Positions 1-64,000 of a stretch of DNA of 64,000 nucleotides are shown here, piece by piece. Source of the stretch: Utricularia gibba (taxonomy: Eukaryota > Plantae > Magnoliophyta); NCBI GenBank assembly GCA_002189035.1, contig NEEC01000011.1, forward strand, positions 2,046,001 to 2,110,000, given 5' to 3'. A program made the position numbers and the translations under genes. The notes under the pieces were generated by a model. That model made no database searches. It was not told the origin of the DNA and saw nothing but the letters and a program-made list of their open reading frames with translations. Within the stretch, counting starts at the first letter, position 1. Each line of letters opens with the position of its first letter.

Positions 1-1250
1 AAGGAAGACGCGGCCGGGATTGACGGTTCAGATCCTTTCTGGGATTTTCCTATGCTCCTTCTTCGGGTAGCAATCCCATCCAAGAAACAACAACAATTTT
101 GACCTGAAACAAACTACCATTTTCTTTCTTTTTTTCTGCCGTCTGTTGCAGAGTGACGGTGAATCAGATCACGTTTCTGGTGGGACTCAAGTATTCCACT
201 CCGACGATCGCCTGCGCACTGACCAACGTCACTCCGGCGGTTACTTTCCTGATGGCAGTGCCTTTTGGGTACTTCGATTTCCGTTTCTGAAACAGGCTGT
301 AAATCTTGATCTGAGTGATCGATTCCATTTCTTTATGCCGGTTCAAGGCTGGAAAAAGCGGGTATCAGGAGCAGAGCGGGGCAAGCAAAGGTGTTGGGAA
401 CTGGTATCTGTGTCGGTGGAGCTTTCTTGCTGTCACTATACCACGGCGCAGTGGTGAACGTCGGGAATTTCCCGGTGCACTGGAAATACGCAGAGCACAC
501 AGGGTCCGTCAGCGGCGGCGGCGGCCATGCTAACAGTATCATTCTGGGACCTTTTCTCCTCGTCCTCAGCGCCGTTTCTTGGGCCGTATGGTTCATCGTC
601 CAGGTAACTCTAAGAATCAAATACATGCACTGCACTTAGCCCCTGACAGAAACATGATTTGCAGGCGAGAGTGAGTCACAAGTACAACGCCCCCTACTCG
701 AGCTCCGCGCTCACCTGCATAATGGCGACCTTCCAGTGCCTCATCATCGCCCTCTCCTTCGACCACCGCCCCGCCTCCTGGTCCCTGCGCCAGCCCATCC
801 GGACGGTCTCCAGCGTCTACTCGGTACACACTCACTTCTCTCAAACCTCATAATCGACGATCCTACGTGATGGGCTGATTCCAACCCACTCATTTCCCAC
901 CGCCGCTGCATGTCAAGGGCGTAATCTGCTCCGCCGCCGCCTACTGCCTGATGGCTTGGTGCATCGCCGTGAAGGGCCCCTTTACGTCTCCGTGTTCAGC
1001 CCCTTGCTTCTAGTGATCGTGGCCATTCTCAGCTGGGCGCTGCTACGAGAGAAGATCCATGTGGGAACGTAAGTTCATTGCGATTCTAAGCTACTTCTTC
1101 ATTTTTCCAGCTCCCAAACACTCCGATTCGCAGAATTTGCGGTTCCGTTGCTATTGTTCTGGGGCTGTATGGAGTTCTTTGGGGAAGAAGAGGGAAGCCG
1201 AAGAGGAGGATGAGGAGAAGGTCGCCGGAATCCAAACGGAGGCGACTTAG
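1..1250 (+). CDS. WAT1-related / UMAMIT (nodulin MtN21, EamA) transporter, 5'-truncated by the window edge
   Basis: Spliced exons (about 152-267, 348-603, 664-824, 918-1047, 1134-end) give [70 protein letters not shown] and [22 protein letters not shown] 1-bp shift at the C-run 977-980 is needed to read [14 protein letters not shown]. The stop is at 1250 if a second shift restores LWGK, otherwise at 1275. Confidence 0.9.
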
Positions 1251-2775
1251 GAACCACCAGTCCACGTCGGAATGAGACCCTGTGCGCTGAAAATGATTTA
1301 TAGTATGAGAGCTCCAACTCGAAAAAGTGTCTCATAGTATAAATCATGCAACTTTATTTTGGTTTTCGATTTCTTTTCCGGTACGTGATTTTATTTTAAT
1401 TTGACTTCCTGTTTTATATAAAATGACGCTTAAAATTTATTTTATTGTTTTATTACAAAGTTAAAAAGATGGATTTGATAGTATGTATTAAGTTATTTGG
1501 TATTAAACATACATAAAATTTTATATAAAAATAATTAATTTTAAAAAACATGGATATTTTATACAGAATGTTTTTTTAAAATAGTTATTTATAATATTAC
1601 ACTTTATAATTAAACTATATATAATATTATTAAAATACTAACCCTATTTCAACAAAAATGAATAATGAAATACAAAAAAATATTTTGATATTTAATTTAT
1701 AGTACTAAAAATCACTTTATCAAATATATAATTAACATTTATTATTCAAATGACATTCTTTTCATATGCTATTAAATTAAAATCAAAGAATTTTGAGCTT
1801 GTGGCACTCGATTTCTCCCTGTTTCTGAGTGCTTTTTCAGGGTGATGATGCCTATGATCTCTCCCCTGTTTCTGGCTCGCTGAGCTTGATTTGCTTGAAG
1901 TTTATAGATGAATCCTTCACTTCATTTTCATTGCTGTGACTCATTTCTAACATAATTTGTCTGCTTCCCGGATCAAAAATCGATAATCTTGTCTAGATTT
2001 GATGCATGTAACATAAAAAATCTCCTTCATGAAGCTGGATATCCAGGCATGGTTGTGGAGAAATTTTTTTTACCATGGTGATACATAACCAGGCCATTTC
2101 TTTGCGCATTTTCATGTTATTCCTGTCATCAGTTATCAATGCGCTTGTTTGTTTGAGACCGAGGGAATGCTTGACCCTATTTCCTTTCATGCTGTAGCAA
2201 CTAAACTCCATAACCCATGTAGTCCTGGATGATCAGTTCGAATCATGATTTCTTTGGATTCTGATTGCCTGGAGATGCATTGCATCCCAAGTCCTCTGTG
2301 GGAAGCCTTCACATGGAGGGTGGTTTGGAGCAGATATAGGAGCTGCACACAGACAAGGATGTTTTGAAGAACCCTTTCTATGAAATGGAGATGCCCATCT
2401 GTTGCGACCTATTTGATTTATATAAGCTTGGCACAAGCTGCCCAAAAGGATCGAGTTGCCTTATTAGGAAGATGAGAACGAACATGTTCCATGTGAATGA
2501 ACATCTAACTATGCACGGGTGTATGTTCTTGAGATTCTACAAAACATCCAAATGATAGCTTTATTTCTGGTATGGTGAATGAATCAGGAGTGCAAAGAAG
2601 CAGAAAAAGATATCACATGGGTGCTGTCTCTAACCAGACTAATTCGCATATTTTTTCCATCAGGAGAAGATATCATAACCAAGACTACAAAGGGACAGAC
2701 AGCACAAGCATTCTCATGAAGCCCAAGTTCAGAATCCACTATTACCATCTCATCTTGTTGCTAAGTGTAACTCGA

Positions 2776-4268
2776 TCATGCAGCATTGAATGCTGTCTGA
2801 AGGGTAGATGAAAACCGAGAAACGAGAGTCTGAGTGGCAAATTGTTGAATCTGCTTCTTGGCATCTGTTAATAAAGACAAACATGTCAGCCCATCAGTCT
2901 CTTGGATGATTCAATCCATGATCAAGGATTAACAAGTTGTTTCATGGGTGGCGGATAAATGATAAGCAGGCAGGAGAGACTGTGTTTGGTGTTGAAAGAT
3001 GCAACCCACCTTTACGGCATTTAGTGAAGCCAATGATATTTGCGATGCTGAGGGTTAAGCATATGCCAACAACTAGAAGATAATCAGCCTGCAGTCTTAT
3101 CAGAGAGAAAATGGCGAAAATGACCCATGCAACTGCCTGCACATAGCAAGTCCCCAGGTCAAGTTCTCGACAGTATCAAGGTCCTTTTCTGATTAAGCGG
3201 ATGGAAAAATACATTTGCTTATAAGAAACTAAACTCGGTTAACTTACCGTAAGGTACAGGGTCCACCAGAACAGCCAAGAATCCTTCTTGTTCATTCGAG
3301 CCAGGGACTGACAGAAACAGATAATGTCTCAATAAGAGGTGGGAAAAATTATCATTTCACATGGAACAGCTGTTTACCTCTTGATCAAGAGACTCAAACT
3401 TCCACACACTTTCTCCATCCTCGTTTATTTCATTCCACCATCTAAGACCCACCAAGATGCGTCCACTTACATTCTTAACAACCCAGAAATCCAACGCAGA
3501 TAAAAGAACCGTGATGACAAATATGATGACAAAGTTATTCACGAAGAGAGCTGAAAGAATGTAAAATGCCAGAGCAGCACCCTGAAACAAATTCAACACC
3601 TCAATTTGGATATCACTGGCAGATAATGATCATAATTCAGAAAATCAAAGAACTTCACCTTAAAAAGGACATGGAAGAAACATATCTGCGGATGGGCATA
3701 ACTCTCCTCTTGGGGCTGAAAAGAGGAAAACATATCTTCATTCGGAGCTGTGTATCATAATGGGAGTGTTTGGGATTGCTTAATCTCCATCCACACCCTA
3801 ATTCTGATACTACAGAGCTTGAAATATAGAAACAAACAGCAAAACGCGTGGCGCAAAAAGTGGCATTACAATCTTTATTTAAGAATTTCATAGCTAATCT
3901 TTCCCTTATTCTGCGTTTTTAAACTAGTACAGCTGATGTTCATCATACATTTTCTTCACCACAAGATCAAGAGGAAGTGAAATACTTCTAAGAAAATATC
4001 ATCCCATTTTGCTCAATGTAAACAAATCTACACCGAAACTTATCACGTCAAGAGCGAGATCAGGAGTAACGAGACTCTGAAGTCCAAAACATTAGAAAGA
4101 TAACAATCCAGGATGATTTAATTCTTAATCCATGACGAATCCCATCAACAACCAACCCATTCGATACTAAAACTAAAAAAAACAATACAGAATTCAACGC
4201 CGGAAACTTTATAGCAAAATCAAAATGTCCATCACCGCAACAATAGAACGTACCGGATTCAGATCCAT
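2776..4268 (-). CDS. ECH: Golgi apparatus membrane protein ECHIDNA (TVP23 family)
   Basis: Six GT-AG exons: 4268-4254 (MDLNP), 3715-3659 ([16 protein letters not shown]), 3581-3378 ([22 protein letters not shown]), 3307-3248 ([18 protein letters not shown]), 3136-3010, 2864-2776 ([12 protein letters not shown]...TGA). Confidence 0.95.
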
Positions 4269-5282
4269 TGAGCGAACTTTAATTCCGATCCTCGTTCGAT
4301 TCACAACTTCCTGGGTCAGCACAACTTTGGCTCTAATCGCGAAATTATTGCAGTATCATGCTACGCGCATCCAGTGTACTCCCCGGAAGCTCGATCCCCA
4401 TTTTCTAGTCCGGTTACAAGGTTGAATTTCTAGTAATTATGTGCAAGTCCCATGTTTATCCAGTATTCAAATGTTGCCCCTCATCTTTCATAAAATTTCT
4501 ATAATACCCCAATAATTTTAGAAAACTTGAAATTGAATTAACATTTTTAAGCATAAAAATTAATTACTAATAGTTTTTTATTTGATTTGGTTTATTCATT
4601 TTCAATTTAATTATTTTTCATTTACATTTTATTCTCAAAATAATAAATTAATATTTTTATAGAGCATATCTATTTATCACTTTTTAAATGAGATTCTTTT
4701 TAAAAAAATATCATTTTACTCATTTCAGATTTTCAAATTTCAAAGCACTTTTTTATTTCATAATTGAATCAATTTTTATAATTTATTTTTAAAGTTAAAA
4801 TAACATCAATTTATTTAAGGTATTATTCTTATTCTAAATTTTAAAATTATGTGGGGAACACAATATCGAAATTCACATCAATACAAAAGAAATAGTAATT
4901 TTCCAAAAATGTAGGGGTGTGATTGATAATAATAATAATATCTGAGGTCAATATGTATAAAATGAAGAAATCCAGTTAATGGCTTTGGAAACCGCTACGA
5001 GCCATCCGTTGATGCAATTTCTTTGTGAATTTCTGAGACGACAACTCGTCGTGATGGTTCCTTTCTTCTCTTTTTTCATTTCATTCCTTTGACAGATAGA
5101 TGGCTGATTTACCTTGTTTGCCACGAAATCTGGAGTTGTGAACTTCTCCCTACCCCATAATAAACAAGTAGAAATCTTGTGGGCGTGTTTTCTTGTTGCT
5201 TTTTGTATATATCTTTCTTGATCAGAGTTGCTTCCTTCTTTTTTTTCATTCCTCGAGGGTTTGTTGATCTTTTCAAGCAAAA

Positions 5283-8019
5283 ATGAGAGCCTTGGTATTA
5301 ATGAACATGAACCCATGTTGCAGAAGCATGTTGTCTCACAAGGGCGGTGCTTTTTTTGCCAAATCTGCTACCTGTTCGACGAATTTCCCGGCTTTCGGGA
5401 TTAGGACCCACAGCCCATCTTCTCCATCGGCCCGTGTTTTTGGGATTAGGAACGCTTTCAACAGATCGTTGAGGGACAATTACGTACCCAGTTTGGGACA
5501 ATCAAGAGCGCTGTATTTGGTTAGTTGCATAGGAGATGTCAGGCATCACTCAACATCGATTGAAAGCCGTGTCAATGACAAGAATTTCGAGAGAATTTAC
5601 GTGCAGGGTGGGGCTAACGTTAAGCCAGTGGCAATTGAGAAGACTGATTTGGATGAAAATGGATTGAAAAAGGAGAGTGATGATGATATTGCGAAAAAGG
5701 ATGGCCCCATTCCTCGGACTGTGAAAGAGGCATCTGCGGCAGAAAAGGAGGCTTGGAGATTGCTAAGGAATTCAGTTGTGACTTATTGTGGTAGTCCTGT
5801 TGGTACAGTGGCTGCAAATGATCCAAATGATAAGGTTCCTCTGAACTATGACCAGGTTTTCATACGGGATTTCGTTCCTTCTGCCTTTGCATTTTTGCTC
5901 AAGGGCGAGGGGGATATTGTTCGGAATTTCTTGCTTCATACCTTGCAGCTACAGGTAGGATTAAATTCCTGCATGATATTTCTATAGCAGATTTTCATAG
6001 AATTGGTGTTATTGCCTTGCTGGGTTTCCACCAAATTCGTATAAATTTGGATGATTTTTTTAATCCGATGGTGAAAATGGCATTTCTCCCTTGTGTGTGC
6101 ATTTTTTATCATGGTTTATGAACTACTAAGTATTTTTTTCAAAATGAATCTTGGTGACTGGAACCATGGAGTAGTTGCATTGCTCTGGTGGAAATGAGTG
6201 GCGTGTCATCTTCTATTGAGGACTGACCTTAATCTATATTTGGTGATTCGGAGAAGAAAACAGATTTGATTCAAATAAATAACGAATCTTGAGGAATGGT
6301 TGATATATATCCAAGTCCATTGGACTTCACGTTCATTTACCGATTTTTGAATGAGCTAACGTGAAGGAAATGCATGCTCTGGTAACATGATCCATCTTCC
6401 CTGTTCACAGAGTTGGGAAAAGACGGTGGACTGCTACAGTCCTGGCCAGGGATTGATGCCTGCAAGTTTTAAGGTTAGAACTGTTCCTCTGGATGATAAC
6501 AAATTCGAAGAAGTTCTTGATCCAGATTTTGGAGAATCAGCCATTGGCCGTGTTGCACCTGTAGATTCTGGTAGTTATTCTGTCTGATGCCCCTTTAGCC
6601 ATCACCAGTTCGGCTCAATGTTTCTTAATTGCAAAAATCCTTTTCTGTAACACAGGACTGTGGTGGATCATCTTGTTGAGAGCATACGGGAAGCTCACTG
6701 GTGACTATACATTACAAGAAAGAATTGATGTCCAAACAGGAATAAAACTGATCCTTAACCTATGCCTATCTGATGGCTTTGATATGTTTCCCTCTTTACT
6801 TGTAACTGATGGTTCGTGCATGATTGATCGACGCATGGGATTCATGGCCATCCTTTGGAAATTCAAGTAAGTGCTTACATCTCAAGGATATCCCATTGTC
6901 TAGACATTTGCATGATTGAAGAATATGCTTCTCACTGGGAGTTGTTTTCCATCTCGTAGTCCTTGTTTTACTCAGCCCTTCGTTGCTCTCGAGAGATTCT
7001 TGCAATGGATGAAGCATCAAAAAACTTGGTGAGGGCCATTAATAATAGACTTAGTGCTCTATCATTCCACATCAGAGAATACTATTGGGTTGATCTCAAA
7101 AAAATCAACGAGATCTACCGTTACAAGACAGAGGAGTACTCGACTGAAGCCACAAACAAATTCAACATATACCCTGAGCAAATCCCTCCCTGGTTAATGC
7201 AATGGATCCCAGAGGATGGTGGCTATCTTATTGGCAATCTCCAGCCAGCACACATGGACTTCAGGTTCTTCACACTAGGAAATCTTTGGTCTGTGGTGTC
7301 CTCTCTGGGAACTCCGAAACAGAATGCAGCTATACTTAGTTTGATTGAAAGCAAGTGGGATGATCTCATCGGACAGATGCCTCTAAAAATATGCTATCCG
7401 GCTCTCGAGTCCGAAGAGTGGCGAATAATAACCGGAAGTGATCCTAAGAATACGTGGGTACCACCATAACAGCAGCACATTTCCAGCTACAGAACTTCAC
7501 ACATCCACTGCTGCATATCTGTTGTTTCTTCTGATTATTCATCTTGCTGATCGGCTTTTTTGCAGTCCCTGGTCTTACCACAACGGCGGGTCGTGGCCAA
7601 CACTTCTTTGGCAGGTAAAGCACCAACCTCTATGAGGGTGTGAACCGCTCAAAACATGATAATGAAATCTGGCATATAATCTGTTTCCCCAGTTCACCTT
7701 AGCATGCATGAAGATGGGGAGGACTGATCTCGCTAAAAGGGCTATCGAAATCGCGGAACGAAGGCTCTCCGCCGATCACTGGCCTGAATATTATGATACA
7801 AAGAGCGGAAAGTTCATCGGGAAGCAATCTCGACTATACCAGACATGGTCCATTGCAGGTTACCTGACATCCAAGATGCTGCTTGATAACCCAGAGATGG
7901 CCTCTCTGCTGTACTGGGACGAAGACTACGAGCTCCTAGAGATTTGCGTGTGCGCCCTGAGCAACTCCAACAGGAAGAAATGCTCCCGCCATTTGGCGAG
8001 GACCCAGATAATTGTTTGA
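5283..8019 (+). CDS. Alkaline/neutral invertase (GH100), organellar type with an N-terminal transit peptide; probably the mitochondrial clade
   Basis: Motifs [70 protein letters not shown] and WPEYYD over six exons. The N-terminus MNPCCR resembles mitochondrial A/N-Inv. One 1-bp deletion at about 6837-6840 breaks MG[I]HGHPLEIQ as assembled. Confidence 0.95.
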
Positions 8020-9056
8020 GCAACGCCATTTTTTGTTGCCACACACCTTGATAGTCTTTCCTTTTACTGTATAGAACACGGACGCAGTAGTTCTGCGGTC
8101 TCTAGGTGACCAGATACAGAGACACAGTGATATCGTGTCTCGCAGCCTGTTGTACTGTGTTATAAACATAGGGATATACCACTTTGGATGAACATTTGTT
8201 CATCCACAAGTGTTGACTCGTTACATATGTGAGTAAACTCTGATATCCATTGGGTTGACTCGTCACACATTGAAACTATTATTCTTAATCATAAAAAAAT
8301 GGGTATGTGATGGATTTATGAGATAATTTTTATTCATTTTCGAAAATATTGATGTGATATTTCAAAAATGAGATAAATATTTCGAAAATGATTAAACTTG
8401 TTTTTCATTTTTTTCGAAAACAAAAATGAGGAAACTCAATTTATTTTTGGAAATGGTTTAAAATGTAATTTATAATATTTATTTTAATATTATTTTAATA
8501 TTATAACTTCCAAAAATAGATATGACGTAATGGGAATTTAATAAATAAAACTTAATAAATCAATTTTTGAAAATACCATGTCAGTATTTTCGAAAACGAA
8601 TAAAAATGATCTAATATAAGAATATGAATGAATTTGATAATTTAGTCAAGTTGAATTTCAAATACATTTCAATAATAAAAAAAATATTTTTTATCAAATG
8701 AATTAAATATCTTAATCAGTTGAATCCATAACTTATGAATCGTATTAATATATATAAATTGTATAATGATCAAGTTCAACTCATGATCTCGGATAGGTTC
8801 AACTAGTGCTCAACTCTAAATTACTCTAAAAATCTTGGTTATATCGTAATTAAATGAGATTACATTTAATATTTGATAACTGCATTTTGGTTGACTCCTC
8901 ACATGGAATCCCTGAAGTTATCGCATCCAATTACTGTGACGAGTCCATTTTATTTAATTAATTAATGGCATAAAGAAATTCAACAACCACGCTGCTGATA
9001 CTGATGCTGACGATGTTGATGGGTGGATGGTCCATGGAAAGGAATCCTCGCAGCTT

Positions 9057-9571
9057 CTAACCCTCCTTCGCTTCCGCCGTCGCATCGGCAGCCGCCTTAT
9101 CCTCCTCCCCTTCCACGGCGACGGCGGCGGTCTTCGGAGTCGCAACCGTCTTCTCCTCCAGCTGGAACGCCTCGACGGGGAAGGTTCGGAACAGGCCGGT
9201 GGGGTTTGGAAGGTGATTTTCCCGGGGCCGTCGAGGTTGATCTCGTTGAGAGTAATCCAAAGCAGGAGCTCCTTCGTCTTGACGCCGGTGAGCTTGCTGA
9301 TCTTCCCGGGCTGAATTACGGCGGTGACTTCTTTAGCGTACTGGACAAGCTTTCCGATTTTCTCGAATTTGTGCTGCGTTTTCTCCTTCTGGATCAACCA
9401 CACGAAGCCGGTTTCCTTGACGTACCCGGCTTCCTCCATGTTCTTCATCGGAAGAAGGCCGTTCGGCAGTCCCATCTCCGTCAGAAGGAACTTCGATTTC
9501 TCCTGACAGATTTCATCCCCGTGGTAGATCTCCGACGCGGCGGCTCTGATCTCATCGGTTACCAGAGACAT
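9057..9571 (-). CDS. DUF538 family protein
   Basis: MSLVTDEIRAAASEIYHGDEICQEKSKFLLTEMGLPNGLLP...GFVW...LTGVKTKELLLW. Adding one C to the run at 9201-9204 restores FQTPTGLFRTFPVEAF and a stop at 9057. Confidence 0.9.
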
Positions 9572-10722
9572 CTTCCTTCGTATTATAAGTGAGCTGTGCG
9601 TGAAGCGCGACTTATATAGACGGAGGAGGAGTACGGACTCCGTTTAGTTATATTTATGGAAATTGCTTTTTAATAAATGATTTAATAATAAAGTTTTTCC
9701 AATGGCGCTAGTCTTCAATTCTTTATTGCCCTCCCTGCTGGACGCTGGAATCATCCACCCGCATACTATAAATAACCACCGCATCTTTTACGCGCATAAA
9801 TTATTTATAAATATTTAATGTACGTCACGTATGAGCTATTAATTGCACATATTTTATTGTAAACCACAAATACTTTATTTTTGTTAATAATTGAAATTTT
9901 CCATGCTTATACTGCAAACATATTCATTTCCACTAATTTAAAATGAAACAAACGTTTTAAAATCAGATTGAATTCAGTGTTCAATTTAATTCATTTTGAT
10001 TCTGTGTTTTATTATATTTGAGTTCAATTTTTTATATAAAATTAAAATAAATCTGAAATTTGAAAACATTAAATTTAGATACCTATTTTTATTTTTTTAT
10101 AATATATTCATAATAAATTTAATCTATTATAAAAAAGATATGATCATATTCTCTTAAGTAACATAATAAAAAATTAAAAGTATTCTAAGAGTCATGCAAT
10201 ATGTCACATTATTAGTTATTTGGAATCAAAGAAATGCTGAACATTTCATCACTAAATTAATCGTAGAAGGTATAATTTATGAGTTACCAATGACTATGGA
10301 TAAAGTATACCATCATTTTAGTGTTTTAAATTGACTAAAATCAAGAATAATCTGAATGATTGATTAAACCCCTTTTAAAAACATTGATTCAAATATATAT
10401 CAAATGATACCATTTAAACTAAATTTTTAAAAAAATGAAAAATGAAATAAGTTGGCATTTTTATAATTTTAAAATAATTATTTTATCATTTTTTAAAAAT
10501 GAAAAATAGTTATTTTCTACGGGAGTATTAATTTTTCACTTTGAGAATGAAAATGGGCCAAACGTAAATTAAGCCCCCAACTTAGGCGCGTTCCATACTA
10601 TAATCTAATGAATTTGTTTGCAAGTGGCCCCTCAATTAAGTTTCAAACTCGGCCCACGGCCTCACTACATGGGCCTTGACAGTTGACAAATTGACGGAAA
10701 GGGAAGCATGATTCTGCATCTG

Positions 10723-10755
10723 CACGTGGGGAAACAGTCGAGGAGATGCCACGTG
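10723..10755. promoter_or_regulatory. Pair of G-boxes (CACGTG), one in a GCCACGTGGC palindrome
   Basis: CACGTG at 10723-10728 and 10750-10755, between the bHLH 3' end and the DUF538 promoter. Function is inferred from the motif only. Confidence 0.3.
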
Positions 10756-11015
10756 GCAAACACATACGTCACTCATTTTCAGCTCCAGTCCAGCCATCTT
10801 GTTCCTACCTTCATACCCTGCAATTAATTCCTACGATTAGACTATTTGATTTTTTTTAATTAAAAGAAAAAATAACGGATATATTTAAAAAAATTGGAAG
10901 ATTGAGAATTAAATTACTTTCAAGCAGATTGATTTTTACCCCCACACAAAAAAACAGGTGTAATTGAAGATATTTGACATGAAAAAGTAGCAGGTGAATG
11001 AGCGGGGCCTGGAAG

Positions 11016-11561
11016 TCACGCCCCGCCGCTGAGCACGCTCATGAGGGATGCCATGGCTTTCACTTGCATTTCCAGAGCCGCAATATAATCGGTAGTTTCG
11101 GCGATAAGGCCGGGAACTGAGATTTTACGGCAGCCGGGAACCAAACGGCTTAGAGCGTTAATTTTACTCTGCAACGGCGAAAACGGCGATCTCATCCGCG
11201 CCGCCGATATTCTGTGAATTGAGGCGGAGGCGAGGGGGATCCTAGCAGCCTTTTTACGAGTTTCATTGGCGTCTAAGCGGCTGCGGCGGCGGCGGCGGAG
11301 AATTGCTCGGCTCCAGCGCGTTTCTCCCCTGGCGGAAGCCGCGAGAACTCGATCTGCCGCATCGCGGACGACGCGGTTTCCGACGGCATCCGATTCCTTG
11401 CGACGACGCAGGCGACGCAAGGCGCTTACAAGCCTCGACGAATAGATCTGTCTCTCCACCTCCGCCTGCCATCTTCCCTGACCTTCACTTTCAACGTGCT
11501 TTCTCTTCCGACAAAGCAACAGCCTCGATTCCAACGGCGAAGCAGCTTCGAATTTCGCCAT
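11016..11561 (-). CDS. Atypical non-DNA-binding bHLH (bHLH147-150 / AIF / IBH1-like)
   Basis: Intronless ORF with QIYSSRLVSALRR, VRDAADRVLAASARGETRWSRAIL and KINALSRLVPGC...ETTDYIAALEMQVKAM. First ATG is at 11561; the track start at 11567 is TTG. Confidence 0.9.
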   Translation of the reverse strand: MAKFEAASPLESRLLLCRKRKHVESEGQGRWQAEVERQIYSSRLVSALRRLRRRKESDAVGNRVVRDAADRVLAASARGETRWSRAILRRRRRSRLDANETRKKAARIPLASASIHRISAARMRSPFSPLQSKINALSRLVPGCRKISVPGLIAETTDYIAALEMQVKAMASLMSVLSGGA

Positions 11562-12356
11562 ATCCAACTCAGATTCCTCGAATCCTCCAACCCTAACCCA
11601 AACCAGTCATTTAACAACACATCAAATCACAGAAATGACGACACACTGAATCACATCCAGATCTCAGAATAACATACCTTAGTCAACTCGCCGGCGAGGA
11701 AATTCCTCAGATCAGAGAAGCATTCAAGGCCGACGAGAATACGGAGGAGAGGGAGCAGGGTATATATAGCAGTCAGCCAGTTCATCACACCGCACATTGT
11801 GTGTACTTGTAGGCAACACGCAAATTCGGATCCTTGTTCGGGTCGGGTCGGGCAAATGATGCAATCATACAAAATGGATGGGTTGGCGGGAGATGGTGTT
11901 GCATGAGGAGGGAACAAGAGTGGGCCCGGGCAGTGAGATTGCTTTTCCACACTTTCCATTTTTTCATGTGAGTGGTGATGCACAAGTTCGCTTACCGTGG
12001 ACACGCCTCGTCCACACGCACCAAACCTTCTTTATTTAAATAAATTAATATATAATTTATTGGATAAAATTTTAAAATGCTATCTAAATCATCAATCTGG
12101 CTAAAAAATATTGATTGCAATAATTATAATAATATAATTATAAAAGTAGTATTATTTGAAAAGCACCGACTGTGATGCGTTCTCATGGTATTTGTATAAA
12201 ATGGGGTTCAATCTATTTTCCAATATATCGAATTCAATATATTTATAAAAATATTATAAAAAATAACATTTATTACCTAATATTAACTTTTTATATTTCA
12301 ATATTTTTTATTTTTTATAAAAATTATTGAATCGGATCAAACTTCCCCAGTTCAAC

Positions 12357-12849
12357 TAGGGATAAAAGTTAAAGCCCAATCCCGTGGGCCGGCCCGACCC
12401 GGCCCTAAAAAACATCGGGGATTGGGCCTGTACATTGATGACCCGAAAGATTGTCGGCTTAGGGCCAAGTTAAAAATAGAATTTATATATATAATAATTA
12501 TAATTATTCTTAATTTTGAATAATTTAAATTCATTTTATATATATAATTTTATTTTAAGGATAGATAATATGAATTAATAATTTGTATAATAATTTTAAA
12601 ATTTTTTCTATAAATTATTTAAATAATATTAAAATGTATATTAATGTTTAATAATTTTTTATTTTTTTATTTTTATATGGTAAGCCCGTGGGCCGGGTAG
12701 GGCCAGCCCGGCCCTCTGAATAATCGGGCTAGGGCCATGTTAATCATATTTTTATGTAATCGGGCTTTAGCCCGGCCCTAGCCCGAAACTTGACAAGGCC
12801 CTCTGAAATAGGGTCGGGCCAGCTCTGCCCGGCCCAACTTTCATCTCTA
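12357..12849. mobile_element. Non-autonomous hAT-like MITE, 493 bp
   Basis: Left end TAGGGATAAAAGTT; right end reads TAGAGATGAAAGTT on the reverse strand. Flanks AGTTCAAC / AGTTCAGT match 6 of 8 (decayed 8-bp TSD). Subterminal GGGCCGG/CCCGGCCC repeats surround an AT-rich core. Confidence 0.75.
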
Positions 12850-12977
12850 AGTTCAGTCCTAGATTTTAACACACTTATTTTGCTTGAGCTGTTTATCCTT
12901 CCCAAGAATCAATTCTTACAAACAAAGCATATGTTGCAGAAAGTGAGAAGCATTTGATGTGAAGTAAAGCAGCTCGT

Positions 12978-14735
12978 CTATGCTTCGTTTAGAGCAAGAT
13001 CCAGACTTGTATCGCCTTGTTTGGACTTGATTTGCTGCATCATGATTTCAAGAATTTGGTGAATTTCTATGATCTCTGAGTGGCCAGAGTCTCCGTTTCT
13101 GAACTCATGAACCACGTCATTGACAGTGATCATGCTGCTTCCAGTTACAGTTCTAACATCTGTTTCCTTCATCAGCTTCCTCACCTTCCCAACCTCCTCA
13201 AAGTCCCCAGCTTCTGCATATATGTTTGACAGCAATGTGTACCGTCCACTGTTTTCTGGCTCCATTTTGAGCATGATCTTCCCCATTTTGTCTGCCAGGT
13301 TTGTTTTCCCCTGTAGTCGTCTAGTCCCAAGAAGGGCTCCTAAAATGGCTGCATTTGGGCTCATTGGCATGGAGTCTACCAACTCCTCTGCTGCTTCCAT
13401 GTATCCAGCCTTTGCTAGGAGGTTAACAATGCAGCCGTAGTGCTCGACTCTTGGCTCGATACCATGATCACTTTTCATGGAGAGGAAGTAACGCAGTCCC
13501 TGTTCAACTAGTCCTGAATGAGCACAGGCGTTCAGCAATGAGATGAAGGTGATCTCATTAGGTCTCACGCAGTTGAGCATCTTGGAGAAGAGGGCGATTG
13601 CGTTTCTGCCCTGGCCATGAGATGCTAGAGCGCCCATCATGGCATTCCAACATGAAACTTGCTTTTGCTGTATGGTCTCGAAGACTTCCCAGGCCAAGCT
13701 GAGCTCCCCACATTTTGCATACATGTCAATCAAGGAAGTTCCAATGACTGCATCTATGGTAATCTTTCTCCTCCTAATGAAACCATGGATCCATTTTCCT
13801 TGCTCCAGTGCTCCAGCATTCGCGCAAGATGATAACACGCTTGGAAGAGTGAACTTGGTGAGTGTATGCTTGTGCTGGTTCTGCAACTCACTGAAGACCT
13901 GCAAGGCCTCTGTATACCACCCTAGTTTGTTGTAGCCATCGATCATCACGCTCCAGGAAACCTCATCTTTCTGACCCATTTTATCGAACAGCTTCCGTGC
14001 CTTTCCAGCCATTCCATTGTTAAAAAGACCTGTTATCACTGTGTTCCAAGAACCAACGTTCTTCTCTTTCATACTCTGAAACAACTTCAAACCGGCTTCC
14101 ACTTCTCCATGCTTCATGTATCCATTGATCATAGCATTACAGCAGATTACATCCGAATTCCCAGAAGAATCAAGCATAAGGCGAGCTTCATCTAGACGCC
14201 CCAATGAGGCGTACATATGAACTCCAGCACTGGCAATATAAGTATCCTCATTAAGTGCTAGTTTTACCGCATGGGCATGGATTTGCAGCCCTTCTTCAAT
14301 AGCTTTTTCTACGGTGCACGCCCTGAATAACAGAGGAAATGTGTATTTGTTCGGTTTGGAACCAGCCATTATCATCTTATGATACATCACAATTACCTCA
14401 GAAAACAGCTCATGTTCTAAAAACCCTCTGATGACAGAGTTCCATACAAAAACATTAGGCTCATTTACCTGTCCAAGAAGGTGAATCAGGGTGGAGTGGC
14501 ATCCGAGTTCAGAATTCGCGTAACATTTGATCAAGCAACCAGCGATGTAATGATCACGGAAAAGACCAGTTTTCAAGGTGTATCCATGCAGTTGTTGCAG
14601 ATTTCTCAAAGAAACTTGGGGTTTCATATTCAAGTAATTTAAAATCATCTTCTTCTGTGAGGAAGATGGAGTACTCAAATCCTGATCTTCCATTGGAGAA
14701 AACTTGAACACGGAGCTGATTTGCAGTGTTCCCAT
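12978..14735 (-). CDS. PLS-class pentatricopeptide repeat protein, E/E+ type without DYW
   Basis: Intronless 585-aa ORF with PNVFVWNSVIRG, PNKYTFPLLFRAC, SLIDMYAKCG, PNEITFISLLNACAHSGLVEQG, HYGCIV, SGRYTLLSNIYA and VHEF..GD..H; it ends before a DYW domain. Confidence 0.93.
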   Translation of the reverse strand: MGTLQISSVFKFSPMEDQDLSTPSSSQKKMILNYLNMKPQVSLRNLQQLHGYTLKTGLFRDHYIAGCLIKCYANSELGCHSTLIHLLGQVNEPNVFVWNSVIRGFLEHELFSEVIVMYHKMIMAGSKPNKYTFPLLFRACTVEKAIEEGLQIHAHAVKLALNEDTYIASAGVHMYASLGRLDEARLMLDSSGNSDVICCNAMINGYMKHGEVEAGLKLFQSMKEKNVGSWNTVITGLFNNGMAGKARKLFDKMGQKDEVSWSVMIDGYNKLGWYTEALQVFSELQNQHKHTLTKFTLPSVLSSCANAGALEQGKWIHGFIRRRKITIDAVIGTSLIDMYAKCGELSLAWEVFETIQQKQVSCWNAMMGALASHGQGRNAIALFSKMLNCVRPNEITFISLLNACAHSGLVEQGLRYFLSMKSDHGIEPRVEHYGCIVNLLAKAGYMEAAEELVDSMPMSPNAAILGALLGTRRLQGKTNLADKMGKIMLKMEPENSGRYTLLSNIYAEAGDFEEVGKVRKLMKETDVRTVTGSSMITVNDVVHEFRNGDSGHSEIIEIHQILEIMMQQIKSKQGDTSLDLALNEA

Positions 14736-15460
14736 AGCATCTGATTCATGTAAAAATCAATCAAGATGAATACCCAGTAAGAAAAAAGGCAACCGAAGGA
14801 AGAAAAGAGGGTGAAGAAGATCAGTATCAAGCCTGGCCCTCTGATACCTCTGTGGCTGGATAACTGGATAAGGTTTTGCTCAGCCTCGCATTCTTCACTC
14901 TCGGAATACAAGAGTAACAAATATACCTTTTTCAGCACTTGTACCAGACAAAATAGCAACGGAAGAGCCGACGCCGGTGAGAAGGGTAGTGACACCGGTG
15001 ACAGCCATTCCCTCCGTCGCCGCCGGAGGCTTTTTTTTTTCCTCCACGGCCACGGACTTCGCGCCGATCGTCCTCCAAGTATTTAATGTCAAGCTCGGTG
15101 CGAAATGCAAACGAAGGGGCGTTATGAATCGACACAAAGATAAAAATTAGTTCTTTTTTCTGGTACAACTTGAAAAACTATTCTCCGGTGGAAGAAGAGG
15201 AACTAAACCGTGAATTTTGCAGCAAATCCGACCAAGACAAAGACTACTCAAACGAAATCCGTATTTCTAAATTGTTTGATACAGAGAAATTAATGGAAAA
15301 GACGAAGCATCCACACCCTTTTTCTCTCTCCCCATTTGGAAAGAGCATTGCAAGTAAGAGCAGGAAAATGTGGGACAGGATGGAAGAGAGCATTAGGATT
15401 CATATTATTCGTCCATAGAGAGGTGCAACCAGCAAGATAAACAACTGGATACATGATGGT

Positions 15461-15561
15461 TTGAGACTGAGTACTCAATGAGAGGAGATCTTGAGACTGA
15501 GTACTCAATGAGAGGAGATCTTGAGACTGAGTACTCAATGAGAGGAGATCTTGAGACTGAG
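15461..15561. repeat. Perfect tandem repeat, 30-bp unit x 3.4
   Basis: TTGAGACTGAGTACTCAATGAGAGGAGATC three times, then TTGAGACTGAG. Confidence 0.97.
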
Positions 15562-16428
15562 GGATTTGTTGAACCAGGCCTTCCATTTCCCACTGCCCTT
15601 TCGTGACAGCTTGTCTGCATCATCAATCACCTTGTTCTCAGTTCCCATCTTCTTGCACAACATGAAGTTTCTAACACCAGCGGACCCAATTGTCTCCCAT
15701 GGATTCATACCTGAGCAAACAAATCAATTCACGATGAGAATAGAATGTGCAGAATGTTTGGAAGAACTATCATCATGGTGCTCAATCAAAGGTATCACAA
15801 GGCCATAAAGCCTAAGTTTGTGTTCATTAATTGGGGTCATAAGAATGACATTAATCCAGTGATAAATTGGCACAGGAAAGATCATGAAAGCCAGATTAAA
15901 GTCTCACAAGCAAATCAACACAGGTTGTACATCTAAAACTACATGAGACGAGCAAGTTTACATATGATGAATTTGGAAGCCAACTCAAGAAACAGAAGGT
16001 GTGAATTCTACTAAATGTATGCACTCCGTATGAAAAGCTAACAGGAAGAGTAGAGTGAGAAGAGCCTGCAGAAACAGAACAATTCATATAGATTATGCAA
16101 AATGAAAAGAATTACGCAAGCAAGTCCTCTTCTTGTCACTTTGCAGTGCAAGATATATGCATACATACGATGAAGGATAAGGCGTAAATTTGGTACCTTC
16201 AGAGTCAGAAAGTGGACAATACAGCATGAAGTCTTTCAACTCAGATCCAAGAACAGGGAGTCTTCCCTCACGGGCATATGATTTCAAAGTAGTAGCAATC
16301 ACAGAACCCACAAGATCATATTCACTGACCACAAACCGAATTGGGCCAGCACTCCCAAGAACCGTAACACTAATCAAAAACCGCTTTCCCTTGGAAATAT
16401 CGTTCTTTTTCACCTTGGAAATCAACAT
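15535..16428 (-). CDS. Conserved uncharacterised plant protein (At1g70780 / At4g22758-like)
   Basis: Exon 1 16428-16197 (KRFLISVTVLGSAGPIRFVV...SYAREGRLPVLG). Exon 2 15710-15535 is in frame (GMNPWETIGSAGVRNFMLCKK...WKAWFNKSLSLKISSH*). Confidence 0.85.
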
Positions 16429-16541
16429 ATTTCCTTCTTTCCTGGGAATCTTTCTTCAAATGTCGTAAAATTGCAGAGAAATACCAAGAGCTCGATCAAC
16501 TCAAAAAAAAAGCGTAAACGAAACGGTTACAGGAGTTCAAT

Positions 16542-16649
16542 TCAAGGATCAACGCCAAGGCAGCGATAGTGCCAGCCGACCACGCAGAATCCAAAGCAGG
16601 AATCCGCCGTTTCCAAAACCCCTCTCCTCGACAAAGAGTGTACAACCAT
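16542..16649 (-). CDS. 35-aa upstream ORF, probable conserved-peptide uORF
   Basis: ATG at 16649 reads MVVHSLSRRGVLETADSCFGFCVVGWHYRCLGVDP* and ends 113 nt before the main ATG at 16428. It is too short for the supplied ORF track. Confidence 0.7.
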   Translation of the reverse strand: MVVHSLSRRGVLETADSCFGFCVVGWHYRCLGVDP

Positions 16650-17770
16650 TAAACTTGCGCTATAAATTCCCACCATTCACAACGCCGATGGTATCACAAG
16701 AGATGATCTTTATGAATAAACGAACCCAATTCTTCAAAGAAACCTAGGACACACAATGGGATCAGATGCCCGGAAATCATAAAAACAAAAAAAAAACCTG
16801 CCTACGCAATTTCAGGGTTCCTTTGATGAGTCACAACTCTCCGATCGGAGCTTGCCTCGTTCACCAAAGAAATCCCTTTTCCTCATTGCGGTGAGATGAC
16901 CCCCGAAATGCAGTATTTCAAGGCAAAACTCGCCATTTTCCGGAGTGCATGAAGCAAAGGCGTACATGTTCTCGGATCGCAGCCAGACACGTGGCAACCA
17001 GAAAGCGACAGATGTGCATAAAACCAAAATGAAAATATCTCAACCTTTTTGATTTTTAGTACGAACGGTTCCTTTTTTTTATATAAAAACCAATTTTCAA
17101 AATTAAATATTGCATTATCATAGCATTTTTTTTAAAAAAAATCGTACAAAAATTCACTCATGAGTCGTAACGTACTTGCTTGTACTTCTGATCATAAAAA
17201 AATAAATAAATTTGAAATTCAAATATTTTTCCATTTTTGACAATATATTTTAATTAATAATTTAGTTAAATTATTTGTATTGATTAATAAAAATCACATA
17301 AAAATGGTATGTATTTATTAAATAATATGTTTATAATATAAATATAGTTAGAAATACATGCATATTTAAAGATATAAATAATCTTACCAAACACACTATA
17401 AATAGAAAATTCACACCATTTACTATTGTGATTAACTTTACTTAATTTGTATTAATACTAATTAGTAAACTTTGATTCTAATTTGACCCTACAATATGAT
17501 TTGCTAAGGCTAGGGTTTAGTTATCAAATTATTAAATTATAATGCACTCTTTGATAGGGTGTAATTACCAAAAAACCGTTTATTGGAGGAGATAATTTGA
17601 TACCGATTGCGTGTGTGTTTGGAGGGTATTATGGTAATTCCTTGCAAGTCAGAGGTCAAATTTGCTGGTTAAGGTAGTATTAACATTATCCTCTTTCTTT
17701 TACGCGATCCCCAAGTCTGTGACCTTCCAAGCAAAGTGAGAATCACAGTCATTTCCTTGATTCTTCAACA

Positions 17771-20575
17771 ATGGAGGATAAATCGTACAGCAATGGGGAA
17801 TACCTGAATCACGGTGAGGACAATGCCCATGGATGGCAGAAGGTGACCTACGCCAAGAAGCAGCGAAAGAATCAGAACAAGAACGGGATATTGGATTCAT
17901 CGAAACCGGTTAATGGTGGATCCGGGGTCCAGACGGAGAACAACAGCGTTTTCTCCGGTCTGGAGAAGCACGCCGAGGAGCGGAGGAAGAAATTGGAGGC
18001 ACAGCGTACCGCCGCTGCCGTGTATGTCGAGGATGAATTTCCGAGGAATAATCGGCGGAGCCATGAGGATGAGGATGATTTCAGTAGCGATGGGGAGAAG
18101 AGGAATGATGTCCTCGAGGTGAATAAAAAGGAAAAGCAGAAAAAGGTTAAGAAGCCTAAACTTAGTGTAGCTGAGGCGGCTGCTAAGATCGAAAATGATG
18201 ATCTTGCTTCTTTTCTTTCCGGTATCTCGGTATGATTTTGTTACGCTTTTCTCCCAGTCTAATTTTGGGATTCGGTGTAGAGAATCAACAGTATTCATGG
18301 GTTTTTTTTTTATTCTTTTTTCGTTATGTTAGGAATCTTATGAAGGGCAGCAGGATATTCAATTAATGAGATTTGCTGATTATTTTGGGCGTGCTTTCTC
18401 TGCCGTAAGTGCATCGCAATTTCCTTGGCTGAAGTTGTTCAGGGAATCCCCCGTGGCTAAAATTGCTGATGTGAGTGATTAAGGTTTTGATAGAATCTAG
18501 ATCAACTTCTTTGTCAGGATGTACGCATTCTATACCTTGAAAGTCTTTGAAAGTTCATTTCTTCTTGTTCTTAGTCATTCCAAAAATGGAAAGTTTATAC
18601 CTTTGGTCAGCATATTGTGCGGGTACCGTTATTGGTGTTGTGTTATCGGGCATAACTGCATATCTGCTTTTCCCACTTAATCTTTCCTGAAATTAGTTTC
18701 ATATTTTCTTAGTGTTGCGCAGACTGAAATCGTGCTATTTTCCTAACTTTGATACAACATGGATGCAGGTCCCTGTTTGTTATATTTCTGAAGCTGTTTG
18801 TAAGACCTCGATGGACTGGGTCAATTATCGTTCTAATGAAGCACTTGAGAGTTTCGTAATCTGGTCACTGGATTCAATTATTTCGGACATGGCCATTCAG
18901 CAGCCTGGTTCTAAGGTTGCAAAGAGAGGTGGACAACCAGCATCATCCAAGTCTCAGGTACATGTCATTTTCCCTGGTTATGTCTTATTGTTAATGAAGA
19001 CTGGGTAAGAATTATGATAATTTTTCAGGTTGCTATTTTTGTTGTATTAGCTTTTGTTTTACGGCGAAAGCCTGACGTACTCATCAATGTCTTTCCAAAA
19101 TTGGATGAGAACTCCAAATTTCAAGGGCACGATAAGCTTCCAATACTAATGTGGATGATAGTTCAGGTGAGCTGTTTAACCGGTCATCAGAGTAGGCATT
19201 CAACTTTTCCTCCCTTTAGATTTACTTGAGTCTGACATTAAAACTTTTGTTTAGTCATGTCAAGGAAATTTAGCTGTTGGGTTATACTCATGGGCACACT
19301 ATATCCTGCCAATTCTAGGAGGCAAGCCAGGGTCTAATCCACTGACTAGGGATCTGGTTTTGCAGTTAGTTGAAAGGTTTGAACTCTTGGTTCTTTTGCC
19401 TTGTAGTTGTTTTTTATTCCCTGTGTTTTGTCATTTCCTTTTTTCCTTCGATTAATGCACCAATTCATCAGGATTCTGGCTACCCCCAAAGCTCGTGGCA
19501 TACTACTAAGTAATGCTGGTAGAAAGGGTGAGCGCCTGGTGCCTCCTGCAGCTCTTAATCTTCTGCTACATTTAACATTTCCTGCTTCATCTGCTCGGCT
19601 GAAGGTACATGTGGTCATATGACATTTAGCATGATCTTTTTTTGGTCATATTGAAGCTCAAGGGTATTTGGTATTATTTTATTAGGCCACTGAAAGATTT
19701 GAAGCTATCTACCCTGTTCTTAAGGAGATTGCCTTATCTGGTTCGCCTGGAAGCAAGGCAATGAAACAGATCTCAGTGCAGATACAGAGCATAGCAGTGA
19801 AGGCTGCTGGAGAAGGTGAATTGTCGCTTCATGTGTTATTTACCAGTAACCTTTAAGATCCCTGCGGTACGTCTTATGGAGTTTATATTTGTTCAGGGAT
19901 ACCTGAGTTATCTGATGAAGCAATTCGTCTTTTTATATGGTGTCTAACTCAGAATCCTGATTGCTACAAGCAGTGGGTAAGTTTTTGGTACATTCATCAC
20001 GCCTGTTGTCATTAAATGCTGTTAAAGAACTCCAGAAGTTGGAGGATCTTTTACATCGTTGCCACCTTCGTTTTCTCCAGGCCTTTGATTACCTTCTTGT
20101 TTCTTGCTACGTGTGTGTGATGTTATGATCCTTATGTCGCAGGAAACACTTTATGTTGACAACATTGAAGCTAGTGCTGCTGCCTTGAGGAGGCTTGCAG
20201 AGGATTGGAGATCTGTGACCTCTGAAACCTCCTACGCTCAACAATTTGAGGAAACCCTCAAGAGCTTCAGACAAAAGGTTGGCTATCTCTTCGCTCTTTA
20301 TAAAATTCACTTGAAAACTCCGCTGAATTTGCAATTCCTTTTTTCATTCCCAGAACGAGAAAGAACTGAGTAACGAAGCCAATGCTGCTCGCTTATCTGC
20401 TTTCAAAGATGCAGACAGATACTGCAAAATACTATTGGGCCGGTTATCAAAAGGCCGTGGCTGGCTGAAGTCCATAGTGATCACTGCTGTGGTTGCTGCT
20501 GCAGGAGTTGCGGCCATTTCTCCCTACATTGACTCACTGGATTTCAGTAAAATCTCAGTCCTCCTCAACCCCTGA
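17771..20575 (+). CDS. Transmembrane protein 214-like (DUF2359)
   Basis: Multi-exon gene: HGWQKVTYAKKQRK, QQDIQLMRFADYFGRAFSAVS.SQFPWLK, KLPILMWMIVQ, RDLVLQLVERILATPKAR..L.N.GRKGERLVPP, C-terminal hydrophobic tail, TGA at 20573-20575. Confidence 0.9.
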
Positions 20576-22024
20576 GTTAGAAACCAGAAGGATATAAACA
20601 TGGTGTTTGATACCCGTTCAAGACATTCATATATTTCCCAAAACAACCCGATCTGAATGGCTGCAACCTTCTGTAACTTCAATTCCGGTGAGTCCAGTTA
20701 AGTATATTTTTCCCTGAGCCTCTGCTACCTGGTGGAGAAAGAAACTCCTCCATGACTGCTGTCCCACCGCACCCTAGGACACAGAATTTGATACACAGGC
20801 ATGCTTGGTTCTGGATATCTTAAATGTAAATTTGGGATAATCTAGCTACCTGCTACCACTCTCTCTCTCTTGGCTTTTTACAACTGCTGGTTGATTTTCC
20901 TTTACGGTTACTTTCTGATTCCATGGTTTGCTTACCTTTGAGTTTATGAATTAGGGTTTGTGCTGTGTTCTGGAAGCCATATATGCCCTGGCTGTCTGAT
21001 CAGTGTCACCTGATGAGTGTGTGAAGAAAAAAACAAACGTTTCTTGTTTAGCCTTGGGCCTGAATACGGGCCTTCTTATAATGGGCCTGAATATGGGCTT
21101 TTGCAATAGAGAAAGTGGTAGGGGAATGATTAGGTTTGAACACGGAAAAAAGAGGGAGGAAGACCTGAGGCGTGCGCGCCGGCCAATGAGAGAAGAGAAG
21201 TAGAAAATGGAGGGAACATGATGATTGTTTGGCATCTTTTGGTTGGGTCCCAGCGATACCACCGGTGTGTCATATGTGGGACCCGCACCCCACTAAGATG
21301 CCCATTAGGAATTCTATTTTTGTTGTTATTTACGGTTTTAATTGTTTTTGGCAGGGACGGATAGATCTGGATGGGCATGGGATGATCCAACGCTACAGAC
21401 CACCTACATTTAATTATTCACTTTCATTAATCAATTGAATGGGTGCAGTTGCGTTCAGTCAGACATGAGATGAGAAATCCATTTCCAGGACTTGAATGTA
21501 ACATGCAGAGTCATATGGGAGGGTCAATCCCTGTTGTGAATGATCGTCACCACTCCCCCTGTATGAATCTACTGACTTCATTTACAATGCATCGGAGGAC
21601 AGTCATAAAGATGCTAGCTTTAAACTGTTGGATACGTGCCACTTTCTGGGTTTGGGATCAAAGTGGGAGGGGAGTAGAGTCTTGCGGCCTATCATCTTTT
21701 TTCGAGGGGGTTCTTTTGCTTTATGACCGTCCTTTGGTTGTAAAAGTCCAAATTGTAGAGTTTTGCTGTTGATGTCTCTGCCTTTTCAAACCGCCCACAG
21801 TCCAACAATTTGATTTCGTTAACAATATAATTATCGCAACCTTAACCGGATTCTCCTGCTTTGTGTTTCGGTATTTTTGTTTTTGTTTGTTTGTTTTCGT
21901 TTTTTCTCCCTGTGGAAAGTACAGAAGATTTTTCCTCTTCCCTGCTTTGATTTGGCGTTGGGGGGTTTCTTCCTGGGTTTTGGTTCTTTTTCTTCCGCTG
22001 TCTGTATGTACAAGAGCAGAGGGT

Positions 22025-24929
22025 ATGGCAGCCAACAGATTTGCCACCATGTTGCACAGAAAAACCAATAGGATCACTGTTATTTTGGTTTACGCAGCTC
22101 TGGAATGGTGTCTGATACTTTTATTGTTTCTAAGTTCTCTATTTTCTCATCTGATCATTAAGTTTGCAAACTTTTTTGGGCTCCAGCCTCCTTGCCTTTG
22201 GTGTACTAGAATCGATCATATTTTCGGTTCATCAAATGGGAATAAGAATTTGCATAGGGATCTTCTATGTGAAGCTCATGCCAAGCAAGTTTCGAGATTT
22301 GGGTTTTGTTCGATTCACCATAGATTGGCTGAATCTCAAGATATGTGTCATGATTGCTTGTTCTCTATGCCAGAGTTTGGTTGCTTCTCAGGGACTAAAG
22401 ACTTCGGGTTCACTCCAAATGACGAAATGGATCAAACTTCTAAGTGCTCTTGTTGTGGGATAAATTTAATTTGCAGAAGAACTTCTTCTTTGGATGATTT
22501 GGCTCATGCCCATGTTTCTAAAGAGGGAGATAATGGCTTTGATTATCTGGAAAGTTGTGATTCTGATAAAAAAACACTAGTTCTTGAAGATGACAATGTC
22601 AAGGAGCGTGTTCACGTTTTTAAAGAATCTTCTTCCAATCAGCATCTGGAGTATTTCTTGGACCACACAGGTCATAACTTGGTTCTTGTGAAGGATGAAG
22701 AAATTACAAATATCAAATGCGATGATAAGGCTGAGAATCAAGAATGCAGGTCAGTTATTGATACTGAGGTTGTAAAGAGGGAAGCTTTGTCTGATGATAA
22801 CGGAAGATTTACTGATCTTAGTGTGGATAAAGATCCTAAGGATACCGAGTTTGAAGCTTTATCTGATGGCAATGATAGATTCATTGATCTTGGTATCAGT
22901 CATGAACCTAAAAATACAGATTTTGAAGTTTTATCTGATGATAATGTAAGATTTATTGATCTTGGTGTCAGTGATGAACTTAAAAGTGCAGCTTCTGAAG
23001 CTTTAACTGACGAGAATAGTAGATTCATTGATCTTGATACCAGTCATGAACCTAAAGATGCAGATTTTGAAGCTTTATCAGACGCCAATGATAGATTCAT
23101 TGATCCTGGTGTCAGTGATGAAGCTAAAGATGCAGTTTTTGAAGCTTCGGCTGATGATAAGGGTAGATTCATTGATCTTGGCGTGGATAATGAATCTGAG
23201 GATGCAGTGTCTGGATCCATTCTTATAGAGGACGATGAAAATTCTATTGCTTTTCAAGAAAAAGACATTCCAGTGAATCATAGTGGAGCTCTAAGCACTT
23301 CCCCTTTTGTGGATGCACGTGATTCCCAAGAAACTGCTGAAGCTGGGGAAGCGAAGCCTCTTGATTCTCTTACCGGTACGCTGTTCATTGTTTGATGATT
23401 TCAAATCAACAGGAATTGTGCATGTGAAAGTAAAGCCTAAACCTTTGTGTTGCAGACGATGAAGAAACTGAAGAAGCTGCTCAGCTTCATATTGAAAACG
23501 AGGCAGTTGTCTCAATTGGAACAGAAATCCCTGAACTAGATATGAGTGACGAATTACGAATAATCGAATCTGTTCATACATGCAACATTGATCATGGAGA
23601 TAACTTATCTGGAATTGCAGCCGTTCACAAGTTGGAAGTGCAAGGTAATACCTGGTTCTTTTCTAGCTTTGAAGCATGAATGCAGTTCCTTTTTGCCATT
23701 TTCGTTGACCTGAAGTTCATTCTGTAGGTTCGGAGCAAGTAGAGGAACAGACAGCTGAGTTGCAACCTCTTTCCCTTGGTCACAGTGCATCATTTAACTC
23801 AGAGACTCCAGAGAATGAAGAAGACAGAGTACCTGATACACCTGCATCTATGGACAGTTTTGTTCAGTTGCACAAGAAGGTGCTTTTCCTCGAGAAACGT
23901 AATTCATGGACCGAAGAGTCTTTCGATGGTAGTGTGACAAGTGAACTTGAGATAGGTGATGGGGTAGTGACTGTCGAAAGCTTGAAATCTGCTCTACAGG
24001 CAGAGAGAAAGGCGTTGAAGATACTGTATACTGAATTTGAAGAAGAACGAAACGCTTCTGCGGTGGCAGCTAACCAGACTATGGCCATGATCAATAGACT
24101 TCAAGAAGAGAAAGCTGCTATGCAAATGGAAGCTTTGCAGTATCAGAGAATGATGGAGGAGCAATCTGAGTATGATCAAGATGCTTTGCAGCTTATGAAT
24201 GAGCTTTTGGTGAAAAGGGAGAGTGAAAAACGAGAGCTGGAGAGGGAGTTAGAGGAATGCAGGAAGAAGCTTTTTGAATACGAGGTAAAAGAGGAGGCAA
24301 AAGTGTATGATAAGAACTGCAGAAATGGATTTTCCGCTTCTTTCAGCATCCATGCTGATGAGAATGAAACAGAAACTCAAGAACTTGGAGAGGAATCTAC
24401 TTCTCACAATATGGCTATCGAAGTAAAGGAACCTCTATTCGATTTTGAACACCAAAGGTTGTCCATTCTTGAGCAGCTCTCTGTTCTAGAAGAAAAACTG
24501 TCCACATTGAATGATGCTAAGGATCAACACCCTGTCCAGACTGCAGATGCTCACCTTATCACCAGCGGTGAGGATTCTGTTCATGCTAATGGTTCCCTGG
24601 ACAGCACGGCCGATAGTAAGCATCCTAAGCGTGATAGATCTACTGTTCATAAGGGAAGGTCTCTTCTTCCTTTATTCGACGCGATTTGTGATGATCAAAC
24701 GGTGCAGTCAAATGGAGTGCACAGTACAGAACAAGACTATGAAGAGGAAATGTGCCATCTTTACGAAAGACTAGAGGCTCTTGAAGCGGATAAGGAGTTT
24801 CTTGTGCACTGCATTAGCTCTCTCAATCAAGGTGACAAGGAACTTGTCCATGAAATCCTTCATTCATTAAGGGAACTTAGAAATGTGGGGCTTCAAGCAA
24901 GAGGCAGAAAACATGATAACCACTGGTAA
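22025..24929 (+). CDS. Myosin-binding protein (MyoB receptor, DUF593/GTD-binding domain)
   Basis: N-terminus MAANRFATMLHRKTNRIT..LVYAALEW, Cys-rich PCLWCTRIDH...CEAH, and C-terminal LQAERKAL..LY.E.EEERNASAVAANQTMAMINRLQEEKAAMQMEALQYQRMMEEQ. Three exons, frames checked. Confidence 0.95.
22781..23212 (+). repeat. Six in-frame 72-bp (24-aa) coding repeats in MyoB
   Basis: Units start at 22781, 22853 and onward; consensus approximately EALSDDNxRFIDLGVSxEPKDAxF. Confidence 0.95.
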
Positions 24930-26220
24930 ACACCAGAAACTCAAACCAAAATTCCATTTTGCCTTTTCACTCTCTTTTTGGCATCATTTGTCTTCATATT
25001 TTCTACCAGAAACGGTGCCATGTGCCTCCTAGAGTTGCTGTTTTTGTTGGGTTCTTAGGGAAAAGGGGAATGATGAATGCATGTGTGTGTAAGTATCGTC
25101 AATGGTGGACCATAACCCACCGTCTGTATGTGCTTTTTGGGATGAGAGTCACAGAGAAAAGCTTGGCCAGACAAAATACGTTGTTGTTAAGGAATATTCC
25201 ATGCCAGGCTGCTGCAAGAAATAGGATTAGATTCTTGCATTATTTTCTTAATTCTTTTATGAAACCGAGGAAGAGACGAGCAGGGCGTTCATTCTCTCCC
25301 TTTATTGCTGCACATAGCGACAGAAGTCCGCGTCTGTTTTGAAGGACAGTTGTATACGTCGTATCATATGCTTGTAATAACTGTATATAAAGAGTGAGTG
25401 TGATTGTGTTTGCTTCCCCCTTCGTTTCCTTTGTCATTGTTATGGGCACTTGTCGAGTAGACGAAAAATGCGAAATGGATCGGAGGATGGACCGACCATT
25501 TGGAGGCGGAGGGACTCGACCAAAATGAAGAGCTCGCCGGCGGCATGATCATCAGGAGAACAATTCGAACAGCGACTACCCAGTTGGGGCATGGAACCGT
25601 TGACCCTCAGAATAACTTCACTAAAGCTTCATATGGTGAGACTTCATGCGTTGAGAAAAAGCTCCATTTTGAGCGCTCCAGTTTCTCCACTCGAACTGGG
25701 TTGGCAAGAATCTATAGAAGCTCGTATTTTTATGGACGGTGGCTCTGATCTTGACGGGATGCGCATTCCATTTCATCCCCCAAAATCTCTGTAGAGGAGA
25801 TGAGAGCTAGTGAACCCTAATCAACCCATGAATGCCGGTGATGTGCAGATGGTAGTTTTCTAAATAACCGTGTCATCATTTCTCCTTTTGTAGTGAAAGA
25901 TAAAGCTCTGCGCTAAACTGCTAAACGAAGCCCCCAGATTCAGAAAGAAAAGGAAGTATGTGAGCCGCATCTACCTTATCTCAATCGGATAATCGCTCTT
26001 GAAACTTTGGTGTAGCTTTTTTTGAGCCATTATAATTATATTTGGGGATCACTCACTCCAATCACCAGTCACCAATCCATTGGTGGATTACCAGTTTTTT
26101 CTGTTTGTGAGGTGTCACGAACACTCGTCATCTTTTTCGGATCTTGTGATTACATTCTTGAATTTATTGTTGGGCATTTTCTGAGTGGTGATTGGGATAG
26201 GATTTGGAATCGTAGGAAAT

Positions 26221-29759
<3,539 letters not shown>

Positions 29760-29970
29760 ACGCGATGATGCCGAAAACATAAGAGAAGGTTGTGTTGGAA
29801 TGGAATGTGCATACAATTCCAAGTATGTGTGGTATTGATGTCGTGGTTGAAAAATACTTGATATAATTATTTAATTAATGTTATATTTGAATTATTTGTA
29901 TTTAGATAAATATATATTATTTAATGAAAATTAAAAATTTAGTTATTATATAATTCTTTCTCATATATCA

Positions 29971-29985
29971 TAAATAAATAAATAA

Positions 29986-30030
<45 letters not shown>
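29971..30030. repeat. Compound microsatellite (TAAA)5(TA)20
   Basis: Read directly from the sequence. Confidence 0.95.
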
Positions 30031-30034
<4 letters not shown>

Positions 30035-30389
30035 TTTAAAAGTCAAAAGAGCTAATATGTCTAACTTTGACTATAAAATTGAAGTGGACTAATAAGTGTT
30101 TAGTATTAATAAAATATTGATGTTATTCGCTGAATAAAAATAATACAATATAATCTATCAAACCGTATCGTGCCACGTGTATTTTCCCAGAGTACTGTGT
30201 GTGTGTTCTGTGCTGTCTTCTGGACAAGCACTCACTGTGTTATTTCTTCGTCCCAAAGGCATTGCGAAGTCGTCGTCCCCAGGCATTAAATTACAGGAGT
30301 AGATGCTTCTCTTTCACGTCCATTTTGTATTATTTTGACCCCGCACGATCGTTCATAGCTTCCCCTTGCCCTTCTTCCTCATCCATCTG

Positions 30390-31271
30390 ATGGCCTCCGA
30401 CGACAAGAATCTTCCCCATGTCAGCCCGGTTGCGCCTCCGGTTTACATGGGGACTCCGGTCACCGCTAATTGGTCGACCGGGCTTTGCGACTGCACCTCC
30501 GACATGACAAACTGTGAGTCGATGATGGGACCTGTTAATTGATCCGACTGCGGCCTTGTAAGATAAATCCTTGCTTTTTTGCTCAGGCTGCATAACGTGC
30601 TGGTGCCCCTGCATCACCTTCGGCCAAATCGCGGAGATTATCGATAGAGGAACCGCGTGTAAGTCATCCAAACTCTTCCCCATCATCAAAGTTCACGGCT
30701 TCACTCCGTTAACTTTGTCTTTTTGAGGAGCACTCTTTCGAGATCTTTAAGATGGATAGATGATCTGATCGCGTCGCTTGTCGCTGCAGCCTGCGGACTG
30801 AGCGGGGCGCTCTACTTTCTGATTGGTGCTGTCACGGGGTGCCCCTGCATCTACTCCTGCTTCTACAGAGCCAAACTGAGGAGCCAGTACTCCCTCCCGG
30901 ATGCACCTTGTGGTGACTGCTTGACTCATTGCTTCTGCGAGCTGTGTGCTCTTTGCCAGGAATACCGCGAGCTCAAGAATCGCGGCTTCGACGTGCCTCT
31001 CGGTACGTACCTGTTTCGATCCTCGTAATTTCTGTGGGTAAATCTACGGATACGAAACCCATGAGCCGATCCACTCCTTACACCATGGATCTCAACAGAT
31101 CCCCTTGAATTTGAATGTCACAGGAACTCGTTTGATTCTTCCGACGTGAATCTGTTTCAGGTTCTAGACTCTCATTAATCGATGTTATTCTTTTCAGGCT
31201 GGCAGGGGAATATGCAAGCACAGAATCCTGGATATGCGGCGCCGCCGGTGATGCCGGGAATGCAACGCTAG
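30390..31271 (+). CDS. PLAC8 / plant cadmium resistance / cell-number-regulator family protein, copy A
   Basis: Four exons: [85 protein letters not shown]...PGMQR*. Confidence 0.95.
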
Positions 31272-31941
31272 AGGAGGTGAAAGTCTCCCTTCCACGGCTG
31301 ACTTTTTACTGTTATTTGTTACTCTACAAAAGTAAAAAACTGGTATGTGTTTTAAAAAAATTAACCGTTCATGATAGTGAATCTATCCCGCTTTCAAACC
31401 TAATAAAATTCAATATTATAATTTTTTACATTCATATCCGTAATTCGACGAATAAAATGATACTTTTGATAGAATTATATCATATTTGTATCTTATATAA
31501 TTTAAATTGATGATTGTTATATTATGTTTGTATTTATATATGATACATCATTAAAATGATGATATCATCAAAACTAATTAATTTTGGTAACATAATAAAT
31601 TAAATATATAATTTAATAAGTTTAAAAATAAATTATTTTTAAAAATTAAATAACTTATTATATAATTTTAAAATTAAAACTTTTTATATTGATTATAATT
31701 TGAAATACTGTCCACAAACTCCAACCATATATAAACACAAATAATTTATAATACTCTATTAATTAAATTAAGCATGTTTAATGAATCGTGAGCAAGTTGC
31801 AGAAAAAACCAGTGACACAATACACCATCCATCATCCATGAGGTGCATGCAACATGCATCCTATGGCTTCTCTCATTATAATATAATATACGATAACGCG
31901 AAAAAAAAAACCGTTGCAAGACAGCAACTTGACATAGCGCA

Positions 31942-32072
31942 TCATCCGCCGCCGCCCTCCTTGCTGGACGGCGGCCGGACCTCCGGACCGGAGCCTGGCT
32001 TAACCGTGTACGGGGCTTGAGGCACCGCTAGGATCGTTTCAGAAGCTACAAGGAGTTACCAGAATGGATTGG
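31942..32072 (-). pseudogene. Truncated duplicate of the JAZ 3' end with the Jas core deleted
   Basis: Aligns by eye to 34464-34739, but joins VPQA directly to PYTVKPGSGPEVRPP; no upstream JAZ exons follow. Confidence 0.85.
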
Positions 32073-32503
32073 AATAAGAAATCTAAAAAATCATGTAATA
32101 GCTATTAAAATATACAATACCATATCATAAAATGAAATTAACATAATCAAATATATATAAAAAATTACAGATTACAAGTAATACATTGGATATAATCTTT
32201 TTTAATATGATTCATATTTTTTATATACTTAAGTTTTACGCGTGTACTCGTATGATCCATCGGATCCTAAATTTCAACAATAACATGTGATATCTAAATA
32301 CACAATAAACATAAATTACATTAAAAAACATTAGATACAATAATAAAATACTAATGATATACCATATCTTTTATTATTTTATTTTAATTTATCAACTTGA
32401 CATTGTTTGTTCATGCTTATCTTTCCAGTCCATTGTGTATTATTTCGACCCCACGCGCTCGTTCATAGCTTAGCTTCCCTTTGCCCTTCTTTTCATCCAT
32501 CTG

Positions 32504-33900
32504 ATGGCCTCCGACGACAAGAATCCTCCCCATTTCAGCCCGGCGGCGCCTCCGGTGTACATGGGGACTCCGGTCGCCGCTCCCTGGTCGACCGGGCTTT
32601 CCGACTGCACCTCCGACGTCGAAAACTGTACGTCGATGATGGGACTTGTTAATTCATCTGTGGACTGTGGCCTTGTTCCTTTATGATAAATCCTTGCTTT
32701 TTTGCTCAGGCTGCATAACGTGCTGGTGCCCCTGCATCACCTTCGCCCAAATCGCGGAGATCATCGATAGAGGGAACCACGTGTAAGTCATCCAAACTCT
32801 TCCCCATCTTCAAAGTTGGAAACCACTTCTATTTTTACGAAATTCAATTATATTTACGTAGAATTGATTTTACCTTCTAAACATGTACCTTAGAATTGAT
32901 TTTTTAGAATCAATTCAATTTTCAGAAAAGCATGAATGTATATCTTTTCATTTAGAATTGTTTTTTCAGAATTGATTTAAGAAATGAATTTAATTCATAT
33001 ATTAATACAAAATTACAAATAATATAATTTTTTAAAATAAATACTAATTTATATTTTTTTAAAAAAATATTCTAATTTTACGGTTTAGGGTTTTACAAAT
33101 TTTCAATTAATAATATAAGAATCATTGATTTAAAAATTTTTAAATAGTTTGATAAATATTGATGGTATATAATATATTTTATTTAAATAAATTCACAAAA
33201 TATAATTATTAATAAATATGTAATTTAGTTATAAAAATAACTTCTTATTGTTTTTTTCAATCCAAACAGATTTCAATTTTATAATAATCATTATCAAAAG
33301 CATTTCTAAACATATATGAATTCTGTTAAAATCAATTGTAGAGTGATTTTTAGAAAGGTTGCCTTCTCTTTTGTCTCTTTGAGGATCACTCTTTCGAAAT
33401 CTTCAAAACGGACAATACGAATAGATGATGATCTGATACCGACGCTTGTGGCTGCAGCCTGCGGACTGGGCGGGGCGCTCTACTTTCTGGTCGGATCTGT
33501 CACGGGGTGCCCCTGCATCTACTCCTGCTTCTACAGAACCAAACTCAGGAGCCAGTACTCGCTCCCGGAGGCGCCTTGTGGTGACTGCTTCACTCGTTGC
33601 TTCTGCGAGCAGTGTGCTCTTTGCCAGGAATACCGCGAGCTCAAGAATCGCGGCTTCAACATGGCTCTCGGGACGTACCTGCTTCGATCCTCCTGAGAAA
33701 TTTCTCTGGGTAAATCTACGGATACAAATCCTCCTTGAATTTGAACGCCACAGGAACTCGTTTGATTCATCTGATGTGAATCTGTTTCAGGTTCTAGACT
33801 CTCATGAATCGATGTTTTTTGTGCAGGCTGGCAGGGGAATGTGCAAGCCCAGAATCCTGGATTTGCGGCGCCGCCGGTGATGCCGGGAATGCAACGCTAG
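32504..33900 (+). CDS. PLAC8/PCR family protein, copy B; +1 frameshift in exon 2 as assembled (pseudogene or sequencing error)
   Basis: Near-identical to copy A. Exon 2 ends AGAGGGAACCACGT|gt versus AGAGGAACCGCGT|gt in copy A. Intron 2 is about 550 bp longer. Confidence 0.85.
32818..33363. mobile_element. Candidate AT-rich MITE inserted in intron 2 of PLAC8 copy B
   Basis: Absent from the matching intron of copy A. Degenerate inverted ends GGAAACCACTTCTA and (reverse strand) GGCAACCTTTCTA, both followed inward by AATTGATTTTA. No clean TSD. Confidence 0.45.
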
Positions 33901-33998
33901 AGGGGGTGAAATTCTCCGTTCCACGGCTGACTTTCTTACCGTGGTTTGTTACTCCGGCAAAAGTAAAAATAAAAAACTGTTGTGTGTTTGTTAAACAA

Positions 33999-34223
33999 TG
34001 TTGTGAAAAATTTTTAAAATTTGTTTTTATTTTTTAAAATTATTTTTGAAAATTAAAAATTAAAAATAAAAATTAACAATTAATTATTTTTACAAAATTA
34101 ATTTTTATAATTATAATTTTAAAAGTATTTTTGATATAATTAATTTTACAATTAAAATGTTATAAAACAAAAATATTTTTACTTTTAAAAAATAAAAATA
34201 AATTTTAAAAATTTTCCAAAACA
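33999..34223. mobile_element. AT-rich fold-back element (MITE-like) in duplication unit B only
   Basis: Left end TGTTGTGAAAAATTTTTAAAATTT matches the reverse complement of the right end, TGTTTTGGAAAATTTTTAAAATTT, and pairing continues about 15 bp inward. Low complexity weakens the call. Confidence 0.4.
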
Positions 34224-34463
34224 CTTCTTAGTTTGTTGATTTCATTTAATATTTATAATTGTATAGCATATATTTATAAAAATACAATTATCTAAAAATA
34301 TATTATTAATTAACTTAAGCATGTTTAATGAATCATGAGCAAGTTCCATAAAAAACGTGATACAGGACACCATCCATCATCCATGAGGTGCATGCAACAT
34401 GCATCCTATGGCTTCTCTCATTATAATATAATACATGATAATGCTAAAAAAATTCACAGCGCA

Positions 34464-35854
34464 TCATGCGCCGCCGCCCTCCTTGCCGGACGGCGGCCGG
34501 ACCTCCGGACCGGAGCCTGGCTTAATTGTGTATGGGGCTGGAGTCATCACCCTGGGTTCCCAATTCATATGCATCAGTATTTTGGTGAATGAAGAATGGA
34601 GGAGACTGGTAGCTTACCGCTCTTTGCGCTTCTCCAAGAACCGAGCCAGAGATGCTTTGCGGGCTTGAGGCACCGCTGTACGTGAGAAGGAAGCAGGATT
34701 AGTTTCAGAAGCTACAAGGAGTTAAAAGAATGGATTGGAGGAATACACGGAGAAAATACCTGAAGACGCTGCAGCAGAAGTAGGTCTCGTGATGGAGGCC
34801 TCCACCTTAACGGATTGAGTATCATTAATCGCCGCCGCAGGGGCTGCGTCTGTTGGGTGGGAGGAAACGGAGATCGGGCTTGCGTGGCGGGAATTGACAA
34901 CACGGTCGCCGGAGGCGGCGACCTTTTGCTGGTCAAAGGTGAGGGGTGGAGGAGTAGCCAATTTTCCAGCAAGGCACATGAGTGCTTTCGCCTGAACTCA
35001 AAACATCTCCGGTCAAACAAAAGAAAGGGATCAGATGAACAAGAAATGGAGTATCGATTACGAACCTTCTCCGGCGTGATGTTGTCAAAAACAGTAACGG
35101 AGCCGCCGTAGAATATAGTTAGCTGCGCCGGGAGATCACGAGCCTTGGTGTTGACTCTGTAAAGAGAAAATAAATGTTGCAAATCGGGTTTATAACATAT
35201 CAAACGTTAAATCGAGACAGAGTCATAAGAAACAGAGCAATATTCACACCTCTGTTCAGTAACGCCGACGACGGAAGAAGGTGAAACAGCGGGGGGCTTA
35301 AGAAAAAAGTGCTGGACAGAATTCTGATCATATCCCGCAAAACACAAGCCCGAATCAAGAAAATGCTTAAGAATAAAAGAGGTTCCATTGTGTAGGAAAA
35401 GAGATGCCCCTGTTACCTTTGCCTGCTTCTCATTTTGATCAGATTTGGGAGGTGTGACAGCAGAAACCTTGTTCGAAAACAGCCATGTAACTCCAGGACT
35501 CCGTGCAAATCCTGAAGATGAGCGGGAAAAAATGACTTCTTATACACAGAGAAAGCAAACTGGATAAGTGAAATGAAGATACATATCTCTTTCGATATCA
35601 AGCTATCCCAGAACAACCTCATCACGAGTCAAGCAACAAAGAACCCAGAAAATAACAAGAACAAAGATTCAAGAAAAAAAAGCCAACAAACTGTAATACT
35701 AGAAGAACAAAGTCAGCTTAAAATCAAAGCTCAAGAACCGCGAATCGGAAGCAGCACAGAAAGGAACAAAAAACAAACCAGAATCTTCAGATCCCCCTTC
35801 TACAAACTCCTCTTTCACAACCCTTGAATTCAAACCCATGAAATCTCTCTCCAT
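34464..35854 (-). CDS. JAZ: JAZ/TIFY repressor, JAZ3/4/9 clade
   Basis: MERDFMGLNS start, TWLFSNKVSA, ZIM motif AQLTIFYGGSVTVFD, Jas motif VPQARKASLARFLEKRKER, phase-2 Jas intron 34617-34551, last exon VMTPAPY (out of frame by one base as assembled). Confidence 0.95.
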
Positions 35855-36450
35855 ATCTCCCTCCTTGGCACCTTCTCAACTCAACCGGACCAGAAAAATC
35901 CCAAGACTTCCAATTTCGCGGTTACTACCTCTAAGAAAAAAATCCCAATTCAAAAAGAAAAACACAGAGCAAGAACCCACGGAAAGCTTTAACAATGTAG
36001 GTGAAAGAATCCAACTTGCAGCAACCAACATTTTAGATTGAATTGGAGGAATAAAAATTAATCTTTTGTCACCCACTTGTCTGTGTGTGTCATCCGTTCG
36101 TACATTTTCCCACATTTTTTTCAAGATTTGGGCCTACGCGCATTGAGCAATGATCCATGTGACTTTTAAATCAAATAGAAAATTGCTTTTATTTTAACAT
36201 TAAATAATGCACCTTTATTTTGTCTACTAGAAAAAAAGCATTTTACATTAAAAATTATAATTTTAAATGATTATTAAAATCAATTTGGAAGTAAAATTCA
36301 TCCTAACATCTTCGTCAAAATCAATTTGTGCAGTACATCAAATGCCAATTATAATAATTTTAGCAATATATTTACCAACATGTATTAAATATATAATATA
36401 ATTATATAAAATATAATATTCTCACATGGTTTGTTCGAAAAATAATTGGC

Positions 36451-36591
36451 CACGTGGCCTATTACTTAATAAAGTGGGAGCAGGGGAGTTAGAATCCAAT
36501 TCGTGTTGGTGGACTTTTACCGGTGACGGGGCACGTGCGTCAGTATTCATTCACGCACGAGCGAGATGGAGGGGTGAGATTGTTCCACGTG
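36451..36591. promoter_or_regulatory. Three G-boxes upstream of JAZ
   Basis: CACGTG at 36451, 36532 and 36586, about 600-740 bp upstream of the JAZ ATG. Confidence 0.5.
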
Positions 36592-36802
36592 GCGTCCAGA
36601 TCTGGGCTGGCCTGAGCAGGTCACGGGGGCCTGGGCCTACGTAAATTGCGCTAAATAATTTAATTGAGCACCGGACCCACCGTCGTTTGAGCCAACCGTT
36701 AACCAGGTTGAGCATTTAGTTTTAAAGTCGTTGCGCGTGGGTTGCTCCGGGTGTTGCGAGCCGGGCCTATCACCCGTCCGGCCCAATTCCAATTTGCACG
36801 TC

Positions 36803-36823
36803 TAGAGATGAAAGTTGGGCCGG
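36803..36823 (+). mobile_element. Solo terminal sequence of the same hAT-like family as 12357-12849
   Basis: TAGAGATGAAAGTTGGGCCGG is identical to the reverse complement of the right end of the 12.4-kb MITE. I found no partner end downstream. Confidence 0.55.
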
Positions 36824-37503
36824 ATTGGACTCATCCGACCCAACCCGAGTATTAATATTCTCACCTAATGTAAATCGTTCGATTTCAATTTGGAATCGGT
36901 CAGTTTCATTCAATCGATAGTTCATAACTATGGTTCAATCTCTATTTCGATTTCGGTTTTGATTCAAAACTAGAATAATAAACCTTGAACCTAATCGAAA
37001 TCGTAGTTAAATCATATCGTCTATAATCCTAATCTAATTGTTAATTGGATTGGGTCAATTCTATTAAATTTATCGATCTAAAATTTATAACTATAAATAT
37101 GATGTGGTTAGCCATTATTTTTTAAAAAAATTTTTTTTATGTAAACGTAATAATATATAAATATATAAATTTATTTATTTCTTTAATATTTAGAGTTTTA
37201 TTTTAAAAAAATGGAGCCAATTTTGGTCCTATGCCCTTTGGGCTTTTCAGCCCGAAACCCACTCAGTTTTGGGCCAACAGTAAAAAACCCAAAGTTCTAT
37301 ATTGTTTAGGATTGTGTCGGTTTAGTTCATGAACCTGGACCTCACATTTATCACATTTCTATTTATTCAATATTTTCCAACTGTCAGATTTCAGACATTA
37401 CAAGGTTTTCAATACAATGAAATCAATTTAATTGAATGGTGATAATACACAAATGAAGACGACAAGACACTTCCATGAGACGGGGTCCACACAGAAAACG
37501 CGA

Positions 37504-38463
37504 TCATTTCTGCTTTTTGGCTCTCTCCTCCTCCAGCCTCTCGAACAGCGTCCCGTCGAAAACCCCTCTGACCTGCAACACACAACATGGAGTTATCAGA
37601 ATAACAGGTTCAGACAGCCCGGCGTCAGGATCATACAAAAGGTGTCTGAAGGAAGACCAACCATTTCCTTGTGCAGCAGGCCGTCTTTGTCCTTGGCGAC
37701 GGAGTAGAGGATCGGCCACTCTGCAAAGGCACCGAGCCTGCAGCGAACGCAGCAGAGATTTGAGAACATGAATCAACTGGTTAAGTAAGGAGAAGAGTTG
37801 TAAGAGTATATACCATCCGCCGAAGTCACGGGGCTGGCGATTGGCTTTCATCAAAGCGCCAACTTCCTTGCGCGTCAGTGCATTGGGATGAGTCAGTGCG
37901 TGGGTGGCGAATATCGCATCGAATTTCTTTTCATCAAATCTGCGACATGGGTATGCAATCAAACCTCTTCTTGGGGTACATAAACCAGTTTCTGAGGGCA
38001 GGAATTCATGTGTCTGTATGTGTGTATGTACCTTCCGTCTTTGTCGAAGACTCCTGAATCGCTGGTGTGCTTGGCGAACTTGATGTTCTTGATCTCTATT
38101 GGGAAGTTGAAGGAGAAGGGCTTCCCCTGTTTGTGTGCGCAGAAATCTCAGATCCAGATGTGGAAATGATAGAAGGAAAAGGGATGGGGGTCTTACAGGT
38201 CTGGTTTTGGGACTGAGCAGGAGGTTAACGAACACAGCTGCCAAAGACGACACCACTACTCCCAGCCCAATTGCTCTGCATCCTGAAAAAAGAACAGAGG
38301 TTGAAACTTAGCTTCAAAACAAGAAGGAATCCACTCCCATCCGACGGAATTTCACAAGACCTTCAAAAGTTTCCGATGGGTAAATAAGCCCATCCTTGTT
38401 CCGGTCGAAGAACATGGCGTGCCTCTGGAGATGGGTGACCTCTTCATCTTCACGATTCTCCAT
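37504..38463 (-). CDS. Caleosin / peroxygenase (short L-type)
   Basis: Six exons: [21 protein letters not shown] (His plus EF-hand), hydrophobic segment, [63 protein letters not shown]. Confidence 0.93.
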
Positions 38464-40820
38464 TTTCCTTTATCCGTCGAACTGTATCACTCTGATGCAT
38501 AGATCGGAAATGGGTGTCGGTTATTTATACTGCAGAAGCGCCGCGAATTGCCCCCGTGGTCGGAACCCGTGTATTCTAGAAGGACGGAGCCGACCCGTTT
38601 TACTTTTGTTTTAATTTTCTTGTTCAAATTATACATCATGACTTTTCAACTGACCAAACGAAGCCGTGGGATCACCGCCGATGCATCCCCGCCGCCACTC
38701 CTCCGGTCACTCTTGTCGTCTTCAATGATGGGGTTGCCGTCTTTTTTAACCTATTTGCCGGGTGTTGGACGTAACATCATAACTGTTCATCCACTGTTGA
38801 ATTATAATGTTATCAACTAAGAAACTTTCTCCGTGTTTATCCCTGGAATATTATTTAAAAAATCACGATCATATAATTGAATCGTGTTAAATTACGAATA
38901 ATTTATAATGCATATATAGGATAAATTTAAATCTACAATATAAAAAAATGAATCGAAATCCAATAGTGGTTTAATATCTATTAAATCATAATTATTTTAT
39001 TTAAAAAATGATGAATTCAATTATAGTTTTCAAGTCAACTCCCCGATTGAATCGAGTGAATCTATATCCGAAAAAAAACGGGTCGAGTGACACATAAAAT
39101 TATCAAATAATTATTATTATTTGTTTTATTTGACTTTGATTACCTTTTTATCATTTTATTTTATTATGTTTATTTCATTTTCTTTAACTTCATGTTGAAA
39201 TTATTTTAAATTTTATTTTTACATTATATCCATATATTGTTTTCTATTAAAAAATCAGCGTATATTTTATATAATAACATTTAAAATATATCTTTTTACT
39301 AACGGTTCACCACAAAAACGGTGCGGGTTATGCATCCGACTTGAAAACGTAGATAAACGGTTCAGTTTTTTTATTATTTAAAACAGTTATTTTTAGGACT
39401 AAAGTGTAGTTAAATGATCATAATTTTGTATCTCAAATGATTAATTTCAATGGAATTAATTCCACAGTGGGTTTAGTGAATTTAATATACTTTGATGACA
39501 TCGCCAATTTTATAACGTACACAGGGGACACGTGCCGTGTCGCAGAAAGAGGCGGACACCTTGAGTTCACCCCTTGTAAAAGTATTGCATACGGGTCGAC
39601 GCTGTAAACCCAACGTGCTACAAACTTGAACTTCAAGGCATTGACATATGGAAAAGTTTTTGATTGAAACATAGCTTCCGTATTTATTTAGATGTGTGAA
39701 ATAAATATTTTATAATTTATAATATTATTTTAAATCTGTTCATTTTTATCCGCTAAGCGCTACGTCATCGTTTAGAATTCTGTAACATCAATTCTAGAAT
39801 TGTTTGAACTTGAAATGCACACACGCGGAAACGATTTTTGACTATTTAGTGGATGTAAATGAAATAAAAATAATTTAATTTATAAGGATTTAAATACTAA
39901 TATTAAAATTGGATATTAAATAGTATTGAGTAGGAACCATAATTTTAAATAAATTTGCATAGATAGAATTAAAAAAATCACGGAATCTCGTATTTATTTA
40001 AATTTTAGAAATAATCATCCTATAATTTATAATATTATTTTTGAATCCATCCATTCTTATTAACTAAACACTACATCAATATTTGCCACAATGACATTTT
40101 ATTTTAAAATTTTTCAAATTTATTAGAATAACACTTGTTCATTTTACAAGTTTTTTTTATCTTTATTGTATCCTACATAAATCTATTTAATGATAATACC
40201 AAGGAAGATAAATATTTAGACAAAGTAATGCATCTCTATACAAATTGCATGATCAAAGTTCAGATTTTTAATATTTCTGAGAGCATATTCTTAATTCCTA
40301 CATTTTTCTTAAGTCACCAATCATTTACATTTAATACCTTTGCACTTGAAACCTAATACATTTACATTCAATTTTCTATGTGAAATTATTTCTTTGCAAT
40401 ACACCTGAGTTTATGATCATGATGTCACTCATTAGTCCATGGTGGGAATTGGGGAATATTTTTTGTATTTTAGGGTTAATTTTTCACACATTATCATGAT
40501 TATTACTATTAATATTATGTTTTAGTATTTTTTCGCAAATGATTATGGAGTGTAGGTATTTGGCTATTATATGATTTTTTATATTCATTTTTCGATTAAT
40601 ATAAGTGAATTTTGCTATATTCAAGTTCTTTAAAATATGTTATTGTATGTTACTTGATACTATTAAATGTATTGAATATAAATTAGAACCAATTTTCTTT
40701 ATTTAAAAAACAAATCAGATTAGATTTTGAGTTTTTTTTCATATTCAATATTTTTTTATAAAAATATATTTAAAAATATTACTTTCAGAATTAATAATTT
40801 CTTCCCATTATAACTTAGCG

Positions 40821-40847
40821 TTAAGGTTTAGGGTTTAGGGTTTAGAG
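40821..40847 (+). repeat. Short interstitial plant telomere-like repeat (mirror copy at 44015-44041)
   Basis: TTAAGG TTTAGGG TTTAGGG TTTAGAG. Confidence 0.8.
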
Positions 40848-41053
40848 TGAGTATTAATCTCCAGCACCTGCTTGGAATACTCATGATGGATGTGTGCTGG
40901 GTATTTTTGCACGAAAATCTTGAAAAAAAATGATTTTTTTACACAGCACGAAGAACAAGTTCAGGCTATTGTCTGAAATCAATTCTACACTTGAGTGTTG
41001 AGTGTTTTCAATCAACTTGAACAAGGGCATTCATCGAATCACACCCCGTATCA

Positions 41054-42273
41054 CTATTTTGAAGAGATCCGCCACCCGCACAGAATTTCCATATCCTTCA
41101 TCGCGCTCATGTTGTCGAAGAGGGTGATTGGTTTAATGTTGTCCAATGCTTCCCTTTCTCTGGCTCTTCTTGCCTGAATACTGTCGTCGACAACTTTTAG
41201 CGCCTCTGCGGCTGCGTTGATTTCAGCCTGGAACCGCATTTTCTCTGTTCACAAAGACAATAGAATAAGAATATTATTGTTCGCATTTAAGAAGGAAACA
41301 AGCGCTTCCCTCACCTTCTTGCAGTTCCTTCTGGTATCTCTCTGATTCTTGGCGCCTTTCCGCAGGATGGCTATCCTTGATCTACAGAAAAATCAGTAAA
41401 AATTATAGCCGTATGAATTTCAGACAACAGGGCTGAATCCATGTCTGGTTACCTTATCCTCCACGGACTGATGGGTAGACTTGAAGATGATGTCTTGGAA
41501 TCGTTTCTTCAGAGCAATAGCGCGTTGGGTCTGTTGCCACGCTTTCGTTTGCGGCAGGTCGCCTACTCGACAGGGAATCGGGATCGGGATCGGGATCGGG
41601 ATGAATGATAACAAGAATGAAATCGAAATGAGGAAGAAGGGAACAGAGTGATCATACCCAGAGGGATATCTTTAGCGCCAGAAGGAGTACTCTCCTCTGG
41701 ACTGACTGCACCAGGAGCCTTAGCGCATTGTGAGTCACCGGAAGCGGTGGAACCATTTGACGCCACCGTCGTGACGCCCGACTCATTCGAACGTCCGGGC
41801 GTCCCTTCAATCCCACAGGAATGTATCAGACATCCTGTTCGATACACAATAGGATGGTGATCATCGTTCTTAATCTCACCCTTTTCAATGATCTTTTCCA
41901 GAGCCTGGGGCGCCTTCGCCTTCCCTGAATCCCACATTTTTACGAAGAACTCTTTCAGCTCTCTGGCGTACATGTGAACTCTGTCTCTGGGACGATTGTA
42001 CATGATCCCATTGGCGAAAATGAGACGAACATCCGCAGAAAACTCGTCCGCCGTCATGTACCACCCACTCTCCATACGGCGCTTCACTTTTCCAAGATCC
42101 ATCGAATGCTCCAAACGATCAAAGGGCTTGCAGAAAATGAAAGCCTTGGGATGATTCATCAAATCCTTCAGCACCTTCCCGCAACGCTCCCTTTCTGCAA
42201 CGGCCATCTCCGGCCGCGCCCTCTTTGGCAATCCGCCGCCATTCTCCTGCGCCGCCTTGCGCTTGATCGTCAT
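41054..42273 (-). CDS. GTE8/9/11/12-like bromodomain protein, left copy (327 aa when spliced)
   Basis: Mirror image of 42589-43808. Confidence 0.85.
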
Positions 42274-42371
42274 GATCGCACTTCTTGAATGGCAAGGAAT
42301 GGGAAGAAGCGGGAACTGGGATGAGAATAAGCGGGAACTAATGACGCAGCCATCAGGTGGAGAGCGCCCGC

Positions 42372-42377
42372 TTTATA
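42372..42377 (-). promoter_or_regulatory. TATA box of the left GTE copy
   Basis: The minus strand reads GGGCTATAAAGCGGGCG, about 100 bp upstream of the ATG at 42273. Confidence 0.55.
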
Positions 42378-42588
42378 GCCCGTTGGAGCAGATTTGTTTC
42401 CATAGATAATAATCACCAAGATATGGAATGTTGGACATTCAATCACATTTCAATAAAATAAAATCATTTTTTTGTAATAATCATTCTTGAGCGGGCGCTC
42501 TCCACCTGATGGCTGCGTCATTAGTTCCCGCTTATTCTCATCCCAGTTCCCGCTTCTTCCCATTCCTTGCCATTCAAGAAGTGCGATC

Positions 42589-43808
42589 ATGACGATCAAG
42601 CGCAAGGCGGCGCAGGAGAATGGCGGCGGATTGCCAAAGAGGGCGCGGCCGGAGATGGCCGTTGCAGAAAGGGAGCGTTGCGGGAAGGTGCTGAAGGATT
42701 TGATGAATCATCCCAAGGCTTTCATTTTCTGCAAGCCCTTTGATCGTTTGGAGCATTCGATGGATCTTGGAAAAGTGAAGCGCCGTATGGAGAGTGGGTG
42801 GTACATGACGGCGGACGAGTTTTCTGCGGATGTTCGTCTCATTTTCGCCAATGGGATCATGTACAATCGTCCCAGAGACAGAGTTCACATGTACGCCAGA
42901 GAGCTGAAAGAGTTCTTCGTAAAAATGTGGGATTCAGGGAAGGCGAAGGCGCCCCAGGCTCTGGAAAAGATCATTGAAAAGGGTGAGATTAAGAACGATG
43001 ATCACCATCCTATTGTGTATCGAACAGGATGTCTGATACATTCCTGTGGGATTGAAGGGACGCCCGGACGTTCGAATGAGTCGGGCGTCACGACGGTGGC
43101 GTCAAATGGTTCCACCGCTTCCGGTGACTCACAATGCGCTAAGGCTCCTGGTGCAGTCAGTCCAGAGGAGAGTACTCCTTCTGGCGCTAAAGATATCCCT
43201 CTGGGTATGATCACTCTGTTCCCTTCTTCCTCATTTCGATTTCATTCTTGTTATCATTCATCCCGATCCCGATCCCGATCCCGATTCCCTGTCGAGTAGG
43301 CGACCTGCCGCAAACGAAAGCGTGGCAACAGACCCAACGCGCTATTGCTCTGAAGAAACGATTCCAAGACATCATCTTCAAGTCTACCCATCAGTCCGTG
43401 GAGGATAAGGTAACCAGACATGGATTCAGCCCTGTTGTCTGAAATTCATACGGCTATAATTTTTACTGATTTTTCTGTAGATCAAGGATAGCCATCCTGC
43501 GGAAAGGCGCCAAGAATCAGAGAGATACCAGAAGGAACTGCAAGAAGGTGAGGGAAGCGCTTGTTTCCTTCTTAAATGCGAACAATAATATTCTTATTCT
43601 ATTGTCTTTGTGAACAGAGAAAATGCGGTTCCAGGCTGAAATCAACGCAGCCGCAGAGGCGCTAAAAGTTGTCGACGACAGTATTCAGGCAAGAAGAGCC
43701 AGAGAAAGGGAAGCATTGGACAACATTAAACCAATCACCCTCTTCGACAACATGAGCGCGATGAAGGATATGGAAATTCTGTGCGGGTGGCGGATCTCTT
43801 CAAAATAG
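42589..43808 (+). CDS. GTE8/9/11/12-like bromodomain protein, right copy (327 aa when spliced)
   Basis: GT-AG exons 42589-43204, 43300-43409, 43481-43547 and 43618-43808 total 984 nt in frame. Bromodomain CGKVLKDLMNH...MDLG...EFSADVRLIFANGIMYN; C-terminus RAIALKKRFQDIIFK and EKMRFQAEINAAAEA...DMEIL resemble the GTE9/11-type tail. Confidence 0.85.
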
Positions 43809-45619
43809 TGATACGGGGTGTGATTCGATGAATGCCCTTGTTCAAGTTGATTGAAAACACTCAACACTCAAGTGTAGAATTGATTTCAGACAATAGCCTG
43901 AACTTGTTCTTCGTGCTGTGTAAAAAAATCATTTTTTTTCAAGATTTTCGTGCAAAAATACCCAGCACACATCCATCATGAGTATTCCAAGCAGGTGCTG
44001 GAGATTAATACTCACTCTAAACCCTAAACCCTAAACCTTAACGCTAAGTTATAATGGGAAGAAATTATTAATTCTGAAAGTAATATTTTTAAATATATTT
44101 TTATAAAAAAATATTGAATATGAAAAAAAACTCAAAATCTAATCTGATTTGTTTTTTAAATAAAGAAAATTGGTTCTAATTTATATTCAATACATTTAAT
44201 AGTATCAAGTAACATACAATAACATATTTTAAAGAACTTGAATATAGCAAAATTCACTTATATTAATCGAAAAATGAATATAAAAAATCATATAATAGCC
44301 AAATACCTACACTCCATAATCATTTGCGAAAAAATACTAAAACATAATATTAATAGTAATAATCATGATAATGTGTGAAAAATTAACCCTAAAATACAAA
44401 AAATATTCCCCAATTCCCACCATGGACTAATGAGTGACATCATGATCATAAACTCAGGTGTATTGCAAAGAAATAATTTCACATAGAAAATTGAAATTGA
44501 AATTGAAATATTAAAATGTATAAAAAATTTATAAATTACTAGTAATTAGTTAAATTGTTATCTTTATTAATATAATCTATATTTGTTATATATATGGTTT
44601 TCATGTGTGATTATTTGATCTATTGAATTCTTAATTTTAACAAGTTTTTGATGTTTGAGACAATGTTCTCCCATTCTAAGAATAAGCATATTCTTGATAC
44701 CCAATGCCATGGGAAGATTTCCGAGCTCACCACAAATCCATTCCCATCATCAGATCCAGCAGCCACATGACATGCATCCACTGCCTTCAACCAAACATTT
44801 CGTAAAGGTCTTCATTCTCCATTTCTTGTCACAATCACTTTTGTTTTTCTTTCTTTTTCTTTTTTCATTCTTGACAACATGCGAAAACCACGAAAAAATC
44901 TTGATTTCTTGCAAGAATCCCACCACATAGTCAAGTTCGTCAAGTAACTGTTAACAAGTCGCTCCATATGATTGGTTGAAGGCAGCAGCCCTTCTAGAAC
45001 ACCAGCAACCTGTCCGCATCTCAGTTTTACAGTCAGCTCGCGCACAGGGAGCAACTCATCATTTCGGGGCAAATAGTTTGTGTCGTTATTTCGTAATTTT
45101 TAATTTATTGACGAGAGGAAACTGCCAATAAAAAGGAAGGTTCGTTGGATGTAACCCATCAGAAGCAATGGTCACGTTCCTACATGCCAAATACATTGTC
45201 ACTAACGTGTAATGTGTCTGATCATTACATGGTGCCAACTTGTTGATACATATCTTAGCCACCGGCCTAAAATACTGGCCAAATGATTTTGTGGGCCGAA
45301 CCGAACCGGCGGTCCACAACGTTGTCACGAGAACCATGCAGCAACTATTGGTTTAAAAAAAAAAAGATATAAACGGGAGTGGTCCCCACTTAACATTTAA
45401 TAAAATTAAAATAATAATATAAATTTAATATTCTTATTCTATTTTTTTTATAAACGATTGATGCGGTAACTAGTTTCAAAACTAATACCTAAATCCCACA
45501 TACTGCGGATTAAATTGTGACATTCCAAACGGACACGAAGTTTGGGATTGGATGGATAGTAACGGGAATTTGGAGATTTCCAGCAATGGAGTTGGAGGAG
45601 AATTTTTTCAGTGCAGGGT

Positions 45620-46183
45620 TTAGAACTTGCGGAGACATGGACCGTTCAGCATCATCGCCTTGAACTCACGGAAGCAAATCGTGCCATTTCCATCGGCGTC
45701 CACACCGCTAATCATCTTCCGGCAGTCATCCAGAGTGCATTCCTCCCCCAAGCTCTTCAGAACGTTGAACAATTCCTCCGCGGAAATGGATCCGTTCTTA
45801 TCCAAATCGAATACCTCAAACGCGTTCCGCAGCGTCTCGTCGTTATCCGAATCATCCGCGGTGTTGAGCGCGATGAATTCGCGCAGATCGATGAATCCGT
45901 CGCCGTCGGAATCCACTTCCTGGATCATCAGCCTTAGTTCCTCCTCTGTCGCCAAATGCCCTAGGCTACTCATTATCTTACCGAGCTCCGCCGCGGAGAT
46001 CTTTCCGTCGCCGTTGGCGTCGAATTTCTTGAATACCTCAACCAATTCCTCCTCTGCCATGCGGTACCTCCCGTTCGCCGAGGAAGCACGTTGCGAATCC
46101 GCCGGAACTTGATTTTCAGATCCGCCGGGGACGGCACTCTGCTTCTTATTCTTCTTCCGCTTGAAGAAGGCGTTAAACCCCAT
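45620..46183 (-). CDS. Calmodulin-like protein, four EF-hands (CML25-like)
   Basis: MGFNAFFKRK start; loops DANGDGKISAAE, DSDGDGFIDLRE, DLDKNGSISAEE, DADGNGTICFRE. Intronless. Confidence 0.95.
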   Translation of the reverse strand: MGFNAFFKRKKNKKQSAVPGGSENQVPADSQRASSANGRYRMAEEELVEVFKKFDANGDGKISAAELGKIMSSLGHLATEEELRLMIQEVDSDGDGFIDLREFIALNTADDSDNDETLRNAFEVFDLDKNGSISAEELFNVLKSLGEECTLDDCRKMISGVDADGNGTICFREFKAMMLNGPCLRKF

Positions 46184-47746
46184 GGATTGGAGAGCCAAAC
46201 CAAAATGTTCCAATTCTTTCCTGAATGTGAACCCCAGACGGAAGGTTTCGGAATTCTTGCTGAGATTTAGACGTTCCAATTCACGGAAATTTTGCAAGAC
46301 TCAGAAATTCCAAGTCTTCGATAATACCCTGATAATACGTTAATAATTTATTTAAAAAAGAATATTTTATTCATTACAATAATACAACTATACAACAAAT
46401 ATTTTATCAATAATAATAAAAAAATGTAAAAATACATCCGTTTGGGTTGAAAATCCGCTCCCCAATTAGTGCTGCCTAAATTGCGTAATTACGGTAGGTT
46501 AGTAATTAATAATCATTAATTACTTAATATGTCCTTGTAATTATGGTGTTCAAATTTAAACGTAATAATGGCGTCGTTATAGCATACTTAATACTAACAA
46601 CTACCATAATTAAACGTTCAGTTTCAATTTGGATACTCTCTTATTTTACATTTTATTTTCAATTTATCAACCCAAATCTCGTTTAATCATTTTAAAAATT
46701 AGTCAGTTATCGTTTATTTCTCATATACTAGATAAAAAAAATTAATACTTAAAATGATAGTAGTATTAAAATTAAGAATTAAATGAATCTAACGAATATA
46801 TATTTGTGAATTTTAAATAAATAAAAATATATATTGCATTTAAAAAGATTACATTTAATTAATCGTTAATGATTTACAATATATTATATATTTCATTTTA
46901 ATTTTATAATATGAAATTGTTTGTTTTAATAGTTATCTCAAAGATAAATTAGTGTTGGATCTGATCAATCATAAAAATATATTTTTTACGACTTTAATTT
47001 TTATTGTTTATCTAATATATTTTCTTGTTTTTTTAATCGAAATTCAAATTAATATAAAATACATTTTAATTATTCAAATTATGTTTTAATGCAAATGTTA
47101 TAATACTATATTAAAATTAAGAATCTTATGAATTGGATGAGCACATAAATCTTAAGTATATAATAAAAGCATATGACATTTGAAAAGATTAACGTTAATC
47201 GATTACTATTGATTTACAATTTAATATATAATTGATCATTTCACTTTTATTTTCTAAAAGCCTAGTTTTGAATTACTATTAGTGGGGGAGGTAGTTTTGC
47301 AACAAATGATATCACTACAGAAAAACAGTTGGTATGTATTTTAAACCTTCAAGAATTATTATTATTATTGATATGATGTGATTAAAAAATTGAATCTAAA
47401 AGTAGTGATGACACACTACTTGCCAGAAACCCTCGTCACGTCACTCTTTGCAACTATGTCAATATTCGTTTCCAATTGCAATTTGGGTACCTGTGTCAAC
47501 AGGGTAATTGAATGTTGACTTGAACTATAATCATACCATTAAAATCATATTATAAAAATTCACAATTAAATCCAATCAGACATTTGGGGACATTAAGGAT
47601 GATTAGTTAATCTTTTTAGGATAATACATTTTATTTGTTTCCATTACTGCAGCTCGTTCCTGATTTCCCATTGGCGTCATACAAAGGCGACCAGGCCTCG
47701 ATCGGAATTGCAGTTTTGGAGAGAAGACGATGAACTTGCCGGAGCT

Positions 47747-48360
47747 CTAGAGCAGGTCGTAGAGGGTGAGCCCCTTCTGAATATAATGTATGTTGGCGGG
47801 GTCGAAAGGCGCCTTCACTCGGTCTATCCTCTTGATCACAGCTCTCGCAGGGAGTATGCTTCTTGATGGATCCGAATTGGTCTCCCGGTTCAAGCACGAC
47901 GAGTACCCCTGATCGATCATCAACTGTTAGTCTAGAAATACGCATTTTTCCTCTTCAGAACAATCTCATCTTCCTCCTTATCACTGGTCTATCAGATGTG
48001 AGAAACCCAGAAGTTTTAAAGAAGAAGAAGCGAAAAATCGTTAGTTTGAAGTGATGGTACCTTGTATATGAGGAGTTGAACAAGCTCCTGGTCCAACTGA
48101 GCCTGGACTAACAGAGCCTCGCCGCTTTTGGACTCGCTGTACCTCTCCAAAGCCACTATCTCTTCATTCTCTTCTTCGCCTTCTTGTTCGTCGTCATCTC
48201 TGAGTCTCCTTGTAGCATTGCATACCGCGAGGAATACTGCGGCGGGCTTCGTTCGCCGGAAGGTGTGTGCCGGAGCTGCTGCCGAGGTCGCCGCCGTCCG
48301 GGGAGGCGCAACCTGAGGATGAGGACATGAGCAGAACTTCATCTTCAACATGGACGCCAT
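47747..48360 (-). CDS. Conserved uncharacterised protein with a likely plastid transit peptide
   Basis: Exon 1 48360-48061 (MASMLKMKF...EALLVQAQLDQELVQLLIYK); exon 2 47908-47747 (GYSSCLNRETNSDPSRSILPARAVIKRIDRVKAPFDPANIHYIQKGLT). Confidence 0.85.
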
Positions 48361-48954
48361 CTGTGGAGGGAATGGGAGGGAACAAGGTATGTGGATGTGA
48401 ATGGGTATCATCATATTTTTTGTGGATTTATCCTGTTGAAAATATTCACATATTCCAAGGAGCATATATTCATAGATAATTAAATTGATATTTAGGGTTT
48501 TCTCATGATGGCTTCTGTGCCGTATAATGTAATCGCCGTGACCTCTGTGTCATACAATCGGCGTCGCCGCCGGCGTTTAGCTTCGTTCTTCATCAGATTT
48601 TCCGTCAGCGTCTTTTTTGTGTTTTCTTCTGATCAAGGAGCCTCTGAGGATGATTCGGAAGGAATCCCGGCGATGTTGGAAAATGTGAAAGGAAATGGTT
48701 GTGAATGACTAAAAAACCGGCCATTCGTGTGACAGTTGAGTGGTAATTTGGGAATTGCCTAATTGGTGGGATTATCAACATGGGGTAGCCCATTAAGAGG
48801 GATGGGCCGGGCCGTTATCTGGCGCCGGATGAATTTTCATAGATTTTGATACGGCGTCGTTTTGTTAAGTCGAATGCTGGAGCGGTATGGAGAGGGGGGT
48901 TTAGGGGTTTCCGGAATTCTGATCCGAGGAGGACGGAATCTTGGGTGGGAAAAG

Positions 48955-50797
48955 ATGCAACAGGCGTCCGAAGCCAAGGATACTCAAGGCGCTCCACCGA
49001 AGCAGGTGGCGCAGGCGCTGGAGCAGTTGGGCCAAGCGGGGCGGCTAATTGCTGATGTGCGTATTGGGACAGATAGACTGCTCGAGGCGCTGATGCTGCT
49101 GGGGGAGGAGTCCCATACCCGCCACATTGATAAGTGCTTGAACTCGATTGTGAAGGAGGATGCCTTAATGAACGGTTACTTCCATGAACTCCGTGCTCTT
49201 GGTGGGTCTAAATTCTTTTCATGGCATTGTTTCGTATCGGCTTGATCGGTTGCAAGTTTAGAACTGTGTTAAAAGATACTTTAAAAATCGTTTTTATCTA
49301 TGCCTATACGGTTTACTTTTTTTTTTTTTTTTCAAGAAGGGTGATATTAATGTGCTTTGTTTTTCTGCTAGGAAAGCAGCTGGAGGAATCTGGTGTTTTA
49401 ACTGAGTCTCTCCGCTTAAGAAGTAATACATGGGGTCTGCATATGCCTCTTGTGTGTCCAGATGGTGCTGTTGTCGCATATGCATGGAAAAGGCAGCTTG
49501 CTGGTCAAGCTGGTGCGTCCGCGGTTGATAGAACCAGGTGAAGTGCATCATGATTAAATGTATTTCTAGGTTACGTGCATGAGAATGATGTATTATGCGT
49601 AGATACCGTAAGAATTTCCTATGAAAAATAATTGTCATGATGCTGTGACTTGTGTCAGATTGGCACTTAAGGCGTTCAAGGATCAGAAAAGGCAATTCTT
49701 TCCTCATCTTGAGGACGGTTCAGTTTCCGAGCCACCTGTAAAGAAGCATTGCAGCCAGCTAACTCTACCTCTTGAAGATTGCAGTGATCAAAGGACACTA
49801 CCCGATATCTTGTCTTATTTAGAGAAAGAAGTACCCAATCTTCAGGTATATGCTCATGAGCGATTGCATTGGTTAAATAGGGCGCCACTGTTTCCATCCC
49901 CCAACGAAGGCTCGCTTGTTTCATCGAAGTATCATGGCTTTCCCAGCACAAGAAAGTGGACGGAAGGGTCAGTAACCATGAATTTCTCGGATAAAGCTGT
50001 GGTGGTTGAATTACTGCTTCCGTCTGTCTTTAGAGCAGTTGTATCTCTTCATAGGGCAGGATCTACGGACCCTGATGCGGTGGCTTTCTTTTCACCTGAC
50101 GAGGTAATTTGTTAAGTAATCATTTCAACCGAGTTTTAAATCTTCCAACTTTTCTGGGTTGGAGATTTTCGGTTCTAGTGATCACCTTATGTATCCATGT
50201 GTTATTTCTTATGAAGGGTGGAAGCTTCTTGCATTCTCGGGGGTTTTCATCGCATCATGTATTCAGGCATATTTCTGTAAGTGGAGATAGCGCACTATTT
50301 ATCTGCAAGCTGCTACTAGCTAGGGTGCTTATCCGTATTATGTTTCATGAATTGATCATTACAGGAACACGCATCTATGGCTCTCCAGTACTTCAGTTGT
50401 ACAAAGACAGAGTCAGCCTTGCTGTACCTGCTGGTATTTCCTCTGTTCTCAAAACTACCAAAAAAGTTCTTAGGTACTGATTATGTTTTTTTATTTTCTG
50501 AAGCATTGGGTGTGCAGTTATCAAACCTTATTTGTGAAGCCTTGCAGGTGTGTTTGTCATCCCTTTTGTGTTTCCTTGTTTTCTTAAATCTCTTGTTTTG
50601 CGTCCTTCTTTGATACGTATGATGTGATTCTCTCCAGCAAGTGTGACAGGCTTCTGTCGATGGACAAACAAACTGGTCTATTACTACCCCCAGTTAGACG
50701 GCCATTTCGTTGCTTCGCTCCATCTAGAAGTTCGTCAAAGTCATCCATGCATTCACTCAAAGCATTCCACATGGGCTGTTTTTCGGAGGACAATTAG
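48955..50797 (+). CDS. MED27: Mediator subunit 27
   Basis: APPKQVAQALEQLGQAGRLIADVRIGTDRLLEAL, SNTWGLHMPLVCPDGAVVAYAWKRQLAGQAGASAVDRTRLAL, GSTDPDAVAFFSPDEGGS, PC.KCDRLL...AFHMGC. Seven exons. Confidence 0.93.
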
Positions 50798-51316
50798 GTG
50801 AAATGTTACTGGATATTGCCGTGATCTCGTAACCATCATAGCGTTCATGGGATGTTAGTTCGAACAAACACTGCTTTGTATTTGTTGGTAGATGGTGGGT
50901 ACTTTGATGTACTACCTTTCTCAGCAATGAAACTTCAAGTTTTGTAGCATGTTCAATATGCTTAGTTCAATCTTAAAATGGGTCTTTGGCCCTAAGGAAC
51001 CTATCAGTAAGCTTTATTTCAAACATGTGAAAAATACTTTGAATGGATAGAAAAAATGGCATCGCTTCTTAGGGGGGCGATGCTTCGTCCCTTTATGTCA
51101 TTCCCACTTACGTTTCCCTGGTCAATTGTACTATGCTTACTTCCTATATTATCCCTTGCTTCATAAAGAATGTTCCAAACCGGCAGGATATGCAACCTGT
51201 GAAGCATGCTCTCAAAGTTTATATAGTGTATTTGCTCAATTCGTAGTGGGTTGAAGCCCTCCTCAGCAAGAACAGCTACTGTATATATTGAAGATCATTG
51301 TTTCTTTGCTCATTTG

Positions 51317-52308
51317 ATGATGTATGTTCCTGAGGGTCATAGGGTCAGATATGAAAGACCACGTTCACCTTTGACTATCCTGGCACACTTGTTTGGCATT
51401 ACTGCGATTTTGCTCTTGCTTGTCTGGCTGCTGTATTTTCGAGGCGGAATGGATATTAATTCAGATAACCCTGTTCGTATTTTCAATGTAAGTCCTTCTG
51501 TAGTCCGACCTCATCTATTTATTTACTTCATCTAGTTACCTTTGCCCATGTTTCTGCAGGTTCATCCCTTTCTCATGTTTTTCGGCTTCATCTTTGTGGC
51601 CGGTGAAGGTATAGAAAATTCAGAACCTCAACGAGTTGTTCATGCATCATGACGCAATCATCTTCACTTTCTGTTGTGCAGCCATGATGGCATATAAAAC
51701 TGTTTTAGCAGAGAGGCAGGTGCAGAAGCTCCTTCATATGTTTCTTCATTTGACTGCAATTGTTCTTGGAGTCGTCGGAATACACGCTGCATTCAAGTTC
51801 CATAGCCGCAGAGGCATACACAACTTATACACCTTGCACTCATGGATTGGTATTGGAACATTCTCCTTGTTCTGCTTGCAGGTAATATAAACTCTGAGGC
51901 TTAGCGCCTTTACCCTCCTCCATCTTCTACTCTCTTCTCCTCCTCCATATCATCACCAGCAAAGTATATCAGATGACATCATTTAGCATGAAAATCTTGC
52001 TGTCAAGTGACCCGACTGCATTTTTGTTCCTCTTACAGTGGCTGATAGGCTTGGTTGTCTTTCTAATGCCGGGAGCAACACAAGAAATGAGGGCAAGGAC
52101 GGCTCCGTGGCATGTCAATGGCGGCAAAGCTCTTCTCTTCATGGCGATATGTGCTGCCCTCACAGGGCTGATGCAGAGAGCCACCCTCCTGCAGCTGCAG
52201 CAACAGACTGAGGCTCATGTTGTCAACTTTTTGGGATTAGCAATCCTGCTTTTTGGAATCTCAGTTGAACTTTCAGTTTCTATGGGAAGATATAATACTG
52301 GAGTTTGA
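51317..52308 (+). CDS. Cytochrome b561 (transmembrane ascorbate ferrireductase)
   Basis: LAHLFG..LVWLLYFRGG, FNVHPFLMFFGFIFVAGEAMMAYKT, KLLHMFLH, NLYTLHSWIG, APWHVNGG. Four exons. Confidence 0.93.
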
Positions 52309-52501
52309 TTTTCTTCCCCTTTGGCAATAGAAAACAACTGATCTGAATCCTTCATATGTGGATGAATCGCCACATGGAATAATACACAAAGAACAGAATG
52401 AACCAAAAGCTGCTTTTCATTGCAAATCACCAACAAAAGAAGCCATTACACATAAAATGATCCACACTTTGAACAAAGCATGCCTCAGTTTCATGCATTA
52501 A

Positions 52502-54880
52502 CTAAACCAAATGTTGTTTGGTTACCTCCATTCTCTTGAGCAATGCAGAAACCTCAGACTGCATTCTTATCTTCATCTTGTAATAATCACGGTGAGAATT
52601 CTCCAGGAGCTTCACCTCCTCCATTTTCATCTTGAGCCTTTCCTCAGTCTCCTCCAAACGAAGTTTTGCCATCTTCTCACCGTACTCTTGATCCAACTTG
52701 TCATGTTGCAGCCTCATCAGCCGCTTGTAGCTTTCTATTTCTCTCCGTGCCTCATCGGCTCGATTCTGGAACATTCTTGCTTCTGCCTCTTTGATTCTTA
52801 CAAGGCCATCAAGGCTTTCAAAACCACCTTTTTTAACAGGCTTGACTGACCATTCATCTTCAACTATCTTTTCGTTGTGACCAAGATCAAAAGTCAGTGC
52901 TTCCGCTATGCCATTTTGCTGATGTGCCAAGGGATCTCTTAAAACTGGGGCTGCTGATACTGTTTCTCGCAAGCTATCTGCAGCTGTAAAGCAGAAGAAA
53001 CTCATAAGTTTCTTAGTCATATCAGATATACAAGAGAAATCAATGCACTTACAGTTAAAGAACTGAAAGATGGCATGGCAGACTTCTGGTGCAGTCATCT
53101 TTTTGTTTTGAAGTTTGGTGAGCATTTCATCAGCCATAAAATGCAGTTCTTTCCCTTTTCGATCTCTGCTTCCTTGAAAGATCTTTTTGACGTAATCAAG
53201 CTCTTTTGACAAGGAATCCGCACCCCAATTCTTAGCACAAGACATGAAAACATCCTTGACAAATCCGAACATTTCTGAAGCATGGCCACAGCAGAGGCAG
53301 TGAAACTGCATCTCGGATGTTCCAGATAAAAAGGGGCCAGGTTTAATGAGATTCTTCTGAAGGCCACAAGCAGCATGGCACCAATGAGAACATGTATCAC
53401 AACCAACCCAACTGCAGGTATTGCTTCCACAATCAAAGTTGAAACAAACAGGGCACATGCATTCACTGCAAAATCCCTTCTTTGAGGAACAGATCTTGCA
53501 GTCACAGTCATCAACTGGAAGTAACCTCCGGCAGTTTATGTTTCGGCACCTTTCCAATGAGAAAATCTCAACTAATTCTATCACAGGAAGTTGGTTTCCA
53601 TCATCCAAAAAACTTGATAAACCTATTTTGATTGCAACCAGGATCTCAATATGGGTCTTAGAGCATTTGGAGAGAGCTTCCTTTGTGAGGTCTGATCTCC
53701 TTGCCAGTTTCTTTTGCATGGTGATCAGCTGATCTCTTCTTTGAGGGCTGTCGACCATATTCTTCAGATATTCCTTCAGAGATGCAACCGTTTCATCAGT
53801 AAGCTCCTTCATCATGGAAGACGCTTCAGGAATAGATTCTGAAACGATTTCCCTAAGTATCCTTTCGGGTCTAGAAAGCCTGCCTGCATTGACTACATCC
53901 ATATCATCTGAATCTCTAACGCTCTCCAAATTGGCTCTTGAATCCCCGGACAGTGAATCCATTCTTGGCTTTGCAGGCAACTCAGACGGCAATGCAGAAA
54001 CGTTGTCTGAGTTTGCCACACATTGATCTTTGAACAAGCTGATTCGATTACCAAGCCCCAGAAGCCGGGCATCACCATGATCAGCTAGTGCAACATTCCC
54101 ATCTCCAATTGGTCTAAACCTGCTATGAACTGAACCGTTAGTTCCTTCTCCACAATTCCAAATCTGATCACAGTCATAGTTTTCAGTGGAGTTCTTTGTT
54201 AATGAGCAGCTGGGGTTGTGGGAGATCAGGCGAGAACAAGACTGCGAATGCGAAACCGCAGTGAAATCATTAGAATATGTCATCCTCGTATTATTACAAG
54301 ATGGTCCCAAAGACTGCAAGCTCCTGCTAGGCTTCAAATGGGATGGAAGAGTCGGATTTTGAAACCTGTCGGAACGAGCCAAAGATAGAGAAACATCAGG
54401 GAGAGCCAAGGAAAGATTCAAAGACTCAACCTTGGACTTCTTTAGCCTATTCTCTCCATCAGCTTCCACATTCTCAATATCCCTCTTAGATGAATTGCTT
54501 CTATGACCATTCAACTGAAGGAGACCTCCTTCCAACCAAGCGTTCTTATCTTCATCATTGCGATCCTCGAAAACAACTGCTTCCTTCCCTTTAAACCTTC
54601 CATTCAAAGAAGTTACCATGTTTTGACGGGTATCCTTCTCAAGACCCACAAGTTTCGAATTTTCACAAAGGTAGCTGAGAGTTAACTCCTGGGAGCTTAA
54701 ATTCAGAGCCCTTTTCGAAATTGAGTCAGATTTCTCACCGAAATCACCTATCATTTTAATTTTATCAGCAGAGCCGTGGTGAAGAAAATGAATACCCTTC
54801 TTTGCAGGCTCGATCTTCCCATTTTGGAAGCCTCCGCTGCTCTCCCCACACAATTCCTCTGCATAACTATCACCCACCAT
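52502..54880 (-). CDS. OBE3: OBERON-family PHD protein, OBE3/TITANIA type
   Basis: ELTLSYLCENS, HNPSCSLT..STENYD, WNCGEGTNGSVHSRFRPIGDG, PHD CDCKICS.KKGFCSECMCPVC...SHWCHAACG, C-terminal coiled coil. One 69-nt intron at 53052-52984. Confidence 0.92.
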   Translation of the reverse strand: MVGDSYAEELCGESSGGFQNGKIEPAKKGIHFLHHGSADKIKMIGDFGEKSDSISKRALNLSSQELTLSYLCENSKLVGLEKDTRQNMVTSLNGRFKGKEAVVFEDRNDEDKNAWLEGGLLQLNGHRSNSSKRDIENVEADGENRLKKSKVESLNLSLALPDVSLSLARSDRFQNPTLPSHLKPSRSLQSLGPSCNNTRMTYSNDFTAVSHSQSCSRLISHNPSCSLTKNSTENYDCDQIWNCGEGTNGSVHSRFRPIGDGNVALADHGDARLLGLGNRISLFKDQCVANSDNVSALPSELPAKPRMDSLSGDSRANLESVRDSDDMDVVNAGRLSRPERILREIVSESIPEASSMMKELTDETVASLKEYLKNMVDSPQRRDQLITMQKKLARRSDLTKEALSKCSKTHIEILVAIKIGLSSFLDDGNQLPVIELVEIFSLERCRNINCRRLLPVDDCDCKICSSKKGFCSECMCPVCFNFDCGSNTCSWVGCDTCSHWCHAACGLQKNLIKPGPFLSGTSEMQFHCLCCGHASEMFGFVKDVFMSCAKNWGADSLSKELDYVKKIFQGSRDRKGKELHFMADEMLTKLQNKKMTAPEVCHAIFQFFNCKCIDFSCISDMTKKLMSFFCFTAADSLRETVSAAPVLRDPLAHQQNGIAEALTFDLGHNEKIVEDEWSVKPVKKGGFESLDGLVRIKEAEARMFQNRADEARREIESYKRLMRLQHDKLDQEYGEKMAKLRLEETEERLKMKMEEVKLLENSHRDYYKMKIRMQSEVSALLKRMEVTKQHLV

Positions 54881-55645
54881 CTCAACAACCTACCCTTAAA
54901 CCTTCTGCACAGACTGAAAATAAATAAAGAAAGAGAAAGCCAAAGAAGATCTAAGAAACGTGGGCAAGCCCCAAAATCGGAGAAAATATAGGGAAGGAGA
55001 AAAAAAACCGAGTGCTTTGACTCCAGGGCCAACCCGCCCCCTTCCCTTCAAAGCAAATCTGTATAGGGCAAGTTGCAACGGCCGAATCCTATTTCTTTGA
55101 CTCGAAGATGTGTAATAACGCGTTGGCTAGATAATTGGGTGTACAAGAATGGCCTTTGAATTTGTCAATGCGTCCGAATGATGAGTGACCCTCGTGGTCC
55201 AAAAGACCCGCTTTCTCCATCTCAGCAATTTCCCAGTTTTCCGATGTTCACATGCTGCATACCCCATCTTTTCTTTTGCCCATCTTTGAGTTTACAACAC
55301 GACTTTTGATGGTATCAGAATATTATGTATTTTGGGGGAGCTTTTTGGAGGGAGTATGGATCAGAAGTTGCAAAAAATATATATTTACAAAGAAACAAGA
55401 AAAAAAAATACAGAGGTTTCCGATGACCAAACAAATAGATATATAGCTAGTCCGAATTTTCGACTGAGAAGTCTCTGAAGCAACAGAAAGTGAAGAAGCA
55501 AAGACTATCCCTTCATCATCTAGAGAAGAAGCAGCGATCATCTCATGCTGATCTCTAACGCTTTGACAACTCTATTGCATATCATAAACCGAAGTTCATG
55601 ATGACACTCCCAAGAAAATGGCAGCCACTGGTTTCAAGTGGTTCA

Positions 55646-56353
55646 TCAAAGTTTGAGGTTTAGATCAGGGATGGAAGATGGAGGAGTGGGTGAGGTTGTG
55701 GAGACCATAGCTATATAAGAAGCATGGTGAGAATTCAGGCTGAGATTTTCTGGCAGGTCTCCGACTTGCCGGAAGCTTCCCGGCCATAAAAGTTTATAGT
55801 CATCGCATTCCATATATTGGGGAACACCAATGTAGCCATGGCGTTCAGGAAGTCCAGCTTCCTTTCTGATCCAATGCATATTAGGCCCCTCATAAGTCTG
55901 AAATACTGGTTGGTGCACCGAGCCATGAGCATCGATGCCAAGAGATCGAAAAGGGACTCCATGGATTGGGAGAGAAGGCACAGAAGGGTATCTCTCTGAG
56001 ATCATGCCAAATCTCATGGCCCTCTTGGCTATTGACCTCTCTCTTTTGTGTGCGTTCTGGTGCCCTCCCAAGGCCTGAGAACTATAAAATTTTCTTCCAC
56101 AGTAGTTGCAAGAGAAAACCCGGGAAGGCCGTGCAGGATGGTCACCTGTGGAAGTGGAATCCTCACCAGTTTCTGCCTCTGGCATTGTCATGCCAAGGGT
56201 TAGATCTAGTTTGACAGTGTGGGTGGCACCCTGCTTATGGTTTGAGGAATCCTCCAGGGCCTTGCTTTCTTCTTGGGCAGATGCATTCGAGCTTAAGACT
56301 TGACTGCTCACTTCTGATTCATCTTCCGACTCGATGATCACATTTGGAGACAT
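55646..56353 (-). CDS. Single C2H2 zinc-finger protein (ZFP4/GIS-like) with EAR-like motifs
   Basis: FSCNYCGRKFYSSQALGGHQNAHKRER; N-terminal LDLTL and C-terminal PDLNLKL. Confidence 0.92.
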   Translation of the reverse strand: MSPNVIIESEDESEVSSQVLSSNASAQEESKALEDSSNHKQGATHTVKLDLTLGMTMPEAETGEDSTSTGDHPARPSRVFSCNYCGRKFYSSQALGGHQNAHKRERSIAKRAMRFGMISERYPSVPSLPIHGVPFRSLGIDAHGSVHQPVFQTYEGPNMHWIRKEAGLPERHGYIGVPQYMECDDYKLLWPGSFRQVGDLPENLSLNSHHASYIAMVSTTSPTPPSSIPDLNLKL

Positions 56354-59300
56354 CCTGCAGGGACTTCAGAGCTGTTCCTGCAGGCCATGAGTCAAATGAG
56401 AGAAATCCCATCAAATCAGGCAGAAAAAGTTAGCATAGGATTCCTCAGAGACCTTGTGATCTACAAGTCAATTTTGGTAGTCTGTGTATAAAATTGAAAG
56501 ACCAAACATTTCAAAAGAATTTCAGGATCATGTGGTTGTCTTTGGAATCAAGAAAATTCAAATAAGTCATTGTGCAAGGGCCTTTCATTTCCAAAGAAAT
56601 GCTGATGTTGTGGAGATTCGCATATTTCTTTTACAGCTTCTAGAGATTTGCAATCTAAAGTATCGAGAATTTCCCAAAAAACGCATCTGTTCATAAGATT
56701 GGTTGCTTTTGTAGTCTTGCAGAACACATCAGATCATGAATCCTGCTCTCCTCACTCAAAGTGGATGCAACAAAACTAGTTCCTAACCGGAAAATGAACC
56801 CAGGAGCCCGGAAAAGCATCACCCATGGGAAAAAAACACACACACAAACATGGTGACTGCCAAAAAGAAGATCATATACAACAGATTATGTGAATTCATC
56901 TCATCGGCAGAAAAAACTATATAGATGTATATATGAGCGATGATCACAATAGAGGTAATAGAGAAGAGGGAGGCTATAAACAAACCAAGAAAACAACTTA
57001 ACATCCAGCTGAGATACCTTGAACCCAGGTTCAGATTTGAAAAGACAGGTTGTGAAGGCTGCTTGTTTTGCCAAAAATAGTTGAAAAAACGAAGAAACGA
57101 GATGTAGATAAGACCATTGTGTGTGAGAGAGAGCGAAGGGGGAGAATAAAAGGACAAGAGAGAGAGTGAGGGAGAAAGGTAGAAGGTGGTGGGATGTCAG
57201 ATGACTCAGAAACAAATCAATATTACGCAGCGACAGGAGGGGCTACAAGTGTTTGGGCTCTTTTAACTGCTATAAGCATTATACTAATGTGCGCACTTCA
57301 GCTGACAGCCATAACCAAAGCAAAGTCAAGAATAAGTTAAAAGAGTACCCCAACGCGCAAGTCCCACTTCGCACAGTAACCAAGTGCTTCTTTCTGCCTT
57401 CGATGTATCTGGAGACTGTATTGCACTCTCAGAAACCATGACTTCCTCGAATGGACGAACAATAGTAGCCTAGATGCAGACCCTTCTTCCCTCTTTGTCG
57501 TTTTCACAACAATGACTGTTTGGAAAAAAGAAAAGGTTCGATCTTTAACGCATATTTTATAGAGATTTCAAGCTAGACGCAAGCAACCAAATGCATCCAA
57601 CCTTGTATGTGTTTTTTTTTTTTAATATCAGAAACAGTTTGCGAAGAAACTTCAATCATTCATATGAAAGTGGGCGTCGGACAACAAATGACTACCCATC
57701 ACCTCTTCCCATACTCCACCACCGCAGGACATGCCCTTTTTTTATAGCGCAATAATGAGAAACTGGCCCCTTTTCCAGCCACACTCCGCAGGTTCAAGAA
57801 ATTGAATCTCCCCCCACTCAAATATTTCACTTCTTCCTACGGGGAAACATCTCTGAATCACTTCCCACTCCGGACCCATCAGTCTTTTCAAAACCCTGTA
57901 CCAGTTTCGTGACTTTTTATCTCCTCTCTCTCAACAGCCAGTTCATTTGCAACCAGACCAACCAATACCTGCGATACACAGCTCAATAAATACACAGGGT
58001 ATGGGCAGCAGATCCACAACCCAGACGACTCCTAGGCATCATCACCATCACCATCCACCCATCTGCGAGGAAGCCGAGCTGGGAATCATATTATATGATT
58101 AAACTTTAAAGGGCATCTGCAGCAGCAGCCGCAGCAGCAGGAGCTTTCTAGATCCTTTGATGAACAGGAGAAATGCTCGACTCCATTATTGAGATGGCTT
58201 TTGGTTGGCAACACTCGGCCGCTAATTGCGGGATTAAGCCGACATTATCCTAAATCAATCCAATCAGCAACAGGGTTCCAGGACACAACTGCGATTAAGT
58301 ATTTGGTAGTGGGGGGGCGATGACGTCACTGTCAATGTCCATACCCACACAGCTCCACTAACCCTATAAACCTATATTTTATTACTCCCGTGGGGCCCAC
58401 AGTTTTAGTGCCTAGTGGTGAACTTATAAGAAACACTCACTATACTCTGACAGATGTTACTATGTTTTTTTCTTTAAAGTTCTTGAACATGAATGATTAA
58501 GAGAGAGAATGAGTGGAGGCCCATTTTATATTGGGCCTCCACAAATGGAAGCCCATTACTCAGTCAACATTAGAAAAAAATATTCTTGATTTTTTTGATT
58601 CCCAAAAACCTAATTTTTTTTTGAAGATGAATTCAATTCAATTGTTTAATTTAATCATAAGTTTGAATTTAATTTCTTTTTTATAATATATTGACTTTTT
58701 TTTAAACTAACATATCATTAAAACGATTAGATTAAATTTGAATCGTTTTAAAAAAATAAATAAATCATGATTTAATCATCGTTTGATCACAATTCAACAA
58801 GAATTTGATCATGATTTGATATTTTTCACAAGAAAAATATTAAACAATGAAAAATTTAATCATGATTTGAATTACGGATGAATCCTTCAAATCGCATATT
58901 TTTTGTATAAACGGTTAATGGTTTTTTTGATGATTTAAAACATTATGGGTTTAATCATCTTCATTTCTTTTCAATTATGTTTATTATGATATAATTTTTT
59001 TAAAAAAAATAAAAATCCTTATCTAATTTCTAATTTCATTTTTTTTATCAATTTTAAAAAATCATTTAATCAGATTAAAATTTTTCGTTTGAGCTCAGAG
59101 GTGACCGGTGCGCATGATTATGTGATCATTTTGTATGCTTTGTGTTTTCAAGTTATCTTCTTGCACTTTGTATTGAAGCAGGAGCGAAGAGCTACCAGAA
59201 ATGATCCTTTGTGAAAAGGACGGATTTTTTATGACGAAAGCCATTTGCCATTGCCGTCAAGTTGCATAGAGGACGGTGAATCCTATAGTGCTCCGAAGGT

Positions 59301-59640
59301 CACTCTTGTTGTCACACAATGTCAGCCCGGAAGAGTGGTGTAAAGCCAGTGATCCGGAGAGTTGCTGCCGGTGGTCTCAAGAAGTTCGTCGGTGCCTGGG
59401 GGGAGACATTGAATTGGCTTCAGATATCCAGATGATTTCGATGCCTGTTTCATGGATGATCGAATGCCTGGAACGGATGTTGTGAGTTCCGAGCAGAGGA
59501 ATGGATAAAAATGGCGGAACACTGGTGTGAGATGGGTGGTAAATGTAATTATTTTATGGAGTTTTTGTAATGGAGTGAATACTGTGATAAAAATCTGGTG
59601 GACGGGAAGATGCTGCTCACTCGGCTCTGGTTTTCTTGGG

Positions 59641-59794
59641 TCTTCTCTCTCCCCCACCGTCCCTCTCCCCCTACCCATCTCTCTCCTCTCTCCACTTTCT
59701 CTCTCTCTTCCGGAACGGGGAAAAAGATCTAAAACTAAAGGGGCTGATTACGAGTCAGTACTCCTCTCTCTCTTGTCTGATTTGTCTCTCTCTT
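59641..59794 (+). promoter_or_regulatory. CT/GA-rich leader of BPC
   Basis: Runs such as CTCTCTCC, TTTCTCTCTCTCTTCC and CTCTCTCTCTT upstream of the BPC coding exon. Confidence 0.45.
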
Positions 59795-60354
59795 TGAGAA
59801 GTTCACTTTGCTTTTTATATCTGTATTTTCCCAGTTTCTGGATGTTCATGACGGTGGATTTCTTGGAAATGTTTCGATTTTTCAGCATGCCATTGTTTTA
59901 AATTGCGATTGCAGATCTGGATTTGTGTTTTAGATCGGTTGCGTAATGTCAAAGATCCGATTTTTCTTTTAATTGGGTTTTGTGGAATCAAACCCTTGTG
60001 TATCTTCGTGTGGGATTAGTGTTTGTAGCTTGTCTCATGCTTGTGGTTTTCGGATCTGAAGAGATGTATGATTCGGGATTTCATCAAAAATCGCGGTGCA
60101 TTACTCGGACTTGTATTAGGTTTTGGTCGAAGGGTGTTGGTTCTTGTTCAGACAATGCAAGATTGTTCCTTCCATTTGGATCTATATTCATGTTTTATTT
60201 GTGTTCTATTGTTAAGTGGAGTCAGCATGGCGTGTTCTTCAACTCAAGCATTGATTCCATTGTTAACTGCTTACACAGTTCTGGTTTTTCTGAATGATAT
60301 TTGGAAGCTTGATTGTTTATTCTTCCACTGCTGCCTGTTTGTGCCATAGATTAA

Positions 60355-61197
60355 ATGGACGAAGACAGTTTGAGGAACTGGGGTTATTATGAACCTCCCC
60401 TTAAGGGTCATCTTGGGCTTCAGCTCATGTCTTCTGTAATGGAGCGTGACACAAAGCCCTTTCTCTCTGGTAGGGATAACCCGGCTGCGGTTTCATCCAA
60501 TGGAGGGGCGTTTACACGTGATTATATCGTCACAGAGCCACCCTTGTCCAACATTGATTATGTCCGGGATAGCTGGATAAACCACAGAGAGAAGTTTTTG
60601 CATATGTTACCTGGAAATGGTTACAGCTCTCTGCTTGCTGAGCCATCTGGCTCGCACCATTCAGTGCAGATGGTGCACCAGCCTGAGGCCAATAAAGAAA
60701 TTATGCGTGATGTTGAAGGGCCAGCGCCTAAGAAAGAAAGTAGTGCTACCAAAAGGGGTACCCCTGCTGCAGCTCCAAAAACTGTGAAGGCAAAGAAACC
60801 AAAGAAAGGCCCTGGTCCAAAGGAGAACGTCAATGCCTCTGTGCAGCGAGCAAAGTCAGTGAAAAGGACTGTGGAGGTTAGTATTAATGGGGTTGATATG
60901 GATATCACTGGTATACCGATTCCTGTTTGTACGTGCACCGGGACTCCCCAACAGTGCTACCGATGGGGATGTGGAGGTTGGCAGTCTGCCTGCTGCACCA
61001 CAACCATATCAATGCATCCATTGCCCATGAGCACCAAAAGAAAAGGAGCAAGAATTCCTGGACGAAAAATGAGTCAGGGTGCTTTCAAGAAAGTCCTTGA
61101 GAAACTTGCTTCTGAAGACTATGACTTTAGTAACCCCATTGACCTGAGGACTTACTGGGCGAAACATGGTACCAACAAGTTTGTTGTGATCAGGTAG
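60355..61197 (+). CDS. BPC: BASIC PENTACYSTEINE / BBR GAGA-binding factor, class I
   Basis: RNWGYYEP..KGHLGLQLMSS; C-terminal domain PIPVCTCTGTPQQCYRWGCGGWQSACCTT...WAKHGTNKFVVIR. Confidence 0.96.
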   Translation: MDEDSLRNWGYYEPPLKGHLGLQLMSSVMERDTKPFLSGRDNPAAVSSNGGAFTRDYIVTEPPLSNIDYVRDSWINHREKFLHMLPGNGYSSLLAEPSGSHHSVQMVHQPEANKEIMRDVEGPAPKKESSATKRGTPAAAPKTVKAKKPKKGPGPKENVNASVQRAKSVKRTVEVSINGVDMDITGIPIPVCTCTGTPQQCYRWGCGGWQSACCTTTISMHPLPMSTKRKGARIPGRKMSQGAFKKVLEKLASEDYDFSNPIDLRTYWAKHGTNKFVVIR

Positions 61198-61532
61198 ATT
61201 TGGCAAGCATTTATGTGCCATATTTGATTGGCACCCATGCACTTCTGTTGTTTCTGTTTATTAGTCGGTACTTCGTAGACCCTCTTGTTCAAGATGCATG
61301 TTTCAAGTTCATGCCTGTTGTAGGCCGCGCGTAACCCATAAATCATTTCCTTGTGTAGGATTAATTTTATGGTCATCTTGTGCTCTGAGCACTGTGTTAG
61401 TTTTGGATTCTTGTTTGATATCATGATTTTGCTAATAACAATTTAGCAGTTGTTTTGGAGGCTATACAACACAGACAAGTCCTAACAAAGAATTCGAGCT
61501 TGGTAAGGCAAAGTAAGACAAACTTTTTAGTT

Positions 61533-62606
61533 CTACAGGATGATCAAATCCTGAAGTTCATGAATCGTGGAAGCCCCTGCATGTGAACTCCCTGGGTTCA
61601 TGTCCTCATCAAACTTCTCCCATTCCTCTCTGATTACTGTTGTTAGGTGATCTTCATGGGGATACTTGTCCCCTTCAATCCCTTCCCTGTCTGCAGGTTC
61701 TGCCTCTTGCACAGTCATCTGCAGTTTTGATTCATCCGAGTGGAGCTCATTGGAGTGATTTTCGATGATTTGCCTTAGTTCTTGGATCCCTTGTTCTGGT
61801 ACCTTGTCGATGGTGCATATTTCAGATGCTTTTACTCCGATCTTTTCACAGAATTCCATGTAGGAAATGAAGTCATCAACTTGTTTGGTGGCCTTGAGCA
61901 TGATCTTGAGGGCTAATTTGGCCTCATCTTTGCTAGCAGAATGAATGTTCATCAAAACAGCATTTAACCCTCTGCAAACCCGAGCATGAAGATCGGAAAT
62001 CTCGATGATTATCGCATCCATAACATCCAGAATCATCGGAATCAAAGCAGCTCTCGCCTTGGGCTTGATGTTCAGGAGCAAATCAATCAGACCCTGAAAT
62101 TTCTCAGCCAAAATCAGCTCACGCATCACCGCATTCCCCTTCTCCCCCACACCCTGAAAAAGGACAACCGATTTCTGATCAAGAAATGCGTAGTAGCCTC
62201 TAATGAAGTTGCTGAATGGCCAGTCCCTATCACGAGCCGAGCGCCCATCTCTAAAACAAGACAAATCGACGGGCAGCCTGCCAATTTTCCGGACGCAGGG
62301 GAAGTTGGAGGTGATCAATACGTGGAGGAGATAGAGCCCTTTGAGGGCAACGATCCAATCCGTTGTCTTTTCCATGCGAAAGGAGATCGCCCAGAGAACG
62401 GGCTTGAGATTCGCCGGAGAAATGGCCAGCCATTCTCGGACGCGGTCGATGCGAGGGTAGTTGAAGAAGAGGCCGTTGTGGGATGTCGCGCGAATGACGG
62501 CTTTTTCGATGTCGGGGTCGCGGATCGTGGAACGGGGCGTGGCGTTGGCGAGCCAGAGGCTGTTTTTGTCCTTCAAAGCTCCGGCGGCCCTCCTCCACAG
62601 CCTCAT
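61533..62606 (-). CDS. ANTH-domain putative clathrin assembly protein (At1g25240-like)
   Basis: MRLWRRAAGALKD, IEKAVIRATSH, WIVALKGL.LLH, FIRGYYAFLD. First ATG is at 62606; the track start at 62672 is GTG. Confidence 0.9.
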   Translation of the reverse strand: MRLWRRAAGALKDKNSLWLANATPRSTIRDPDIEKAVIRATSHNGLFFNYPRIDRVREWLAISPANLKPVLWAISFRMEKTTDWIVALKGLYLLHVLITSNFPCVRKIGRLPVDLSCFRDGRSARDRDWPFSNFIRGYYAFLDQKSVVLFQGVGEKGNAVMRELILAEKFQGLIDLLLNIKPKARAALIPMILDVMDAIIIEISDLHARVCRGLNAVLMNIHSASKDEAKLALKIMLKATKQVDDFISYMEFCEKIGVKASEICTIDKVPEQGIQELRQIIENHSNELHSDESKLQMTVQEAEPADREGIEGDKYPHEDHLTTVIREEWEKFDEDMNPGSSHAGASTIHELQDLIIL

Positions 62607-62931
62607 TCTCCAACCGCGGGCTCCGGTAACGTCAACCTTTTGCTTTGCCTCCTTTCGTTCTTCGGGATTCACTTGTTATGGCATGGGGCTGATATTAAAA
62701 ATAAAATATATATAATCATTTACCACATTTATTTAAAAATAAATTTTTGAAAATGAGAAATAAATAATAATTAATAATTAGGTATTTTGAGGCCCAGGGA
62801 AAAAAAAAAGTTCGCCGCCGTTGTGGGGTGGGCCGGTCGTGGCCCCTCAGCGCTCTGTGGATTTTTTTTTCTCGAATATAAAAAATAAATAAATAAGGTG
62901 ATGGAGTTTGAGATGAAAAGTGGCCGTTCCG

Positions 62932-64000
62932 ATGCCGGGAGGCTACTATCCGGCAACTGTCGCCGGCGTTGCCCGAGCTACGGCGGTGTCAGTTTTTCTG
63001 TTCCTTGGGTTTTATTCCTTCCTTCTCTACAGAGCTGCTGATTCCATCGGCTTCTACGGTTCATCTCACATTCGCACCCTGAGAGTAGATAGCGACCGTT
63101 GCCCTTACCTGGTGAGCTTACTTTTTTCCCTAGGATTTGTTTCTGTATCTATAATATTGTGTATACTGTGTAATAGAGTGTTCTTTTTGCTACAAGGATA
63201 TTTTTTCTCCTTGTGCTTGAAAGGATGATAGTTATGCTACGGATGATCTCGTTTTCTGGTGATCTAACTAGTTTTCCAATTTGATTTCTTTTCCTATCGT
63301 CATGTTGCTACAATGCTCGGTTTATGATGAAATTTGGTGATAGCTTTGATGCTTGTCGGAACAAATAGCGTGCTCGTACTAGAAAGACAGCTTAGACTGA
63401 GCGATTAGGGCAGCCTGAGTTTTTGGGGATTTGAGATGCTGTGTACTGGCCATAAAATTTTTTGTGTAGCTCTTTTGCGACATTAAGCAGCCATTCCGTA
63501 TTTGTAATCCACATATTACTAACGTTGATTCATAAAGCGCTTGTGGGATGTTTGCATGCGATGCCATGAGAATATCAGAAGTTTCTGTAAAACGTGGTTG
63601 ATTTCTTCACTGTTTTGTAGGACAGAGATAAATGCAGTCTTCGAAGAGTTTTACTGGATGCATCTATGCCAGAAAAGACTGTGATACTGACAACGCTCAA
63701 TGAAGCTTGGGCAGGCCCTGATTCACTTTTTGATCTTTTTCTTGAGAGCTTCAGAATCGGGAAGGGTACTCGCCATCTGCTAAATCATTTGGTGATCATT
63801 GCGTTGGATGAAGGGGCATTTTTCCATTGCACTGCAGTGCACACCTATTGCTATGCTCTCATTACTGAGGACGTTGACTTTTCACATGAGGCTTATTTCA
63901 TGACATCAGAATACCTGAAGATGATGTGGAGAAGGATCGATTTCCTAAGATCTGTTCTGGAAATGGGCTTCAACTTTGTCTTCACGGTGCGGTTTCGTTT
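62932..64000 (+). CDS. Nucleotide-diphospho-sugar transferase family protein, 3'-truncated by the window edge
   Basis: Exon 1 has a type-II anchor (AVSVFLFLGFYSFLLYRAADS) and ends CPYL|gt. Exon 2 from 63621 reads LRRVL.DASM.EKTVILTTLNEAWAGP.SLFDLFLESFRIG...YLKMMWRRIDFLRSVLEMGFNFVFT. Confidence 0.9.

What the first reader, a model, noticed from the sequence alone, without database searches (positions are those of the whole stretch)
40367..44495. 2-kb perfect inverted duplication holding two head-to-head chromatin-reader genes
Seen: two 2,006-bp arms around a 117-bp spacer, each with an intact four-exon GTE-like gene, ATGs 315 bp apart, unique sequence on both outer flanks. The right outer junction sits in an ATTGAA triplet, a possible microhomology. 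Established: long near-perfect palindromes are unstable, can extrude cruciforms, and produce siRNAs when transcribed through. Inference: a very recent fold-back or template-switch duplication. Divergent transcription from the centre would double gene dosage, whereas read-through from either flank would make a 2-kb hairpin able to silence the gene, so this could be a dosage or silencing switch on a bromodomain gene. An assembly artefact is possible, but a simple fold-back chimera would not normally return to unique sequence at a second junction.
Basis: partly seen in the sequence, partly recalled or inferred. Interest (0 to 1): 0.85.

Follow-up and report, generated by a model that had tools for sequence, protein, structure and literature searches.

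The report
Mirror-image duplicated bromodomain gene pair
A plant chromosome carries two base-for-base identical, mirror-image copies of a small bromodomain gene around a 117-base centre; the duplication looks real and very young, is of a kind already known in plants, and nothing yet shows that it acts as a switch.

Summary
Arms 40367-42372 and 42490-44495 are 2,006 nt and 100% complementary around a unique 117-nt spacer, with no residual similarity beyond the borders.

Each arm holds an intact four-exon, 327-aa gene. Its bromodomain is nearest to the BET type (BRD4/BRD2), has a ZA loop about 13 residues short, and no ET domain was detected.

Contigs rebuilt independently from public read sets bridge three of the four junctions: left outer, spacer-to-right-arm and right outer. 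The left-arm-to-spacer junction is bridged by none. The one contig that holds the spacer stops exactly at that border, which I cannot explain.

The centre is asymmetric and unlike an adapter, so a missed-adapter fold-back artefact is unlikely.

A canonical TATA box straddles the left-arm/spacer border and only the left copy has it. The right arm ends in ATTGAA, directly followed by two more ATTGAA units. Both points fit the left copy as the original and a microhomology-mediated template switch or fold-back repair.

No listed RNA run holds the gene, so the dosage and silencing ideas are untested. Close precedents exist: Arabidopsis VIM4-VIM2 (Cvi-0), PAI1-PAI4 and maize Mu killer.

The scan has noted many other gene-sized palindromes elsewhere in this genome. 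Verdict: a new member of a known kind, of moderate interest.

The parts
40367..42372 (-). Left arm of the palindrome. It runs from 100 bp upstream of the ATG to 688 bp past the stop codon of the gene copy on the minus strand.
   Evidence: Its outer junction with the left flank is bridged by X1 record 4 (40279-40997).
42373..42489 (.). Unique, asymmetric 117-nt spacer (28% G+C). Together with 100 bp of each arm it forms the 315-bp divergent promoter region.
   Evidence: It shows no self-complementarity and no similarity to either flank. X1 record 6 (42373-42740, no differences) joins it to the right arm.
42490..44495 (+). Right arm, the exact reverse complement of the left arm.
   Evidence: Its outer junction is bridged by X2 record 10 (44339-44612); X4 record 28 (44305-44509) reaches only 14 nt beyond it.
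41055..42273 (-). Left gene copy. Exons 42273-41658, 41562-41453, 41381-41315 and 41244-41055 encode a 327-aa bromodomain protein.
   Evidence: Mirror image of the model built. Pfam bromodomain. Best solved relatives are BRD4 and BRD2.
42589..43807 (+). Right gene copy. Exons 42589-43204, 43300-43409, 43481-43547 and 43618-43807 give the identical product.
   Evidence: GT-AG at all three introns and an open frame throughout.
42372..42377 (-). TATAAA box (context CTATAAAG) 104 nt upstream of the left copy's ATG. Five of its six bases lie in the spacer, so the right copy lacks it.
   Evidence: Read directly. Its promoter role is an inference.
44490..44507 (+). Three ATTGAA units. The first is the last six bases of the right arm and the other two begin the right flank, a candidate 6-nt microhomology at the rejoining point.
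   Evidence: (period-6 array 44488-44509).
40821..40845 (+). Plant telomere-like TTTAGGG run (3.6 units) downstream of the gene. Its mirror copy lies at 44017-44041.

Best explanation
This is a genuine, evolutionarily very young head-to-head inverted duplication of a 2,006-bp segment that carries one complete, lineage-specific gene with a bromodomain nearest to the BET type. The host is a fast-evolving plant of the order Lamiales. Most likely the left copy with the spacer as its native upstream region is the original. During replication or break repair a DNA end switched to the complementary strand just past the spacer and copied the gene backwards for 2 kb. It then rejoined the chromosome at a short ATTGAA repeat, by microhomology-mediated template switching or fold-back priming followed by end joining. 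The result is two identical genes that diverge from a shared 315-bp region. Only the left copy keeps the canonical TATA box. The most probable present state is a neutral or mildly dosage-raising structural variant, one of many gene-sized palindromes in this genome, rather than an evolved switch. Shown: the structure, the intact genes, and three of four junctions in independent reads. Inferred: which copy is the original, the mechanism, the age and the lack of special function.
For: The arms are perfect and the borders sharp, with no residual homology beyond them. Independent Logan contigs bridge the left outer junction (X1 record 4), the spacer-to-right-arm junction (X1 record 6) and the right outer junction (X2 record 10), all. 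X1 differs from the window at 40474, so it is not simply the assembly's own reads. X2 carries what I recognise from memory as a 454-type adapter tail (not checked with a tool), which would make it a different platform. The same arm end is therefore attached to two different unique flanks. The spacer is unique, asymmetric and AT-rich like local intergenic DNA, unlike the centre expected from a missed-adapter chimera. The TATAAA box straddles the left-arm/spacer border. Under the 'left copy is the original' model both novel junctions are the ones seen in reads. The arm ends in ATTGAA followed by two more units, with a chance expectation of about 1e-3 at this base composition. Microsatellites and homopolymer runs inside the arms are also identical, whereas a tandem PLAC8 gene pair in the same window has drifted to 83-97% identity. 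Zero differences in 2 x 2,006 bp would bound the age at about 1e5 generations, assuming roughly 7e-9 changes per site per generation (an Arabidopsis figure recalled from memory).
Against: Junction 42372/42373 is not bridged by any independent contig. The only contig that holds the spacer ends exactly on its first base, which is unlikely as a chance end. All runs were low-depth contigs, so copy number could not be measured. The left and right outer junctions were seen in different runs. Many near-perfect gene palindromes are noted in this assembly, which could also point to a systematic process: gene conversion or an assembly habit. No ancestral empty allele was found, so the polarity and the microhomology are inferred from the derived allele alone.
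Confidence: 0.6

Rival explanations
1. The palindrome is old, and arm-to-arm gene conversion keeps the arms identical, as in the human Y-chromosome palindromes. The perfect identity would then say nothing about age.
For: The same genome carries many near-perfect gene-bearing palindromes. Some are described as a perfect core inside an older, diverged inverted duplication, and a follow-up on the RNR1 pair favoured copy-correction (unchecked notes). A run under the same species label (X3) holds a copy of the gene about 96% alike, so the gene itself is not new.
Against: There is no diverged extension of the repeat beyond either border. The AT-rich non-coding parts of the arms show no G+C enrichment relative to the flanks, so there is no trace of biased conversion. 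Even the microsatellites are identical. No X3 contig bridges any junction, so there is no evidence that the palindrome is shared.
Confidence: 0.2
2. The centre is an assembly artefact. At least the outer part of the segment is truly duplicated in inverted orientation, but the left copy does not run on to the spacer as drawn, or the two copies are not adjacent.
For: Junction 42372/42373 is seen only in the assembly. X1's spacer contig stops exactly at that border. Depths do not show a two-fold excess over the arms. The earlier follow-up on the RNR1 palindrome also found no independent read across its centre.
Against: A misjoin through the repeat would give arm plus reverse-complemented spacer, not arm-spacer-arm (my reasoning from the geometry). 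A missed-adapter fold-back would duplicate the spacer as well, or leave an adapter. The spacer is single-copy and asymmetric. The three other junctions are in raw-read-derived contigs from two studies. The TATA box formed across this junction sits at a sensible distance from the ATG, which suggests it is the native gene-promoter junction.
Confidence: 0.1
3. The locus works as a natural hairpin-RNA silencer or a dosage switch. Read-through from the right flank would give a transcript with a perfect 2-kb fold-back, which would be diced into siRNAs that silence both copies and any paralogues.
For: Precedents exist. In Arabidopsis Cvi-0 the head-to-head VIM4-VIM2 inverted repeat yields siRNAs once read-through occurs. 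The PAI1-PAI4 inverted repeat triggers methylation in trans (PMC13213937; PMC3431836). Maize Mu killer forms a 2.4-kb hairpin. A calmodulin-like gene at 45623-46183 on the minus strand points at the right arm from 1.1 kb away, so a read-through source exists.
Against: No RNA run listed holds the gene at all. No small-RNA or methylation data were reachable. Head-to-head genes transcribe away from the centre, so a hairpin needs an outside promoter and a failure to terminate. Nothing here shows regulation in either direction.
Confidence: 0.1

Closest known systems
Arabidopsis Cvi-0 VIM4-VIM2 head-to-head inverted repeat (PMC13213937)
   Same: Two inverted, head-to-head copies of a gene for a chromatin or DNA-methylation reader lie close together. 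The structure is a natural structural variant.
   Different: There the arms are diverged paralogues from an ancient duplication. siRNA production, chimeric read-through transcripts and trans silencing were demonstrated. Here the arms are identical, the spacer is 117 bp, and no RNA evidence exists.
Arabidopsis PAI1-PAI4 inverted repeat and maize Mu killer (reviewed in PMC3431836)
   Same: A recent inverted duplication of a gene-sized segment. Mu killer forms a perfect 2.4-kb hairpin, close in size to the 2.0-kb arms here.
   Different: PAI1-PAI4 is tail-to-tail and is transcribed through from an outside promoter. Mu killer derives from a transposon. Both have proven silencing activity; this locus has none shown.
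Inverted duplications by microhomology-mediated template switching (FoSTeS/MMBIR) or fold-back priming at a break (from my own knowledge of Hastings et al. 2009 and Carvalho et al. 2011; not checked in the library)
   Same: An inverted copy lies next to its template, separated by a short unique spacer, with sharp borders and a few bases of microhomology at the rejoining point.
   Different: The ancestral allele is not available, so the switch points and the microhomology at the inner junction cannot be read.
Conversion-maintained palindromes such as the human Y-chromosome P1-P8 (from my own knowledge)
   Same: Near-perfect arms that carry intact genes around a short unique spacer.
   Different: Those arms run from 9 kb to 1.45 Mb, are shared between species, and their age is proven. 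Here the arms are 2 kb and sharing with relatives is unknown.
BET / plant GTE bromodomain proteins
   Same: The bromodomain is nearest to BRD4 and BRD2 among solved structures. The acetyl-lysine Asn is in place. A C-terminal coiled-coil motif is weakly shared with a Trema bromodomain protein.
   Different: No ET domain was detected, the ZA loop is about 13 residues shorter, and no relative in the representatives search reaches more than 45% identity.

Membership tests
Inverted (palindromic) segmental duplication | Two adjacent arms that are reverse complements over their whole length | tested here: met
   2,006 nt, 100% complementary.
Inverted (palindromic) segmental duplication | All junctions present in reads independent of the assembly | tested here: inconclusive
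   three of four junctions are bridged (40366/40367, 42489/42490, 44495/44496). Junction 42372/42373 is not bridged, and a contig ends exactly there.
Inverted (palindromic) segmental duplication | Two-fold read depth over the arms | tested here: inconclusive
   contig word depths are 2-8 on both arms and flanks, too low and too noisy to count copies.
Hairpin-RNA / siRNA-generating inverted-repeat locus (PAI1-PAI4, VIM4-VIM2 Cvi, Mu killer) | A transcript that runs through both arms | not testable with these tools
Hairpin-RNA / siRNA-generating inverted-repeat locus (PAI1-PAI4, VIM4-VIM2 Cvi, Mu killer) | 21-24-nt small RNAs and non-CG methylation over the arms | not testable with these tools
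   No small-RNA or bisulfite run was offered.
Missed-adapter / fold-back assembly chimera | A symmetric centre (no unique spacer, or adapter sequence) and junctions absent from other read sets | tested here: not met
   the spacer is unique and not self-complementary; three junctions are found in independent contigs.
Foldback or long-TIR transposon | Target-site duplication flanking the element; further copies elsewhere | tested here: not met
   The flank ends (ACATTTACA and ATTGAAATT) share no direct repeat. There is no other copy in the window. The arms hold a host-type gene with introns. Genome-wide copy number was not testable.
Conversion-maintained ancient palindrome | The same palindrome in diverged relatives, or a diverged outer extension of the arms | tested here: inconclusive
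   There is no outer extension. The 96%-alike copy in X3 bridges no junction, so sharing is unknown.
BET / GTE bromodomain protein | Bromodomain with the conserved acetyl-lysine-binding Asn | tested here: met
   Pfam PF00439 at E=2e-12. The Asn aligns with that of BRD4.
BET / GTE bromodomain protein | ET (extra-terminal) domain | tested here: not met
   There is no PF17035 hit on exon 1 or exon 4. Exons 2 and 3 are too short to hold one.
BET / GTE bromodomain protein | Full-length ZA loop | tested here: not met
   A 13-residue gap relative to the Trema homologue. Matches to solved structures begin only after the loop.

The most novel reading that the evidence does not exclude
This locus would be one snapshot of an active, genome-wide process in a miniature plant genome. 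In that process, fold-back template switching repeatedly makes gene-sized perfect palindromes (RNR1, GDSL, SAUR, patatin and this bromodomain gene). Here the new palindrome would already act as a hairpin source that tunes a divergent chromatin-reader family.
Probability: 0.1. Interest if true: 0.65.

Novelty: new member of a known kind. Interest (0 to 1): 0.38.

Why it matters
On its own this is an ordinary, if unusually clean, young inverted gene duplication, and such structures are known raw material for hairpin-RNA loci in plants. Its value is twofold. It is a clean case in which both borders can be read, including a 6-nt microhomology and a TATA box that suggests which copy is the original. 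It also adds to a series of gene-sized palindromes that the scan has noted across this genome. If those hold up with long reads, they would point to an unusually active fold-back duplication process in a very compact plant genome.

Tried and rejected
- Looked for the gene in protein collections. The word-index search found nothing, not even the gene itself. Exact look-ups of the exon-1 ORF and of the neighbouring calmodulin-like gene found no other assembly, so no second assembly could be compared.
- The exhaustive representatives search gave only distant bromodomain relatives, at most 45% identity.
- An exact search for the spacer in JGI metagenome contigs found nothing.
- The RNA-run search listed no holder.
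- Rfam found nothing in 38-47 kb.
- The bacterial-type promoter/terminator scan was uninformative for a plant.
- ORFs in the flanks at 39.4 kb and 44.6-45.3 kb have no Pfam match.
- Transposon reading rejected: no target-site duplication and no second copy in the window.
- Repeat-mediated misjoin rejected, because it cannot produce an arm-spacer-arm order.
- Missed-adapter chimera rejected, because the centre is asymmetric.
- Differences between the window and the X3 copy (8-9 amino-acid changes, 5 silent, one possible stop near a contig end) are too few and too close to contig ends to judge selection.
- Literature searches for palindromes or inverted duplications in Utricularia gibba, my guess at the species, found nothing relevant.
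Full report
**Observation**

The repeat finder reports a single long inverted repeat in the 64-kb window. Its arms are 40367-42372 and 42490-44495, 2,006 nt each and 100% complementary, with 117 nt between them. A string comparison confirms that the arms are identical.

Alignments of the reverse-complemented left flank against the right flank do not exceed shuffled controls near the borders. The same holds for either flank against the spacer and for the spacer against its own reverse complement. The repeat therefore stops abruptly at both outer ends, and the centre is truly asymmetric. The start codons lie at 42273 (minus strand) and 42589 (plus strand), 315 bp apart. The right arm ends in ATTGAA and is followed by two further ATTGAA units.

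**What the arms contain**

Each arm runs from 100 bp upstream of an ATG to 688 bp beyond the stop codon of a four-exon gene. In the right copy the exons are 42589-43204, 43300-43409, 43481-43547 and 43618-43807. All three introns are GT-AG and the product is 327 aa without interruption.

- Exon 1 carries a Pfam bromodomain (E=2e-12).
- The nearest solved structures are BRD4 and BRD2, with the acetyl-lysine Asn aligned.
- The ZA loop is about 13 residues shorter than in a Trema homologue, and the matches to solved structures begin only after that loop.
- No ET domain is detected.
- The C-terminal coiled-coil motif is weakly shared with the Trema protein.
- In an exhaustive search of 1.8 billion representatives the best single-domain relatives are angiosperm bromodomain proteins, and no listed hit exceeds 45% identity.

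So this is a divergent, lineage-specific gene. 'GTE-like' is right for the bromodomain type, not for the whole architecture.

**Host**

An OBERON3 gene at 52505-54880 matches Lamiales species best (Sesamum, Perilla, Salvia, Buddleja), at only 59-64% identity. The window's own proteins are absent from the collections. The sequence is AT-rich between genes, has short introns, and contains plant-type TTTAGGG runs.

I suspect a member of the Lentibulariaceae such as Utricularia. The grounds are these features, the presence of the locus in a 'plant metagenome' run, and runs from 2013 with what looks like a 454 adapter tail. This guess rests on memory and was not verified.

**Is it real?**

Only contigs rebuilt by Logan from public runs were available. 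They are low-depth and have no strand. One call was allowed.

| Junction | Position | Independent support |
|---|---|---|
| Left outer | 40366/40367 | X1 record 4 spans 40279-40997 |
| Left arm to spacer | 42372/42373 | none |
| Spacer to right arm | 42489/42490 | X1 record 6 spans 42373-42740, no differences |
| Right outer | 44495/44496 | X2 record 10 spans 44339-44612; X4 record 28 reaches 14 nt across |

- X1 is a 2016 plant metagenome. Its record 4 differs from the window at 40474, so it is not the assembly's own data.
- X2 is a 2013 run of another study. One of its contigs ends in letters I take for a 454 adapter.
- The outer end of the arm is therefore attached to two different unique flanks, and the spacer is attached to an arm, in raw-read-derived contigs from two studies.

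Two artefact routes fail on geometry. A misjoin through the repeat would produce arm plus reverse-complemented spacer, not arm-spacer-arm. A missed-adapter fold-back would mirror the spacer or leave adapter sequence, and neither is seen.

The weak point is the fourth junction, 42372/42373. No contig bridges it. X1's spacer contig ends exactly on the first base of the spacer, and the 31-mers that would cross into the left arm are missing. A chance end at depth 2.7, a second allele to the left of 42373, or a different centre in that plant cannot be told apart. I leave this unexplained. Depths of 2-8 on arms and flanks alike cannot count copies. I put the structure as drawn at roughly 85-90%.

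**Which copy came first, and how**

On the minus strand a canonical CTATAAAG box sits 104 nt upstream of the left copy's ATG. Five of the six TATAAA bases lie in the spacer and one lies in the arm. The right copy has unrelated sequence at that place. This suggests that the left copy plus the spacer is the native gene with its promoter, and that the right arm is the insert. If so, the two novel junctions are exactly the ones seen in independent contigs.

At the far end the new arm stops after ATTGAA, where the right flank continues with ATTGAA ATTGAA. A six-base match has an expected frequency of about 1e-3 at this base composition.

The simplest mechanism is as follows. A replicating or broken end just right of the spacer switched to the complementary strand. 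Any microhomology used at that step is now hidden inside the arms. The end copied 2,006 nt backwards and then re-annealed at the ATTGAA repeat. This is microhomology-mediated template switching, or fold-back priming followed by end joining. The polarity and the mechanism are inferences from the derived allele alone.

**Age**

There are no differences in 2 x 2,006 bp, including a hexanucleotide microsatellite in intron 1, a telomere-like heptamer run and several homopolymer runs. At about 7e-9 changes per site per generation (an Arabidopsis figure from memory) this bounds the age at about 1e5 generations, unless the arms are being homogenised.

- A tandem PLAC8 gene pair in the same window has drifted to 83-97% identity, so duplicates here do diverge.
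- Against long-term conversion, there is no diverged outer extension and no G+C enrichment of the AT-rich arm parts.
- For conversion, the scan has noted many near-perfect gene-bearing palindromes elsewhere in this genome (RNR1 with an 18-bp centre, GDSL, SAUR, patatin and others). A follow-up on RNR1 favoured copy-correction. Those notes are unchecked leads.
- A 2019 run under the same species label (X3) holds only a 96%-alike copy of the gene, introns included. It lies in short pieces at word depths of 17-96 and bridges no junction. It shows the gene is older than the palindrome but says nothing about the palindrome's age.

**Function**

Nothing could be tested. No listed RNA run holds the gene, and no small-RNA or methylation data were on offer.

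Head-to-head genes transcribe away from the centre, so a 2-kb hairpin RNA needs an outside promoter. A calmodulin-like gene on the minus strand at 45623-46183 points toward the right arm from 1.1 kb away and is a conceivable read-through source.

The idea has solid precedents:
- The head-to-head VIM4-VIM2 inverted repeat of Arabidopsis Cvi-0, where a deletion enabled read-through, siRNAs and trans silencing (PMC13213937).
- The PAI1-PAI4 inverted repeat (PMC3431836).
- Maize Mu killer with its 2.4-kb hairpin (PMC3431836).

The concept is therefore known, and here it is only a possibility. I rate a working silencer or switch at about 10%.

**Verdict**

This is a real-looking, very young inverted duplication of a complete, divergent bromodomain gene with readable borders. 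It is a new member of a known kind. Interest is moderate and comes mainly from the recurring pattern of gene-sized palindromes in this genome. One junction still rests on the assembly alone, and long reads would settle it.

Noticed in passing
window 42373 (X1 record 6): The only independent contig that holds the spacer ends exactly on the spacer's first base. The words crossing into the left arm are absent from that run.
   Followed up: partly
window 41449-42344 and 42660-43974 (X3): A 2019 run under the same species label holds only a ~96%-alike copy of the gene, introns included. It has 20 differences and 2 indels in 618 nt, lies in short pieces, and shows word depths of 17-96, far above its depth on the flanks. 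It could be several diverged copies or another accession or species. One piece would read a stop at codon 61, near a contig end.
   Followed up: partly
window 30363-34546: A tandem duplication with a period of about 2.1-2.7 kb at 83-97% identity carries two PLAC8-family genes. It is an older duplicate pair and a useful contrast to the perfect palindrome.
   Followed up: partly
window 40821-40845 and 44017-44041: A run of 3.6 plant telomere-type TTTAGGG units (telo-box-like) lies about 210 bp downstream of each gene copy's stop codon.
   Followed up: no
window 41577-41602 and 43260-43285: A hexanucleotide microsatellite (ATCGGG, 4.3 units) in intron 1 is identical in both arms.
   Followed up: no
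window 52505-54880 (-): A single-ORF OBERON3 homologue (PHD finger plus coiled coil) of 792 aa is only 59-64% identical to its best Lamiales relatives, which shows how fast this lineage evolves.
   Followed up: partly
window 22709-23212: Five to six tandem 72-nt (24-aa) repeats lie inside a long ORF. The scan has already noted them as MyoB linker repeats (s1-191069).
   Followed up: no
window 37507-38256 (-) and 45623-46183 (-): The flanking genes are a caleosin on the left, transcribed away from the palindrome, and a four-EF-hand calmodulin-like gene on the right, transcribed toward it.
   Followed up: partly
whole genome: The scan's notes list many gene-sized near-perfect palindromes in this assembly (RNR1, GDSL, SAUR, patatin, and arms of 5-19 kb). 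This is either a genome-wide biological process or a systematic feature of the assembly, and it deserves one joint check with long reads.
   Followed up: no
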